Counted from the first letter of the stretch, positions 1 through 64,000 are shown. The stretch: DNA of 64,000 bases from an uncultured delta proteobacterium (GCA_963696385.1 CAVOKF010000007.1:288001-352000); one strand, 5' to 3'. Notes: a model not told the origin generated them from the sequence alone. Translations and numbers: made by a program.

Positions 1-2
1 TC

Positions 3-1115
3 AGCGGCTTTTGCCCGGGCCGAACACCGCCCACCATCACGGCCAACGTGCCCCAAACCGGAGGCCCCGCGATCGACATTCTAGCCTTTGGTGGCCTCAC
101 GATCGCCACGGGCGTCACGTTGACCATCGATTCGGGGGGCAATGCCGTCCTTTTCGCCGTCTACGGCGAAACCCAGATTCACGGCACCATTCACGCCGAC
201 GGGAACGACGGGGTCTCTGGAACGACCACACCCGGGGCCTCGGGAGCGGGCGGAGACTTCAACTGCGGGGGCAGCGCCGGGACAAGCCAGCCAGCGGACG
301 GCGCGTGCAGCGCGGGGGGAGGCGGGGCTGCGAGCGCCAGCGGCGGCGCGGGCGCGGGGGGCGTCGGCGGAAGCCCGGCGCCGGGAGGCGCGGCCAGGCC
401 CGACACGGAAATCTCGCCGCTTTACGGCGGCTGTCCGGGCGGCACGAGCGGAAGCTGGGCCTGCCGAACATCGGGAGGCGGCGGGGGTGGCGCCCTGCAG
501 ATATCGACGTCGGGGCTCCTGTGGTTCGATAGCGTCATCACGGCCAATGGCGGAAGCGGAGGAACCAGCACGTGCTTCGCCCAAGGCTGCGGACTCTTGG
601 GCTACGGGGGCGGAGGGGGCGGGGGCGGCTCCGGGGGCGCGGTTCTGCTCGAAGCGCAAAGTGTCCAGACGATTGGGGCTGCCGTGTACGTCAACGGCGG
701 TTCGGGCGGAAAACCCGACACGGCCGGCGGTGGCGGTACGGCCACGGGCGGCGCAGGGGGCGCCGGAGGGATGCTGCTCTCGACGACCGGGGCACCGGGA
801 ACAGGGTCGAGCGCTCTTCGTTGCGGCCCCTATTCGGCGTGCGGAGGCGGAGGCGGAGGCTCTTACGGTTACTTCACCGTGAGACCCATCGACGCATCGC
901 CTTGTTCGACGTCGCTATCGCCCGCACCGGCTCTCAACGCGAGCAAGACCGCGTGCCAGTGTGTTTCCGACTCGAATTGCGCGAGCGGCTTGTGTGTTGA
1001 CGAGGGTCAGTGCACGGGCTCATGCACCGGCGCCGGCGCGGCCGACATCGCCAATTGCCAGATCCTCACGTCGTTCGCCTGCAGCGGAAACGCAGGCGAC
1101 GCGTGTGGGTTCTGA
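3..1115 (+). CDS. Gly-rich, Cys-rich secreted/surface protein, 5'-truncated by the window edge
   Basis: The frame of ORF 48..1115 is open back to position 3. It has GGGGGGSGGAVLLEA-type Gly repeats and a Cys-rich C-terminus (CQCVSDSNCASGLCV). Confidence 0.75.
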   Translation, partial: SGFCPGRTPPTITANVPQTGGPAIDILAFGGLTIATGVTLTIDSGGNAVLFAVYGETQIHGTIHADGNDGVSGTTTPGASGAGGDFNCGGSAGTSQPADGACSAGGGGAASASGGAGAGGVGGSPAPGGAARPDTEISPLYGGCPGGTSGSWACRTSGGGGGGALQISTSGLLWFDSVITANGGSGGTSTCFAQGCGLLGYGGGGGGGGSGGAVLLEAQSVQTIGAAVYVNGGSGGKPDTAGGGGTATGGAGGAGGMLLSTTGAPGTGSSALRCGPYSACGGGGGGSYGYFTVRPIDASPCSTSLSPAPALNASKTACQCVSDSNCASGLCVDEGQCTGSCTGAGAADIANCQILTSFACSGNAGDACGF

Positions 1116-1229
1116 CGTCGCTGCGCCAGCGTGGGATACGCACCGACGGGTGCGGCGTGGCACCTATCCGGTGGCGGGCCGGCCCGGTAGAGTGGCTTGC
1201 GCGTTCGAATCGATCGATGGTGCACTGTC

Positions 1230-2357
1230 ATGGGTCTTCCGCCGCGGGCCAGGAAACTGAGGTTTCGAGCCTGGCTCGTCCTGCTGCTCGTGGGGTGCGA
1301 GCGCGACGGCGTCGTACTCGGGCTCGTCGACGCCTTTCCGGACGCGGCGACCGCGGGCGAACCGATGGAAGCCTCCGCACTTTCCGACAGCGACGGCGGC
1401 GAGACCAACGACAGTGGCGAGACCAACGACGGCGGCGCCCCCAGCTGCAACGGGGGCACGGCCGGAACGACCGCCTGCGGCGCCGCGGGCGACAACTGCT
1501 GCACGAGCATCGACGTGAGCGCAGGCACGTTCGACCGCGCCTACACGAACGCGGGGAACGGGGCCACCGGGTTGGCGAATCCCGCGACCTTGAGTGAATT
1601 TCGATTGGACAAGTACGACGTGACCGTAGGGCGATTCCGTCTCTTCGTCCGCGCGTGGACGGCGGGATTCACGCCGCCGCCGGCTTCGGGCAAGCACACC
1701 CATCTGAACGACGGAAGGGGTCTCGCCAACGTCGCCGCGGCGGGGATGTTTGAACCGGGATGGGCGGCCGACGACGACGCGAACGTCGCACCGACGACCA
1801 CCAACCTCGGCTGCGATCCGGCCGACGCAACCTGGACCGACGAGCCCGTGGGCAACGAGGATTTGCCCATCACGTGCGCCAACTGGTACGAAGCGTACGC
1901 GTTCTGCATTTGGGACGGCGGCTTTCTCCCGAGCGAGGCCGAATGGGAATATGCGGCCGCCGGGGGAAGCCAGCAGCGCGAATACCCCTGGGGCAGTGCG
2001 GCGCCAGGGACCGCCAGCCAGTACGCCATCTATGGCTGCTATTACCCCAACGGCTCCGGGGCTTGCCAGCCCACGTCCGTCAATATCGCACCCGTGGGAA
2101 CGGCGGCGCTCGGTGCAGGACTCTGGGGCCAACTCGATCTGACCGGCGAGGTCTATCAGTGGACTCTCGACACGTTCGCCGATTACGTGGACCCCTGTAA
2201 GGATTGCGCATCGCTCTCCGCCACACTGCCCGACCGGGTGCGCCGCGGCGGCGCTTTCGGTTACGACGAAACGGCGCTCACGCCGTCGCTCCGGTCCCAC
2301 ATCGCGCCCACGCACCGCGACGGCAACTTTGGCTTTCGCTGCGCCCGGGTGCCCTGA
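1230..2357 (+). CDS. Formylglycine-generating-enzyme (FGE-sulfatase/SUMF1) domain lipoprotein
   Basis: Lipobox LLVGC; motifs FRLDKYDVTVGRF, LPSEAEWEYAA, DLTGEVYQW, GFRCAR. ATG at 1230 chosen within ORF 1197..2357. Confidence 0.9.
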   Translation: MGLPPRARKLRFRAWLVLLLVGCERDGVVLGLVDAFPDAATAGEPMEASALSDSDGGETNDSGETNDGGAPSCNGGTAGTTACGAAGDNCCTSIDVSAGTFDRAYTNAGNGATGLANPATLSEFRLDKYDVTVGRFRLFVRAWTAGFTPPPASGKHTHLNDGRGLANVAAAGMFEPGWAADDDANVAPTTTNLGCDPADATWTDEPVGNEDLPITCANWYEAYAFCIWDGGFLPSEAEWEYAAAGGSQQREYPWGSAAPGTASQYAIYGCYYPNGSGACQPTSVNIAPVGTAALGAGLWGQLDLTGEVYQWTLDTFADYVDPCKDCASLSATLPDRVRRGGAFGYDETALTPSLRSHIAPTHRDGNFGFRCARVP

Positions 2358-2464
2358 TTCGCTCCGCGTTCCGCGTTCCGCCGGCCCGCAACGGTCGCAA
2401 GGTCGGTCCAAGTCGACACGCCGACCCGCGCGATCGCGCCCTTGAGCCAGGCTAACGTACGGTC

Positions 2465-3316
2465 GTGGATCGGTCGCCTGTCGTCGAATCCCTTCGTCCT
2501 GCCGCGGGTCTCGCCTCTCATGCGCTCGGGGTCGGCCTGAGGGCACCCCACTACACCTACGTCTTCGAACAGGAGCCGGTCGTCGATTACTTCGAAATGA
2601 TCAGCGACAATTTTCTTGGCTCTGCGCGCACGCCGCGACGAATGCTCGAGCGCGTGCGCGCGCGCTACCCGGTCGTGCTTCACGGTGTCGGCTTGAACCT
2701 GCTCGGGCACACCCCGCTCGATGAGAAATATCTCGATGCCCTCTGCCGGCTCGCCGACGATGTCGACGCGCCGTTCGTCACGGACCATCTCTGCTGGACG
2801 GGTGCCCAGGGCGTGACTCATCATGACCTGTTGCCGACGCCGTACGCGCGCGATCTCGTCGAATTCGCGGCCGAGCGCGCGTGCCACGTGCAGCGCCGGC
2901 TAGGTCGTCCGTTCGGGCTCGAGAATCTTTCGAGCTACGTCGCGTTCCGGAGCTCCACGCTCACGGAATGGGATTTCTATTCCGCGGTCGTCCGTGAAGC
3001 CGGCTGCTGGTCGTTACTCGACGTGAACAACATTTACGTCTCCAGCCAGAACCACGGATTCGACCCGGACACCTATCTTGCGGCGGTCGACTTTTCACGC
3101 GTGCTCGAGGTCCATGTCGCCGGGCACACGCGCGAGCCGAGCGGGACGTTGGTCGACACGCACGACCATGGCGTCGCGCAGGCCGTCTGGGCTCTCTACT
3201 CGCGCGCTTGGAAGAGGGGCGGCCCGTTTCCCACGCTCATCGAATGGGACGCGCATATTCCGCCCATGACCGAGGTGTTGACCGAACTCGCGAAGGCGAC
3301 GGAGGCGCGACGATGA
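2465..3316 (+). CDS. DUF692 family multinuclear non-heme iron oxidase (MNIO; BufB/ChrH/MbnB-like)
   Basis: GVGLRAPHY N-terminus; metal-ligand motifs VLHGVGL, TDHLCW, GLENLSSY, LLDVNNIYV, EVHVAGH, VDTHD, LIEWD. Confidence 0.93.
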   Translation: MDRSPVVESLRPAAGLASHALGVGLRAPHYTYVFEQEPVVDYFEMISDNFLGSARTPRRMLERVRARYPVVLHGVGLNLLGHTPLDEKYLDALCRLADDVDAPFVTDHLCWTGAQGVTHHDLLPTPYARDLVEFAAERACHVQRRLGRPFGLENLSSYVAFRSSTLTEWDFYSAVVREAGCWSLLDVNNIYVSSQNHGFDPDTYLAAVDFSRVLEVHVAGHTREPSGTLVDTHDHGVAQAVWALYSRAWKRGGPFPTLIEWDAHIPPMTEVLTELAKATEARR

Positions 3317-4173
3317 CGCGTGAGGCCCCACGCTGGCTTGCCGATTTTCAAGCCCGCTTTGGTGACGTCATTCGCACACCCCTGGACCGGACGGGCGGAA
3401 CGCTCGCCGCGACGACGGCGGCCTACGACCCGGGTATCGTGGTCGATACTCTCGATAGCCCGACGGGCACGGGGGCCGATCGACTTGCGGTGTACAATCG
3501 CCAGTACTGGTTTCGGCTCTTCGACGTCGTTCAGCGCGCATTCCCGTTGACGTCGCGCCTGGTGGGTTATTGGGTATTCAACGACTACGTGGCGCGCTAC
3601 CTTCGCGTGCGGCTGCCGCGCGGCTGGGAACTCGATTGCGTGGCCGACGGGTTCGCCGCGTTTGTCGAGGACACGTTCGAGTGCGAAGACCCGGCCAAGC
3701 GGTGTGCGTGGGTCGAAGCCGCTTGCATCGACGACGCGTGGCGCACCGTCTTTCGGGCCCCCGAGATCCCGCCGTTTCGCCCGTCGGCCACTCACGCAAG
3801 CCGGCTGCTCGACGCCCGCCTCGTGCCCTCTCCGGCATGGAGGATCGTCCGGGAGCATCGTCCCCTTCTGGAGCTTCGCAAACGGCTCCTCCATGATTCG
3901 AGCCAAGATTGCGTCGAGGTGCCCCCGCTTTTGCCACGTGCACGTTGGTGGGCGCTCGTTCGTAGGGACCAGGGCATCTTGCACATTTCGCTCGAGCCTC
4001 GCGAAGCCGAGCTCTTGGTGCTCCTCGGCGAGACATCCGTCCGTGATGCCCTCGCACGAGTCGAGCGTGAGTGCGCACCCGAAGAGCGCGCACTTCTGCC
4101 CGCCCAGGCGCGCGGCTGGCTCGCGCGGAGCGTAGAGCTCGACTTCTGGAGCGGAGTCCGCGGCGACGGCTGA
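3313..4173 (+). CDS. DUF2063 family MNIO partner protein (BufC/HvfC-like)
   Basis: ATGA overlap with the DUF692 stop; motif DRLAVYNRQYWFRL..V...FP....LVG typical of DUF692 partners. Confidence 0.85.
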   Translation: MTREAPRWLADFQARFGDVIRTPLDRTGGTLAATTAAYDPGIVVDTLDSPTGTGADRLAVYNRQYWFRLFDVVQRAFPLTSRLVGYWVFNDYVARYLRVRLPRGWELDCVADGFAAFVEDTFECEDPAKRCAWVEAACIDDAWRTVFRAPEIPPFRPSATHASRLLDARLVPSPAWRIVREHRPLLELRKRLLHDSSQDCVEVPPLLPRARWWALVRRDQGILHISLEPREAELLVLLGETSVRDALARVERECAPEERALLPAQARGWLARSVELDFWSGVRGDG

Positions 4174-4178
4174 CCCGC

Positions 4179-4589
4179 TCAGTCGCAGACGACGCAGCTA
4201 TACCCGGCGCAGGTGTTGGTCGCTCGACACGTGTGCTCGCTAAGCGTCTGGGTTTCGAGATCGTACGACATCCCACGGCACGAATTGGACCCGCCGCAGT
4301 GCGGTTGTATCTCCAGGATGCCGCTCACCGCATCGCACTGCGCCATAAACTCGCTTTCCGTCATGTTCGCTACGATCGTCGCCGACGTAACGCTCGGATC
4401 CGGCGACACTCCTGCGTCGCAAGCGATCGCCGGAATCGGCGTGTCGCCGTTCACGCTCGAAGCACCGGAATCGGAGCCTGCGCTGTTCGCGCTGCACCGA
4501 GAAGTCGCGACGCACAGAAGGCCACCGAGCGCCGCCGAAAGCAGCGCATGACTCGCCGGATGGTCAGTTTCGTCGGGCCACCAAGACAT
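4179..4589 (-). CDS. Cys-rich secreted protein, candidate MNIO precursor/substrate
   Basis: 136 aa with 10 Cys; hydrophobic leader ALLSAALGGLLC; two C-x3-N-x-C-x-G motifs (CGGSNSCRG, CRATNTCAG); its stop lies 5 bp from the DUF2063 stop. Confidence 0.75.
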   Translation of the reverse strand: MSWWPDETDHPASHALLSAALGGLLCVATSRCSANSAGSDSGASSVNGDTPIPAIACDAGVSPDPSVTSATIVANMTESEFMAQCDAVSGILEIQPHCGGSNSCRGMSYDLETQTLSEHTCRATNTCAGYSCVVCD

Positions 4590-4874
4590 GCTTTGGCCAC
4601 CATCCTAGACTCGCCGTATCCACAAATCCATCCTGAGCGCGTTTCGGCGGACACTGCGGGAAACGGCTGGCACCGGCCGCCGACGGGCCCCGGCCGGTGG
4701 CCAAGGCCACGCGCATGACGGACGTCATTTCCCGGCCCCACGCCGTCAGCCGCGCGAGCCATTCCGTTCGTCGGGACATCGCTGGGAGGGGGCCGCCCGG
4801 ACCGCCGGTATGCGGCGCAACCGCAAGCGCCTCCACGGCTCATGGCCAACCGGATCGTCTTCGGTAGACTGGCT

Positions 4875-6338
4875 TCACCGAAAATCTTGGAAACGTTTGA
4901 TATCTAAAATAATCGCGAATTGAATCAGCCAAACCACGGCCAGTGCGATGCGACCGCGAGACGGAAACAGCCGCTGCAGCGTCAGGCTCGCGACCAAACA
5001 AGCGGGCTGGGCCAGGAAAAGCCAGAGGCGCGCCGTCTCGGCTTTCGTGCGCCCGAACCATGCCAGCAACGCAATGGTCGTTGCCAGGGCTATGGCTACC
5101 ATCAGTGCGGTGGGTCGGCGCGAGCGGACCCGATCCTCAAGTCCCAGCACGGCGCCCACCATCAAGAGGACGGCCAGCGGTGCACCGATCCAGATTGCGA
5201 ATTCGAGGACATTCACCCATGCAAAATGCTGGATTTCATCGATTGTTCCCGTCCATCCTTTCCAGGCGACGTGGGCGCGAATCGCTACGTCGTATCGATG
5301 CCGGACATCGTAACCGAACATCGTGCTTGCCGCGGCCCAGCTCGTCCCCACTCCGACCGCTGCCGCGGCGCACATCCGAAGCGACGAAACGAAGATCGAA
5401 CGGCTGCGCATGGGGCGAGCGACAGCGCCCAAGATGATGCACGCGACGACCAGAGGCGTAGCCGCGATCAGACCGAACGAACAGAACGCCGCCAAGTAAC
5501 CGAGAATGCCGGAGAGGAACCCCATTCGAAGGTCGTCCCGCAGCGCGGCCCATGCCCCACAGGCCATGGCCGCGTTCACGAGCAAGGGGAAGAGAACCTG
5601 GTCGGTGTGCATGGTAATCAGTAGGAACGACGGAACCGCGGTCGATAGCGCACATGCCCAGATCGCACGTTCGACATCGGCGATGGCGCGGCCGAGGATG
5701 AACAGCGGGACAAGCGATAGCATCGAGAAGCCCGGCCAGGTGAACGTAGCGAATGTGGCAAACCACTCCAATCGTTCGTCCGGATCGGAAAATGGCAAAA
5801 GCGATCGACCGATGCGCTCTGTCAGCACGTAAAAGAGAAGCGTGCCCGGTGGCTTCGTGCGTTCGAACGGGCCCAATTGCCCACTCGATACGAGAGCCTC
5901 ATAGCGGTGCAGCACGTCGTGCATCGTCACACCGGACGCGGCGGTCCGTGCGAACTCCGAGTGCCCAGCGTGGAGTACGCGATCCCGGATCGCCAACAGT
6001 CCGCGACCTTCGATCAGCGCGAAACCGACGAGCATCCCGAGACCTGCTGCGGCCAGGACGCCGACGCGCCACCAAGGATCCGCCCGGTTGCGCACGACGG
6101 CCGCGAGCACGGCGAGCGCGGACAACGCGAGGACGCACCAGGCGCTCATGGGCCCGATAGGGCGTGCGATCGGTAAGTAAAACCAGCCCTCGATACTCTG
6201 AAACCAAGGCGCGCGTAGCGAGAGCATAAAGGCCTCGCAGGCCCCGGCGCCGCAAATGCCAAAGGCCACAGCCGCGGGACCTGCACGGGTCAACGATGAG
6301 TGCGACACGCCGAGAGGGTACGGCAAAAGCCAGTCCAT
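4875..6338 (-). CDS. Polytopic membrane protein, GT-C (PMT/ArnT-like) glycosyltransferase-like
   Basis: Many TM segments; TKPPGTLLFY loop and ETARLWLF motif resemble GT-C-like proteins. Start uncertain (ORF extends to 6464). Confidence 0.6.
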   Translation of the reverse strand: MDWLLPYPLGVSHSSLTRAGPAAVAFGICGAGACEAFMLSLRAPWFQSIEGWFYLPIARPIGPMSAWCVLALSALAVLAAVVRNRADPWWRVGVLAAAGLGMLVGFALIEGRGLLAIRDRVLHAGHSEFARTAASGVTMHDVLHRYEALVSSGQLGPFERTKPPGTLLFYVLTERIGRSLLPFSDPDERLEWFATFATFTWPGFSMLSLVPLFILGRAIADVERAIWACALSTAVPSFLLITMHTDQVLFPLLVNAAMACGAWAALRDDLRMGFLSGILGYLAAFCSFGLIAATPLVVACIILGAVARPMRSRSIFVSSLRMCAAAAVGVGTSWAAASTMFGYDVRHRYDVAIRAHVAWKGWTGTIDEIQHFAWVNVLEFAIWIGAPLAVLLMVGAVLGLEDRVRSRRPTALMVAIALATTIALLAWFGRTKAETARLWLFLAQPACLVASLTLQRLFPSRGRIALAVVWLIQFAIILDIKRFQDFR

Positions 6339-6510
6339 GCGAGTTGGACGCAGGCCATGACCGTGGGCGCAGCCCTTCGTGGAAAGGGAACGAGCCCACT
6401 CGGCTACCGTGTCGCACGCTACCTGCACGCTCGGCTCCATTTCGGAGTCATGCACGCTCGGCACGTGGCGGAGTCGATCCCGCGGGTGATCCGCGGACGG
6501 CGCGCGTGGA

Positions 6511-8286
6511 TCAAGGATCGGGCGATTCGCTACGCCAACGGATCGAGCGCACGATCATGCCGAGCAACCGGTTATCCGGTTTGCCCTCCAAGACAGCGGG
6601 GCTTGCGGCGTCCGGGTGTTGCAGGCAGAGGACGTTCGCCTCTCGCATCACGCCGTCCGGCACGACGAATCGGTAGACGTCGAACGCCCGCTTTCGAATC
6701 GACAGATGGGCAATCTCCCGATCGTTCATCGATACGATCAGCCTCTGCTCCGGCAATTTTCCAGGGTAGAGATACGCGCCCAGATCCATCTCGAGGATGC
6801 CCGATCGGACTTGCGGCACTCGGAAACGGACCACGGAATCGCCCCGTCCCTTGGCCCAACGAAAGTCCCGCTCTCCGTCCGCCCACCCGGCCCCGAGATA
6901 CGGGTCGGCTTGCGCCGTTCCGAGAGCAAGCCCGTCGGCGGGCATCGGCGGGAATGGCCCCTCGGGCTTCAGGAATGCCGCAGCAAACTGAGGGTGCCGC
7001 CAGCTCCACAGGCGCTCGGGAGCGAGGTCGACGTTGTTGGGGGTCACATTCCAATTGTTGGCGTCCCACGAGAACGCGCCGATGCCGTTCATGACGATGC
7101 TCGCGACGCACAGCAGGGCGGCCACGGCGTCGAGGGCGACATCGGCGGGGCGTCTCCCTCGAAACAGGCTGCGGCGCGAAGCGTCGACGGCGAGGACGCC
7201 CAGAAGCAGAAACCAAGGCACCAGACTGGTCGTCAGGCGTGCCCCGTAGGAATGACCCCCCCACCAATGCCCGAACCCCGCGAGCATGAAAATGTGGCCA
7301 CCGATGACAAATGCGGCCAGTGCGGCCAGGGCACGAAAGCGGACGTGACGCCAGCAACGGATGAGGGTGAGCCCGATCGCGACAACGGCCGGCACGTAAA
7401 CGAACAAGCCGCGGCTAGGGCTGATGAGATTCCCGATCAGAGCTCCGCGCGGACCGGGAAAATGCAAGCGGCCGGTGGCAAAATAAGCTGGAACAAGCGT
7501 GTGGAAATGAGACCAAGAATAATAGAAAAATACCGACAACCAGAAGCCAAGAACGGCCACGTACGTCCAAATGGACTTCCGATCGATGCGAACGAGGTAG
7601 AGAATCGTGCCGACGAGGACGAGCGAGTTGGTCGGCCGCACCAGGTACGCGAGCGACTGCAGCGTCGCCAAAAGCGGCACGTGAAGAGACGTCGACTTCA
7701 CCCGAGAGCGCAAAAGCAGCAAGACGGCCAGGCCGACGAGCACGATGCCCCACGTATCGGACCACATCGAACGGGAGGCCGTGCTGAAGACCTGAGTGCC
7801 AAAGGTCGACACGCACGCGGCCACGAGGCTCCAGCCGGCGGGCAAAAGCAGCCGACTGGTGGCATACGCGAGCGCGGCGAATGCGGCCATGAGAAGCCCG
7901 GCCAACTTCCGATCCAAATCGAGCTCGCTCGCCGAATCGTACGATCCGTCCGGCGCAACGACGGACACCCCGCGAAAGTGCATCGCCGCGACAAACGGAA
8001 CGGAGAGCACCGAGCTGGCCGGCGGAAAGAAGTAATAGTCATGTCCGTTGGCATGTTCGATTCGGTAGTCGTGTTCGGGCAGCCCGTAGCGGTCCAGGGC
8101 GAAATCCCCGTGGCGAATCAAATTTTCCGCCAGAAGCATCGTGTAGCGCGAGTCCCCTGCCTGCTGGACGGGGGCGCAACGAAGCACGGAGAGGGTCAGA
8201 GCAAAAATCAGGGCCGCAAAAAAAACGTCTCGGCGCAGGGGCCCATTTCGGTTCACCGTGGGGCTCGAGTCCGTGGAGATCGCCAT
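6511..8286 (-). CDS. Polytopic membrane protein, GT-C-like, with soluble C-terminal beta domain
   Basis: GDSRYTML acidic first loop, YYFFP, LISPSRGLFVYVP, WWGGHSYGARL; C-terminal GAGWADGERDFRW...DNRLLGM domain. Confidence 0.65.
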   Translation of the reverse strand: MAISTDSSPTVNRNGPLRRDVFFAALIFALTLSVLRCAPVQQAGDSRYTMLLAENLIRHGDFALDRYGLPEHDYRIEHANGHDYYFFPPASSVLSVPFVAAMHFRGVSVVAPDGSYDSASELDLDRKLAGLLMAAFAALAYATSRLLLPAGWSLVAACVSTFGTQVFSTASRSMWSDTWGIVLVGLAVLLLLRSRVKSTSLHVPLLATLQSLAYLVRPTNSLVLVGTILYLVRIDRKSIWTYVAVLGFWLSVFFYYSWSHFHTLVPAYFATGRLHFPGPRGALIGNLISPSRGLFVYVPAVVAIGLTLIRCWRHVRFRALAALAAFVIGGHIFMLAGFGHWWGGHSYGARLTTSLVPWFLLLGVLAVDASRRSLFRGRRPADVALDAVAALLCVASIVMNGIGAFSWDANNWNVTPNNVDLAPERLWSWRHPQFAAAFLKPEGPFPPMPADGLALGTAQADPYLGAGWADGERDFRWAKGRGDSVVRFRVPQVRSGILEMDLGAYLYPGKLPEQRLIVSMNDREIAHLSIRKRAFDVYRFVVPDGVMREANVLCLQHPDAASPAVLEGKPDNRLLGMIVRSIRWRSESPDP

Positions 8287-8472
8287 GGGACGGCGCCTAC
8301 GATCGTCCTCGGAGACGGCGAAAGCAAACCGAGTGGAGACACGGGCGCTGTACGCCGGCACCCTCCGTAAATAATGGAACGGGACTTGGCGCGCCGATGG
8401 ACGTTTCGTCGATACGGAAGAGCGCGATGACGCAGAGCGCGACGACAGGTCCGTAACTCACGGACGGCGCTT

Positions 8473-8961
8473 TTAGTGACGGATGTGTGGATGGGCGCCC
8501 GTGTGACGCTCGACTTCGACGGCCCACCGCGTTCCCGGGTACTCGTTCACCATCACCTCCGCTGCCCCGCGCGCCTCGGACAGCTTTCCCTCGCGCGCAA
8601 GCGACTTGATTTCGATCATGGCGCGTTCGGCCGAATCGGGACTCTTGGGAAATCGCCGGTCGCCATCGCGCGCCAAATCGAGCGCCTGCGCGGGATCGGA
8701 ATCCTCCATCGCTCGCAAGCGCTGCATGAGCGACGCTTCGCTGGAAGGCGGCGCTGCCGGAGGCGCGGGGGCCAGCGACCCCGTCGGGGTCGACCCCCAG
8801 GCGGAAACGATCGGCGCCGGCTCACTCTCCTCCGCTGCCGACGCGGGTTGGGCCTCGGCGATCGGAGCAGGGGGCGCACGCGGCAGGCGCCGCAAAAAAA
8901 ACAGGAGACCGAGCATCAACCCACAAGCCAGGACGATGCGGGTCACCGCCTTCTTCGGCAC
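8473..8961 (-). CDS. Single-TM protein with Pro-rich linker and TPR-like helical C-terminal domain
   Basis: N-terminal TM, then SDPAQALDLARDGDRRFP..AERAMIEIKSLAREGK..EAR..YP. Starts 10 bp after the GH5 stop. Confidence 0.7.
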   Translation of the reverse strand: MPKKAVTRIVLACGLMLGLLFFLRRLPRAPPAPIAEAQPASAAEESEPAPIVSAWGSTPTGSLAPAPPAAPPSSEASLMQRLRAMEDSDPAQALDLARDGDRRFPKSPDSAERAMIEIKSLAREGKLSEARGAAEVMVNEYPGTRWAVEVERHTGAHPHIRH

Positions 8962-8971
8962 GCCTCATCCC

Positions 8972-10456
8972 TCATTGGCAAAGCACGGCCGATTTGTCGG
9001 CGTTGTAGAGGTTTTGGATGGCCGTTTCCATGAGCGTTCCCCAGGTCGTCTGCTCGCTGTTGGTCGGATAATCCGCAGGGCCGGGATTGTCCGCATTGGC
9101 GTACTGCCACGCCCAGGCGCCCTTGTATCCTTCGGTGTAAAGCGTCGTATACAGGTTTGCGGAAGGAATGACGGTGCCCGTGCCGTTCGAATACGTATCA
9201 ATCGCCCAGAATTCGCCAATCACAACCGGTTTTCCGTCGGTCAGCCCCCAATGCGACACTTCATTCTGGAACGGCGAGACCTTCTCGGCCCCACCGGGGG
9301 TGCCCCAGTTGTCGTAATAATGAACCTGGTAGAAGTCGAGCGTGCCCTTGGATTTGCCTCCTGCCGCGAGGAGTGCGGCATCCGAGTAATAATTCGTTCC
9401 GACGACGTCGGAGTTCGCGAGAAACGTCCAGGCGCCGTTGGTCACGAGAGCGTTGGGGTCGGCGGTGTGAATGGCGTCGGCGAACCAGTTGACGCAGGTT
9501 TGAATGACGCTTTCGTCGACTTCCTCGCCCCCGGCGGCCGTCGTCCAGCCGTTTTGCGTCGTCATGCCTTCCGGCTCATTGAAGACTTCCCACGAATAAA
9601 GACCGTGATAGCCTTTGAGGGCGGTCACGAGCGGGGTGAGCACGTTCGTGATGTAGGCCTGACGATCCGTAGAGTTGGTCAGAAGATTCATGTTATTGGC
9701 GATGGGGATGGCGCTGTTGCCGCCGGTGAGCATGTCGAAGGACCAAATACTGATGTCGACGGCCACGTTCGCGGCATAGGCCGCGTCGAGAATGCTCTTC
9801 ACGCCAGCGATGTCCGTTTGAGAAATGGGGGTCGCTACGCCGTTCGTGTAGCCGGGAGTGACCGACCCGTCCGTGTGAAGCCACCAGCGAATGACCCGCC
9901 CGCCGGCGTTGTACACGTTCGTAAAGAGGGTCGTGAATTTGGCGATATCGGGATTGGGAATGTCGCTCGCATAGTTGATCCATGCGACGTTCACGCCGCT
10001 CGCAAACTGCGGCCTGCAGGCCGTGCCGCTGCCTGCGTCGCCTGGCGGAGCCCCGGACGACGCTGCCGAGGAGCTCGAACTGGAGGCGGAGCCGCTCGAA
10101 TGGCTGGAGCTGCTCGAGCCCGTGCTGTTCGAACCTTCGGAACTGCTCGAGCCCGTGCTGTTCGAACCTTCGGAACTGCTCGAGCCCGTGCTGTTCGAAC
10201 TTTCGGAACTGCTCGAACTGGAGCCGTTCGAGGGAGAACCAGAACCGCTCGAGCTGGAGCTCGTCGCGTTGGGGTTCGTACCCCCTGTCGAAGAGGACTC
10301 TGAGGATCCGTTCAAGGCTGAGACACTCGATTGCGACGCGCTCGTACTCGACGACGATTCCGAAGGCAGACCGTTCTCGTTCCCCGGCGACGGGGAACTG
10401 CACGCTGCGACGACGATGCCCCCGGTCAGGAAACCCATTCTGAGATAAGCGCGCAC
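8972..10456 (-). CDS. Glycoside hydrolase family 5 lipoprotein (mannanase-like) with Ser-rich linker
   Basis: Lipobox VAAC; SGVNVAW, WEVFNEPEG (acid/base), DFYQVHYY, KPVVIGEF (nucleophile), GAWAW. Confidence 0.88.
   Translation of the reverse strand: MRAYLRMGFLTGGIVVAACSSPSPGNENGLPSESSSSTSASQSSVSALNGSSESSSTGGTNPNATSSSSSGSGSPSNGSSSSSSESSNSTGSSSSEGSNSTGSSSSEGSNSTGSSSSSHSSGSASSSSSSAASSGAPPGDAGSGTACRPQFASGVNVAWINYASDIPNPDIAKFTTLFTNVYNAGGRVIRWWLHTDGSVTPGYTNGVATPISQTDIAGVKSILDAAYAANVAVDISIWSFDMLTGGNSAIPIANNMNLLTNSTDRQAYITNVLTPLVTALKGYHGLYSWEVFNEPEGMTTQNGWTTAAGGEEVDESVIQTCVNWFADAIHTADPNALVTNGAWTFLANSDVVGTNYYSDAALLAAGGKSKGTLDFYQVHYYDNWGTPGGAEKVSPFQNEVSHWGLTDGKPVVIGEFWAIDTYSNGTGTVIPSANLYTTLYTEGYKGAWAWQYANADNPGPADYPTNSEQTTWGTLMETAIQNLYNADKSAVLCQ
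10110..10216. repeat. 3x 33-bp coding tandem repeat in the GH5 linker (SSSSEGSNSTG)
   Basis: Unit ctgctcgagcccgtgctgttcgaaccttcggaa at 10110, 10143 and 10176 (one mismatch), plus a partial copy. Confidence 0.9.
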
Positions 10457-10640
10457 TGGAAAGCTCTCTTCTCGGACCCTGTCGACTCCCGCGCACATGC
10501 GTGTTCGCGACCGCCCGGCAGCGCGTAGACTAGCAGCGCGCTCATCGGCCGCTCGAGAGCATTTTGGTTCCGTCCCGCCGGTTCTCGTCCGGTTCTTGTG
10601 GGGACGGATTAATACGCGGATTTCGAAGCGTGCCGTCGGC

Positions 10641-12566
10641 TTAGAATCGGGCGACCCAGCCGAACGTCGCGCCGCCCGCCGTGGGAGCGATCGTCGGCTG
10701 CAAATGCAGCATCCCGGGGTCCCGCTCCCAGACCGTCAAGAGCCGTTGAAGGGGCGTTTCGACCCAATAGGTGGCCGCGATGACGGCCGCGCCCAGCAGC
10801 ACTCCGGTGCCGCCGAACAGGCGGCCGTCGAGTCGCGCGTTGGGGCTCGTGGCCGTCGCCTCGTTGTAGACCCAGCCCGAGGCCGATCCCAGCATGACCA
10901 GGGCGCCGATTCCGCGCGTGATCCAGAGCCGTCGCGCTTCGCGCACAGAAAGCTCGTGGAACCGCTCCTCGGCCACGGCAAACGCCCGCGCGTAGTCCAT
11001 TCCCGTTCCCAGCGCGGCGCGGTAGTCGCGTGCCGCGATCTCGCCCCCCCAGGGTTCCAACAAGTCGTAGAGGCCCGCCCCGAGATACAGCGCGCCGACG
11101 CCAGCGGTCACTGCGCCCCAAACGTTGGCCGACGACCGCGTAAACCCCGGCAGCCTGTCTCCGAAGGACAGCTCCGAGCCCCCGGCGACGCCGAGGACGG
11201 CCCCTGCGCCCAGAAAGACCAGGCCCGAGAGCCTCCGTTGGCCGCGCTCCGCGCTCTCGATCTGACCGAGCAAGAGATCCATCCGCTCGGCGTCTTCCTG
11301 CGACACACCGTAAACAGGAGGTGGCGCGGCGGTCGCTTCCGCCACGTACGAGGCGACGGCACGCGGGCCGAACGGGCGGGTGAAGAGCGTCTGGAAGATC
11401 TCCGCCGGTCCTCGGATGGCTCCGCGCGCGCGGATTGGTTGGAGCGACGCGAGCGTCAGCTCCGTCGCCGCCTCGGGAACGGCGAAGACCTGCAGGGCCG
11501 ATCCGCCGCCGGACGCGGCGCGCTCGACGACTGCGCCGTCGGTCCACTCATCCGGAAGCGTCAGGACGAGTGGAAGCCCCGCTTCCTCGTTGGCGTCGAG
11601 AAGGGGCATGGCGTCTTTGTCGAGCCACCGAACGCGCATCGGCGCGGCGTCGGAGAGACGGAACGTCCGCGCTCCGGTGCGGCCGCGGGCGGCGAGGATC
11701 GGTTGATCGTCGTGACCGCCCGGTCCCCGCGAGAACACGTGCGGACGCATGTTGGGGTTCCGAACGTCCGCGGTCGCGGTGGCGACGAATGCCGCGAGCT
11801 CCAGGTAGCTTACGACGCCGTCGCCGTTCGCGTCGGCGGCGCCCAGCAAGCCGGACCGTACGACGTGGCTGAAGACCCCCGACTGGATCTCGGACCACTC
11901 GAACGAAACCCCCTCGGCGCTCGTCGAGAGGAACACACCCACGTTCGGGAGTCGAGCCGCGAGCGACCGCGCCGCGTCTTCGGGCGTGGCGTAGTAACGG
12001 CCGCCCGGCCGTCGTTCGCCGAGCATGAAGAACGAGTTGCAGCTGTCCAAAATGACGTGCCCTCGTGAGAACGGAATCGCGCGGAGCCATTGCTCCAGAT
12101 CCGCAGACGTGAAGCGCGCATCGGCCAGTTCGATGAAGCCCATGCCTTCATCGGCGTCGCCGTGACCGGCAAACACGAAGTACACGTCGGTCTCACTGCC
12201 GGCGTTGGCGGCGGCCCGAACGCGCTCCGCCAGCTCGCGTCCGACGCGCAGCAGCTCGGCACGCGTGGGGGCCACGGCCCACGCATGCGCTTCGGGGAAA
12301 AGCCGCGCGGTGTCGTCGTCGAAGTCGGCCAGCAGCGTGACATTCTGCGGGGCGACCGTTCGGAAAATGGCGGAACATTTCGCCGCATCGTCGTCTGCGT
12401 AGTGCAGATCGGGGCGCCGATGGCCCAGGCTGCGGTTGTTGCCGATGACGACCGCGAACGCCTCGTGGCGTGCCGGCGCGTCCGCGCGGCTCGGGATCGG
12501 CGTCAGCAGAGCCGCGAGGGCGGCCAGAGCGGCGAGAAGAGAGCCCAGCAGTCGCCGACCGTTCAT
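10641..12566 (-). CDS. Secreted caspase-family (peptidase C14-like) protein with hydrophobic C-terminal region
   Basis: Signal peptide; FAVVIGNN, LHYADDDA, FAGHGD (His), ILDSCNS (Cys), DANGDGVVSY; C-terminal hydrophobic helices ending FGWVARF. Confidence 0.88.
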   Translation of the reverse strand: MNGRRLLGSLLAALAALAALLTPIPSRADAPARHEAFAVVIGNNRSLGHRRPDLHYADDDAAKCSAIFRTVAPQNVTLLADFDDDTARLFPEAHAWAVAPTRAELLRVGRELAERVRAAANAGSETDVYFVFAGHGDADEGMGFIELADARFTSADLEQWLRAIPFSRGHVILDSCNSFFMLGERRPGGRYYATPEDAARSLAARLPNVGVFLSTSAEGVSFEWSEIQSGVFSHVVRSGLLGAADANGDGVVSYLELAAFVATATADVRNPNMRPHVFSRGPGGHDDQPILAARGRTGARTFRLSDAAPMRVRWLDKDAMPLLDANEEAGLPLVLTLPDEWTDGAVVERAASGGGSALQVFAVPEAATELTLASLQPIRARGAIRGPAEIFQTLFTRPFGPRAVASYVAEATAAPPPVYGVSQEDAERMDLLLGQIESAERGQRRLSGLVFLGAGAVLGVAGGSELSFGDRLPGFTRSSANVWGAVTAGVGALYLGAGLYDLLEPWGGEIAARDYRAALGTGMDYARAFAVAEERFHELSVREARRLWITRGIGALVMLGSASGWVYNEATATSPNARLDGRLFGGTGVLLGAAVIAATYWVETPLQRLLTVWERDPGMLHLQPTIAPTAGGATFGWVARF

Positions 12567-13414
12567 GGTGCGGCTCCGTCGGCGTGGCGCACCTCGACCA
12601 TCGTCTCGCGCACTTCTGCCCCGGGAAGCCGGCGGGCCATGCGAGCCGCACTGAGCTCGGTGCCCTCGAGCGACTCGACGTCGGACACATGCGCGGGGGC
12701 CGGCGTGATCACGGCGACGATGCGCAGGGGGCCTGGGCTTACGTCCTCGAGGACAACCGTCGTGTCGAGGACCCGCTCACCGAGCGAAGGCGGCAGCGTC
12801 GTCGAAGCGGGGTTGTCCTCGGAACGCGTGAACCTCGGCGAAATCCAGTGGATGGCGCCCCGCGCGTCGACCGCGAAAAGCAGAAGGAAGGCCGGGATCT
12901 CCCCCAGGTTGCGGAAGCCGGCGGTGAGGGGCGTCGTGTCGTCGAACGTCGCCCCGGCCCCCAGAGGACGAAGGTTTCCCCGGGCCGTATAGGGCTGCAC
13001 GCCGACATCGCGTCCGATCGTGGCTTGAACCGGCCCCCCGCGAGGCTGCCAGGTTTCCGTCGTCCGCGGAACGCGCAGTCCCACGTAAGCCAGGAGGACG
13101 ACTCCGCAAGCGGCCACCGAACCTGCCGCGACGAACCGTCCGAAGGGCCCCGGCCGCGCTCGGTTTTCCGTCGTCGTCGCCCTGTGACGCTCCAGACGAT
13201 CCACGCGTTCCATCACCGCACGGATGTGCGCTTGAACATCGAAGTCCTGGACCGTGGCCGCTTTGATGTCGCCCAGGGCGGTTCGCAGCGCCCGGTCCTG
13301 CTCCCGGCAACGGGGGCACATGGCGACATGCGCCTCGACGCGCCGGGTCTCTTCCAACGAAAGCGAGCTATCGACAAAGCGCACGAATTGGTCGCGGGTC
13401 GGACAGGGCATCAT
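12563..13414 (-). CDS. Anti-sigma factor: zinc-finger (zf-HC2), TM, extracytoplasmic DUF4384-like domain
   Basis: CP...HVAMCPRC (C-x-H-xxx-C-xx-C); TM; WQPRGG; LLFAVDARGAIHWISP; ATGA overlaps on both sides. Confidence 0.85.
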   Translation of the reverse strand: MMPCPTRDQFVRFVDSSLSLEETRRVEAHVAMCPRCREQDRALRTALGDIKAATVQDFDVQAHIRAVMERVDRLERHRATTTENRARPGPFGRFVAAGSVAACGVVLLAYVGLRVPRTTETWQPRGGPVQATIGRDVGVQPYTARGNLRPLGAGATFDDTTPLTAGFRNLGEIPAFLLLFAVDARGAIHWISPRFTRSEDNPASTTLPPSLGERVLDTTVVLEDVSPGPLRIVAVITPAPAHVSDVESLEGTELSAARMARRLPGAEVRETMVEVRHADGAAP

Positions 13415-13998
13415 CGATGTTCCTCCAAAAGATCCCGAAGCAAACGCAGCCCGTGGTGAACCCGCGAGCGCAGCGTCGACTCGCCGATGCGCAAGATGGC
13501 GGCCATCTCGTCGTATCGGAGCTCCTGCCCGTACCGCAGGACCAACGCCTCGCGCATCCTCTCGGGAAGCCGAGAGAGCGCGTGGTGGACGCGGTGCCTT
13601 CTCTCCTCCACGAGGAGCTGGTCGATCTGTTTGGCAGTGGGCGGTTCGGCGGCCTCCGATGCGGCCCGCATCCGGTGCCGCTGCACCACGCCACGCATCC
13701 TCGAATGGTTGCGACAGCGATTGCGCGCCGCCGTAATCAGCCAGACGATGAACTTGCCCTCGGCCCGATACTGCGATCGCTGCGCCCAGATCGTGACCCA
13801 GGTCTCTTGCGCCATTTCGGCGCCCCACTCGCCGTCGCCGACGAACCTGGAGCAGACTTGCACCAGGCGCTCGGCGTGGCGTTCGACGAGCACGGCGAAC
13901 GCTTCGCGCACTCCGGCCTGCGCGAGCGTCATCAGTTCGTCATCGTCTCGATCGGGCAAGGGGCCACGCTCGAGCGGCACCAGATGCGGAGAAGACAT
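13411..13998 (-). CDS. ECF RNA polymerase sigma factor
   Basis: DDELM..AQAG..EAF..LVERH, AQETW, WLITAARNRC, LPERMREALVLRY, SRVHHGL. Confidence 0.93.
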   Translation of the reverse strand: MSSPHLVPLERGPLPDRDDDELMTLAQAGVREAFAVLVERHAERLVQVCSRFVGDGEWGAEMAQETWVTIWAQRSQYRAEGKFIVWLITAARNRCRNHSRMRGVVQRHRMRAASEAAEPPTAKQIDQLLVEERRHRVHHALSRLPERMREALVLRYGQELRYDEMAAILRIGESTLRSRVHHGLRLLRDLLEEHR

Positions 13999-14168
13999 AG
14001 GCTTGTACAGAACACGGCTCGGACCGTGACGTTGACGGGTTTGCCCGTTAGGCTATTGGGGGCACCTGCCGGATCGTTTCCAGTCGCCGCATTCCGGCTT
14101 CGGCGGACGTTTGAACCCCGCTTAACTGCTTGCGATGTCCTTGCGCGGCTTGTAAGGTGGTCAGGCCA

Positions 14169-15350
14169 ATGAGACCTATTGCGAGCGTAGCGGTCTTGGT
14201 GGGGCTGGCCGCCTGCTCCACGAGTCCGCCGAGTGGGCCCTCGGGTGACGTGTCCAATGGCGACGCCGGGGGCGCGACGTCGAACGGCGCGGGCACGATG
14301 ACTCAGGTCACGATGGCCGCCGCGAGCAGCTCGAGCGGGACCAGCTCAACCGGCGCGATGTCGTCCTCCACCCCCGGTACGACGAGCGGCACGACCAGTA
14401 CGACGACGGGCACGGCGACCGCGACGGCAACGGCATCCGGCACGACGGGGCAAGACGCGAGCGTGGCGGGCGGAGCCGACGGGGGCGCGCCCGAGGCGGG
14501 CACGGGCGCATCCGTGAACGAAGCCGGCAGCGACGACGATTCCGGTTACGTAAATCTGTTCAACGGCACGGATCTGACCGGGTTTCTCGTGTACGAGCAG
14601 ACCACGACGACCTCGGCGGGCACGCTTCTGACGGGTACGGCGGCCGAGGCGATCTTTCAGCCCGAGGCCGGCGACGCGGGCGTGCCCGTGATCCACGTCT
14701 ACGGCGACCTGCCGAACCAGAGCAAGCAGGAGCTCTACATGCTCGAAACGGTCGCGTCCTACGCCCACTACAATTTGTATTGGGAGTACCAGTGGGGCAC
14801 GAAGAAATTCCAGAACCAGACGGACGGAACGGCGTCCGCCACCAATTTGACGCTGTATCCGCGTGACGCCGGGCTGATGTGGGCGCTCAACGGCGACCTG
14901 ACGCAAGTCTGGCCCTCGTCGGTCGAATTTCAAAACAAGTGGGGCACGACCGGAGACATTTTCGCGCTCTATTCGCAGGTCGAGTCGTACGGAATGCCCG
15001 GAAGCGCGACGAATTTGACGACCTATGAGCCACCCGATGCCGGGGGTGTCGAGACGCTCGTCAACGGTTCCAACGGATACGTGCAGCACCACCGCAGCGC
15101 CGATTGGGAGCTGACGACGAACCTCATCGACGGTGGGGTCTCCACCGATGGCGCGGGCACGGGCTGGAACGAGTGTCTTCTGGAGGCCAACGGCGGCGCC
15201 GCCCTCTATTACGTCAACGGACACCTCGTGAACCAGACCGTGTCGGTCATGGACGCCACGGGCAAAGCGGTCACGTCGGGGGCGGTCGCCTGGCAAGCCG
15301 AATCCGCCGAAGTCTATTATCGCAATATGAGAATCCAAGTCCTTCCATAG
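14169..15350 (+). CDS. DUF1080 (3-keto-glycoside hydrolase/hydratase-like) lipoprotein
   Basis: Lipobox LAAC; Thr-rich linker; NLFNGTDLTGF, EYQWG, RDAGL, GWN, YVNG, WQAESAEVYYRNMRI. Confidence 0.85.
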   Translation: MRPIASVAVLVGLAACSTSPPSGPSGDVSNGDAGGATSNGAGTMTQVTMAAASSSSGTSSTGAMSSSTPGTTSGTTSTTTGTATATATASGTTGQDASVAGGADGGAPEAGTGASVNEAGSDDDSGYVNLFNGTDLTGFLVYEQTTTTSAGTLLTGTAAEAIFQPEAGDAGVPVIHVYGDLPNQSKQELYMLETVASYAHYNLYWEYQWGTKKFQNQTDGTASATNLTLYPRDAGLMWALNGDLTQVWPSSVEFQNKWGTTGDIFALYSQVESYGMPGSATNLTTYEPPDAGGVETLVNGSNGYVQHHRSADWELTTNLIDGGVSTDGAGTGWNECLLEANGGAALYYVNGHLVNQTVSVMDATGKAVTSGAVAWQAESAEVYYRNMRIQVLP

Positions 15351-15359
15351 GTTTTGCTT

Positions 15360-16487
15360 ATGAAGAATTCCCGCCGCGACACCGTATCCATGGCCCTGTC
15401 CGTTGCGACCCTTTGTGGGGCGCTGGCCGGCCTCAGCGCGCTCATGGCGGCCTGTACGCCCGCGGGATCCAACTACATTGGCCTCCCAGCAGGCTCCGGG
15501 GACGACAGCGGCGTCACGAGCGGGTCGACGACCGGATCCGGATCGACCTCGGGCAACACGAGCGGATCGACCTCCGGCACGGCGAGCGGATCCACCTCCA
15601 GCACGGCGAGCGGATCGACCTCCGGCAACACGAGCGGATCCACCTCCAGCACGGCGAGCGGCTCCACCGGCGGCACGACGGCCCCCGGCGGCGACGGCGG
15701 CACGACGACCGGCCCGAGCGAGGACGGTGGCGCGACCGCCGAAGTGGATGCGACGACGGGCGGGGGCGGCGGCGAGGACGGTGGCGACACGACTGCGGCC
15801 AGCGGCGATTCGGGGTGCAATTGGATCCAAAACGCCGACGGGACATGGATGTTCGACCCGGCGGCGCCCAACAAGATCGTCATTTTCGACGGCTCGAGCC
15901 TCGCCGATTTCCACAAGGAGAACCAGCCGGGCGTGCCGATCGATTGGACGCTGAACGCGGACGGAACGATGACGGTGCTTCCCTCCGGAACCGGAGTGGC
16001 CGTGCTCGTCCAGACCAACCAGAAATTCAACGATCTGTGCGTTCACGTCGAGTACATGACGCCGATGTATCCATCGACCGTCACGGGCCAGCAGCGCGGC
16101 AACAGCGGCGTCTACTGCAAGAGCGCGTACGAAATGCAGATCCTCGATTCGTACGGCGATCCGCCCGAGAACGACACCTGCGGAGCCGTGTACAGCATTG
16201 CGAAGCCCCTGGTGGTCGCTTGCAACATGGAGTTGGTCTGGAATACGTACGAGATCGAATTCAAGGGGTCGGTGTGGAATGACGCCGGCGTCAAGACCAA
16301 GGACGCCGAGTACGTCAAATGTGCGCTCAATGGGCAGATCGTCCAACTGGACGTGGATCTGGACCCGGCCGCAGGTTACACGCCGGCGGGCATTCCTGAC
16401 GCGCCCGGCCCTCAGCCTCTCGGGCTTCAGGACCATCTCTGCTATGTGAGTTTCAGAAATATCTGGGTGCGGGAACCCCAGTATTAA
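15360..16487 (+). CDS. DUF1080 lipoprotein (second, divergent copy)
   Basis: Lipobox MAAC; Ser/Thr linker; IFDGSSL, HVEY, GNSGVY, YEMQILDS, WNTYEI, LQDH..VSFRNIW. Confidence 0.9.
   Translation: MKNSRRDTVSMALSVATLCGALAGLSALMAACTPAGSNYIGLPAGSGDDSGVTSGSTTGSGSTSGNTSGSTSGTASGSTSSTASGSTSGNTSGSTSSTASGSTGGTTAPGGDGGTTTGPSEDGGATAEVDATTGGGGGEDGGDTTAASGDSGCNWIQNADGTWMFDPAAPNKIVIFDGSSLADFHKENQPGVPIDWTLNADGTMTVLPSGTGVAVLVQTNQKFNDLCVHVEYMTPMYPSTVTGQQRGNSGVYCKSAYEMQILDSYGDPPENDTCGAVYSIAKPLVVACNMELVWNTYEIEFKGSVWNDAGVKTKDAEYVKCALNGQIVQLDVDLDPAAGYTPAGIPDAPGPQPLGLQDHLCYVSFRNIWVREPQY
15540..15668. repeat. 5x 24-bp coding tandem repeat (GSTSG/SxxS linker)
   Basis: ggatc[gc]acctc..gca..cgagc units at 24-bp period from 15540. 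Confidence 0.85.
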
Positions 16488-16551
16488 GGCCATCCGCCCA
16501 TCTCAAACGCCGAGAGGCCCGTCCCCGCGGACTCTCCACGCAAAGGGCCTC

Positions 16552-17913
16552 ATGCCGAAGCGACTCGTAGCCTTGTCGGTTTTTGCGGGCGTCGCCGGGG
16601 CGATCGCCGTCACGCCCGGCTGCAAGGACAAGCAGCCTTCCGAGTCGGCCGCCCAGACCGCGCCGGCCGCCCCCGTCCCGGCTCCCAAGAGGACGCTCAC
16701 CATCTGGTGGGCGCAGTGGGCGCCGGCCGACGGCCTGCAGGATCTGGCCGGCGAATTCGGCCGGAAGGAGTCGGTCGATGTGGTCGTCCACCAGATCCCG
16801 TGGGCCCATTTTCAAGACCAGGTATTCCAGGAGTTCGGCAAGGGCCAAACCGCGTTCGACATCGTGGTGGGCGATAGCCAGTGGCTGGGGCGCGGCGCGA
16901 CCAAGGGCCTTTACGTCGACCTGACGAACTGGCTGCCGGCGGCGGTCGACATCCAGTCGCTCCACCCGGTGGCCCTCAAGTACCTGGCGGAGTACCCGAC
17001 AGGGTCGCCTCACTACTACGGGGCGCCGGCCGAAACGGATGCCATGGGATGGGCGTACCGCAAGGACTGGTTCGAAGACCCGGCGGAGAAGGACGCCTTC
17101 AAGAAGCGGTTCAAGAAGGATCTCGCGGTGCCCCAAACCTGGGAAGAGCTCGAAACGATCGCCGAGTTTTTCACGCGGCCCGACAAGAAGCGATACGGGG
17201 ACGTACTGGTAACCGGACGCGGGTACGACGATATCGTCATGGGATTCGAGCAGCTGCTATACGCCTTCGGCGGGTCCTGGGGAGACGCGAAGACCCTGAA
17301 GGTCAAGGGGGCGCTCGATTCTCCGGATGCGGTCAAGGCTTTGGATTTCTTCAAGGGTCTGCTCAAGTACTCTCCGCCCGGCGGCAGCAAGCTCGGATAC
17401 GGCGAGGCGCTCGAACCCTTCGTGAACAACTCGACGGCGATGCTGATGAACTACTTCGCTTTCTTTCCCGACCTCGCCAAGAAGATGTCCGGAAAGGTGG
17501 GGTTCTTCGCCATGCCCAAAGAGGGCGATCGGCGGTTTTCGAGCCTGGGCGGACAGGGCTTCTCGATTTCCAGCAAAGTGCCGACTTCGCAACAGGATCT
17601 TGCCAAGAAGTTCATCGCTTGGTTTTTGCAAATCGACACCCAGAAACAGTGGGTGCGAAAGCCCGGTGGATTCACGGCAAACGCCGAGATCCTCAAGAGC
17701 GACGAATTCAAGAAAGCGAGCCCGTACAACGCCGCATTTGCGGAGTCGCTGGACATCGCGCAAGACTTCTGGAACGTGCCGGTTTACAACGAGCTCATCG
17801 CCGCGACCGCGCAGCAGCTCGGCGAAGCTCTCGACGGCAAGAAGTCCTCGAAGGACGCGCTCACCGCGATGGCGGTCGAGCACGAAAAAATCCTCCAGCA
17901 AGCGACGCCGTAG
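16552..17913 (+). CDS. Sugar ABC transporter substrate-binding lipoprotein
   Basis: TPGC lipobox; WWAQWAPAD, FDIVVGDSQWLG, YRKDWF, PQTWEEL, SLGGQG. Confidence 0.92.
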   Translation: MPKRLVALSVFAGVAGAIAVTPGCKDKQPSESAAQTAPAAPVPAPKRTLTIWWAQWAPADGLQDLAGEFGRKESVDVVVHQIPWAHFQDQVFQEFGKGQTAFDIVVGDSQWLGRGATKGLYVDLTNWLPAAVDIQSLHPVALKYLAEYPTGSPHYYGAPAETDAMGWAYRKDWFEDPAEKDAFKKRFKKDLAVPQTWEELETIAEFFTRPDKKRYGDVLVTGRGYDDIVMGFEQLLYAFGGSWGDAKTLKVKGALDSPDAVKALDFFKGLLKYSPPGGSKLGYGEALEPFVNNSTAMLMNYFAFFPDLAKKMSGKVGFFAMPKEGDRRFSSLGGQGFSISSKVPTSQQDLAKKFIAWFLQIDTQKQWVRKPGGFTANAEILKSDEFKKASPYNAAFAESLDIAQDFWNVPVYNELIAATAQQLGEALDGKKSSKDALTAMAVEHEKILQQATP

Positions 17914-17922
17914 AAGCGGCCG

Positions 17923-18837
17923 ATGAGCCGCAACGAGGACCGCGCCCGCGTGGGAGCCGCGCAATCCAACCGGATGGGCCGGGCCTTCGTGGCCCCGGCG
18001 CTGCTTCTGCTCTTGGCCATGAATCTGTTTCCGCTGATCTTCAACGTGTACTTGAGCTTCACGAACGCGGATCTGTCGGGCGGTGCGGTCACGATGGTGG
18101 GGGCCCACAACTACACCGTGCTGTTCAGCGAAGCGCGCTACGCGAACGCTTTGACGCTCACGGCGTGGTTCGTCCTGGTCTCCGTTTCGGTGGAGCTGGT
18201 CCTCGGGTTCGTTCTGGCGCTCGCCCTGCAGGGCCCCATCCCCGGAAAGCCCGTCGTTCTGACCCTCTTGCTGATCCCGATGATGCTTTGCCCGGTGGTC
18301 CTTTCGCTGTTTTGGAATCTGATCTTGAATGGAAACTACGGTGTGCTCAACCAGCTGCTGGCGCTCGCGCACCTGCCGCAACCTCAGTGGTTGACCGACG
18401 ACGACCTGAAGCTCGTTTCGATCCTGCTCGTCGACATCTGGATGTGGACCCCGTTCATGATGCTGATTTCGCTCGCTGGATTGAATGCGATTCCGAAGTA
18501 CATCTACGAGGCCGCGGAGATCGATCGCGCGAGCCGGTGGATGGTTTTCCGCACCATCACCTTGCCGATGTGCGCGCCGCTTTTGGGGCTTGCGGTGCTT
18601 CTCCGGGCCACCGATGCACTCAAGCAGTTCGACTTGGTCATGGCCATCACGGGTCCCAACGACGCATCGACCCAGACCCTGTCCGCGCGCATCTATCAGG
18701 TGGTCTTTCGTGACTACAAGGTCGGCCTCGGATCCGCGTACGGCGTGGTCATTCTGGTCGCCGTCATCGCCGTCGCGACGATCTTCGTGCGTTACCTCGA
18801 CCGCCTCAACGGGCGCCAAGGCAAGGTGGAGGCGTAG
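17923..18837 (+). CDS. Sugar ABC transporter permease
   Basis: DIWMWTPF and EAA loop IYEAAEIDRA; six TM segments. Confidence 0.93.
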   Translation: MSRNEDRARVGAAQSNRMGRAFVAPALLLLLAMNLFPLIFNVYLSFTNADLSGGAVTMVGAHNYTVLFSEARYANALTLTAWFVLVSVSVELVLGFVLALALQGPIPGKPVVLTLLLIPMMLCPVVLSLFWNLILNGNYGVLNQLLALAHLPQPQWLTDDDLKLVSILLVDIWMWTPFMMLISLAGLNAIPKYIYEAAEIDRASRWMVFRTITLPMCAPLLGLAVLLRATDALKQFDLVMAITGPNDASTQTLSARIYQVVFRDYKVGLGSAYGVVILVAVIAVATIFVRYLDRLNGRQGKVEA

Positions 18838-18844
18838 CGTGCCC

Positions 18845-19720
18845 ATGAGGCTCGTCCGCACGGTCGTCGTCGCGTTTTTTTTTCTGATGGCGACCCTGCC
18901 TCTGGCTTGGTTGGCCTTGACCTCGGTCAAGACGTACGAGGACACGATCAGCGCGCACGCGAAGTTCGTGGCATGGCCGGGTGCGGGCAGTTCCAGCCCG
19001 AGCGACGCCGAGTCCGTTCGCTTTGCGCCCACGCTCGACGCCTACCGCAACCTGTCCAAGCCGTTCGCCGGAACGCCGAACGGCTTCTACTACTACCTCG
19101 GCAACAGCATCATCATCGGCATTCTCTCGACTCTGGCGGCTGTGTGTCTCGGGACCCTCTGCGCTTACGGATTTTCACGCTTTCGCATTCCCGCCAGCAA
19201 AGACTGGCTGTTCTTCATCCTGTCGACACGCTTTTTGCCGCCGCTCGCGGTGGTGGTGCCGGTGCTCGTCATGTACCGCTGGTTTTCCCTCGAGAACACG
19301 CACCTCGGACTCGTTTTGCTGTATACGAGCTTCAACCTGTCGCTCGCGGTGTGGCTCATGAAGGGATTCGTCGACGAGATTCCGCGGGCCTTCGAGGAGG
19401 CCGCCCTGGTGGATGGGTACTCACGACTGCGGACGTTCGTGCGCATCATCGTCCCTCAGGCGTCGACGGGGATGGCGGTGACGGGCGTGTTCTGCCTGAT
19501 TTCGTCGTGGAACGAGTTCGGTTTCGCGATGACGCTCAACAACACCGAAGCCAGGACCGTGCCGGTCTACTTTGCCGGCTTGCAAGGCAACATCGAAGGC
19601 GTTCCGTGGCCCCAGATCGCGGCGGGAATGATGATTTTCGTGGCGCCCATCGTGGTGTTTACGATACTGGTGCGCCGCCACCTGTTGCGCGGGGTGACGT
19701 TTGGGACCATCAAACAGTAG
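18845..19720 (+). CDS. Carbohydrate ABC transporter permease
   Basis: FEEAALVDG EAA loop, SWNEF, LLRGVTFG; ATG 18845 within ORF 18485..19720. Confidence 0.93.
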   Translation: MRLVRTVVVAFFFLMATLPLAWLALTSVKTYEDTISAHAKFVAWPGAGSSSPSDAESVRFAPTLDAYRNLSKPFAGTPNGFYYYLGNSIIIGILSTLAAVCLGTLCAYGFSRFRIPASKDWLFFILSTRFLPPLAVVVPVLVMYRWFSLENTHLGLVLLYTSFNLSLAVWLMKGFVDEIPRAFEEAALVDGYSRLRTFVRIIVPQASTGMAVTGVFCLISSWNEFGFAMTLNNTEARTVPVYFAGLQGNIEGVPWPQIAAGMMIFVAPIVVFTILVRRHLLRGVTFGTIKQ

Positions 19721-19739
19721 GCGCGGGGACCGAATCATC

Positions 19740-19952
19740 GTGGGTCTCGATCGTGCGGCGATCGGCGGACTGGCGTCCGGCCTTGCGATGTACGTGATGC
19801 CGCTTTGGCGCGAGGGACGTCTCCGCTGGGCGTTCTGGTTGACGCTGGTTTCTACCCTGCTGCACGTTTACACTTCCCACAGGCGGGGCAAGGTGGAAAC
19901 GTCCCGCCTGTCGGTGGCGAGCGCCGCGGAGCAGCCGGGTGCCGGGGCATGA
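19740..19952 (+). CDS. Small membrane protein within the ABC operon
   Basis: Fills the gap between permease and ATPase; two hydrophobic segments (GGLASGLAMYVMPLW, WAFWLTLVSTLLHVY). Confidence 0.55.
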   Translation: MGLDRAAIGGLASGLAMYVMPLWREGRLRWAFWLTLVSTLLHVYTSHRRGKVETSRLSVASAAEQPGAGA

Positions 19953-19989
19953 CGAGCCACCTCCGGACGACCGAACGACAGGGACGCCC

Positions 19990-21054
19990 GTGAGCTTTCT
20001 CGCCCTCGAACGCCTTCACAAGAGGTACGGCGACGGAACGCACGCCGTCCGCGGAATCGATCTGTCCGTCGAAAAGGGCGAGCTCATCGTGTTGCTGGGG
20101 CCTTCGGGGTGCGGAAAGACGACCACCTTGCGCATGGTTGCCGGGCTGGAGCTCGCCACAGGCGGAACCATCCGCTTGGACGGCAACGACGTCACCGAGC
20201 TGCGTCCGTCGCGACGCGACGTGGGGATGGTGTTCCAGTTCTACGCCCTGTATCCGCACCTCACCGTGCGCGACAACATCGCGTTTCCACTGCGCGCGGC
20301 GGGAGTGTCGCCGTCCGAGATACGGCGCCGCGTCGAAGCGGTCGCCAGGCGCATGGATCTCGGCAAGCGGCTCTCCAGCTATCCGAGACAGCTCTCCGGC
20401 GGCGATCAGCAGAAGGTGTCGCTCGCCCGCGCCATCGTCCGGCGACCGGCCCTCTACTTGATGGACGAGCCGCTCGGGACGCTCGACGCCGACCAGAGAC
20501 TCGTCATGCGGGAGCTCATTCGTGCCGAACAAATGGCATCGAAGGTCACGACCCTCTACGTGACCCACGACCAGGAAGAGGCGATGAGCCTTGCGGACCG
20601 AATCGTGGTGATGGACGGGGGGCGCATTCGTCAAGTCGGTACGCCGGCCGACGTCTACGATCGGCCCGCCGACCTGTTCGTGGCGGCGTTCGTCGGAAGT
20701 CCGAGCATGAACTTCATTTCAGGCCAGGTGGAAGGCGGTCCCGGCAAGGCGACGTTCGTGTCCCAGTCGGGACAGGTACACATCGACCTTCCCCTCGTCG
20801 AGCCGTGTGGACACGCCCTCTTGGGCATTCGTTGCGAGCACGTTTACGAGGCGCCCGACGGCCCCATGGTCGGCAACGTTCTGACCGAAGAGTATCTGGG
20901 GAACGCAAGTCACGTCCACGTGCAGACGGATGTGGGGCGGCTCATCCTGCGCGCCGCCCAGGGGCCTATGCGCCCGCGGGGCTCCGAAATGCGGCTGCGG
21001 CTGGATCCGGCGCAGATCTCGGTGTTCGACGCGGCAACGGAGAAGCGTCTGTGA
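19990..21054 (+). CDS. Sugar ABC transporter ATP-binding protein
   Basis: [29 protein letters not shown]. Confidence 0.95.
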
Positions 21055-22292
21055 GGTCCGGGGCTCTCGCGGGTGCGAGCGGATCGGCGGACGCCGGCGT
21101 GGCCGGGACATCGGCGGCTGCCGCGCCCGCGCCCGCCTCGCCGTTTCTAACCGTTTGCGGCCTGTCGAAGCGCTTCGGGCGCACCCAGGCGTTGGTCGAC
21201 GTCCACCTGGAGGCGCGCGCCGACGAACTGCTCGTCGTGCTCGGTCCGACCGGCGCGGGAAAGACGACGTTGCTCCGAGCCATCGCGGGGCTGGAGGCGC
21301 CCGAGGCCGGATCGATCCTCATGGCGGGGAAGGATGTCACGGCCCTGGCTCCGGCCGAGCGGGACGTGGCGCTGGTGTTCCAGAATTTCTCGCTTTACCC
21401 CCGGTGGACCGTCCGCCGAAACCTCGAGTTTCCGCTGCGGGCTCCCGGCCGGCGCGTGGCCGAGGCGGAAATTCAACGCCGCGTCGGCTGGGCCGCGGAT
21501 CTACTCGAGATCACGCGCCTTCTCGATCGGGAGGCGTCGCGGCTGTCGGGGGGCGAGATGCAGCGGGTGGCGATCGGCCGTGCGATCGTGCGCCGTCCCC
21601 GTCTGTTCTTGATGGACGAGCCGCTCACCAACCTGGACGCGAAGTTGCGCGAAGCCTTGCGCGTGGAACTGGTCGAACTGCGGCGGGAGCTACGGACGCC
21701 GATGGTCTTCGTCACCCACGACCAGGCCGAGGCCCTGTCGATGGCCGATCGAATCGTCGTGCTGTCCGAAGGACGCATGCTTCAGACCGGCACACCGCGC
21801 GAAATTTACGAACGGCCCGTCTCGCCCGTCGTGGCGCTGCAGCTGGGTCAGCCCGCCATCAATCTGATCCGGGTGCGTCGTGTCGAGGGCCATTGGGTGG
21901 CCGCCGACGGGACTTCGCTCATGCCCGCCGAATCCGCCGTAGACGGCGAGCGGCTGCTCGGCATTCGCCCCGAGAACATCGCCGTGGGCGGGTCCGAGAC
22001 CGGCGGCCCGGGTGCGCCCGGTCCGCGCGATGCCGTGGTCGAAATCGTCGAGTACGTCGGCCCGAGCACCACGCTCTTGTGCGCTTGGGCGGGCGCTCGT
22101 ATTCACATCGTCGTCCCGCGCCGCGGTGCGATTCGCCCCGGCGATCGCGTCATCCCGCGCATCGACGCGGCCCGAGCGGTGCTCTTCGACGTCGCTTCCG
22201 AACCGACTCACCGTCGCTCGCAGGGGGAGCCCCGGTCGCCGCCTTCGCCGCCCACGTTGCCCGTACTCCCGTCGAAAGGAGATTTCGCATGA
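21051..22292 (+). CDS. Sugar ABC transporter ATP-binding protein (second)
   Basis: [30 protein letters not shown] overlap with the previous stop. Confidence 0.93.
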
Positions 22293-23530
22293 ATGCACGA
22301 GCCTTTCAACCACAGTTCATGAAGATGAGCGTGCTCACGGCCGCGCTCCAGGAGCTCACGCCGCGCGCCGTGCGCGACGCGGACCCCGACAAGGCCATCG
22401 AGGACTGGTTGGATTTTGCGCGCGAGATGGATTGTCCCAATATCCAGATCTCGGCGGCCCTTCATCCCTCCGAGGCCGACGTCCCACCGGAAGCCATGCT
22501 GGATCCGGTGGCCAACACGCTCGATTTGCGCAAGCCGTTCGACAAGGCCCGCGCGAAGCGCGTCCTCGCCGCCATGGACGCGACCGGCGTCGGCGTCACG
22601 GACATCGCCTTCTTCGACAACTTGCTCCATGACGACAACGATTTGCGGAAGAAAAAGCACGATTTCGTCCTGCGCATGCTCGACGCCGCCGCCGCTCTCG
22701 GGCTCAAAGCGGTCTGCGGCTTCATCGGCCGCAACCAGAAGCTGTCGATGGACGGCAACCTGCTTTTCTTCGAGGAGGTATTCATCCCGTTGCTCAAGCA
22801 GGCGAAGGCGCGCGGCATCGAGTATCGAGTCGAACAGTGCCCGATGCCGGGCTGGACCATCGGCGACTCGTTTCACAACAATATCGGTTACACGCCCGCC
22901 TTGTGGATTGCTTTGCACAGGATTTGCGCAAAGCACGGCGTCGGCGACCAACTCCGCGTCCACTACGATCCTTCGCACGCGATCCTCATGGGTCAGGACA
23001 CGCGGTCGATTTTTCAGTACCTGAAAGACAGCGGGTACGATTTCATCGTCGGCGGCTTTCACGTCAAAGGGCAAGTCATCGATCCGAAGGGCGTCGCCGC
23101 CTGGGGCTACGGCGGGCAGACCGTCGAGCGGGGAGACTGGAAGGGGGGCCAGCCCTCGTCGAATCCGGCGGATCACGGCAATGCGTGGAAGAAGCAAACC
23201 GTGCTGTGCGAACACGAGCTTCCCGGGACGGCCAAGCACGACCCGCTCGGCTACTTGCAGAACCGCACCGTCGATTGGCTGGATCACCAGCTGGCCGCAC
23301 GCGAATTGCTGAAGCTCGACATCGCGAACACGGCGCTCGTCATCGAGCACGAATACCCTCGCGCCCGCATCCAGGACAAGGCGCGCCTGAAGCCGATTCT
23401 GCAGGGGTCGATCGCGTTTGCGCGCAAGATCGACGAGGCCGCCGCCTGCATGTTTGCACTTCACCACGAGGTGCTTCCCGCGCAAAACATTCCGGTTCAG
23501 GGGCGCGGGCGCGTTCCGTACTGGACCTAA
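22289..23530 (+). CDS. Sugar phosphate isomerase/epimerase (AP-endonuclease-2 TIM barrel) family protein
   Basis: [40 protein letters not shown] overlap. Confidence 0.88.
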
Positions 23531-23547
23531 CGAATAGGAGCCGGCTC

Positions 23548-24690
23548 ATGACGAAGCGAAAACTCAACGTCGCATTGATCGGTTACGACTTCATGGGCCG
23601 CGTGCATTCGAACGCCTGGCGCCAGGTCGCCCACTTCTTCAAGGACGTGCCCTTCGAGCCCGTGCTCAAGGTGGTGGTCGGACGAACCGAAGCCAAAGTG
23701 GTCGAGGCTCGCGACCGCCTGGGGTTCGAGCAATGCGCCACACGCTGGCAGAACGTGATGGATCGCCGGGACATCGACGTCGTCGACATCTGCACGCCGG
23801 GAGACGCTCATGCCGAGATTGCCGTCGCCGCGGCCAAGGCGCGAAAGGCGATTCTGTGCGAAAAGCCATTGGCCAATAGCGTCGCCGACGCCGAGAGGAT
23901 GCTCGCCGCCGTCAACGAGGCCGGCGTCGTCCACATGCTGTGCCACAACTACCGCCGTTGCCCTGCGGTGGTGTTGGCCAAGCAGATCCTCGACGAGGGA
24001 CAGATCGGCGAGATCCACCATTACCGCGGAGTGTATCTTCAGGACTGGGTCGTCGACCCCACCTTCCCGCTCGTCTGGCGCTTGGACAAATCCCGAGCCG
24101 GCTCCGGGTCGCTCGGCGACCTCGTGTCGCATACGCTCGACCTGTCGCGCTATCTGGTCGGCGAACCCATCGAGGTGTCCGGCTTGACGAAGACGTTCGT
24201 GCCCGAGCGGCCGCTGCCGGATGACCCCGCCCAACGGGGCAAGGTCACCGTCGACGACTCGGCGCAGGCCCTCGTGAAGTTCGCGAACGGGGCCGTCGGC
24301 TACTACGAGGGGACGCGGTTCGCGCCCGGCCGAAAAAACTACAATCGCTTCGAGATCAACGGATCCAAAGGAAGCGTCGCTTGGGATCTGGAACGGATGA
24401 ACGAACTCGACGTCTACATCGAGCAGGGCCCGCTCAGCGGCTTTCGCACGATCTCGGTGACGAACGCCAAGCACCCCTACATTTCCGCGTGGTGGCCGCC
24501 CGGCCACATCCTTGGCTTCGAGCACTCCTTCATCCATACGGTCTACGATTTCATCCGCGCGATCGCGGACGGAAAGCCACCGCGGCCGAACTTCGAGGAC
24601 GGCCTTCAAAATCAACGCGTTCTCGACGCCATCGAACGATCGGCGACCACCGGGCAATGGCAGAAGATCGCCGAAAGGACACTCGGATGA
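23548..24690 (+). CDS. Gfo/Idh/MocA family NAD-dependent oxidoreductase
   Basis: [48 protein letters not shown]. Confidence 0.93.
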
Positions 24691-26012
24691 CGATTCGAAT
24701 GAAATCGACCCTGGCGGCCACGGGCCTGGGCCTGGCGACGATCCTCTTCGGGACAGCCCCGGCCCGCGCGGACATCCCGTTGGGCGAATACGCCGGCTGG
24801 CACCTGAGCACCGATGGTCGCGTGAACCTCTTCATCAGCGTGGCGGAAGGCAACGGGGAACCCACGCAGGAACCCGATCTTCTGGGCGCGGGCACGGAAG
24901 ACACGTCGACCGCGGACAATGGGCTGCATTCCACGCGAATCCGGAACGGCTTTTTCATGAGCGTCCTGGGTTTCACCGGGTACAAGGAGATCAGCCAAGA
25001 CTTCAAAGTGACCGCGCGGATCGGGATATGGATGAACGCTTCGGGCACCCGCACCCAGAACTTCGCCGGGGAGGTCGATCCCCGAGAGCTGTACGCCAAA
25101 ATCGAGGGCCGCTGGGGCAGTGTGACGGCCGGGAGCGACTTCGAGATTTTTGCCAAAGGAGGGATGCTGGTCGACATGAAGATCGCGCACGAGTACGGGC
25201 TCGGGTATCCGTGCAGCATCCTGGATGCGTCGGGCGGCGCATGCGGGATGGTGGGATTCGGTGCGCCCTTTCCGGGGTGGAACCCCGGCTTCGTCTATGC
25301 GACGCCGAGCCTGGCCGGCTTCCAGCTCTCCCTCGGAGTCTACGATCCGGCAACCGTCGACAACGCCGCTCTGGATCGGGCGCCTTTGCCCCGGTTCGAC
25401 GGCGAACTGAAGTACGACTACAAAGACGCCATTCACGTATTCGGCAGTGGTTTTTGGCAGGTACTGCAAGGTACCTATCAGAATACGGCCAACGGGGGGG
25501 AGACGGACGTCAGTGTCAATGGGTGGGGCGTTCAGGCCGGCGCGATGGTGTCGCTCGGCCCGATCATGCTGGGAGGTGCCGCGTACGAGGGGGCCGGCAT
25601 CGACCCGATCTCCGCCCTGGACGACAGCTCGCTGACCGCGGATTCCTCCGGCGTTCTGCGCGATTCCCGCGGAGCGTTCGGGTTGGGAGCGGTTTTGATC
25701 GACCCCTTGAGATTGAAGATCGCCGGCGGCATGGGGGTGTTCCATCTCGACAAGAACAAGGACGACGCGGGCTTCATGGCCAGCAATGGATCGCCCACGA
25801 ATCCCTCGTTGGTCGAGCAGAATCTGGGATGGACCGTGGGGCTCTACCAGACGACGGCGCCCATCCACTTCGCTCTCGAATACTTTCGCGCGCAATCCAC
25901 CTGGTACCCTTACGGTGTGCCGAGCACCACCAATCCGATGCAGACGATCGGCGAAGTGATTCCGCAGCAGACCATCAACTTCATCAACGCCGGCATGACG
26001 GTCGCATGGTGA
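24687..26012 (+). CDS. Outer-membrane porin
   Basis: Signal peptide ending ARA; amphipathic strands ([19 protein letters not shown]); terminal Trp. Confidence 0.75.
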
Positions 26013-26105
26013 GAGGGGCGGGCTCGGGAGTTGCCGCGCCTCGGTGGCCACTCGGCGCGGGCGCCGCGGCTCGAGCCTCGGGCAAAAACTCGCCGTGAGG
26101 AACGG

Positions 26106-27431
26106 ATGTCGCCAGGAACGAGATCGAGGCTGGCAGCCGCCGGCCTGGCTCTGGCGATGGGGATTCTCGGACCGATCCGATCGGACGCCGAGATCCCGCT
26201 CGGGCAAGCTGCGGGCTGGCACTTCAGCACCGACGGTCGCGTCAATGCCTTCCTCAGCGTGGCGGCGGGCACCGGGCTTCCAGCTCAGGAGCAGGCCGTT
26301 CTGGGGGCAGGAACGGCCGACACCCCGACCTCCATGAATGGGCTGACCGCAACGCGAATCCGCAACGGATTGCTCACGAGCATTCTCGGCTTCACGGGAA
26401 CCAAGGAAGTCAGCCCGAACTTCAAAGTGACGGCACGGATCGCGCTGTGGATGAACATCTCCGGCAGTCGCACGCAGAACGTCGCCGGGGACGTGGATCC
26501 CAGAGAGGTGTATGCCAAGATCGAAGGCCGGTGGGGCAGTCTGCTGGCCGGCAGCGACAACGACCTGTCTCGAGGAGGAACGCTGGTCGACATGCGAATC
26601 GCCCATGAATACGGCCTCGGATATCCGTGCGCGACCCGGGATGCGTCGGGCACCGGGTGCGGCATGGTGGGTTTCGGCGCGCCCTTTCCGTGGTTCGATC
26701 CCGGCTTCGTCTATTCGACGCCCGATCTGAGGGGCCTGCAGCTTTCCCTTGGAATCTACGATCCCGCGACGGTCGACAACGGCAAGCTGGATCGCACCCC
26801 TCTGCCCCGAGTCGAGGGGGAAGCGAATTTCGACTTCCGTGAGAGGATCCACGTATTTGCCAGTGGCTTTTGGCAAGTGATGGAAGGAACCGTCCAAGAA
26901 GTGGATGCGGCCGGGATGCAGGTGGCGGAGGATCTTCACACCAACGCCTGGGGCGCTCAGGCCGGCGGGATGGTGACCTTTGGGCCCATCCAGCTGGGAG
27001 GCGCCGCATGCGGGGGGACCGGTTACAGCCCGCTCGCCGCTCAGAGTGCACTGACCGCCGACACCCATGGAGTGTTGCGCCATTCGCGGGGCGCTTTTGG
27101 GCTGGGAGCCGTGTCGATCGACGCCTTGAGGCTGAAAGTGGCGGGCGGTCTGGGGGTCTGGCACCTCGACAAGAACAAGGACGAGGTGGGCACCATGAGC
27201 TCCACCGGAGCCCCCACGAACCCCCAGCTGCTCGAACAGAACTTCGGGTGGACCGTGGGCCTGTACCAGACGACCGGTCCCGTGCACTTCGCCCTCGAGT
27301 ACTTCCGCGCGGACTCGACGTGGTACCCTTTGGGCGTGGCGAGTGCGACCGATCCGATGGTCACGGTCGGCGTCTTGACTCCCCATCAGGCGGTGAACTT
27401 CGCCAACGCCGGCCTGACTGTCGTGTGGTGA
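26106..27431 (+). CDS. Outer-membrane porin (tandem paralog)
   Basis: Colinear with the previous gene ([36 protein letters not shown]); terminal Trp. Confidence 0.75.
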   Translation: MSPGTRSRLAAAGLALAMGILGPIRSDAEIPLGQAAGWHFSTDGRVNAFLSVAAGTGLPAQEQAVLGAGTADTPTSMNGLTATRIRNGLLTSILGFTGTKEVSPNFKVTARIALWMNISGSRTQNVAGDVDPREVYAKIEGRWGSLLAGSDNDLSRGGTLVDMRIAHEYGLGYPCATRDASGTGCGMVGFGAPFPWFDPGFVYSTPDLRGLQLSLGIYDPATVDNGKLDRTPLPRVEGEANFDFRERIHVFASGFWQVMEGTVQEVDAAGMQVAEDLHTNAWGAQAGGMVTFGPIQLGGAACGGTGYSPLAAQSALTADTHGVLRHSRGAFGLGAVSIDALRLKVAGGLGVWHLDKNKDEVGTMSSTGAPTNPQLLEQNFGWTVGLYQTTGPVHFALEYFRADSTWYPLGVASATDPMVTVGVLTPHQAVNFANAGLTVVW

Positions 27432-27442
27432 TCGTCCACGGC

Positions 27443-29137
27443 ATGAAGCTTCGGGTTTCGATCCATCTCGGGCTCTTGCCTCGCGCGGCGTTCGCGATCC
27501 TTGCCGTGGCAGCCGTGGCGCTCGGCGGGTGCAGGACGAAATCCGCCCACGGCGGCACCGATCGGGGGGCCGCCCTTCCGGACCCGGACGGCGGCGGAGA
27601 ACTGGTCGCGATTTCCGTCCCCGAGGGTGGAGCCGGTGCTCATGCCGCCGCCCCGATCCTGCACGCGGTCGCGCTCATCACGCCGGTGATGAACATCCCC
27701 GAGTGGGCGCCGCACGATGGGTCGAGGGCGAGCGACGAGCGCAAGGGCGCCGTGCGCCTGGGCTATCTCCGCAAAGGCGACAGGGTCGCGGTCAAGCCGC
27801 AGATGGTGAGAAAGCCGAACTGCCCGGAGGGCTGGTACGAGCTGCTGGCCCCGCCGGGGAGCCCTGCGGGGACCACGGGCGGGTTCGTGTGCGGCAAGCA
27901 CGCCACCCTCGATCCCGACGACAAGGAGCTCGCCAGCTCGCCACGCGCGCCGAACATGACCGGACCCTTGCCGTACGACTACGGACTGAACCTCGTCGAC
28001 GGCGCCCCCCTGTACCGACGCCCACCGCTGCGCCGGGAGCGCAAGCAGTACGAAAGCGGACTCGCTGTGGGGCGCGCGTACCGCAAGAAGGACGGAGACG
28101 ACGGTGCCGCCGCGCCCGAAGCCACGGGTTCGCACGACGAGGACCCTTCGGCCTGGTACCTCGCGCACAAGGGCCGTTCGCAGATCTCGATGGACGATTT
28201 GAAGGGCGAGACGTCCCTCATCGTGCAGCGCATGGTCAAGGGCTTCTACCTGGGGCTCGACAAGGAGGTCCACGCCTTCTCCGGCACCTTCTGGCGGACG
28301 ACGCGCGGCATGTTCGTGCCGAAGGAGCACGTCTTGGTGCACGACCCGAAGGTCGAGTTCGAGGGCGTGTGGCTCAACGCGCCGGGAGAGACGCGCCACC
28401 TGCCGCTCGGCTGGATCACCAACCCGCACCCTTGGAAGTACGCCCTCGACGACGACTCGAAGATGCACCGGCGCGAGCACGTCGACCGCTTCACCATCGT
28501 GCAGCTCACGGGCAAAAAGGGCACCTTCGAAGACAAGACGTACTGGGAAACGGCCGAAGGCTGGTGGATGCGTGCGATGGACGGCACGATGACGAACCCC
28601 GGCCCCCCGCCCAAGAGCCTCGCCTCCGGCGAGAGATGGATCGACGTGAACCTCGGGCTGCAGAGCCTCGTCGCGTTCGAGGGCGACAAACCGGTGTTTG
28701 CGACGATCGTCTCGACCGGCCGGCACAACGACGACCCCGTCCAGGACCATCGCACTCGCCCGGGCGAGTTCCGTGTTCGCGAGAAGCACATCTCGGCGAC
28801 GATGGACAACGACACCGCGACGGACGGGCCGTACTCGATCGAGGACGTCCCCTGGATCATGTACTTCGACGGGAGCACGGCGCTGCACGGCGCATTCTGG
28901 CACTCACGCTTCGGCCACGAGCGCAGCCACGGCTGCGTGAACATGACGCCGCACGATGCTCATGAGCTGTTCGGCTGGGTGGGCCCGAAGCTGCCGGAGG
29001 GCTGGCACGGCGTGCGCGCCACGGATGCGAATGCGGGGACACGCGTCGTCGTTCACGACAACGACAAGACCGCCGAGGAATCGAAAAAGGACGACGACGC
29101 CAAGGACCCGGGCGCGAAGGACGCATCGGCTCGGTAG
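27443..29137 (+). CDS. L,D-transpeptidase (YkuD) lipoprotein
   Basis: LGGC lipobox; WIDVNL..QSLVAFEG, VSTG, ALHGAFWH..FG..RSHGCVNM. Confidence 0.92.
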   Translation: MKLRVSIHLGLLPRAAFAILAVAAVALGGCRTKSAHGGTDRGAALPDPDGGGELVAISVPEGGAGAHAAAPILHAVALITPVMNIPEWAPHDGSRASDERKGAVRLGYLRKGDRVAVKPQMVRKPNCPEGWYELLAPPGSPAGTTGGFVCGKHATLDPDDKELASSPRAPNMTGPLPYDYGLNLVDGAPLYRRPPLRRERKQYESGLAVGRAYRKKDGDDGAAAPEATGSHDEDPSAWYLAHKGRSQISMDDLKGETSLIVQRMVKGFYLGLDKEVHAFSGTFWRTTRGMFVPKEHVLVHDPKVEFEGVWLNAPGETRHLPLGWITNPHPWKYALDDDSKMHRREHVDRFTIVQLTGKKGTFEDKTYWETAEGWWMRAMDGTMTNPGPPPKSLASGERWIDVNLGLQSLVAFEGDKPVFATIVSTGRHNDDPVQDHRTRPGEFRVREKHISATMDNDTATDGPYSIEDVPWIMYFDGSTALHGAFWHSRFGHERSHGCVNMTPHDAHELFGWVGPKLPEGWHGVRATDANAGTRVVVHDNDKTAEESKKDDDAKDPGAKDASAR

Positions 29138-29165
29138 GGGGCCGAGGCCGGGCTGCGCCCGTAGC

Positions 29166-29196
29166 GAAAAGAAAGCTGCCGCCTCTTTCGAGGCGG
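29166..29196 (-). terminator. Possible intrinsic terminator between convergent genes
   Basis: 7-bp stem ccgcctc/gaggcgg (29179-29196) followed on the minus strand by cagctttcttttc. Confidence 0.4.
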
Positions 29197-29229
29197 GCGC
29201 CGCGCGTCCCAGCGTTCAGCTCGTTGCTC

Positions 29230-29997
29230 TCACCGCTGCCGCGCCGCGACCTCCGCCTCGAAGGCCTCCGGGTCGCGCTGGTACCGAGCGATGGTCTCCG
29301 CGATGAAGGGGCTGGTGTACGCCTCGGGCTTGGGGTTCTCGATGACGGCGACGATGGCCTTGGCGGCCGCCCCGACGGGCTGCGCGCCAGGCAGGTTGCG
29401 GTTGTCCACACCGCCGCCGAGCGAGTTGCGGCCGAAGTCCGTCGCGACGACGCCGGGCAGCACCACCGTGACGTGGATGCCGGGATGCGTCGCGTAGAGC
29501 TCGACGCGAAGCGACGCGCTCAGCATGTTCATGGCGCTCTTGACCGCGCCGTAGGCCGCCCGCGCGGGGGCGAGCGGCGCACGCGAGAGGCCGCTCGAGA
29601 CGTTGACAATCTGACCCTCCTTGCGCGACTTGAAGTGCGGCAGCACGGCCTGGATACCGTAGAGGACGCTCTTCATGTTGTCGCGCCACATCGCGTCCAT
29701 GTCGTCGTCGGTGAGCTCGGCGACGGCACGCGAGATGCCGCGCCCGGCGTTGTTGACCCAGACATCGACGTGCCCGAAGCGGTCCAGGGCCGCGCTGCAC
29801 AAGCAATCGACGTCGCTGCGCTTCGTGACGTCCGTGACGACCGCGAGCGCGCCCTCGCCGATCTCCGCGGCGAGTGTGTCGAGCTCCGCCTTCCTGCGCG
29901 CCGCGAGGACGACCTTGGCGCCCCTGGCCGCGAGCTGCTTCGCGAGCTCGGCCCCAATGCCCGCGCTGGCGCCCGTGATGACGACGACCTTGTCCAT
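29230..29997 (-). CDS. Short-chain dehydrogenase/reductase
   Basis: TGASAGIG, NNAG, NVSS, YGAVK. Confidence 0.93.
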   Translation of the reverse strand: MDKVVVITGASAGIGAELAKQLAARGAKVVLAARRKAELDTLAAEIGEGALAVVTDVTKRSDVDCLCSAALDRFGHVDVWVNNAGRGISRAVAELTDDDMDAMWRDNMKSVLYGIQAVLPHFKSRKEGQIVNVSSGLSRAPLAPARAAYGAVKSAMNMLSASLRVELYATHPGIHVTVVLPGVVATDFGRNSLGGGVDNRNLPGAQPVGAAAKAIVAVIENPKPEAYTSPFIAETIARYQRDPEAFEAEVAARQR

Positions 29998-30147
29998 GCA
30001 GGACACGCTACCACTGGGGGTCGGCGAGCGTCACCGGGGGCTCGAACGGCCTCGAGAGCGGGTCGCTCACGAGGCTCGCCGCGCGGCAGCGCGCACTCGC
30101 TCGCTCGGGGGCGCGAACTGAAATGGGGAATCACCGACATCGGCTCG

Positions 30148-30471
30148 CTATCGCTCGAAGCCGAGCGACCGTTCGACGCGGGCGACACGCAAGGTGTACG
30201 CCCGATACCACTTCTCGCGGCCGAGGATCTGAGCCGCTCGATGATCGGCATGCCGACGCCACTCGGCGATGGCCTCGAGGCTATCCCAGTAGGAAACGGT
30301 GATGCCGAACCCATCGGCCCCGCGCGCCGTCTCGACCCCGAGAAAGCCCGGTTGGCTCGACGCCAAGGCGACCATGGCATCCGCCGTATCCGCGTAACCG
30401 ACCGGGTCTTCAGCGGTCCGATTCGACGTGAAGATCACAGCCCAATAGGGTGGCTCACGGGTAAAGGCCAT
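30148..30471 (-). CDS. Antibiotic biosynthesis monooxygenase (ABM) family protein
   Basis: PPYWAVIFTS, QPGFLGVE, GITVSYW, HRAAQ..GREKWY. Confidence 0.88.
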   Translation of the reverse strand: MAFTREPPYWAVIFTSNRTAEDPVGYADTADAMVALASSQPGFLGVETARGADGFGITVSYWDSLEAIAEWRRHADHRAAQILGREKWYRAYTLRVARVERSLGFER

Positions 30472-30573
30472 GGCGGAGCCGTATCCGGTCAGTCCCGGCG
30501 AGCGCAAGGACCGAACTCGCGAACGTGCTACCTTGTTGACGTCGACGGGGGCACTCTTGGGGATCGCGACGCG

Positions 30574-31488
30574 ATGCAAGGGGCTTTAGGCTTCGCAGGT
30601 ACGGTCGTGGCGATAGGCTGCTTGGGTTGCGGGGCGAGGACAGGCCTAAACGACGTATCTGCGTTGGGTGCCGGTATCGCCTCTGCATTCAACGCGGATG
30701 CCGATGTTGCGACCGTTCCGACCCCTGCGCCCGACTACATCTGGTACGTGCTCGACGAGACCACCGGAGCGACAGCCCACGACTCTTCTTCGCACCATTT
30801 CGACATCACCGTGCCGGGCATCGGCTGGAATCAGGGCGGCGTCTTCGACGGAATGACCACCTGCGGCGACACGACCGTGGGCCCCGAGTACCGGTCGCCG
30901 CCGATCACGATCTCGGCCTGGCTTACTCCCGCGGCGCGAACGGACTTACCCGAGAGCTATGCGCTGCAGCCATTCCCGCCCAACGCCTTCAGCGACGATG
31001 TGCCGGGTGTGGGTGGTTACGGCATCGGTCTGAACGTATGGGACACAGGCTCTGCATTGGAAGCCGAAGGCGTTTCGCCCTGTACCCAAGCGGGGCTCTG
31101 CGTTGCCAACGGGACCCAAAACACCGCGGCTGCCGCGGCCGGCGGCGGCTTCTCGTGCACCAGCGCGGCGAGCTGCAATCAAGGGTTCGACGCGGGAAGC
31201 GAGTACTTGGTGACGCTCACGGTCGGCGGCCCGCCGCAAGGGACAATGACCCCGACGGCCCAGGTCTACGTCAACGGTGCGCTCTTCGATCAGGACACGG
31301 CGTACATCCCGCAGGCCGATTCGATGCCGCCGATCTACCTCGGCTGTCACAACCTGGATACCGGCTATGGGACGACGCGCTTTTTCGACGGGCGCATTCG
31401 GGACGTTCGCGTGTACTTGCGGCAACTCGCCCCTGACGAGGTGAAGCAATTGTATGTCAACGGTCCGACGCTGCACGCCCCTCCCTAG
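30574..31488 (+). CDS. LamG/concanavalin-like domain lipoprotein
   Basis: LGC lipobox; LDETTGATAHDSS, TISAW, VYVNG, FFDGRIRDVRVY.R.L...EV. Confidence 0.82.
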   Translation: MQGALGFAGTVVAIGCLGCGARTGLNDVSALGAGIASAFNADADVATVPTPAPDYIWYVLDETTGATAHDSSSHHFDITVPGIGWNQGGVFDGMTTCGDTTVGPEYRSPPITISAWLTPAARTDLPESYALQPFPPNAFSDDVPGVGGYGIGLNVWDTGSALEAEGVSPCTQAGLCVANGTQNTAAAAAGGGFSCTSAASCNQGFDAGSEYLVTLTVGGPPQGTMTPTAQVYVNGALFDQDTAYIPQADSMPPIYLGCHNLDTGYGTTRFFDGRIRDVRVYLRQLAPDEVKQLYVNGPTLHAPP

Positions 31489-31489
31489 C

Positions 31490-31615
<126 letters not shown>

Positions 31616-31627
31616 TGCGCGGGCCCC

Positions 31628-32608
31628 TCAGGCCTTGGGCGTGAGCCTTGGCGCGCGAGCCGTCTTGAGTCGCACGCAGACCTCGGCGAGCCGATCGCGG
31701 TTACGATTGATGAGGACATCGGCGACGTCTTTCAAGGCTTGGATGCTGTCCGGGGAGGCGTTGTCCAGATCTTGATTGGCCTCGGGCAAATCCGTCTGAA
31801 GGCGCGCATAGCGCAACGTCGGGCCCTTCCTCGGGAGGAGCTCTCGCAATTGGTAGTCGACGGTATCGGAGACGCCGTCGAGCAAGATGTCGAAGAGCGG
31901 AAGCGCCCACCCGGCGAGGCCCCAGTGCGCAGCCTTGTCGCCGGGGATCCGCCGGTCGAGGTTTCCCGTGCCGAGCGACACGAGCAGGATGTCATCGAAC
32001 GGCTCGCCGAACGCCAGCGCGTCGACGTACATGCACATTGCGGGGTTGTTGGCGAACACGCCCCCGTCCACGAGGGCGTAGGAGTTATCGCCGACTTGGA
32101 GCCGCGCGGGCGGGAAGTACGTCGGAGCCGCGGAGGTGGCACGCGCGATGGCCCACATGGGCGCATCGAACCGCGGCTTCGTGTAGCTCTTGAAGAAGAA
32201 GGGCGCGCGCCGCTCGATGTCGTACGCCGTGACAAGAAGCGAACTGCGGGCGTCGGCAAGCACGGCCGCCCCGAAGAATTCGCGAAGGACGCCCTCGATG
32301 CCGTTCGGCGAGTATTTGGGCCCGGCGAGGTGATCCATGGTTTCGAGCGCGTGCCAAAAGGATCGGGAAAAGATGGTTTGACCGTTCTTCTCGTAGAGTT
32401 CTACGAGGTCGGCCGCGCTGAATTTCGACGTGGCGCCTGCGGGCGCGGTCAATCCGAGCGCGAGGATTCCGCCCGTCGACGTGCCAGCAACGAAATCGAA
32501 CAGGTCCGCAATACGCGCCTGGGTGGTCTCCTCGATGTGCTGAAGCACCTTGGCGGGAATGACACCCCGAATCCCTCCCCCATCGATTGACAGAATGGTT
32601 CGTGTCAC
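31628..32608 (-). CDS. Patatin-like phospholipase
   Basis: LSIDGGGIRG, GTSTG, ATSAAPTYF, DGGVFANNP. Confidence 0.93.
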   Translation of the reverse strand: MTRTILSIDGGGIRGVIPAKVLQHIEETTQARIADLFDFVAGTSTGGILALGLTAPAGATSKFSAADLVELYEKNGQTIFSRSFWHALETMDHLAGPKYSPNGIEGVLREFFGAAVLADARSSLLVTAYDIERRAPFFFKSYTKPRFDAPMWAIARATSAAPTYFPPARLQVGDNSYALVDGGVFANNPAMCMYVDALAFGEPFDDILLVSLGTGNLDRRIPGDKAAHWGLAGWALPLFDILLDGVSDTVDYQLRELLPRKGPTLRYARLQTDLPEANQDLDNASPDSIQALKDVADVLINRNRDRLAEVCVRLKTARAPRLTPKA

Positions 32609-32892
32609 AGTTTTGTGCCCCTCTCGCCGCGCCGAAAGGCCCCGGCACAAATCGGATACTCGATGGCGGTCGCGATGTCGATTGCGGTCGGTTTCTGCGC
32701 GCTGCGGCAGACAAGGATCCCAGGGTGGTGCGACCGGGGGGAGCTTGTCGTTGGCTTGAACCTAGTACCTCGATTCCGCGGAATGGAAGGGTCGTTTTTC
32801 GCGATATTCCCGACGGGATCGGGTGGTCTCACCCCTCCGTTTCATGGAATCGGGGTACTAGGGTGTCGAAGGCGCTTAAGACCTGCCGACGG

Positions 32893-33753
32893 TCACGGAC
32901 ACACGGTTTGGCAAGTCATGTCGGCCGGGCAGCTTCCCTGCCCGCCGACACCATCCGGCGTGCAGGTGGGGCTGCACATGAAAACGCCGCCCGGTTGCGC
33001 TGCGCACGCCTCTCCCGAGGGGCAAGAATTGGGGCATACCGCTCCTTCACAGGACTGAGAAAGGGAGCAGCCGCCATCCGGGCACCGGCATGTGGAGACG
33101 CAAAAATTGGTGCAAGCACAGAAATTGGTTCCGCTGCAAGTGCCCGCGCCATCCCCGCTTTGCGTCGCGCCATCGGTTGCCGCGTCCGCGCTGCCCCCTC
33201 CGTCGACGGTGCCACCGTCCTCGGTGTTAGTGCCCGCGCTATCCCCGCTTTGCGTCGCGCCATCGGTTGCCGCGTCCGCGGCGCCGACTGCGTCGACGGC
33301 CCCACTGTCCTCGATGGTGGTCCCGAACGCGCCACAACCGGCAGGCGGATTGGGACCGAGTCCGCAGAGCGTACACTGGCCACCAAGACAGTGCGCTTCG
33401 CCCGGGAAGGCGCAGGGGCATCCCTCCAAGCTCAGCGACGCGGTCTCAGACTGAAAGCGCCCTGCCGCCGCCGCGTTGACAGGGCTATCGCCGCATGAGC
33501 ATTGGCCGTTGCAGATTTCGCCGGTGCGGACGAGAGCGCAATCCGAGTCGCTTCCACACGAGAGATCGGATGGGGCGACTTCGAAATCGACACACCCAGA
33601 GCCGCCATCGGTCGCGCGGGTCCCCGAGTCTTCTCCGAGCTCTGCCTCGGTCCCATGGAGGGTCCTACCTCGGCATGCCGAAGCGAGCCCAGCCATAAGG
33701 AGGGGCATGACAAGGCGAGCGAAGTGGCGAACGAGGTTCGTGCGGAGGGCCAT
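32893..33753 (-). CDS. Cys-rich lipoprotein with internal 30-aa repeat
   Basis: LASAC lipobox; SCGSDSDC; ADAATDGATQSGD twice (90-bp period, about 33139-33313); Cys-rich C-terminus. Confidence 0.75.
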   Translation of the reverse strand: MALRTNLVRHFARLVMPLLMAGLASACRGRTLHGTEAELGEDSGTRATDGGSGCVDFEVAPSDLSCGSDSDCALVRTGEICNGQCSCGDSPVNAAAAGRFQSETASLSLEGCPCAFPGEAHCLGGQCTLCGLGPNPPAGCGAFGTTIEDSGAVDAVGAADAATDGATQSGDSAGTNTEDGGTVDGGGSADAATDGATQSGDGAGTCSGTNFCACTNFCVSTCRCPDGGCSLSQSCEGAVCPNSCPSGEACAAQPGGVFMCSPTCTPDGVGGQGSCPADMTCQTVCP

Positions 33754-34135
33754 AAATAAGAGCGCCAACGCAAGATCGGCGCCACAACAGGGCGCGGAGA
33801 AACGCGCGGCGGGTGCGCGATGGGGCCGAGAACGTTCGGATGGATTCCGCTCTCTAATCCCGGGCGCAACCGCAAAAGCTGCGTCCGAGCGCCGGGCGTC
33901 CATCGTTCGGCCGCGTCGCCGCCCAACGGCCGAGCCATGGGTTTCGCGGGGGGGCGAAGGGCTCAGCTGGCAAAGGCTGGAGCACGCGATGAATGCGCGC
34001 GGGCACCGTGATCGCGGGACCAACCGACGGATAGTCGGGTCGATCCCATGGCGGCGGGATCCGGGAGTTCGCCGGCTGCTCACTTTGGCACGCCAGCCCG
34101 TCGTCGAATGCGCTCGATGCGGGCCAAAAACGACT

Positions 34136-34151
34136 TGGCAGGGTCCGTGCA
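34136..34151 (+). promoter_or_regulatory. Putative sigma54 (-24/-12) promoter
   Basis: TGGCAGGGTCCGTGCA has GG and GC at the consensus spacing of TGGCACGNNNNTTGCW, 82 bp before ATG 34234. Confidence 0.45.
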
Positions 34152-34233
34152 TTGAGGCTCCCTGTGGCCGCGAGGTGGCTCGGACGCGATTCGCGACCGA
34201 TCCGCACCCCAGCAAGCCACCGGAGAACGTCCC

Positions 34234-35454
34234 ATGGTCATCCCCCGTTTGGCTCGCGCTCATCGGTTTCATTCGCTCCGGTTGCCGGTCGCCACGTGGA
34301 TGGCCGTGGGCGCATTCGTCATCCCCGCCGCCGTGCGCGCCGACGCTCCCACATGCTCCAAGGACAGCGACTGTTCGAAGGGGTTCACCTGCCAAGTCTC
34401 CGGCATCTCCGCGTGCCCCGGGCCGCCCGCCTGCGCTCCGGGCGAGGTGTGTTCGACCCCGGCCCAGACCTGCACCCCGCAAACGACCTCGTCGTGCCAA
34501 CCCGGCCCCTGCACGACCGACAGCGACTGTGCGACCGGAATGGTGTGCTACGCCGACACGTACCAAACGTGCTCGGGCTCCGGCGGAGCGGCCCTTTGTG
34601 CCAAAGGGGACGAGTGTCCGCCTCCCCCTGCCCCCACCCCCCCCACGTGCACGACCACGACCGGCCCGAGTAGCTGCGTGCCGAAGTACGAGCTGCCGTG
34701 CACCGTCGACTCCGACTGCGGCGATCACTTCACGTGCGTCCCGGACACCGTGTCCGTCTGCTCGGGCGGCGGAAGCGCCGGCAGCGCCGGCGGGGTCACG
34801 GCCGTCGGAGGTGGCTCCGGCACCGGATCGAGCAGCAGCGGCGAATCGACCACGGTAGCCGTGCCGCCCGCGGCCCCGAGCCTTCCTGACATCCCGGCCG
34901 ATGCGGCGGCGCCTCCGCCGATCGCCGAAGACGCGGGGGTCTCGTGCACCACGACCACGTCGTCGACGTCGAGCTGCCAGGCCGACACCATCGTGTGCAC
35001 CGCCGACAGCGACTGTCCCGCCACATGGACGTGCGAGAGCCAGTCCGTGCCTGTCTCGAACATCGCGTGCGCCGAGCCGGTGATGCTCGTCGACGGGTCA
35101 CCCGTTATCTTGCCGTGCATCGTGGACGCCGGCCCGACGCCTGCGTCGCCGCAAGTGTGTGTCCCGCCGTACAGCACGGGCGTGAACGCAGCCTTGTCCG
35201 GGGTCGAGAGCGCTCCCGGCGCCGTCAGCGAGGCCCCTTCCGGAGCCGGCGCTGGATCGTCCAACAATGCGGGAGTCGCTCCGACGGTTGCCAATGCCGC
35301 GACGGCGGGCTCGTCCGATAAGTCCCAAGACGGGACCGGCGGAGGCGGTTGTCAGATGGGCGCCTCTCCGGCCGGCGCCCCATCCGGCGTATGGCTGGGG
35401 CTGATCGCTTGCCTTGGCTTTGCGTTTCGCAGGCGCACTCGCCAGTCCGCGTGA
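34234..35454 (+). CDS. Cys-rich surface protein with MYXO-CTERM sorting tail
   Basis: Signal peptide (AVRA-D); repeated C-xx-DSDC modules; C-terminus GGGC...hydrophobic...RRR. Confidence 0.85.
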   Translation: MVIPRLARAHRFHSLRLPVATWMAVGAFVIPAAVRADAPTCSKDSDCSKGFTCQVSGISACPGPPACAPGEVCSTPAQTCTPQTTSSCQPGPCTTDSDCATGMVCYADTYQTCSGSGGAALCAKGDECPPPPAPTPPTCTTTTGPSSCVPKYELPCTVDSDCGDHFTCVPDTVSVCSGGGSAGSAGGVTAVGGGSGTGSSSSGESTTVAVPPAAPSLPDIPADAAAPPPIAEDAGVSCTTTTSSTSSCQADTIVCTADSDCPATWTCESQSVPVSNIACAEPVMLVDGSPVILPCIVDAGPTPASPQVCVPPYSTGVNAALSGVESAPGAVSEAPSGAGAGSSNNAGVAPTVANAATAGSSDKSQDGTGGGGCQMGASPAGAPSGVWLGLIACLGFAFRRRTRQSA

Positions 35455-35534
35455 CCGTGCGCGGAGACGGGCGCCGGCTTTCTCGCGAGGAACTCCTTGA
35501 TGCGTCGACCCCGGTCAGGTCGCCGTTCGGAGCG

Positions 35535-36231
35535 TTACCCGGGCCACCGCGCGATCCCTTGGGTACCCTGCGCCCGATCGTGAATCGCATCGACGGCGTA
35601 GCGGGCGGAATCCCGTAGCTCTTCGTCGATCATCGATTGCGGAGCCGGCAGGCCCGGCTTGAGCAAAATGTCGAATTTCAGTACCGTCCACCGGTCATCG
35701 AGTGCGCGGATCGTCCAAACGACGTCCATGTCTTCGACGTTGCCTTTGCCGGGGATCATTCGGCCCTCCAGGACCTGGACCCCCGGCGAGACGGTGCGGG
35801 CGGGCGCAAACCGAGCGACGTCCCAAAGAGCAATGACTCCGTGAAGCACGGAGATTTGGATGTAGACATCCGTGGATTCGATCCGGCTCGTAGCCAACCA
35901 CGCGTGACGACTTGAAGCGCGTCGGCGAGATGTCGCGATAGTGCGAAAAATCGGTCACGTGGGCGCGCACGACGTCGAGCGGGGCGTGAATCAGCGTTTC
36001 GGCGTGCCCATACCGGTCTGCATGGCCAGGCGGCGTCCAATTCCAGTGCAGCGAGTGACCGGCGGCGGCAATGCGAGAGGCTTCCGGGTCGAGTACATCG
36101 GCGCGCGCCGGGGACTGGGCACTCCCGAGACCCAAGGCAACGGTGAGGGCCATGAAGGAAACGGCCCGCCCGAGCCCAACTCGGCGCGGAACCAGCGCGT
36201 GGCCCCGTCGTGTGCTGAACGCCGCACTCAT
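35535..36231 (-). pseudogene. SRPBCC/START (polyketide-cyclase-like) secreted protein split by a frameshift near 35880
   Basis: N-half (IHAPLDVVRAHVTDFSHY) in ORF 35695..36255; C-half (STDVYIQISVLHG...GNV) in ORF 35535..35897. Removing one base joins them. Confidence 0.7.
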
Positions 36232-36300
36232 GTCCCTTCGGGTGTGTCCTAGCACGACACATACCGCAGGTCAGCAACGACCTCACGCTCGCAAATCCGG

Positions 36301-39210
36301 CTAACCGTGGCGCTGGCGAAAGCGGCCCTCCGTGATCCACCAGTCGCGGTACCTTTGTTGCGCACGCTCACGGTCGCGCGCGGGCAAGTCGCTCGCGTAG
36401 CCGAAATATTGACGGCTGAGCGCACGCAACTCTTCCCCCGCGGCCCGTCGCAATTCCGACACGTCGTGGGTCAGGGAGTCGATCAGCCACTCCAAGCGAT
36501 GGCGAGCGCTATTCTGTTCCCACCACTTGTTCCAAGGTCGCCATTCGGTGCCGTAGTCTTGGCGTGTCACGAGGACCAGACTGACGTAGGCCGCGGCCGC
36601 AACTTGCGGGGCGTCATCGCGCAAACCGAGGATGAGATCGGGCACAACCCACGCATCGCGTACGGAGCCGAACGCGCGCATCGCTGCCTCGCGCTCTTGC
36701 CACTCGGATGAACCGCTGAGCGTCCTCAGCGGCCCCATCGCGCGCTCGGGGGACGCTCGAGCGATGGCGGCGATGGCACGGCCTGCGCTCACGCGCGTGC
36801 TCGTGTCGTCGTCGCGCAGGCGTTCCAACAGCGGCACGAGCGCCTCGACGTACGGCAGCTCGGCGAGCAGATACGTGGCCCATCCGCGCGCTTCGGGGTC
36901 CGGATCGGCAAGCCGCGCGAGGACAAAAGGGAGCGCGACCTTGCGTTCGCGCGCGACGAGACGAAGCACCGGTCCACACTCGCTCGCGCGCGGCGGATGC
37001 GTGCTCGAAGCCAAGCGGGCGCGCTCGAACGTTACCGGCCCAGGAAAACGGTCCATCAGAACCGTCATGGCGCGCACGCCTTGCCGGAGCAGCTCCCCCT
37101 CGGCCTGGTCGTCCGTCTCCCCGCGGATGAGACGGTCCACGATGGCGGCGAGCTCGCGCTGGATATCGATGATGACACTCGGAAGGGCGCTCTCGACGAC
37201 CGTTCGCGCGATCGCCGGGCGATGGGGAGGCACGACGACGCCCGAGCCAACGGACGTACCGGCGGCGAGGCCGTGGGCGCTTCGGACGGACTGCGCGCCC
37301 TTCGCGGCCGACGCATCGGCGCTCTCACCAGGGACCGTGCCGTCGGAGTGGACCCTGCCTGCTTCGCGGGGGACTCCCGCGGAGAACCGCGAATCCATCG
37401 GCGGGAAATCGGGCTCTTCACGGGGAATCGGGGGACCGCCGACAGGCCGGACGGACGCGATGTTCACGGCGGGCGGAGGCGCCGAGGATGGCGCAAAGGA
37501 GGCCCGATTGGCGCGGCCCCTGACAGAATCCGGTGCGGCAGCGCCCGGGGCGGTCGACGTCGGCGCGGTCGATCCCTCCGCCAACGCGGCCTCAGGGCCC
37601 GGCGACGGCACGGCCGCCGGGATCCGTCCGAGGAGCGGCTCGAGCGCGAGCGGCGGAGCGGCCGACGGGATCCGCCCGCGGGTCGGATCGAGCGACGACT
37701 CGGGCCACGGGATGCCTCCGAGGGGCGGATCCGACGGCCACGGCGACTCGAGGGGTGACGGGACCACCGCGAGCGTTGCAGGCGACGGCGACGACGATGC
37801 GAGGGATGCGGGTTCCTTCGCGATGACGGCCGCAGCCGGCGCGCGTCCTTCGCCGCCAGGCTCCCCGCTTGCGCGACTGCCGGCGACAAAGCCCTCCAGC
37901 TTGCGTCGAACGATGAGGCGCTCGAAACCCTTCCCGACGACTCGTGCGTAGGCAAAGACCTGTTGGATGGCGTCGCGATCGATGCCCGCATCGGCACAAT
38001 CGCCCACCAGCAGCGCGACGGCCCGAGTGCGCACAACCAGCGGCACGACGGCGATTTCGGCGTCGCGCGGACGTTGCAGGTCACCCAGCAGCACGGCGTC
38101 GAGCCCATCGCCCTCCGCTCGCGCGACGACCGGCGCGCGCGTGTCGCGTGCGCTCGCTAGGAAGCTCGGCAGATCCAGGGGGACGCCGATGCCCAACACG
38201 CGTTCGCGCAACGCTCCGGCGCCGAAGGCGTCGCGCCCCTCCGCAATGTCGGCCTGGATGAGGAACAGCGCGGCGTAGTCGAAGAACTGGCGCGAGAAGT
38301 CGAAGAAGAGGTCGATCAGGGTGTCGCGGTCATCGGCTTCCTCGGCTTCGCGTCGCGCACCGTCGAGTGTCAGGGGACCGCGTCGGCGACGGCTGATGCG
38401 CATGTTCGGGGTGACATTGCGCTGGAGCAAATCGTGGCGCTCAGCACCGACTCGCGCCGGAATAGGCGTCGTTGCGGCCGGAACCGAAAGGGCCGGACGC
38501 GAAGCCACCGCGGGGGGCAAAGGGCTTGGGGTGGGCTGCCCCCCCGGGAAGCTGGTCCAGGTCAAACGGCGCTGGGGCTTGAAACGCCGGGCCGCAATCC
38601 TCCCACCTTGTGCGACCGCGCCCACGGTGGGTGGGCCGCCACGCCGCTGCGACGGGGGAGCGGACGCAAGCCCGGCCGAAAGGGACGCCGGCGGGGCCGG
38701 CGTCCTCGCGACGACCGGGGGCAACGACCCGGTTCTCGCGGCTTCGCCGGAGAGGCGCCCGAGGAGGCGCTGCATGCGCCGGTCCAGCTCTACCCCGTAC
38801 GTTCGCGCGATCGCCTCCCAAACCCGAACGGCCGGAGCCGCGAGCTGTTCGACGGACATCGCCAGCGAACCCACCAGCCGCTGATGCATTTCCTCGCTGA
38901 GAGGCTCCGCCACGGCCAGAAACAGATGCCCCCCTTCGACTTCAAGCGGCACCAACACGCACTGGACGGCAAGATCGGCCGGGATGAGCGCACGGGCAGA
39001 ATCGCTCGGCAGGGGCAGTTCGCCGTACGCGGCCGGCGTGAGCTGCATCGACTCCGCGAGCAGCGGTGTCAGGACGGCCTCATCGACCCGGGCGACCTCG
39101 AGCAGATTCGTGACGAGGTCCCCGCCGTAAATGACCTGGCGCGCAAGCGCCTCTTCGACCTGGCGCATGGTCGCGACATCGCGTTGGACGATCAGTGAGC
39201 TCAGCGGCAT
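36301..39210 (-). CDS. Multidomain protein: GspE-N/MshEN-like N-terminus, GAF-like region, Pro-rich linker, HEAT repeats (FrgA-like)
   Basis: VEEALARQ..YGGDLVTNLLE; VVPLVVRTRAVALLVGD; LADPDPEAR / LRDDDTSTR HEAT repeats. Confidence 0.75.
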   Translation of the reverse strand: MPLSSLIVQRDVATMRQVEEALARQVIYGGDLVTNLLEVARVDEAVLTPLLAESMQLTPAAYGELPLPSDSARALIPADLAVQCVLVPLEVEGGHLFLAVAEPLSEEMHQRLVGSLAMSVEQLAAPAVRVWEAIARTYGVELDRRMQRLLGRLSGEAARTGSLPPVVARTPAPPASLSAGLASAPPSQRRGGPPTVGAVAQGGRIAARRFKPQRRLTWTSFPGGQPTPSPLPPAVASRPALSVPAATTPIPARVGAERHDLLQRNVTPNMRISRRRRGPLTLDGARREAEEADDRDTLIDLFFDFSRQFFDYAALFLIQADIAEGRDAFGAGALRERVLGIGVPLDLPSFLASARDTRAPVVARAEGDGLDAVLLGDLQRPRDAEIAVVPLVVRTRAVALLVGDCADAGIDRDAIQQVFAYARVVGKGFERLIVRRKLEGFVAGSRASGEPGGEGRAPAAAVIAKEPASLASSSPSPATLAVVPSPLESPWPSDPPLGGIPWPESSLDPTRGRIPSAAPPLALEPLLGRIPAAVPSPGPEAALAEGSTAPTSTAPGAAAPDSVRGRANRASFAPSSAPPPAVNIASVRPVGGPPIPREEPDFPPMDSRFSAGVPREAGRVHSDGTVPGESADASAAKGAQSVRSAHGLAAGTSVGSGVVVPPHRPAIARTVVESALPSVIIDIQRELAAIVDRLIRGETDDQAEGELLRQGVRAMTVLMDRFPGPVTFERARLASSTHPPRASECGPVLRLVARERKVALPFVLARLADPDPEARGWATYLLAELPYVEALVPLLERLRDDDTSTRVSAGRAIAAIARASPERAMGPLRTLSGSSEWQEREAAMRAFGSVRDAWVVPDLILGLRDDAPQVAAAAYVSLVLVTRQDYGTEWRPWNKWWEQNSARHRLEWLIDSLTHDVSELRRAAGEELRALSRQYFGYASDLPARDRERAQQRYRDWWITEGRFRQRHG

Positions 39211-39267
39211 GGCTCTGCGTGTATCGTTTCGGAAGGCTACAAGGTCCTGGCGAGACGCTCCAGAGAA

Positions 39268-40598
39268 CTACCGGCGGAGCGAAAAAGCAGGAGCGCTTTC
39301 GTAACTCTCGGCCAAGACCTCCAGCAGGCCGGGCACCGTGAATTGCCGCGCGGTCACGTCGACCCGAAGGCCGCGCGCCTGGGCCGTCGCCGTCGTCACA
39401 GGACCGATGCTCGCGACCCGAGTGCCCCCGAGGAGCGGGACTGCCTTCGGCCCGAGCAAGTCACAAAGGTTGTCGACCGTACTGCTCGAGGTCAAGGTGA
39501 CGGCATCGACACGGTCGAGCTCCAGCGCGCGGACGAGCGCGTCCGCCGTCTCCCGTGAGGGCAGGATCGTCTCGTAGGCCGCGACCACCTCGACCTTGCA
39601 CCCCGCCGCGCGCAGTGTCTCGGGCAAGACGTCTCTCGCGCGCGCGGCACGCGCCAGGAGCACGGTCGGAGAAGGCGGGCCGGTGCGAATGGCCGTGAGC
39701 ATCTCCTGAGCAAGGCCCTCGCCCCGGAACTCTCGAGCCACGACGTCGGCGCGCAATCCGTGCGCCTCAAGAGCGCGCGCCGTTGCGGGGCCAATGGCGG
39801 CCAACCGCGCCCCGCCAAGATCCGTGCGTCGGCCCCGATCGAGAGCAGAGCGTCCCAGGTCCGCTCGACGCCGTTGGCGCTCGTGAACGCCACCCACGCA
39901 TAGACTCCCTTCATGAGCTCGTGCAAGGCGCGGTTCAGCGGCTGAGGATCCCTCGGCGCGCGGATCTCGATGGTGGGCACCACGACGGGCTCTGCCCCGC
40001 GGTCGCGCAAGAGAGTCGCGGCGCTCTCGGCCTGAGAGTGCGCGCGCGTCACCAGCACGCGCTTTCCAAACAGAGGCCGCCGCTCGAACCAGGTCAGCAA
40101 GGGATCCGGCGCACCCAGGACGAGAACGAGCCCGTCGTCTCCGAGCGCAAGTGCCGCGTCCGCGGCCTTCGCGGCCGTCGTCACCACGACGCGCTGCCTC
40201 GGCGAACCGGGCCGCGCCACGAGGGTCACGACCCGGTCGGCGGCTTCCTTCGTCAAAGCGTCTCCGACCCCCGCGGCGTGAACCCACCTGGCGCTACCCA
40301 CGGTCCCGGCGAAGGCCGCGGCGATGGCTTGCGCGCCGAGGCCCGGCACGACCTCGATCGGAATGCCCGCACGGGCGACCGCCAGAGCCTCGGCCCATAC
40401 GCGCGGGGATTCGAGCGGGTCGCCGGCGACCGCACGCACGACGCGCTGTCCAGCCCGGGCGCGCTCGACGAGCGCATCGGGGGCCGCGTCGTCGCCGTCG
40501 ATGACCGCATCGGCGTCGGCGATCCGTGCCGCCGCACGCTCGGTTCGCAGCGTGGAATCGCCGGGACCCAGTCCCACGAACGAGACGATGCCGCGCAC
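39268..40598 (-). CDS. hemD: Degenerate uroporphyrinogen-III methyltransferase/uroporphyrinogen-III synthase fusion, apparent 1-nt frameshift near 39817
   Basis: FVGLGPGD, WFERRPLFGKRVLVTR, FTSANGV in one frame; LAAIGPATA, VAAYET, TSSSTV, SIGPVT in the other. Confidence 0.85.
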
Positions 40599-40600
40599 GG

Positions 40601-41674
40601 TTATCGTGGAAACGTCACGCCTTGGGGCAAGGTCTGAGGCGCGCAAGTCGATACCCCCGCGCCAACAATCAAGCCGACTGCGGCCGGAACGTCACCGACC
40701 GTCGTGACGGTGCCGTCGCTCGGGCTGTAGCGCTGGACGACGCTCGGGGAATTATTCGGAGGCGGCGCCGTGAACGTGTAAAAATCGCCTCCCCAAAAGG
40801 CGAAGGCCCACGCAATGCCTTGGTCGACCGTGGGCAGAGGCGACGCCCGCACGACTTGTGCCGTCGCGGGATCGATTTGCGCGATGACGGAGGTCCCCTC
40901 ATCGCCGCCGTCGGCCGCGTAGCGCTCTGCAAACGCGAATAGCCCGCCCGCGCCCGTGCCCGTCAACTCCGGCTTGACGAGCGGCGGCTCGAATGCACCG
41001 ATGACCGTCAGCACCAGCGAGGTCGTGTCAATGGACGCGAGGACCGAGTCCGCATCCGTCATCGCGTCGCCCGCGACATAGAGGGTCTCGCCCGTCCCCT
41101 GAGCGTTCTGCGCAAAGCCCATACCGAACTCCGCCGGAAAGCCCTGCTGCTGAGACACGAACCCGGTAGGCTCGCAGTTGGCGTTCGCGGTACTGACGCG
41201 AAAGAGCTCGCCGTCCTCGTAGAGGACGTACGCAATCCCGGTCTGGTCGACCGCCATCGAAAAGGGCTGGGACGCGCTGGGGCAGTTCACCTGACCGATG
41301 GGCGTCAAGGCCCCTGACGGGGGGTCGTAGCTCAGAAGCACATAGCCCTCGCTGATGAGATAGATGAGCGTCGAGCCCCCGTCGGCGCAAGCGGACGGCG
41401 GCGGCGCGGCGGGCGGCACGCTGACCGGCGGCAACGCGTCGAGGCTGACGCTTGCGTCCTGGGGCTCGGACGGTGGGGAGGATCCGGCCTCGGACGGGAG
41501 GCTCGCGGCCGAACTGGACGCCGCTCCGGTCGAGACCGAGCTCGACGTTTCACTTGCCGCAGAAAGCGTGGACCCCGACGCCAGATCGTCGGGGACGAGC
41601 AGGCCGCTGCGATCGCCGCAGCCGGACAGCCCGCCCAGCCAAGCAAGCATCGCTAGCCAACGGCTCGTACGCAT
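40601..41674 (-). CDS. Lipoprotein with beta-propeller-like C-terminal region
   Basis: LSGC lipobox followed by GDRSGL; PFSMAVD, PELTGTG, WAFAFWGGDFY, IVGAGVSTCAP. Confidence 0.8.
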   Translation of the reverse strand: MRTSRWLAMLAWLGGLSGCGDRSGLLVPDDLASGSTLSAASETSSSVSTGAASSSAASLPSEAGSSPPSEPQDASVSLDALPPVSVPPAAPPPSACADGGSTLIYLISEGYVLLSYDPPSGALTPIGQVNCPSASQPFSMAVDQTGIAYVLYEDGELFRVSTANANCEPTGFVSQQQGFPAEFGMGFAQNAQGTGETLYVAGDAMTDADSVLASIDTTSLVLTVIGAFEPPLVKPELTGTGAGGLFAFAERYAADGGDEGTSVIAQIDPATAQVVRASPLPTVDQGIAWAFAFWGGDFYTFTAPPPNNSPSVVQRYSPSDGTVTTVGDVPAAVGLIVGAGVSTCAPQTLPQGVTFPR

Positions 41675-41740
41675 CACGCTACCATGACCCGGAGCGGCGA
41701 GCCGGACAAGGGGCCCGCATGCTATCGGGGAACCGTTATC

Positions 41741-42727
41741 ATGCCCTTTCCGTTCGTACGGCCGAGGCGCCTGCGAGTGACCGCCGGGATGCGTGCTTTG
41801 GTGCGCGAAACGGATTTGGCGCCGCGTCGTCTCGTTTGGCCGGTTTTCTTCAATGCCGCGATCGACGAAGCGCGCCCGGTCCGGAGCATGCCGGGGGTGT
41901 CTCAGCTTCCGGTCACCGCCGCGGGGCATGCCGCGAAGGACGCGGTGCGCCACGGGCTCGGTGCGATTCTTCTCTTCGGGCTTCCCAAAACGAAGGACGC
42001 GCTTGGATCGAGTGCTCTCGATCCGGACGGGCCCGTGCCTCGCGCGATCGCGGAGATGAAGTCCGCGGCGCCCGAGCTCGTGGTGATGACCGACGTCTGC
42101 GTCGACGAGTACACCGACCACGGTCACTGTGGGGTCCTGCGCAAACGGGCCGACGGCCAGATCGAGGTCGACAACGACGCGACGATCGAGATCCTCGCCG
42201 AAATGGCCGTCTTGCATGCGCGCGCCGGAGCCGACGTCATCGCACCGAGCGATATGATGGACGGGCGTGTCGCTCGACTGCGTCGCGCGCTCGACGCAAG
42301 CTCGCTCGAGGGCGTCAGCATCCTGAGTTACGCCGTGAAGTACGCGAGCAGCTTTTATGGGCCGTTCCGCGAGGCGGCAGACTGCGCTCCGAAGTTCGGG
42401 GACCGGGCCGGCTATCAGATGGACCCGGCCAACGCACGAGAAGCGCTGCGGGAAGCGCGTCTCGACGAGGAAGAAGGCGCGGACCTCTTGATGGTCAAGC
42501 CCGCACTCGCGTACCTCGACGTGATCCGTGCCGTGCGAGGTTCGACGGAGTTGCCGCTCCTTGCCTACAATGTGTCGGGTGAATACGCCATGCTCAAGGC
42601 GGCAGCGGCGGCCGGCATGATCGACTACGACCGAGCGATGCTCGAAGTGCTGACGTCGATTCGGCGGGCCGGCGCCGACGCCATTGTCACCTACCATGCG
42701 ATCGAGGCCGCCGAAGCCCTCGCGTGA
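41741..42727 (+). CDS. hemB: Porphobilinogen synthase
   Basis: RPRRLR, DVCVDEYTDHGHCG, APSDMMDGRV, YGPFREA, MVKPALAYLD, AYNVSGEY. Confidence 0.97.
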   Translation: MPFPFVRPRRLRVTAGMRALVRETDLAPRRLVWPVFFNAAIDEARPVRSMPGVSQLPVTAAGHAAKDAVRHGLGAILLFGLPKTKDALGSSALDPDGPVPRAIAEMKSAAPELVVMTDVCVDEYTDHGHCGVLRKRADGQIEVDNDATIEILAEMAVLHARAGADVIAPSDMMDGRVARLRRALDASSLEGVSILSYAVKYASSFYGPFREAADCAPKFGDRAGYQMDPANAREALREARLDEEEGADLLMVKPALAYLDVIRAVRGSTELPLLAYNVSGEYAMLKAAAAAGMIDYDRAMLEVLTSIRRAGADAIVTYHAIEAAEALA

Positions 42728-42833
42728 GCCACCGGCGGCCTGTCGGACCTTCGCTCGGTCTCCGCGCGACGGCGGACCGCTTTTCTTTGAAAGCCTTTGA
42801 AAGGCGCCCTCGTGTCGAGGGCCCGACTGCGGG

Positions 42834-43961
42834 TCAGCCCCCCCGAGGAGCACGACGCCGCAAGGACGCGGCTTCGACTCGCGCAGGCTCTGGGGCGATG
42901 GACTTGGCCAGTCTGGCGGAGTCGTCGTCGTGGGGCTCGCCGTAGTCGGTCCACACTCGCCGCGCAAAGGCGCTGTCGAGCCGCTGTTTGACGACGTCAA
43001 TCGCGCGAATGCCAATGTCTATCCCGATCCAACGCCTCCCTTCCTTTTCCGCAACGACGATGGCCGTTCCGCAGCCGCAGAATGGATCGAGGACGAGATC
43101 GCCTGCTTTGCTGCTCGCGCGAATCACTCGCTCCAGCAGCTTCTCCGGCTTCTGCGTCGGGTAGCCCGTCCGCTCTTTGCCAATCGGAGCGATGAGCCCG
43201 ACTTCCCACGCATCCGACAGGGGCACTCCGTTCACTTCTACGTCCTCCACTTCCCAAAAGTCCGAGAGCGGGGGCCCTTTGGTTTCGGCCATCTCGACAC
43301 TCGGCTTGCGTCGTCCGGACGAAAACTCGGCACGCTGCTTACGGGTGCCAAAGGTCTTGAGGGTCGATTGCGCCAATGTCTCGTAACCATAAAGGGGTTG
43401 GAACGTGTGCGTGTTGTCGCTTCGTGCGGTGTAAAAGAGAAGCACGTCGTGCATACGCTGAAATCGAAGCGCCTTCGTTGGCCATCGGCGGTACCGCCAT
43501 ATGATCTCGTTTCGAAAACAGCCCGGCCCGAAGATTCCGTCCAGAATCAGTTTCAGGTAGTGGCTCGCGGTCGGATCGCAATGCAAGTAGAGCGAACCGG
43601 TCGGGCGCAGAACCCGGGATAGCTCCACGAGCCGAATCGCCATCATCGACAGATACGCCATCGTGTCTCGATGATTCGACCCGAAGAATCCCTGGAGTGA
43701 GCGCATAAGGCCGCTCAGGCGCTTGGGAACGGGCACGTTGGGCGCATCTCCTTGCAGCTCGTCGTACGCTCGCTGCGCGGCGTGGTCCCAATGCCATGTA
43801 TCGAAAAACGCGTGCTCGCGTATCTTCGATTCCCTGCGAATCAGACTGTAGGTGCGTTCTGAATTGAACGGCGGATCGAGGTAGACGAGATCGACGGACT
43901 CGGAGGCGAGGTTCTGCCGCAGGACGTCGAGGTTGTCGCCGTAATAAAGGTCCCCAGGCAT
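42834..43961 (-). CDS. N6-adenine/N4-cytosine DNA methyltransferase (beta class)
   Basis: YLDPPFNS (motif IV) precedes LDPFCGCGT (motif I); YPTQKP. Confidence 0.92.
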   Translation of the reverse strand: MPGDLYYGDNLDVLRQNLASESVDLVYLDPPFNSERTYSLIRRESKIREHAFFDTWHWDHAAQRAYDELQGDAPNVPVPKRLSGLMRSLQGFFGSNHRDTMAYLSMMAIRLVELSRVLRPTGSLYLHCDPTASHYLKLILDGIFGPGCFRNEIIWRYRRWPTKALRFQRMHDVLLFYTARSDNTHTFQPLYGYETLAQSTLKTFGTRKQRAEFSSGRRKPSVEMAETKGPPLSDFWEVEDVEVNGVPLSDAWEVGLIAPIGKERTGYPTQKPEKLLERVIRASSKAGDLVLDPFCGCGTAIVVAEKEGRRWIGIDIGIRAIDVVKQRLDSAFARRVWTDYGEPHDDDSARLAKSIAPEPARVEAASLRRRAPRGG

Positions 43962-44084
43962 GCGGGCGATCGTCCGTGATCGAGGGCTATTTTGTCCACA
44001 TTGTAACGAAATATCGCATGTTGACCCCGAACCAGTGCGGGGCCCGCCGCACGCGCGACACGGTGACCCCTGCGGCCGGCGGCA

Positions 44085-44630
44085 CTACCGGAAGCAGCGA
44101 GGCATGCACGCTCGGTACGCTCGATCGCAGAGCGGGCAAGCGACGCCTTGGCACGCCACCGAACACGCCGTCCAACGCTGGGTGCAGGCATCGCCGCAAT
44201 CGGCGCCGGGGGCGCGCAGTGGCGGCTTCTCGGGTGCCGCCGACGACGCAGCGAGGGAGGCGGAGGAGGGGGCTCGGGCGGGGGGCTGTGCCGACGCGAT
44301 GTTGGGGGGCGGCGCGAAAGCGTTCGTCGGCGAGGGCCCTCCCGCATGGTCCGCCGATGCCTCGGAGCTCGCGGAGGAGGCGTCGATCGACGGTCGCGAA
44401 TCGGACGCCAGCGCGGCGTAGCGCTTCGTCGCGTATTCGATCCGATCGCGCGACTGTCCGTACGTGTAGCCGTCGACCCACTCGCGCCAGCATTGACGCT
44501 TGAGCGCCGCCGAAGCGGCCGTCTCTTCGAACGCGTAGCAGTGCTCAAAGTGGACGTCGCATTCGTAGACGGCCTGAAAGCTCGGGCCGCAAGCCGCGGC
44601 AAGCAAGGCGAAAGGCAGAAGCTCGCGCAC
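44085..44630 (-). CDS. Cys-rich hypothetical lipoprotein
   Basis: LAAAC lipobox; FEHCY; C-terminal CGDAC..W..C...C..CD..YRACM..CF. Confidence 0.75.
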   Translation of the reverse strand: MRELLPFALLAAACGPSFQAVYECDVHFEHCYAFEETAASAALKRQCWREWVDGYTYGQSRDRIEYATKRYAALASDSRPSIDASSASSEASADHAGGPSPTNAFAPPPNIASAQPPARAPSSASLAASSAAPEKPPLRAPGADCGDACTQRWTACSVACQGVACPLCDRAYRACMPRCFR

Positions 44631-44754
44631 ACGACCCACGAGACAGTGTCGACCGGCCCCCATCCGCGCGCAACCGAAGTGAGGGCTGCCGAGCGCGAGG
44701 CAGGCGCCTCACACATCGTGGACGGATGCGGTCGGCGCGACTACTCGATGGACC

Positions 44755-45360
44755 ATGTTCACAGGCCTGGTCAACGTCATGGGATCGCTCGCCAGCCGCT
44801 CGCCCCGAGGCCCGGGCGCCCGACTCGCGATCCAGGCACGCTTCGACGACGGCCCTCTCGAGCTCGGCGAATCCATCGCTGTGGACGGCGCATGTCTCTC
44901 GGTCGACGCCATCCTCGCCGGCGGCTTCGAGGTCGATGCCTCTGCCGAGACGCTCGCGCGAACCACACTCGGAGGTCTTGCGCCGGGGGCACGCGTGCAT
45001 CTCGAGCGGTCTCTGCGGGCCGGCGATCGCCTAGGGGGTCACCTGGTGACTGGCCATGTCGACGGGGTCGGCGTGCTCATCGACCGGCGCGGGCTCGGCG
45101 AGGCCGTTTGGATGGCGCTCCGCATTCCCGCAGAGCTATTGCGATTCGTCGCCGAGAAGGGGTCCATCGCCATCGACGGTGTGAGCCTCACAGTAAACGC
45201 CGTGACGGAGGACTTTCTCGAAGTCGCCCTGATTCCGCACACTCTTCAGAAAACCAAGCTGGACGCGTTCGCGCCTGGGCAACGGTTCAACGTCGAAGTC
45301 GACCTCGTCGCTCGATACGTCGCCCGCTGGGTTTCCACCGAGCCGGAATGGCGGGAGTAG
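44755..45360 (+). CDS. ribE: Riboflavin synthase
   Basis: MFTGLV, GGHLVTGHVDG, KGSIAIDGVSLTVN. Confidence 0.96.
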   Translation: MFTGLVNVMGSLASRSPRGPGARLAIQARFDDGPLELGESIAVDGACLSVDAILAGGFEVDASAETLARTTLGGLAPGARVHLERSLRAGDRLGGHLVTGHVDGVGVLIDRRGLGEAVWMALRIPAELLRFVAEKGSIAIDGVSLTVNAVTEDFLEVALIPHTLQKTKLDAFAPGQRFNVEVDLVARYVARWVSTEPEWRE

Positions 45361-45423
45361 AACTCGGTACAAAAGATAGGTACTGAAGGTCGTCGGTCTT
45401 TCTCCACGCCGACGTAATCCGCC

Positions 45424-46596
45424 GTGCTCGCGATCGACCCCAAGCTCGCTGAACGTATCGCAGGCGCCATCACCGACGTTCGGGCCGGCAAGATCATCAT
45501 TCTCGTCGACGATGAAGACCGCGAAAACGAGGGGGACCTCACGATGGCCGCCCAGTTCGCCACGGCGGACGCGATCAACTTCATGGCCACACACGGCCGC
45601 GGGTTGATTTGCCTGGCGCTCACGGAGCAGCAGGTGGATCGGCTGAAACTGCCGATGATGAACGCGCCGGGCCGCCTCGGCCCGCCGCTCGGAACCGCCT
45701 TCACGGTGAGTATCGAGGCACGATCCGGAGTGACGACGGGCATCAGCGCACCCGATCGCGCGCACACGATCCGCGTCGCGGCCAACCCGAACGCCCGGCC
45801 CGAGGACATCGTCACGCCGGGACACGTCTTTCCTCTCAAGGCGCGGAAAGGGGGAGTGCTCGTACGCACCGGCCAGACCGAGGGATCGGTCGACATCGCG
45901 CGCCTCGCGGACCTCACGCCGGCGGGGGTCATTTGCGAGATCATGAAGGAAGACGGGACCATGGCGCGCATGCCCGATCTCGAGATCTTCGCCGAGAAGC
46001 ACAAGCTCCGAATCCTGACGATCGCCGATCTGATTCGGTATCGTTTGCTGACCGAGCGGCTCGTGCGACGAGCGGCGGAAACGAACCTCGTGCTCGATCA
46101 GACGGGCTCGCCGTGGCGGGCGCTGGTTTACGAGACGACCATCGACGACCGTCAGTTCTTGGCCCTCGTCAAAGGCGACGTCGCCTCCGGTCCCCCGCCG
46201 CTTTGCCGCGTGCATACCGGATCGACGCTGGCCGATACGTTCGCGGCGACTCCGCGCGACGGCGGCCTACACCTGAGGGAGGCGATCGCGCAGATCGAAG
46301 CGGCGGGTCGCGGAGCGCTCGTGTACATCGCGCCGTGCGGCGATGTCCTGCGCGAGCTCGAGGCCTGGCGCGCGTCGATCCAGCCACCCGCGTCCGCAGC
46401 GCCGTCTGCCCCCCATGATCCGCCCTTGCGCGAGTTCGGCCTCGGCGCCCAGGTGTTGGTGGATCTGGGCTTGCACCGAATCCGGCTTCTGACCAATAGT
46501 CCGCGTAAGATCGCCGGAATTCACGGCTTCGGCCTCGATGTCGTCGAGCACCTCCCGCTCGTGTCGATGCGGCTCCCGGAGAACAAGGCATCATGA
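45424..46596 (+). CDS. ribB: 3,4-dihydroxy-2-butanone-4-phosphate synthase fused to a degenerate GTP cyclohydrolase II domain (RibBX-type)
   Basis: [30 protein letters not shown]. The GCH-II part reads [12 protein letters not shown], without the Zn-binding Cys residues. Confidence 0.93.
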
Positions 46597-47078
46597 CCAC
46601 GCGAGTTATCGAAGGCAGCCTCGTCGTCCCGAAGGGGGCGCGTTTCGCGATTGTCGCAAGCCGCTTCAATCATTTCATCGTCGATCGCCTGGTCGAGGGA
46701 TCGATCGACGCCCTGGCGCGCCACGGCGCCGCGCCGGAGGGTATCCTGGTCGTGCGTGTGCCGGGTGCCTGGGAGCTGCCCATCGTCGCGCGGCGCCTCG
46801 CGGCGAGCGACAAGATCGATGCGATCATCGCCTTGGGCGCGGTCATTCGCGGCAACACGCCGCACTTCGACTACGTCGCGGGCGAGTCCGCGAAGGGTCT
46901 CGCAAGCGCGACACACGCCAGCCGAGTTCCGATCGTGTTCGGAGTGCTGACGACCGAGAACATCGAACAGGCCATGGAACGCGCAGGCACGAAGCAAGGC
47001 AACAAAGGTTGGGATGCGGCCGTCAGCGCGATCGAGATGGTGACCCTCGCGCGCGCTCTGGACGACGCCGGACTCTGA
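46593..47078 (+). CDS. ribH: 6,7-dimethyl-8-ribityllumazine synthase
   Basis: [27 protein letters not shown]. Confidence 0.97.
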
Positions 47079-47164
47079 CGTCGTCCGATGCCCGTAGGAC
47101 CCCGATCGCGGGTCGCTCACGCGGCCGGGCGACGCTCTCAAACTCGGACGTCGTCCGATGCCCG
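47072..47164. repeat. 23-bp direct repeat (1 mismatch) at 70-bp spacing
   Basis: actctgacgtcgtccgatgcccg (47072-47094) and actcggacgtcgtccgatgcccg (47142-47164). Confidence 0.85.
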
Positions 47165-47233
47165 CGCGACACGGAAGCGATTCCCGCGCGCGCATCTAGA
47201 CGACGCCAGACTCTAAAGGCACGCTATAAAGCC

Positions 47234-47665
47234 ATGGGCGCACGTCACTCGGGCCGAGAAGCGGCGCTGCAGATGCTATTTCAAATCGAATCGTCCGGCA
47301 CGAGCGCCGACATGGCCATCGAGCTCTTCTGGCGCAGCTTCATCGACGGAGTGGATCCGGAGGGACGTGCGTACGCCGACGACGCAGTCCGCGGTGTCGC
47401 GACAACACGCGGCGATCTCGATCGTCTCATCGTCGACGCGTCGGTTCACTGGCGACTCGAGCGGATGGCTCGGGTCGATCGGAACATTCTCCGGCTTGGA
47501 GCTTGGGAGCTGGCTCACCGACCGGACGTTCCCCGCGCGGTCGTCCTCGACGAAGCGGTAGAGCTCGCGAAGGCATTCGGGACAGACGACTCAAGCGCGT
47601 TCGTCAACGGAGTGCTCAATCGAATCGCCGAGACGCTCGGGCGAACGAGCGATCCGAAGGCTTGA
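47234..47665 (+). CDS. nusB: Transcription antitermination factor NusB
   Basis: RHSGREAALQML, WRLERMARVDRNILR, EAVELAK, FVNGVL. Confidence 0.95.
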   Translation: MGARHSGREAALQMLFQIESSGTSADMAIELFWRSFIDGVDPEGRAYADDAVRGVATTRGDLDRLIVDASVHWRLERMARVDRNILRLGAWELAHRPDVPRAVVLDEAVELAKAFGTDDSSAFVNGVLNRIAETLGRTSDPKA

Positions 47666-48184
47666 ATGGATTTGCGCTTTCTGACGCCCGAACCCGATCG
47701 GCTCGACGAGCCGAGCGTGGAGCTGTGCGCATGCTCGATCTGGAGCGATGAGCGGCCCATACGCGGTTTGGCCGGTCTGCTCGACTGGCGTCTCGGCGCT
47801 CGCCTCAGTGCATTGCTCCAAACCGGCTTCGTGGGTGGTTATGCCGGCGAGGCGCTCGTCATCCCGGGAAAGCCCCACGTCCCGTTCGAAAAAGTGCTGC
47901 TGGTCGGACTCGGGCCGCGAGCATCGTTCGGCGAGCGCACGTTCCGAGATGCCATCGGGCACCTCTCGCGAACGTTGGAGGGTCTGCGAGTACGGCGCGC
48001 CGTCGTGGAGCTACCGGGGCGCGCGACCGACGCCATCGACCCCGAGCGCGCGATTACGCTCACGCTCGAATGCGTGGGGTCTTCGGCCCAGCACGACGTG
48101 TGGTGGTTGGTAGACTCGCCGGCCGCGCAAAAGCGCATCGAGCGGCGTGCCGCCGACGAGCGCCGGCGCGTGCGGGCCCCTTAG
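47666..48184 (+). CDS. Leucyl aminopeptidase (M17) N-terminal-domain-only protein
   Basis: DERPIRGLAGLLDWRL..G..GEALV..KVLLVGLG; abuts nusB. Confidence 0.7.
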   Translation: MDLRFLTPEPDRLDEPSVELCACSIWSDERPIRGLAGLLDWRLGARLSALLQTGFVGGYAGEALVIPGKPHVPFEKVLLVGLGPRASFGERTFRDAIGHLSRTLEGLRVRRAVVELPGRATDAIDPERAITLTLECVGSSAQHDVWWLVDSPAAQKRIERRAADERRRVRAP

Positions 48185-48336
48185 AGGGTGTTTACTGGAT
48201 ACGCTCGAGGATTTCTCCCAGCGAGCTGGCGGACCATTCGGAAAGCTCAGCTCCAGTTCCGAGATCGGTTGTTCCTCGGCCGCTTCCGCCACGAGGAGCG
48301 ACACCATTCTCGCCGCCGTTCATCTGCGGCTGCTCG

Positions 48337-48491
48337 CTAAGGAGAGCGGATCTCGGCGAGCAGCATGCCGGGGGTCAGGATGCGTACGCCCAGGAGCGCG
48401 CCGCCGAGATCTCCCAAAGGCGCGTCAGGCCGCCGCCGGCGCACCAGGCCGCCGAGAACAGTACGTTCGCGTCGAGCAAGACCCGCGTCAC
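48337..48491 (-). pseudogene. PIN-domain (VapC-like) toxin remnant with internal deletion
   Basis: GTG 48491 overlaps the antitoxin stop and reads VTRVLLDANVLFSAAW...LTRLWE, then stops after 38 codons. Another frame gives a PIN-like C-terminus GVRILTPGMLL*. Confidence 0.7.
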
Positions 48492-48790
48492 GCAGGTCTA
48501 CGGTGCGTGACGGCGTCCGGATCGAGGCCGAGCGCGCGCACTTCTTCGCGCGCCTTCTCGTAGTCGGCGGCGTCGACGGCGTTGGACAGCAGGAACTCGG
48601 CGATGCGGCCGTCGTCATACATCTCGAGCGCGGTCGCGACGGCGGGACGCAGCAGGATGCCCTCGTCGCGCTCCTCGGCGATGAGGAGCGAGCCGTCGTG
48701 CAGGCCAAAACGCTTGCGCAGGGCCGCGGGGATGGTGAACACCCCTTTCTTGCCGACCTTGCCGGTTTCGCTGTGACGCTGCCGCGCCAT
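48488..48790 (-). CDS. AbrB/MazE/SpoVT family antitoxin
   Basis: KVGKKGVFTIPAALRKRFGL..G..L..EERDEGILLRP; GGAG RBS. Confidence 0.9.
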   Translation of the reverse strand: MARQRHSETGKVGKKGVFTIPAALRKRFGLHDGSLLIAEERDEGILLRPAVATALEMYDDGRIAEFLLSNAVDAADYEKAREEVRALGLDPDAVTHRRPA

Positions 48791-48813
48791 GCTTCGACTC
48801 CAGAATTGCGGAT

Positions 48814-48842
48814 ATTCTGACATTCTGACTGTCGGAAATCAA
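48814..48842 (-). promoter_or_regulatory. Putative sigma70 promoter and operator of the TA module
   Basis: Minus strand TTGATT-17 nt-CAGAAT; tandem GTCAGAAT x2 and an imperfect inverted repeat ttctgac-t-gtcggaa overlap it. Confidence 0.55.
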
Positions 48843-48870
48843 GGATACTGCAAGCCAGCACAAGGTGTAC

Positions 48871-51843
48871 TTAAGGCGCGCGACGTCGTCGCGCGATCCA
48901 CGCGAGCCCGAACGCGACGGCGCCCAACATCGCCCCGGAATTGCTTTCTCGCCCGGTCGCGATGCAACCGCAGCCCGAGGCGGGCGTGGGAAGACTTGGG
49001 CCGAGCGCCGCCTCTCCCTGCGCGTCGCTCTCCGCGAGGGACGCCCCGCTCTCGCAGGGGCTGCTGGGCCATCCATCGAAGGCCGCCACCAATCCGGTGT
49101 CCGTTCCGGACTCGACGGAGCTTGCGTCATCCTCGGCGTCGGTAGCGTCCTCGGTGGCGCCCGCATCGTCCAAGCTCTGCGCGTCCTCGGTCTCCCCGCC
49201 GTCGCCCGCGGGGCACGAGGTCGGCGCCAGCGTTCCCCATGGAGGGGCCCCTGCCGGGGTCCCCACAGTAACCCAGCTCACCGCGATCGCCCCGAAGCTA
49301 TCGTAAGCCGCGACGACGACGTAGCCCGGCTCCGGCCCCGCGGTGAAAGCGCCCGTCGCGCCATCGATGAGCGAGCAGTCGCCATTCTCGTCGCACGTCG
49401 AGTCGTTCGAAGTGTACCAGGCGATGGGCGCAATGCCGCCGGACGACGAATACGCGATCGTTGCGTCCGGTGCGACGTTCGCCGAGCCTTGAGGGATGCA
49501 GAGGTCGACACCCGTGAACCAGACGCGAACCATCGGCGATGTCGAAGCGAGGTGGTGCGCGTCGCCCCCGTAGGCCGCGCTCACGCCAACGTACTGCGCG
49601 CCGGGCCGAACCAGTCCGACCTTCAGAACCGCAGCGGGCGGAGCCCCGGTGGTGACCGTCGCCGTCCCTGGGGAACTGAGAGCGATCGGGCCGCCAAGCG
49701 AGTCCGACCAGATGAGCCCGGACGGCCCGTACGATTGGTACGTGAACGTCACGTCGCCGCCCGGCGCGGGGGTGCTTGCGCCCGCGCCGACCATGGCCGT
49801 GAAGTTCACGCCCGAACCCTCCGCTACCGTCGAAGGGACCGCTGTGAGGGCGGTCGTCGTCGGCCCCACCTCGGCCCAGGCGCGCACGAGGTTGGCCGCG
49901 TCGATGGACCCGAGCCCCGAGGCGCAATCGTAGCCCGCTGCAGCTTGGTAGCCGTAGCACGATTGGGGGAAGCCCTGGACCGGGCAGGTCGTGGGGCAGC
50001 CAGGGTCCGGGCCGCGCGTGCAACCGACCAAGTTGTTGCCGGCCGTGATGTCGTGAAACGCGGACGGTGCCGTCGTGTCCAGAGCGTAAAGTTCCGGGTT
50101 GACGTTGCCGAGCCGTCCGCCGATCGCCTGGTCCACGAGCGCCAAGACACCGGCGAAGGACGGAGTTGCGGCGGACGTGCCGCCGACCGCGAGGACCACC
50201 GGACGGCCTCCCGTCGCCGAGCAGTCGGTTGTGCCGGAAACCGGCGTGCACTCGATGAAATAGGGGAACCGATCAGCCGACGCGCTGAGCGCAATGTCGG
50301 GCACCTGCCGCATACCGGACGGCGTCGTGCCCGCGGGCAACGGGACGGGCAGGCTGCCGACGATGGCGCAGGTCGTGCTTTGATAGGGCGGCCGCGGGAA
50401 CACTTCGCTGATGCCACCGCCGCCACCGTTGGGAGGTCCCATATTCGGGTTGGTCTCATTCCAGACCTGTTCCGCCATGGGGTACCCCGTCGCAAAGCCA
50501 TTGCAGTCGAACGCGATGGCATGGGTCGGAAACTCGGTGCCGCCCACCGCGGTGACGCCAGGAAACGACGCAGGAAATTGCACGTAGAGGCCCGTTTGGC
50601 CGAATTGCTCGATGCATCCCGTGGCGGCCGCGTCGCCCGAAGCGGCCACAAAGGTGATTCCAAGCAGGTTGGCGGCGGAGCCATAGACCCCGAGCACATC
50701 CGCATCGCTCGGGGCCTGGTTCAACTCGCAGGCCCCCGCGCTCTGGCTGAGGATCGGGGCCAAATTTTGCTCGATCGCGTAATAGGTCGCGCTGTCGATA
50801 TTGGCGTCGTCGGAGCCGGTGAAGACGTATCGGATGCTTGCGCCCGGCGCGATCGCGCCCGACCATTCGGTGTCGAGGATCGCTTCCGTACCACCGCCGG
50901 CGAACCAGGCGGCGACGCCTGTGTCCGGCACCAGCCATTCTGTGAGGGTCGACGCGGGCAAGCCGTACGTCGTGCGGAACGCAGCGACGTCGTTCGGCGC
51001 GATTTGCGACACGCCGACGATCGCGATGGCGGTCCCCGATCCGTCGAGCGGCGAGCCTGTGACCCCCGTCGCATAAAGCGGGGTCACGTCGTAGATCGTC
51101 GCCCAGTCCCGCGGAGCGAGTCCGAAACCGGCCAGACAATGCTTGTCGCCGGTCGGGCACACCGCGTCGGGGACCGTCGTCATCCGAGCCTGCGCCGGTC
51201 GCGCGTAAAAGTCGTGGGTGTTGTGCACCGCGAGCACGATGTCGGAAAGCTCGGCCGGGATGGCCGGCGCCGTGGACATCGCGTAGTGAATGTCGCTTCC
51301 GACCTTGTAGGCATGCATCTCCGTGCGGAACGCCTTCTGCAAGTCCGCGACGCGCCCCGCAAAGCTCACGCGCGCCCCGAGGCGCGAGGTCGATCGCACG
51401 TCGAGGCCCTGCTGCGCGAGCCATGCCCGGGTGCGGGCAATGTCCCGAGCCTTCGCACCGAAGCGATCGGCGTACTGCTCGGGCGTGAGCCACTTGCGGT
51501 AACTCGGCGAGGTCCGGTCGAGTTGTGCGGCGATCAGTGCGTCGCGATCGATCTGCTGCGCGGGGGACAGTTTGAAAACCACCGACAGGTTGGCGATGCG
51601 TCGGTTCGGGTCGAGCGGGCCGAGGTCGAACGCGGGGCGCGCGAGCGGATGCGCACCGCGCTCCAGTCGCACGTACCCATCCATCGGCAGCGCCGCCGCG
51701 CGCGTGTCGCCGTCGCCCGTCGATGGCCCCGACGCCGGCGTCCTGCAACCGATGAGGGGAGCCGTCCCGGCCACCAGGGCGAGCGCCCGGACCCACGCGC
51801 ATCGGCCCAGGCGGGCTGCCGCGGAACCCCCCGGCGTCGGCAC
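48871..51843 (-). CDS. S53 (sedolisin/kumamolisin) protease with prodomain, Ig-like domain and MYXO-CTERM
   Basis: WLTPEQYADRFG prodomain; EAILDTEW, ASGD, GGTSAATP, GYDCASGLGS; tail GCGC...RRRR. Start uncertain. Confidence 0.92.
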   Translation of the reverse strand: MPTPGGSAAARLGRCAWVRALALVAGTAPLIGCRTPASGPSTGDGDTRAAALPMDGYVRLERGAHPLARPAFDLGPLDPNRRIANLSVVFKLSPAQQIDRDALIAAQLDRTSPSYRKWLTPEQYADRFGAKARDIARTRAWLAQQGLDVRSTSRLGARVSFAGRVADLQKAFRTEMHAYKVGSDIHYAMSTAPAIPAELSDIVLAVHNTHDFYARPAQARMTTVPDAVCPTGDKHCLAGFGLAPRDWATIYDVTPLYATGVTGSPLDGSGTAIAIVGVSQIAPNDVAAFRTTYGLPASTLTEWLVPDTGVAAWFAGGGTEAILDTEWSGAIAPGASIRYVFTGSDDANIDSATYYAIEQNLAPILSQSAGACELNQAPSDADVLGVYGSAANLLGITFVAASGDAAATGCIEQFGQTGLYVQFPASFPGVTAVGGTEFPTHAIAFDCNGFATGYPMAEQVWNETNPNMGPPNGGGGGISEVFPRPPYQSTTCAIVGSLPVPLPAGTTPSGMRQVPDIALSASADRFPYFIECTPVSGTTDCSATGGRPVVLAVGGTSAATPSFAGVLALVDQAIGGRLGNVNPELYALDTTAPSAFHDITAGNNLVGCTRGPDPGCPTTCPVQGFPQSCYGYQAAAGYDCASGLGSIDAANLVRAWAEVGPTTTALTAVPSTVAEGSGVNFTAMVGAGASTPAPGGDVTFTYQSYGPSGLIWSDSLGGPIALSSPGTATVTTGAPPAAVLKVGLVRPGAQYVGVSAAYGGDAHHLASTSPMVRVWFTGVDLCIPQGSANVAPDATIAYSSSGGIAPIAWYTSNDSTCDENGDCSLIDGATGAFTAGPEPGYVVVAAYDSFGAIAVSWVTVGTPAGAPPWGTLAPTSCPAGDGGETEDAQSLDDAGATEDATDAEDDASSVESGTDTGLVAAFDGWPSSPCESGASLAESDAQGEAALGPSLPTPASGCGCIATGRESNSGAMLGAVAFGLAWIARRRRAP

Positions 51844-52034
51844 GGGCTCCTCGCGGGCATCGACGGCCGGGGCAAAGCCCCTATTGCCCTTGAACCGGAG
51901 AACCGCGACCATAGAATTGAATCCATACGATACCCCAGCGAATCATGATCCAGAGCGACCTTTGCCGGACTTCTCGCCGGCCGTCCTGGCCGAGGCGGCC
52001 GCCCTCACGCGGGCTAGGGTCCGACGAAGAAGCG

Positions 52035-53738
52035 CTAGGCGTCGCTCAACGCGCGGTGCACGAGCTGGATGCAAATGGACCCCTCGCCGACGGCGGAAGC
52101 CACACGTTTGACGCTCGCGGCACGGATGTCGCCGACGGCGAAGACTCCGGGCAGACTCGTCTCCAGAAGATAGGGAGTACGCTTCATGGGCCACTTTCGA
52201 GCCGAGAGGTCCCCGGCCGATAGATCCATTCCGGTCTTGACGAATCCCTTGTCGTCCAGCACGACACATCCGGAAAGCCAGTCCGAGTTCGGTTTCGCGC
52301 CGGTCATGAGAAACAGGTGACGGACGTCGCGCCGGGTCGTCTCGCCGGAACGATCGTCGGTCCAAACGACGCTCTCGAGATGGTCGCCGCCCTCGAGGGA
52401 CTCGAGCCGCGTCCGCGTTCGGAGTGTAATGTTCGGAGTCTCCTCGATTCTGCGAATGAGATACCGTGACATGCTGTCCGCGAGGCCCTCGCCACGAATG
52501 AGCATGTGCACGTGGCGGACGACGCCGGACAAATAGACTGCGGCTTGGCCTGCCGAGTTGCCTCCGCCCACAATCGCGACTTCGTCGCCTTTGCAGCGTT
52601 GCGCCTCGACGTGAGTCGCGCCGTAGTACACGCCGGCACCCTCGAACCGGGCCAGGCCGGCGATCTCGGGCTTTCGGTAGGCCGCCCCTGTGGCTATGAC
52701 GACGGTTCGCGCACGAACCGTCACGCCGCCACCGAGGTCGATGGAGTAGGGGCGGCGCTCACAAAGAAATCCGACGGCCGCCTTTGCGACGACGACCTCG
52801 GCTCCGAATTTTTCCGCTTGGGTGAGCGCACGGCCGGCCAGGGCGCCGCCCGAAATGCCCGTGGGGAACCCGAGATAATTTTCGATCTTGGAGCTCGACC
52901 CGGCTTGGCCCCCAGGAGTCTCGGACTCGAGCACCAGGACGTCGAGACCCTCGGAGGCCGCGTACACGGCGGCGGCAAGACCCCCCGGGCCTGCGCCCAC
53001 GACCACGAGGTCGCGCAGCGCGCTCGCGTCGAGCGTCGGGTTGAAGCCCAGGCAGTCGGCCAGCTCCGAATTGGTCGGATTCTTGAGAACCCGCTCACCC
53101 CGACAGATGACGACCGGAACGTCGTCGACGGCGACGTGAAACGTATCGAGGAGATCCTGCACGCCCGCGTCGGTTTCGACGTCCACGTAGGTGAACGGGT
53201 GAGTGCTCCGGGTGAGAAACTCCTGCAGCCGCAGCGTGCCTGACGAATGGCGAGAGCCGACGAGAACGACATCGCCCTGGCCGTGGGCGACGAGACCCAT
53301 GCGACGGAGAATGAACGCCCTAAGGAAGAGTTCGCTCAGCTCCGCATCGGTCTGCACGAGACTGCGCAAGCGGCTTCGCTCAATCACGAGCAGCCGCGAC
53401 GCCGTCCGAGCCCGTCCCCGCACCAGGCTACGCCGGCCCGAGAGAAGATCGACCTCGCCGGTGAACTCGCCCGGCTCGTGCACGGTGATGGGCTCGTCTG
53501 CACCTCGCGAGGGGTGGACGATCTCGACGGAACCCGACAGGACGACGAAGAACGGAATGTCCGATTGACCTTGGTCGAAGAGCAGTTCGCCTGCGGCGGC
53601 CGAACGCTCGTGTCCACAGGATCGCAAGCGCTCGAGCTGGTCGTGAGACAGCTTTGGAAACATCTGGTCGCGGCGCGCATAGGGATCGTCGCGGGAAAGG
53701 GCGACTGCAGCCACGACCGGAAAGTCGGACGCACTCAT
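52035..53738 (-). CDS. cNMP-binding domain + thioredoxin-reductase-like FAD oxidoreductase
   Basis: GEFTGE..L..R; GAGPGGL, SSKIENYLGFP, GGGNSAGQ, KRVASAVGEG. Confidence 0.92.
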   Translation of the reverse strand: MSASDFPVVAAVALSRDDPYARRDQMFPKLSHDQLERLRSCGHERSAAAGELLFDQGQSDIPFFVVLSGSVEIVHPSRGADEPITVHEPGEFTGEVDLLSGRRSLVRGRARTASRLLVIERSRLRSLVQTDAELSELFLRAFILRRMGLVAHGQGDVVLVGSRHSSGTLRLQEFLTRSTHPFTYVDVETDAGVQDLLDTFHVAVDDVPVVICRGERVLKNPTNSELADCLGFNPTLDASALRDLVVVGAGPGGLAAAVYAASEGLDVLVLESETPGGQAGSSSKIENYLGFPTGISGGALAGRALTQAEKFGAEVVVAKAAVGFLCERRPYSIDLGGGVTVRARTVVIATGAAYRKPEIAGLARFEGAGVYYGATHVEAQRCKGDEVAIVGGGNSAGQAAVYLSGVVRHVHMLIRGEGLADSMSRYLIRRIEETPNITLRTRTRLESLEGGDHLESVVWTDDRSGETTRRDVRHLFLMTGAKPNSDWLSGCVVLDDKGFVKTGMDLSAGDLSARKWPMKRTPYLLETSLPGVFAVGDIRAASVKRVASAVGEGSICIQLVHRALSDA

Positions 53739-54028
53739 GGTGCGGACAGGTCCCGGTCGTCGACGTAACACCAAGCCCAGGTTTCGCCGACCTCCGCCGA
53801 GGTAACGACAGGATGCGCCGTCGAGCGGTAATGCGCCGTCGCGTGGCGGTTGGGCGAAGAGTCGCAGCAGCCCACGTGACCGCACGTGAGACAGATGCGA
53901 AGGTGCACCCAGCGCCCGCCGATTTTGAGGCAGTCCTCGCAGCCTTTGGCCGGACGATGCACCCTTCGCGTCGTGGCGTCGGTGACATGGTCGCAAGGAA
54001 ACGAGAGGTCGACGTCGTGGGTGTCCAT
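53735..54028 (-). CDS. UBP-type zinc-finger protein
   Basis: CEDCL..G.WVHLRICLTCGHVGCCDSSP..HATAH; ATGA overlap with the reductase. Confidence 0.9.
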   Translation of the reverse strand: MDTHDVDLSFPCDHVTDATTRRVHRPAKGCEDCLKIGGRWVHLRICLTCGHVGCCDSSPNRHATAHYRSTAHPVVTSAEVGETWAWCYVDDRDLSAP

Positions 54029-54152
54029 GAGGTCTTCCTGGCGCCTGAATGAAAACGCCGGCGGGCCCTTCGCGCGGAGCGTCGGGCGGGTTGCGGGAGC
54101 GCGCAGCATAGCTGCGTTTGCCATCGGGGTCCCGCGATTCGGGCGAAGCAAG

Positions 54153-55214
54153 CTACGGATCCAGCCCCGACCGCGTCGGATACTTTCTTGCGCGCCAAAC
54201 GGGAAGCCCCTCGTCGAGGACCGTCACCTTGGTGAACCCCTTCGAGAGTAGCTTTTGGGCGAGCTGGCGCGACTCAGCATGGGGGCACGCGCAATAACAG
54301 ACGAGCCACGCGTCCTTGGGCAGCGACGAGAAGTAAGGGTCGGGCTCGTAAAACGGAACGCTGACGGCGCCCGCAATGTGTTCGGCTACGTAATCGGACG
54401 GAGCGCGCGCATCGAGCAGCGCCATTCGCGCGCCGCGATCGAGTTGGGCCTTGACCACGTCCACGGGCGTCGTGGCTCCCTTGCCGGCGAAACCGATGGG
54501 CTCGGGACCTCGCGGATGGATGGGGACCGGACCGAGCGGAAGGGGGGGCGTCTTTGCCGGCGTCGATGGCGGAGAGACACCGCTTTGCGGCTGGTCCTTT
54601 CGGAGGTAGGCGACAACGTCCTCCACGCCACGATCTCCGAGCAGCGTTCCGAACGCGGGCATCGGTGTACCCGGACGACCGCGTAGAATCGCGTACCGGA
54701 TGTAGCCGTTCGGCGCGATCGACAAGAAGTCGGGGCCGCCGATGTGAACACTCGGGCCTTCTGTGCCGTGTTCGCCATGGCAGCGTGCGCACTCGCGGCC
54801 GTAGAGCGCCGCTCCGATCGCGGCGTCGCCCGCGGGGGGGCGTTCATCGAGAGCGGCACGTGCGCCGCGGTCCCAGGTCCGGAGGAACGCGATGACCGCA
54901 TCGACGTCCGCCGGCGAAAGCGGCCCTCCGCGCGTCCGTCCCCAGGCCGACATGGTCGTCCCACGTCGGCCGAACGTGATCGCCGACCGCAGGTACGCGT
55001 CGGTCGCCGACGCCAGAAAGTCGGGGCGCGTGAGGGCGGGCGCCTGGTCGGCGGCGTACCCCTTTCCATCGCGCCCATGACAGACAACGCACATGCGATC
55101 GTACACGAGCCACCCGCGCTGCGGGGTATCGCTCGAGCGCGAGCGCGAGCAATGCACCGAAGCGCACGCCAGAAGCACAACCGCGGCGACTCCGGAACGC
55201 GGGCGCACGTGCAT
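54153..55214 (-). CDS. Di-heme cytochrome c + rhodanese fusion (probable lipoprotein)
   Basis: CVVCH and CARCH, each with GRxGTxM; LLDAR..SDY...HIAGAVSVP; YCACPH; LDEG...W. Confidence 0.88.
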   Translation of the reverse strand: MHVRPRSGVAAVVLLACASVHCSRSRSSDTPQRGWLVYDRMCVVCHGRDGKGYAADQAPALTRPDFLASATDAYLRSAITFGRRGTTMSAWGRTRGGPLSPADVDAVIAFLRTWDRGARAALDERPPAGDAAIGAALYGRECARCHGEHGTEGPSVHIGGPDFLSIAPNGYIRYAILRGRPGTPMPAFGTLLGDRGVEDVVAYLRKDQPQSGVSPPSTPAKTPPLPLGPVPIHPRGPEPIGFAGKGATTPVDVVKAQLDRGARMALLDARAPSDYVAEHIAGAVSVPFYEPDPYFSSLPKDAWLVCYCACPHAESRQLAQKLLSKGFTKVTVLDEGLPVWRARKYPTRSGLDP

Positions 55215-55303
55215 CTCGGATGGCGCGGACCATAGCGCAGGTTCGTCCCGCAACTTGGCCGAAAGCGTCTTGAAACCATCGGAGCGTACGGTCTCGTTCC
55301 AGA

Positions 55304-56704
55304 ATGGCAATCAGCCTCACCGTCCCGGAACGAACCGGTCGCGTGGTGGCGGATGACGTCGAGGTAAAAATCCTCGGCGCGTGCAGCCATCCGTCGCCGC
55401 TCAACCATAGGCTTGCGCGCTCAGCCATCCATTACGTCGGCAAGGCCGACCGCGTCCCCATCGACGACCACATCTCGAAAATCGGAGAGTATGGCGACGA
55501 TTTGGCCCGTATTCCGGCTTTCGAGTTGGCGGGCCCCCGGGACAGGATTTTTTTCGATCCGGAGCGACTTCGCTGCGGGATCGTCACCTGCGGCGGCCTG
55601 TGTCCCGGGATCAACAACGTGATCCGCGGCCTCGTCCTCGAGCTCACGCACGGGTACGGGGTCGAGCAAATCTTCGGCTTTCGCTACGGATACGAAGGCC
55701 TCACCCAGGGATCGTCCGAGGAGCCCGTGCAGCTCACGCCTTCATTCGTCGCGGACATTCACCACGAGGGAGGGACCGCGCTCGGGACTTCGCGCGGAGG
55801 TCAGGATCCGGTCGAGATGGTGCGGACCCTCGAGCGGATGGGCATCGGCGTCCTTTTCGTCATCGGCGGCGATGGAACCGTGCGAGGCGCCATGACGATC
55901 GTGTCCGAGGTCGAGCAGCGGAAACTTGCGATCGGCGTCGTGGGCATCCCAAAGACCATCGACAACGACATCCATTTCATCGATCGAAGTTTCGGGTTCG
56001 AGACGGCATTCTCTTCGGCCGTCGACGTGATTCGCAGCGCACACGTCGAGGCGCAGGGCGCGCGCAACGGCATCGGCGTCGTCAAGCTGATGGGACGCCA
56101 TTCCGGCTTCATTGCGTGCCATGCCGCGATCGCGTCCACGGACGTGGACGCCGTGCTCATCCCCGAGGTGGCCGTTCGTCTCGAAGGGGATCTGGGGCTC
56201 TTCGATTTTCTCGAGCGGCGCCTACGACGCAATGCGCACGCGGTCATCGTCGTCGCCGAGGGAGCCGGACAGGACCTCTGCGACGAGGACGCAGGGCGAC
56301 GGACGGACCCGAGCGGCAACGTCCGGCTGGGCGACGTCGGCGTCGTCTTGAAGAACCGGATCGTGGAGCATTTCCGCGACAGGCGCGTCGATGCAACACT
56401 CAAATACATCGACCCGAGCTATCACATTCGCAGCGTCCCTGCGTCGCCCAACGACAGCGTCTATTGCTGGAACATGGCACGAAATGCCGTGCATGCGGCG
56501 CTCGCCGGCAACACCGAGGTTCTCATTGGACGTTGGCATGGACGGTTCGTTCACGTGCCCATGCCGCTCGCGACCCGCTTCCGCAAGCGCGTCGATGTGA
56601 CGGGCGACCTCTGGATGTCGGTCGTCGAATCGACTGGACAACCAGTGTCGTGGCAGGAGCAGGGCGAGACGGTCAGCCCCCGTTCGAGAGTGGATGCTGC
56701 GTGA
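55304..56704 (+). CDS. pfkA: ATP-dependent 6-phosphofructokinase
   Basis: TCGGLCPG, GTSRG, GGDG, PKTIDND, KLMGRHSGF, YIDPSY. Confidence 0.93.
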   Translation: MAISLTVPERTGRVVADDVEVKILGACSHPSPLNHRLARSAIHYVGKADRVPIDDHISKIGEYGDDLARIPAFELAGPRDRIFFDPERLRCGIVTCGGLCPGINNVIRGLVLELTHGYGVEQIFGFRYGYEGLTQGSSEEPVQLTPSFVADIHHEGGTALGTSRGGQDPVEMVRTLERMGIGVLFVIGGDGTVRGAMTIVSEVEQRKLAIGVVGIPKTIDNDIHFIDRSFGFETAFSSAVDVIRSAHVEAQGARNGIGVVKLMGRHSGFIACHAAIASTDVDAVLIPEVAVRLEGDLGLFDFLERRLRRNAHAVIVVAEGAGQDLCDEDAGRRTDPSGNVRLGDVGVVLKNRIVEHFRDRRVDATLKYIDPSYHIRSVPASPNDSVYCWNMARNAVHAALAGNTEVLIGRWHGRFVHVPMPLATRFRKRVDVTGDLWMSVVESTGQPVSWQEQGETVSPRSRVDAA

Positions 56705-56798
56705 AATGGGCCGGCGAGCCGCTCGCGTGGGCGAGGGGACGCGTCGCGCCGTTCAGTCGTTTCGGCCCGTCACCCGAATCGTGCCGGACGACTGGGGC

Positions 56799-57176
56799 TC
56801 ACGGCCGGGCGGCACCGACGCTCGCCAGCGAGACGAGCCCGAGAGATGCCACTCGCGCACACAGAGGGTCGTACCGCAGAATCTGACAAGTTCCAAGCTC
56901 AAGGTATTCCCGGTCGTCTATCTCCTGGACGCCCGCGGGCAAGAGCTCGGCCTGGGCCGCTCCGCACGTGCATCGGACTCGCAACATCGCATCCATGGTA
57001 ACGGCCTTCGCGAGCTCGGCCGATAGCCCGTCCGTTCCGAGCACGCAATAGACTCGTGGTTCGCCGCGCAGGAGCGGCCTCACTCGCGCGAAAGCTCGAG
57101 CGACGAGAGCATCGGTCGAGGTCCGAGGTCGGACGGGACATCCGGGCTTTCCGGCACGACCCAGGAAACGGCACAC
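56799..57176 (-). CDS. Hypothetical protein
   Basis: Only protein-like ORF in the gap (RVYCVLGTDGLSAELAKAV...); no motif recognised; start unclear. Confidence 0.3.
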   Translation of the reverse strand: MCRFLGRAGKPGCPVRPRTSTDALVARAFARVRPLLRGEPRVYCVLGTDGLSAELAKAVTMDAMLRVRCTCGAAQAELLPAGVQEIDDREYLELGTCQILRYDPLCARVASLGLVSLASVGAARP

Positions 57177-57260
57177 GGCACACAGCTCAACGGGGTTGGG
57201 CTAAGCCTCGTCACGGCGGTGCACGAGCGAATTCGCAAGAGCGAATTCGGGGTTTGGGCC

Positions 57261-57857
57261 CTAAAGCCAGCCGGCGATGAGCGCCACGCCCACCCCGACG
57301 AAGAGAGCGGCCGCCAGCCGTTGCAGGATGTCTGGATGAAGCCACTGGGCCGCGCGATGGCCAACGCCGACGGCCAGGGCCGTCACCGCCCACATCGCCA
57401 GGGTCGCGGCTGCGAAGACGACGACTGGGGCGCGCTCCCGAGCGGCAAAGCCGGCGGTCGCGAGCTGGGTGAGATCCCCCCATTCGGCGACGAAGACAAT
57501 CCCGAAGGCACCCACGAGTGCCCGCCCGAAGGAGGGCCCGCTGCTCGGCGGCGAGCGGTTCACCTCGTCTGAAACGGGCGGCTTCTCTGGTTCGTGGCGA
57601 AGCCCCATGAGCAGCCCGGAGACGATGAAGAGGATCCCGGCCCCGACGTGCACAGGCCTCGGCGGCAGAAGGGAGAAAAGACTCCCGGCAGCGACGGCAA
57701 TGAAACTCTGCAGCACGAGGGCAAGCGCCGCCCCCAAAAACACCGGGAGCGGTTTGTGCCGGGTCGCAAGAACGACCGAAGCAATCGCAGTTTTGTCCGG
57801 CAGCTCGGCCATGAAGATGACGCCGAAGACGACCATGCCGACATGAAGTGCGTGCAT
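57261..57857 (-). CDS. TMEM165/GDT1 (UPF0016) cation transporter
   Basis: AELPDKT and AEWGDLTQ repeats in TM helices. Confidence 0.92.
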   Translation of the reverse strand: MHALHVGMVVFGVIFMAELPDKTAIASVVLATRHKPLPVFLGAALALVLQSFIAVAAGSLFSLLPPRPVHVGAGILFIVSGLLMGLRHEPEKPPVSDEVNRSPPSSGPSFGRALVGAFGIVFVAEWGDLTQLATAGFAARERAPVVVFAAATLAMWAVTALAVGVGHRAAQWLHPDILQRLAAALFVGVGVALIAGWL

Positions 57858-57867
57858 CGCTTTCGAC

Positions 57868-59490
57868 TCACCGACCCTCTCGGTATGCCTTGACCGCGTT
57901 CACGATCGCGTCCGCCAGAAGTTGCCGGTATTCCGGCGTATTCAACCGTTGTTCTTCGATGCCATTCGAAATGTAGCCCGATTCGAAGAGTGCACTCGGC
58001 ATGCGTGCACCGATCAATACGTAGAATCCGGCGGGGTGGACGCCGCCGTCGACGACGTCGGCATAGGTCATTCGGAGCGCCGCCAGGGCGGACCGCTCCA
58101 AAAGCCGAGCGAAACGTACCGATCGCTGCGCCTGATCCGCCAGACGCATGCTGCTCAGCATCGACGCGAGCTCCGCACTGGCGGCCCGAGTCGTGGCGTT
58201 CTCGCGCGCAGCGATCTTCGCCGCCACTTCGTCGCGCGTCGTATCGAGCACGAATGTTTCGACACCGTGCGGCGACCTTCCTTCGCTTGCGTTGCAGTGA
58301 ATCGAGACGAAGAGATCGGCGGAAAACGCGTTGGCTCGAGCGGTCCGCTCCTCGAGCGATACGAAGCGGTCGTCGTCCCTCGTCAGGAGCACCGAAAGGC
58401 CCTGCGACTGAAGGATCTGCGCCGCCCTCTTCCCGATGTCGAGCGTGACGTCCTTTTCGACGGTCCCCGCTTGCCCGACCGCGCCCGAGTCTCTGCCGCC
58501 GTGTCCCGCGTCGAGTACGACGCGCGATACCTCGCGCAGACCGCGATCCGCGAACGGAGCGTGGCGTGCGACGTCGACTACGATTCGATAGGGCTCGACC
58601 ATGTAGAAGGTCCGACGCCACGCTTGCCCGTCGAGATCGAGGACGACGCGAGAACCGGTGCTGGTCGCCTCGGCGCGAATGCGCGTGACGATGCCCGCTT
58701 CGGCCGTCTCGGGCGCGGCGCTGCCGAGGTCCACGCCGTCCAAATCGACGAATGTCCGCGGAGCGGTCGTGCCGTCGACCACTTCATCGCCGCTTCGGTA
58801 AGGCGCCGGGCGATCCAGCGCGATCACGACTCGCGTCGAATCTCGACCGGGCCAAGCGTCGACGCGGACGATCCGCGGGGCAGTGGCCGACTGAGCCGTC
58901 GGCGTCGCGGCGGATGCCGGGTCGGTTTGCGGGGGCTCGCCCCCATGCACCGGCGGTCGAAAAGCGACCAAGGCAGCAAGAGCGCGATCCACGCCGGCGA
59001 GACAGCCGGCGGCGGCGAGAGCGCTCGGAGCTGGGAGTCCGGCAAAGCGGCGGCGCGCTTCGGCCAAGTCCACGTAGGCGGCCGATGCGTCGTGGGCGAG
59101 CTCGCCCGCCAAGCGACCAGCGCGAACGGCAGCGTCGCATGCACCGACCGTTCGGGGATCGCGCGAAGCCGAACGGTACAGGGCGATCGCCCAAGAGCCG
59201 TCCTGGGGATCTCCGGCGATGCGCCAGATGCGTTCGGCGAGACCGCCTGCCAGGGCGTACAGGTCGGCGGCTCGCGCTCCGGCCCCCTCACGAACGGCCC
59301 GATCTTCGATCGATCGAGCGAGCGCAAGCGCCTCGGGCCGCGCCGGCAGATCGTGTCGAGAGCCGGTGAGGCTGCGGGCCCGAGCCACGTCGCCCGCCTG
59401 GGACAAGGGGGGGCGATCGGCGTGGATCTCGCCGCGGCCCCCGCAGGCCATTGCGGCTGCCAGAAGTCCCGCGCGGAGCACTCCCGTCAC
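57868..59490 (-). CDS. N-acetylmuramoyl-L-alanine amidase (Amidase_3) with AMIN-like domain, lipoprotein
   Basis: VLDAGHGGRDSGA, EKDVTL, LTRDDD, FVSIHCNA, LFESGYISN. Confidence 0.92.
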   Translation of the reverse strand: MTGVLRAGLLAAAMACGGRGEIHADRPPLSQAGDVARARSLTGSRHDLPARPEALALARSIEDRAVREGAGARAADLYALAGGLAERIWRIAGDPQDGSWAIALYRSASRDPRTVGACDAAVRAGRLAGELAHDASAAYVDLAEARRRFAGLPAPSALAAAGCLAGVDRALAALVAFRPPVHGGEPPQTDPASAATPTAQSATAPRIVRVDAWPGRDSTRVVIALDRPAPYRSGDEVVDGTTAPRTFVDLDGVDLGSAAPETAEAGIVTRIRAEATSTGSRVVLDLDGQAWRRTFYMVEPYRIVVDVARHAPFADRGLREVSRVVLDAGHGGRDSGAVGQAGTVEKDVTLDIGKRAAQILQSQGLSVLLTRDDDRFVSLEERTARANAFSADLFVSIHCNASEGRSPHGVETFVLDTTRDEVAAKIAARENATTRAASAELASMLSSMRLADQAQRSVRFARLLERSALAALRMTYADVVDGGVHPAGFYVLIGARMPSALFESGYISNGIEEQRLNTPEYRQLLADAIVNAVKAYREGR

Positions 59491-59544
59491 GGGGCTTGGG
59501 TTGCTTCGCGGGCGCGGGTTATCGTGCCACTGGAGGAGCGCCAC

Positions 59545-60015
59545 GTGTCCGAACCTCGACTCACGATACAACCGATCTACGCGGACAGGGCCACGGGGGA
59601 GACGTATCCGGACGCGCGGTCGATGATCGACGCGTATCTCCAGCGCTTCGCCCGGCGTGCCGGCAGCCAACTCGATCCTTTGGATTCAACGGGATACACG
59701 CTCGTGCGGAAGGGCTCCGCCTCAGTCGGTGTGAACATGCTGGAAGATCATGGCGTGCTGCTGCTGGTGGCGCCCCTGATGGACGTGCCATCGAACGGGC
59801 GAGAAGCGCTGTATCGCCGGCTGCTGGAATTGTCGTTTCTTGCGACTTCCGACAGCGCCTTCGCGATCGACGCGCAACGAGAGGAAATCGTGGTTCGGTC
59901 ACTCCGGCGGCTGTCCGGACTGGACTACGAGGAGTTCGAGGACCTGCTCGAGACCGTGGGTAAGGTCGCCGACGATTGGGACGACGCCCTGGTCGCCGAG
60001 TTTCCCAAGGGCTGA
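59545..60015 (+). CDS. CesT/YbjN-like chaperone-fold protein
   Basis: GSASVGVN, LYRRLLELSF, AFAID, LSGLDYEEFEDLL..V..VADDWD. Confidence 0.7.
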   Translation: MSEPRLTIQPIYADRATGETYPDARSMIDAYLQRFARRAGSQLDPLDSTGYTLVRKGSASVGVNMLEDHGVLLLVAPLMDVPSNGREALYRRLLELSFLATSDSAFAIDAQREEIVVRSLRRLSGLDYEEFEDLLETVGKVADDWDDALVAEFPKG

Positions 60016-60026
60016 CCCCAGCAGCT

Positions 60027-60073
60027 GAGAAGGAGGGAGGAAGGAGGGAGGGAGGGAGGAAGGAGGGAGAAGG
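60027..60073. repeat. 47-nt homopurine tract containing a perfect 37-nt mirror repeat
   Basis: gagggaggaaggagggag-g-gagggaggaaggagggag (60033-60069) reads the same backwards. Confidence 0.9.
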
Positions 60074-60187
60074 TACGAGAGTTGCGGTCGGGATGCCGCG
60101 CCGTGCCATCCGTGGGTCAAACCCGTACAACCAAGTGCAGGCCATCCAATTGTTCGGAGCGGGTGCCGATGTTACTATTGTACCGTG

Positions 60188-61084
60188 ATGGTACAACGTG
60201 CCGTTTCCCTGCGTACCGATGACGGCGACGACGGAACACCCAGTGAGGCGATGCAGGAGTATCTCGAGCAACTGGCCGCCACATTCCGGCCCTGCTGGGA
60301 GCTCGACGACACGGCGTTCGAGGGGTCGGCGAGGCCATCGTCCGCGAACGTTCAGCCCCTGAAAGGGGGCATCGGGGAGCTGGAAGTCCGGCGCGACAAC
60401 CGTGCGACCCATGGGGTGCTTGCCCCGCTCAAGCCCGTGCGGTCGGGCGACCTCCTCGAAGCGCCCGCCGGCGCGGCGCGCGTCGTCTCTTGGCCCGCAC
60501 CGAATGCCGCGAACCAAGGTCCTGGGGCCACGGGGGCTCTTGCGTCGCCGCAGGGGCCGCTTGCCTGGATCCCGCCAGCCGCTGCGGAATCGACGGAATT
60601 GGATCTACGCCTGTTGGCGCGGCGATCGAGGCGGCCGTTGTGGATCGCGCTGGGCGGGAGCGTCACGCTGCTGATTGTCCTCGTCACCTGGGCCGTGAGC
60701 GGAAATGATGCGAATCCCAATCCGGCGGCGCGCCCGGCGGCTCCCGCCGCCCTGTCCGCCGCGCCACGGCCCACCGCCGCGGAACCATCGGAGCCTGCGC
60801 CGCCGGCGACGGCGCCCAGCGCGGAACCGACGTCGGCGTCCGCCGCACGACCCCCGAGCCCCGTCGCATTCCCCGCCGCAAAGCCGGCTCGCAGGGATCC
60901 CGAAGGCGACGTACGCCGCCGCGCTCCTGCGGAAGAGGATCCGCTCACGACCGTGTTGCCCCCTCCGTCCCACCCCGCCGCGCGTCCGGCGCCGCTCCTC
61001 AAGCCCAACGCACGGCCGATCCCGCTCCCGGCACCGCCCGCGCCCCCTCCTCCCCCTCCTTCCGTTCGAGACGTCCCGTTCTGA
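60188..61084 (+). CDS. Single-TM Pro-rich hypothetical protein
   Basis: RRSRRP followed by a TM helix and a Pro/Ala-rich tail ending VRDVPF. Confidence 0.65.
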   Translation: MVQRAVSLRTDDGDDGTPSEAMQEYLEQLAATFRPCWELDDTAFEGSARPSSANVQPLKGGIGELEVRRDNRATHGVLAPLKPVRSGDLLEAPAGAARVVSWPAPNAANQGPGATGALASPQGPLAWIPPAAAESTELDLRLLARRSRRPLWIALGGSVTLLIVLVTWAVSGNDANPNPAARPAAPAALSAAPRPTAAEPSEPAPPATAPSAEPTSASAARPPSPVAFPAAKPARRDPEGDVRRRAPAEEDPLTTVLPPPSHPAARPAPLLKPNARPIPLPAPPAPPPPPPSVRDVPF

Positions 61085-61244
61085 GAGCGTGTTCAACAGT
61101 CGTCGCGAGCGAGGCGAGGGGTTTTTCCGTTTCGTAAGTCCCGCGGATCCATCCTCGGGCGCGCGGCTGCGCAGCGCAAACGGGCCCCTCGCGTTATCTG
61201 AATCATTCGCCGGAATAGGGACGAATCGTCGCGGTACTTGGAAA

Positions 61245-62582
61245 TCACCAACCGTATTGGACGACGTCAATCGACAACGGGGCCATGGCGTCGCGATCGG
61301 ATCCTCGCACCAGTGCCGCCGCGAAGCACCCGATCTCATCGCACCCTGCGTCCACGAGGGCGTCCGCCTCGACCTCGACCCGCCCTGACCGAACGCCATC
61401 CGAGCGCATCACCCGGTAGGCCAGACCGGCAATGGATGGGGCGTCCGGCGACCGATCCGTGCGTCTCTCGACCCACGCGACGATCGGGGAGCGCCCCACC
61501 GCCAGAGCCGACCAGAAGGGCCCAGGAGCGCGGGAACAATCGGCGGACGCGAGCTCGACGAGCGTCTCGACGGCCGGCGTGCGATCGATTCCAAGGGCCT
61601 CGACTCGTTGCGCAGCCGAGCCGACGCCCGAGCAGGCGGTCTCGGACGGACGAGTGAAGACAACGAGCGTCGTCTTCTCGTCGCCATCCACGGCGACGAC
61701 GTCGTCGTCCGGGCCCAACGCGTGTTTGAGCCGGCGCCACGCCCCCGGAGCGCCGGAACCGCGCGCCTCGCGAACCGCGATCGCGCCCGTGCTCGCGATG
61801 CGGACGATCTCGAGGTCGTCGCCGGACGTGTAGACACGATGCTCGATTTCGTCCGATCCGAAGTCGGAGTCTCGTGTCACGACCGTGGGAGCAAGCGCCG
61901 CATCGGCGCGCGGATCGAATGCCACCGACGTCAGATCGTCGTCGCCGTCTCCCAGCACGAACACGTCGTGGTCGCCGCAGACCAACGTCACGGTCCTTTC
62001 CGGCGGAACGACCGCGATCTCCCGAGGCGACGGATCGGCCCAGGATCGGGCGTAGACTCTGACGGAACCACGCGAATGGGGCGCCACCCACGCCACGCGA
62101 TCGCTTGTCGTGCACCACTCGGCGCCAACGTCCTCGGGAGCCCCCCACGGCTGGCCTTCGGGCCCCACGAGCACGAGCTTGCCACGGCCGTTGTCCTGTT
62201 TGCCGCCACGCCAGGCCAAGGCCATCCCTTCCCCTACCCGCTCGAGCCTCAGATCGGAGTCCGAACCCCACGAGACACCGGACAGTGCATCACTCGTCCA
62301 CAACGCGCGGCGATCGCGCAGCGCCGTGAGGCGAATCACCCTTGCCGCGGCAACGAGGCCCGCCACGACGGTCGCGTGCCCGAGGCGAAGCGCGGCGATG
62401 GGGGAGGAGAATACGGGGGCCGTACCCTCCACGAGCGCGGGACCCGACGACTCGGACGGCACCCTTTCTCGGGCGCTGGCCGACGCCGCCGAGCGCGTTG
62501 CCGAAGGCGTGGCTTTGCGGCACGAGACGCAAGCGCTTCCGACGATCCACGCCACGATCGGAAGGAGCCGGGGGGTGGGCAT
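61245..62582 (-). CDS. Hypothetical lipoprotein
   Basis: CVSC lipobox-like leader; starts 13 bp after the sigma54 activator stop; beta-rich composition. Confidence 0.7.
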   Translation of the reverse strand: MPTPRLLPIVAWIVGSACVSCRKATPSATRSAASASARERVPSESSGPALVEGTAPVFSSPIAALRLGHATVVAGLVAAARVIRLTALRDRRALWTSDALSGVSWGSDSDLRLERVGEGMALAWRGGKQDNGRGKLVLVGPEGQPWGAPEDVGAEWCTTSDRVAWVAPHSRGSVRVYARSWADPSPREIAVVPPERTVTLVCGDHDVFVLGDGDDDLTSVAFDPRADAALAPTVVTRDSDFGSDEIEHRVYTSGDDLEIVRIASTGAIAVREARGSGAPGAWRRLKHALGPDDDVVAVDGDEKTTLVVFTRPSETACSGVGSAAQRVEALGIDRTPAVETLVELASADCSRAPGPFWSALAVGRSPIVAWVERRTDRSPDAPSIAGLAYRVMRSDGVRSGRVEVEADALVDAGCDEIGCFAAALVRGSDRDAMAPLSIDVVQYGW

Positions 62583-62595
62583 CAGGCGGCGAACG

Positions 62596-63891
62596 TCATA
62601 CCCGACCCTGTCCTTGCGCGCCGAGCAGCTTGCGGAAGGACGTGCGCGGCATCTCTGCCGCCCGCGCGGCGGCGCTCAGATTCCCGGACTTCTCGCGCAG
62701 CAGTTCGCGTGCACGGTGCGGGGTGAGGCATTTGGCAACCGCCGGACCGTCGCGCCGCAGCGCGCGATCGACGTGCTCTGCCTCGATGCGTGGATTTTGG
62801 GTGGTCGCATCGGCGGCTCTGCAGAGCACGTTCCGTAGTTCGCGAACATTGCCCGGCCAATCGTAGGCGGACAGGCGAGCGAGCGCCGCCGGGGTCAGCG
62901 TCCGCGGCCCCATCTCGCGCGCGAGCTGCCGCAGCAGTTCCCGCGCAAGGACGCCGATGTCTGCGCGCCGCTCGCGCAACGGCGGAACGGTGATGACGAG
63001 GCACTCGAGCCGATGAAACAAATCGCGCCGGAAATCGCCACGGCTGACGCACTGGTCAAGCCGCGCATGCGTGGCCGCGACCACCCGTACGTCGGCGCGC
63101 TGACCCCCGCCCGCGGCGCCGACGCGTCGCACCTCGTACCCATCGAGGGCACGCAATAGCTTCGGCTGTGCTTCGAGCGGCAAGTCGCCAATCTCGTCGA
63201 GAAACAGAGTGCCTCCGTCGGCCTCCGCGAAGGCGCCCTCACGACGAGCGTGCGCTCCCGTGAACGCCCCTCGCTCGTGGCCGAACAGCTCGCTCTCTAC
63301 GAGCTCGCGGGGAAGGGCCGTAACGTTGATGGCGACGAACGCACGCGATCGGCGAGGCCCCTCGGCGTGCAGAGCGCGGGCGACGAGCTCCTTGCCGGTG
63401 CCGCTCTCGCCCGCGATGAGGACGGGCAGCGCGTGACCGGCCAGCCGCCGAACCTGCTCGGCGAGTCTGCGCATCGCCAGCGACGCGCCGACGATCCCGG
63501 GCAAGGGATCGCCCGGGTCGCCGATCTCGGGAGGCTCCGCCGCAGAGACGACGAGCGTGGTTCGACCAATCGTGACGACCGTGCCCACCGAGCCCCAGGC
63601 CTCGCGGATGCGCGCCGTGCCCACGTACGTGCCGTTGCGCGAGCCGAGGTCTTCGATGAAGACCCCGGCGCACGAACCGGTCAGCGCGCAGTGGCGCGAA
63701 CTGACCGTCGGGTCGCCAACGACCACGTCGGCGGACGGCGACGTCCCGACGGTCAGCGTAGCGCTCGCGAGCGGCGTTCGACGCGCCCCCATTTCGTCTT
63801 GAACCTCCACCATCCAGGCGATGGGACTCGGCGCGGGCGCGATTTCGAGCGTGGACGACGCAAAGCACGACGGTTCGATGGTGGGCGACAT
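62596..63891 (-). CDS. FHA-domain sigma54-dependent transcriptional activator
   Basis: DPTVSSRH..DLGSRNGT (FHA); GESGTGKE, GAFTGA, FLDEIG, WPGNVREL; C-terminal HTH. Confidence 0.95.
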   Translation of the reverse strand: MSPTIEPSCFASSTLEIAPAPSPIAWMVEVQDEMGARRTPLASATLTVGTSPSADVVVGDPTVSSRHCALTGSCAGVFIEDLGSRNGTYVGTARIREAWGSVGTVVTIGRTTLVVSAAEPPEIGDPGDPLPGIVGASLAMRRLAEQVRRLAGHALPVLIAGESGTGKELVARALHAEGPRRSRAFVAINVTALPRELVESELFGHERGAFTGAHARREGAFAEADGGTLFLDEIGDLPLEAQPKLLRALDGYEVRRVGAAGGGQRADVRVVAATHARLDQCVSRGDFRRDLFHRLECLVITVPPLRERRADIGVLARELLRQLAREMGPRTLTPAALARLSAYDWPGNVRELRNVLCRAADATTQNPRIEAEHVDRALRRDGPAVAKCLTPHRARELLREKSGNLSAAARAAEMPRTSFRKLLGAQGQGRV

Positions 63892-64000
63892 GGCCGGCCT
63901 CCGTTTTTGGGCACCGCACAGCCCCTGTCGGCACGGCCGAGCCAAGGTTGCGCCCCGATCGCCGCCTTTCACCGACCGCGACCCCGACCTCGCGACCCCG

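Follow-up and report, generated by a model that had tools for sequence, protein, structure and literature searches.

The window analysed here is a 64,000-nucleotide stretch from an uncultured delta proteobacterium. The unit under study consists of an MNIO gene and a DUF2063 gene on the plus strand and a 136-codon ORF on the minus strand, with 5 bp between the end of the DUF2063 gene and the minus-strand stop (Table 1). The DUF2063 start overlaps the MNIO stop as ATGA, and the products of this pair, described in the initial annotation as translationally coupled, match PF05114 and PF09836 above the respective cut-offs. No small precursor is encoded directly upstream of the MNIO, as had also been claimed: the gap between the stop of the upstream gene (2357) and the MNIO start is 107 bp, and the sole plus-strand ORF ending in it (2204-2455) is free of cysteine. 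The minus-strand ORF encodes ten cysteines (positions 26, 32, 57, 85, 98, 104, 121, 127, 132, and 135) and contains the motifs HCGGSNSCRG and HTCRATNTCAG. With 15 Asp and Glu, no Lys, and a pI of 4.2, the protein is acidic rather than Lys-rich; in all these respects the earlier description holds. We considered the upstream FGE-sulfatase gene as a further member of the unit and rejected it; it stands beside the cassette only in the near-identical loci L028/L087 and in L167, and has 30 paralogues in the genome.

Table 1. Features of the MNIO unit, in coordinates of the window.
Feature	Position	Strand	Basis
-10-like box, 6 nt before the MNIO start (putative leaderless-type promoter)	2453..2458	+	
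MNIO (DUF692), 283 aa, bufferin-maturase type	2465..3316	+	PF05114, NF050167, conserved residues, tree
DUF2063 partner (PME type 1), 286 aa; C-terminal part predicted to bind the precursor leader	3313..4173	+	PF09836; model
Putative precursor, 136 aa: leader/signal helix, putative lipobox Cys32, low-complexity linker, six-Cys domain	4179..4589	-	
Folded six-Cys domain, residues 62-136	4182..4406	-	Invariant columns; AlphaFold2
Repeat 2, C121-x5-C127-x-G-x-x-C132	4194..4229	-	Aligns to BufA2 Cys IV-V
Repeat 1, C98-x5-C104-x-G	4272..4298	-	Aligns to BufA2 Cys I-II
Cys32, putative lipidation site	4494..4496	-	Invariant in 27/27
Leader helix, residues 9-26, common to BufA2 leaders; predicted partner-binding segment	4512..4565	-	Profile match; model
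-10-like box, 12 nt before the precursor start (putative own promoter; spacing outside the tested 5-8 nt)	4602..4607	-	

The MNIO scores 312.6 bits against PF05114 (cut-off 25) and 308.7 against the BufB model NF050167 (cut-off 310), the best of five MNIO models. Residues H73, H108, E153, D186, N189, H217, D231, H233, and E260, which we take to be the iron ligands, are invariant or nearly so among 27 MNIO relatives. The partner scores 47 bits against PF09836 (cut-off 27.2), a model that also matches the partners in 11/11 cases, all over the cut-off, and in 27/27 relatives. Two further MNIO loci are present in the host genome (6.94 Mb, 96% complete). Both have a precursor of their own upstream, a BufA2 at the C5 locus and a Cys-Gly-motif precursor, labelled EGKCG-like by eye, at the C3 locus. 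The genome also encodes an orphan BufA2 at C7:862445.

Homologues of the minus-strand ORF are numerous: 200 were found at E≤0.001 among 304 candidates, and a core profile of the precursor domain finds 224 clusters at 50% identity. The named records come from Polyangiaceae, Labilithrix, Byssovorax, and other Myxococcota MAGs; a cluster look-up of ten long or repeated homologues returned no informative names. In 48 diverse members C85, C98, C104, C121, C127, and C132 are invariant, and C57 and C135 are optional. This six-Cys core is present in 83 of the 84 dereplicated complete members from the fetched loci; some family variants lack C104. C57 and C135 occur together in 48 of the 71 stand-alone forms that have the core; 20 have C57 only, three have neither, and none has C135 only. 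Homologues with tandem domains exist as well (P0123, P0125, P0135, and P0197).

AlphaFold2 predicts a disordered linker and a folded block over residues 61-136 (block pLDDT 70-95; overall mean 68.6), in agreement with the earlier view that the two motifs are embedded in a folded-looking domain. Searches with this model gave no Foldseek match at E≤0.001, a best VIA-align Z of 3.6, and, as top Atlas matches, Myxococcota clusters with scores of 0.82 and 0.75, none of which shows that the fold is new. The lipid anchor that had been considered possible fits the family pattern, in which the residue before the Cys32 position is Ala, Gly, or Ser in 80 of 84 members, but the window's own copy has an atypical Arg there.

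The linkage between this protein and the MNIO was assessed from both sides. Searching with the precursor led to 86 loci (26 from GTDB and 60 from metagenomes, a redundant set), in which the precursor gene is convergent with the enzyme pair in 69, divergent in three, on the same strand after the partner in two, and in canonical order in one; eight have no partner match and three were left unclassified by the script. Five of the eight partnerless loci lie within 300 nt of a contig end and a sixth at 517 nt from one (L068), one is a weak match (L086), and one is truly solitary (L039). The unclassified loci are one convergent case (L085), 3 kb of sequence without an MNIO (L084), and a weak match (L026). 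Among the 26 GTDB loci, 22 are convergent, two are divergent, one lies at a contig end, and one is a weak match. A leader-like Cys ORF upstream of the MNIO was absent in all 38 convergent loci examined.

In the reverse test, 301 genomes of the host's order were searched with the precursor alignment and with the enzyme (E≤1e-84, a threshold of our own). The precursor family occurs in 49 of them and this MNIO type in 42; all 42 also carry the precursor family, whereas none of the 252 family-negative genomes has this MNIO type. A precursor member lies within 5 kb of 41 of the 45 enzyme matches, in four layouts (29 convergent, seven canonical, three same-strand after the pair, and two divergent), and four matches are without one. 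Of the seven genomes with the precursor only, three (G049, G141, and G149) have it adjoining an MNIO of 48% identity, one has a truncated adjacent MNIO (G197), one an adjacent partner (G127), and one a frameshifted precursor near a split MNIO (G012). In the last, G136 (97% complete), the precursor variant has no C104, and an MNIO of more than 42% identity was not found. Solitary copies of the precursor also occur (L039, L107, L111, L113, and L114). The co-occurrence with DUF692 that the initial annotation implied is thus borne out. Convergence on the opposite strand stands as the majority layout but does not define the family, as 16 of the 45 MNIO matches are arranged differently. Gene order varies while the linkage between precursor and MNIO persists, and this persistence through four gene orders is a stronger point than the counts, because the genomes are kin and the counts are not independent. 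No recurrent neighbours beyond kinases were found in 78 non-redundant loci. The flanks of the cassette vary among loci.

In a tree of 41 MNIO rows, the 29 family-type MNIOs fall on one side of a 100/99 branch, and the BufA2-linked and other MNIOs fall on the opposite side. Three long-branch rows were omitted from this tree, which samples 12 of the 39 remaining convergent rows and 12 of the 26 in the outgroup; trees of 85 and 82 rows agree with its branching. The high-identity rows were picked by similarity, and the MNIO rows of 48-54% identity came via the precursor. The latter differ from the query about as much as the outgroup does, yet are placed on the family side of the branch. Their placement supports a separate branch of MNIOs that, to judge from the phylogeny, is dedicated to the minus-strand precursor family. 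Under midpoint rooting, the deepest branches of the family MNIOs are canonical-order loci, mostly cytochrome fusions. Enzyme and precursor distances are correlated (rho 0.45, 0/2000), but this is no evidence of co-evolution because the correlation is confounded by kinship.

The leader is by far better conserved than the linker that follows it (mean identity 0.61 versus 0.22). Its conserved residues are L16, A19, A20, G23, and L24, and among 84 members L16 is retained in 99%, A19 in 95%, and A20 and G23 in 100%; the n-region is not basic. The leader profile matches the leaders of myxobacterial BufA2 with a score of 23.7 and a probability of 86.9, a result reached by 0/100 column shuffles. A motif composed of the leader followed by Cys has three matches in all six frames of the 6.9 Mb host genome, two BufA2 precursors and the window's protein; the motif was written with these three leaders in view, and only the absence of other matches is a test. 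When the precursor was co-folded with the DUF692/DUF2063 pair, the leader was predicted to dock on the partner, with a score of 0.67 against 0.00 for the best of three controls. Of 157 solved pairs 116 reach the mark used for such complexes, and of 215 mismatched pairs two do; these rates apply only approximately to the present case, and the pass may partly reflect likeness because related MNIO-partner structures are solved. The runs agree in at least 23% of contacts with a partner pLDDT of at least 39, and the confident contacts join precursor residues 9-26 to partner residues 156-166 and 243-275; none involves the MNIO. The modelled contact agrees with PMC12452194, where a preliminary remark places the signal peptide within the sequence recognised by BufB-BufC. 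The Discussion of that paper raises the retention and recognition of signal-bearing precursors as an open question, and the predicted leader-partner interface would offer a concrete handle on how such precursors are held back and recognised.

The separate transcription of the precursor that had been proposed is supported by the -10-like boxes found at both units. Of 44 MNIO genes, 29 have a TAnnnT box 5-8 nt ahead of an in-frame start (1.1 expected), as do 23 of 68 stand-alone precursors (2.3 expected), compared with 1/54 DUF2063 genes, taken as control, and 0/8 fusions; in the host genome as a whole the box peaks at 6-9 nt before starts. Because of this placement, both units likely have their own leaderless-type promoters. 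A full sigma-70 promoter scan gave no sites, no terminator was found in 2300-5000, and a k-mer search of the upstream regions gave no regulator motif. The stops at the tail-to-tail junction are unusually close, at most 35 nt apart in 20 of 22 GTDB convergent loci (median 3.5), and in a crude control drawn from the same genome 28% of gaps are that short, with a median near 105. A common RNA hairpin at the junction was tried as a candidate and is not supported (mean z -0.7 versus -0.04, 22 loci).

The known system that most resembles this unit is Bufferin 2. A BufB-type MNIO and a DUF2063 partner of PME type 1 are encoded together, the leader helix is homologous, and the precursor has two CxxxNxCxG repeats, six invariant cysteines, and N-x-C-x-G contexts that match those of BufA2. 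The precursor itself matches the BufA2 model NF050166 weakly (17.6 bits, cut-off 60), as do 34 of 44 family members at E≤0.1 (best 2.7e-5); the host's canonical-looking BufA2s too fall below the cut-off, with 43.4 and 35.8 bits. A profile-profile alignment matches the repeats to BufA2 with a probability of 96.4 (E 1.1e-9) and pairs C98 and C104 with Cys I and II, and C121 and C127 with Cys IV and V. Cys III of BufA2 has no counterpart, a beta hairpin standing in its place, so that the Cys order I-II-III, IV-V, VI of BufA2 is not found in the precursor. Its helix Cys precedes the repeats rather than following them as in BufA2, and the N-terminal helix segment matches the C-terminal segment of BufA2 weakly (score 14.0, with 1 of 60 shuffles as high). 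The order of elements in the precursor domain relative to BufA2 is no simple circular permutation. A search for a solved BufA2 relative returned none at E≤0.5. The precursor also differs in having an extra Cys-bearing strand and an acidic core, its MNIO lies on a separate branch, and its genes are mostly convergent and about half of them fused to cytochrome c, without DoxX. The order bufABC is called strictly conserved in PMC12452194, according to which about 16% of BufA2 are predicted lipoproteins. The canonical order, with the precursor directly upstream of the MNIO, is seen for 7/45 matches in the order and 5/6 loci outside it, and not in the window. Judged from sequence, the precursor thus falls outside BufA2 on Cys pattern and gene order, and defines a precursor-enzyme pair of its own, but in its maturation it very likely works like a bufferin.

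Other MNIO systems are less similar. Bufferin 1 differs in that the precursor has no DUF2282 match at E≤0.1. Fusion to cytochrome c has a precedent there, with a few Buf1|Cytochrom_C and Buf1|Cytochrom_C|FGE-sulfatase fusions reported in PMC12452194, but in the present family such fusions account for 66 of the best 150 clusters, which makes them a main form, and they are linked to MbnP, DUF1775, and YtkA-like genes. The repeated EGKCG motifs of the oxazolins (Buf_EGKCG) are absent from the precursor and its alignments. The DAG-RiPPs DybA and NedA, as described in PMC13056109, share a signal peptide with a conserved Cys and linkage to an MNIO; the precursor has neither CPxCGxG nor EGKCG, and its lipidation is predicted. 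The ChrH model gives a score of 33.5 (cut-off 600). Adjamnio-I precursors overlap in size and Cys range (122-293 aa and 8-21 Cys in Table 2 of PMC12452194), but by that description they are set apart by the lack of predicted signal peptides and by partners of PME type 2, where DUF2063 partners are found here.

About half of the family is fused to cytochrome c, a feature outside the view of the initial annotation. Among the best 150 of the 224 clusters, 68 are stand-alone, 66 carry a CxxCH after the core, three end in other long tails, and in 13 the core is a variant. The CxxCH is mostly 18-19 residues past the last core Cys, and 52 of the 66 have a downstream Met motif; PF00034 matches 6 of 12 fusions tested above the cut-off and 11 of 12 at E≤0.1. 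Most fusion genes precede the MNIO, and copper-handling genes are often their neighbours. MbnP and YtkA have copper roles. Of 16 fusion loci, five have MbnP, two DUF1775, and four a YtkA-like gene in the sequence retrieved around them (ten loci in all; the YtkA-like neighbours were assigned by Pfam in one case and by BLAST in three), and DUF3570 is also among the neighbours; neither DoxX nor an ECF sigma factor recurs. YcnI/DUF1775 is described as a copper-binding domain (10.1101/2021.06.11.448128). Among stand-alone loci only L052/L054 have a YtkA-like neighbour. MbnP matches number 56, spread over 35 of the 49 genomes that carry the family; with positions compared by eye, six of these matches are at most about 7 kb away from a fusion gene, and no stand-alone form has one as a neighbour. 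The heme-less form in the window has no copper gene nearby, and its argument for copper comes from family and enzyme homology, because none of four genomes of its genus has an MbnP match. A search of 301 genomes of the phylum found six family members outside the host's order, and all six are fusions, five of them directly upstream of MNIO and partner. This backs an ancestral fusion; we infer that fusion and canonical order are ancestral and that the window's heme-less, convergent form is derived, a tentative polarity because it depends on a midpoint root.

Taken together, the linkage, the dedicated MNIO branch, the bufferin-type leader, the conserved Cys repeats, and the modelled interface make it highly probable that the minus-strand protein is an MNIO substrate, as was originally proposed. 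The three genes would then probably form a minimal maturation unit with a dedicated substrate and a copper-binding product; that the copper is bound through thiooxazoles, a point argued by analogy, is reasonably likely. Most likely, the unit makes a chemically modified, probably membrane-anchored copper-binding protein. The DUF2063 partner is predicted to grip the leader helix (residues 9-26), and the MNIO would oxidise cysteines of the two CxxxNxCxG repeats to 5-thiooxazoles in the cytoplasm, at about -4 Da each. The central cysteines of Caulobacter Buf2 are shifted by -4.03 Da, and its Cys I is likely joined to Cys VI by a disulfide (10.1101/2024.03.18.585515); because of this chemistry and the BufA2 alignment, C104, C121, and C127 are the most likely sites, with C98 uncertain. 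The modified precursor would be exported by Sec, probably lipidated at Cys32, close one or two structural disulfides among C57, C85, C98, C132, and C135, and bind copper in the cell envelope. The form in the window may have descended from an older cytochrome c fusion through loss of the heme domain and inversion; with its own promoter for each unit, the gene order could change. Against this reading stand the weak BufA2 match and the absent Cys III, the lack of confident contacts between the modelled precursor and the MNIO, the solitary copies and the G136 variant without C104, and the orphan BufA2, which could be served by the window's enzyme.

The heme domain in the relatives hints that the modified cysteines may move electrons besides soaking up copper. 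The protein would then still be a substrate, but its modified site would be a redox cofactor, in which thiooxazole-bound copper exchanges electrons with the His/Met heme c of the fusion, for example to reduce Cu(II) as it is taken up or loaded, and the heme-less form would pair with a separate cytochrome. This scenario overlaps with the preferred one up to the last step. The family would be an MNIO-matured heme-copper lipoprotein wired to a c-type heme, with the window's gene as a heme-less, inverted descendant placed tail to tail, which we regard as possible but rather unlikely. The share of clusters with CxxCH and Met motif, the fusion of all six members outside the order, and neighbours that are uptake or trafficking genes (MbnP, DUF1775, YtkA-like, and DUF3570) rather than recurrent DoxX or ECF sigma genes speak for it. 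However, the fused heme domain lacks a close stand-alone homologue in the host, where a generic di-heme rhodanese protein is the best match (E 2.2e-9), and the repeated loss of the heme domain suggests that the Cys domain works alone. If such a redox role were true, it would extend MNIO modifications from metal buffering to protein cofactors, and the fusion would provide a natural heme reporter for redox work by MNIO-made copper sites.

An alternative explanation is that the protein is a substrate whose chemistry or metal is unlike that of bufferins, with an oxazolone-thioamide, a cross-link, or a metal other than copper. The long enzyme branch apart from BufA2-linked MNIOs, the missing Cys III, the variants without C104, and the acidic, Lys-free core are consistent with this; however, the MNIO scores far higher on the BufB model than on other MNIO models, the N-x-C-x-G contexts match BufA2, and the fusion neighbours point to copper, and this explanation is unlikely. 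Slightly less probable still is a linked accessory lipoprotein to which the partner binds but which remains unmodified, its six cysteines forming three disulfides or binding metal directly, with the enzyme serving BufA2-type precursors elsewhere. A predicted folded domain with an even number of invariant cysteines, the orphan BufA2, the absence of confident MNIO contacts, and the non-RiPP lipoproteins that PMC13056109 describes in bufferin clusters agree with this. Nevertheless, bufferins are also folded yet modified (10.1101/2024.03.18.585515), the repeats align to BufA2 Cys I-II and IV-V, two of five genomes (G124 and G034) have this MNIO type and no BufA2 match, and a leader conserved about three times better than the linker is hard to explain without recognition. 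That the gene is a chance neighbour of an orphan MNIO pair, as variable flanks and the richness of myxobacterial genomes in Cys-rich secreted proteins might suggest, is refuted by linkage in several families and other classes and across four gene orders and by the common leader, and is exceedingly improbable. This leaves the dedicated, bufferin-like substrate as the preferred reading.

A literature search on bufferins, MNIO, DUF692, adjamnio, and Myxococcota, with most subscription papers outside its scope, found no title or abstract opening that describes this precursor family, and five taxon names searched for in one supplement of PMC12452194 gave no matches. By its description, that survey took precursors from genes preceding MNIOs only, and signal-bearing ones only under 200 residues; because of these selection rules, the convergent forms and most signal-bearing fusions are outside its screen. 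In PMC13056109, lipoproteins encoded near MNIOs were collected whatever the gene order, and one entry is a "hypothetical protein in bufferin BGC" (cluster IX). Members of the present family may already be listed there. The PMC12452194 survey reports thousands of MNIOs without an assigned precursor, and the present analysis would provide a substrate for an MNIO branch that the survey's rules would leave as an apparent orphan.

The precursor family, whose core is a domain with six cysteines, occurs in multiplied as well as single form. Lipoproteins with two to four tandem copies of this domain (P0123, P0125, P0135, P0197, P0207, P0216, P0228, P0245, and P0255) have Lys-rich signals and Ser-rich linkers, and their second repeat is nearer to the bufferin 2 precursor, BufA2. 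At seven loci (L018, L022, L024, L008, L015, L045, and L126) a single pair of MNIO (DUF692) and DUF2063 partner genes is faced by two or three tandem precursor paralogues, which differ in linker length. At L105 (G011:C20), in another genome, the entire cassette is present as an inverted duplication with one MNIO copy frameshifted; this arrangement could be an assembly artefact. The core cysteine C104 has been lost in the variants L111, L170, P0173, P0177, P0194, P0210, and P0235. A variant of this kind is present in genome G136, in which a close MNIO was not found.

The host genome (G000) encodes further MNIO and BufA2 loci (Table). A DoxX-like ORF, labeled by eye, lies on the opposite strand about 1.7 kb upstream of the bufferin-2 locus. 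The precursor at the third locus carries the motif ASCxAGxCG twice, at a spacing of about 90 residues, and the MNIO of this locus forms a long branch in the MNIO tree. No MNIO is found in the 8 kb surrounding the orphan BufA2 gene.

Table. Features of the window and of other parts of the host genome.
Feature	Location	Strand	Remarks
Multi-pass membrane protein 1	window 4875-6464	-	upstream of precursor; resembles membrane glycosyltransferases by eye
Multi-pass membrane protein 2	window 6511-8361	-	upstream of precursor; resembles membrane glycosyltransferases by eye
Four-gene stretch	window 8473-13998	-	GH5 lipoprotein, 641-aa unannotated protein, anti-sigma (zf-HC2), ECF sigma
Di-heme cytochrome c and rhodanese domain fusion	window 54153-55310	-	
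Canonical bufferin-2 locus	C5:986126-989048	-	BufA2, MNIO, DUF2063-like partner, ECF sigma, anti-sigma-like gene; labels by eye
Third MNIO locus	C3:616344-618597	-	154-aa lipoprotein-like precursor
Orphan BufA2	C7:862445-862705	+	

Neither multi-pass membrane protein has a Pfam match, and synteny of the gene for the first is limited to near-identical relatives. Linkage of the four-gene stretch to the MNIO unit was not seen; its GH5 lipoprotein contains Ser-rich repeats. Across the whole host genome, a TAnnnT box peaks 6-9 nt ahead of start codons, a sequence pattern which suggests that leaderless mRNAs are frequent in this lineage.

The top match in the host genome to the profile of the heme domain found in fusion forms of the precursor is the di-heme/rhodanese protein (E 2.2e-9), a match that is probably generic. 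In six fusion forms the core is preceded by additional PF11617 (Cu-binding_MopE-type) repeats and by an EF-hand-like insert, called with Pfam for L101, L117, and L118 and by eye for L169, L171, and L172. An unannotated operon repeatedly adjoins fusion genes (L090, L092, L093, L094, L100, L113, and L167); besides DUF3570 it encodes a DUF2271-like protein, along with a small protein that carries CxxxxCH.
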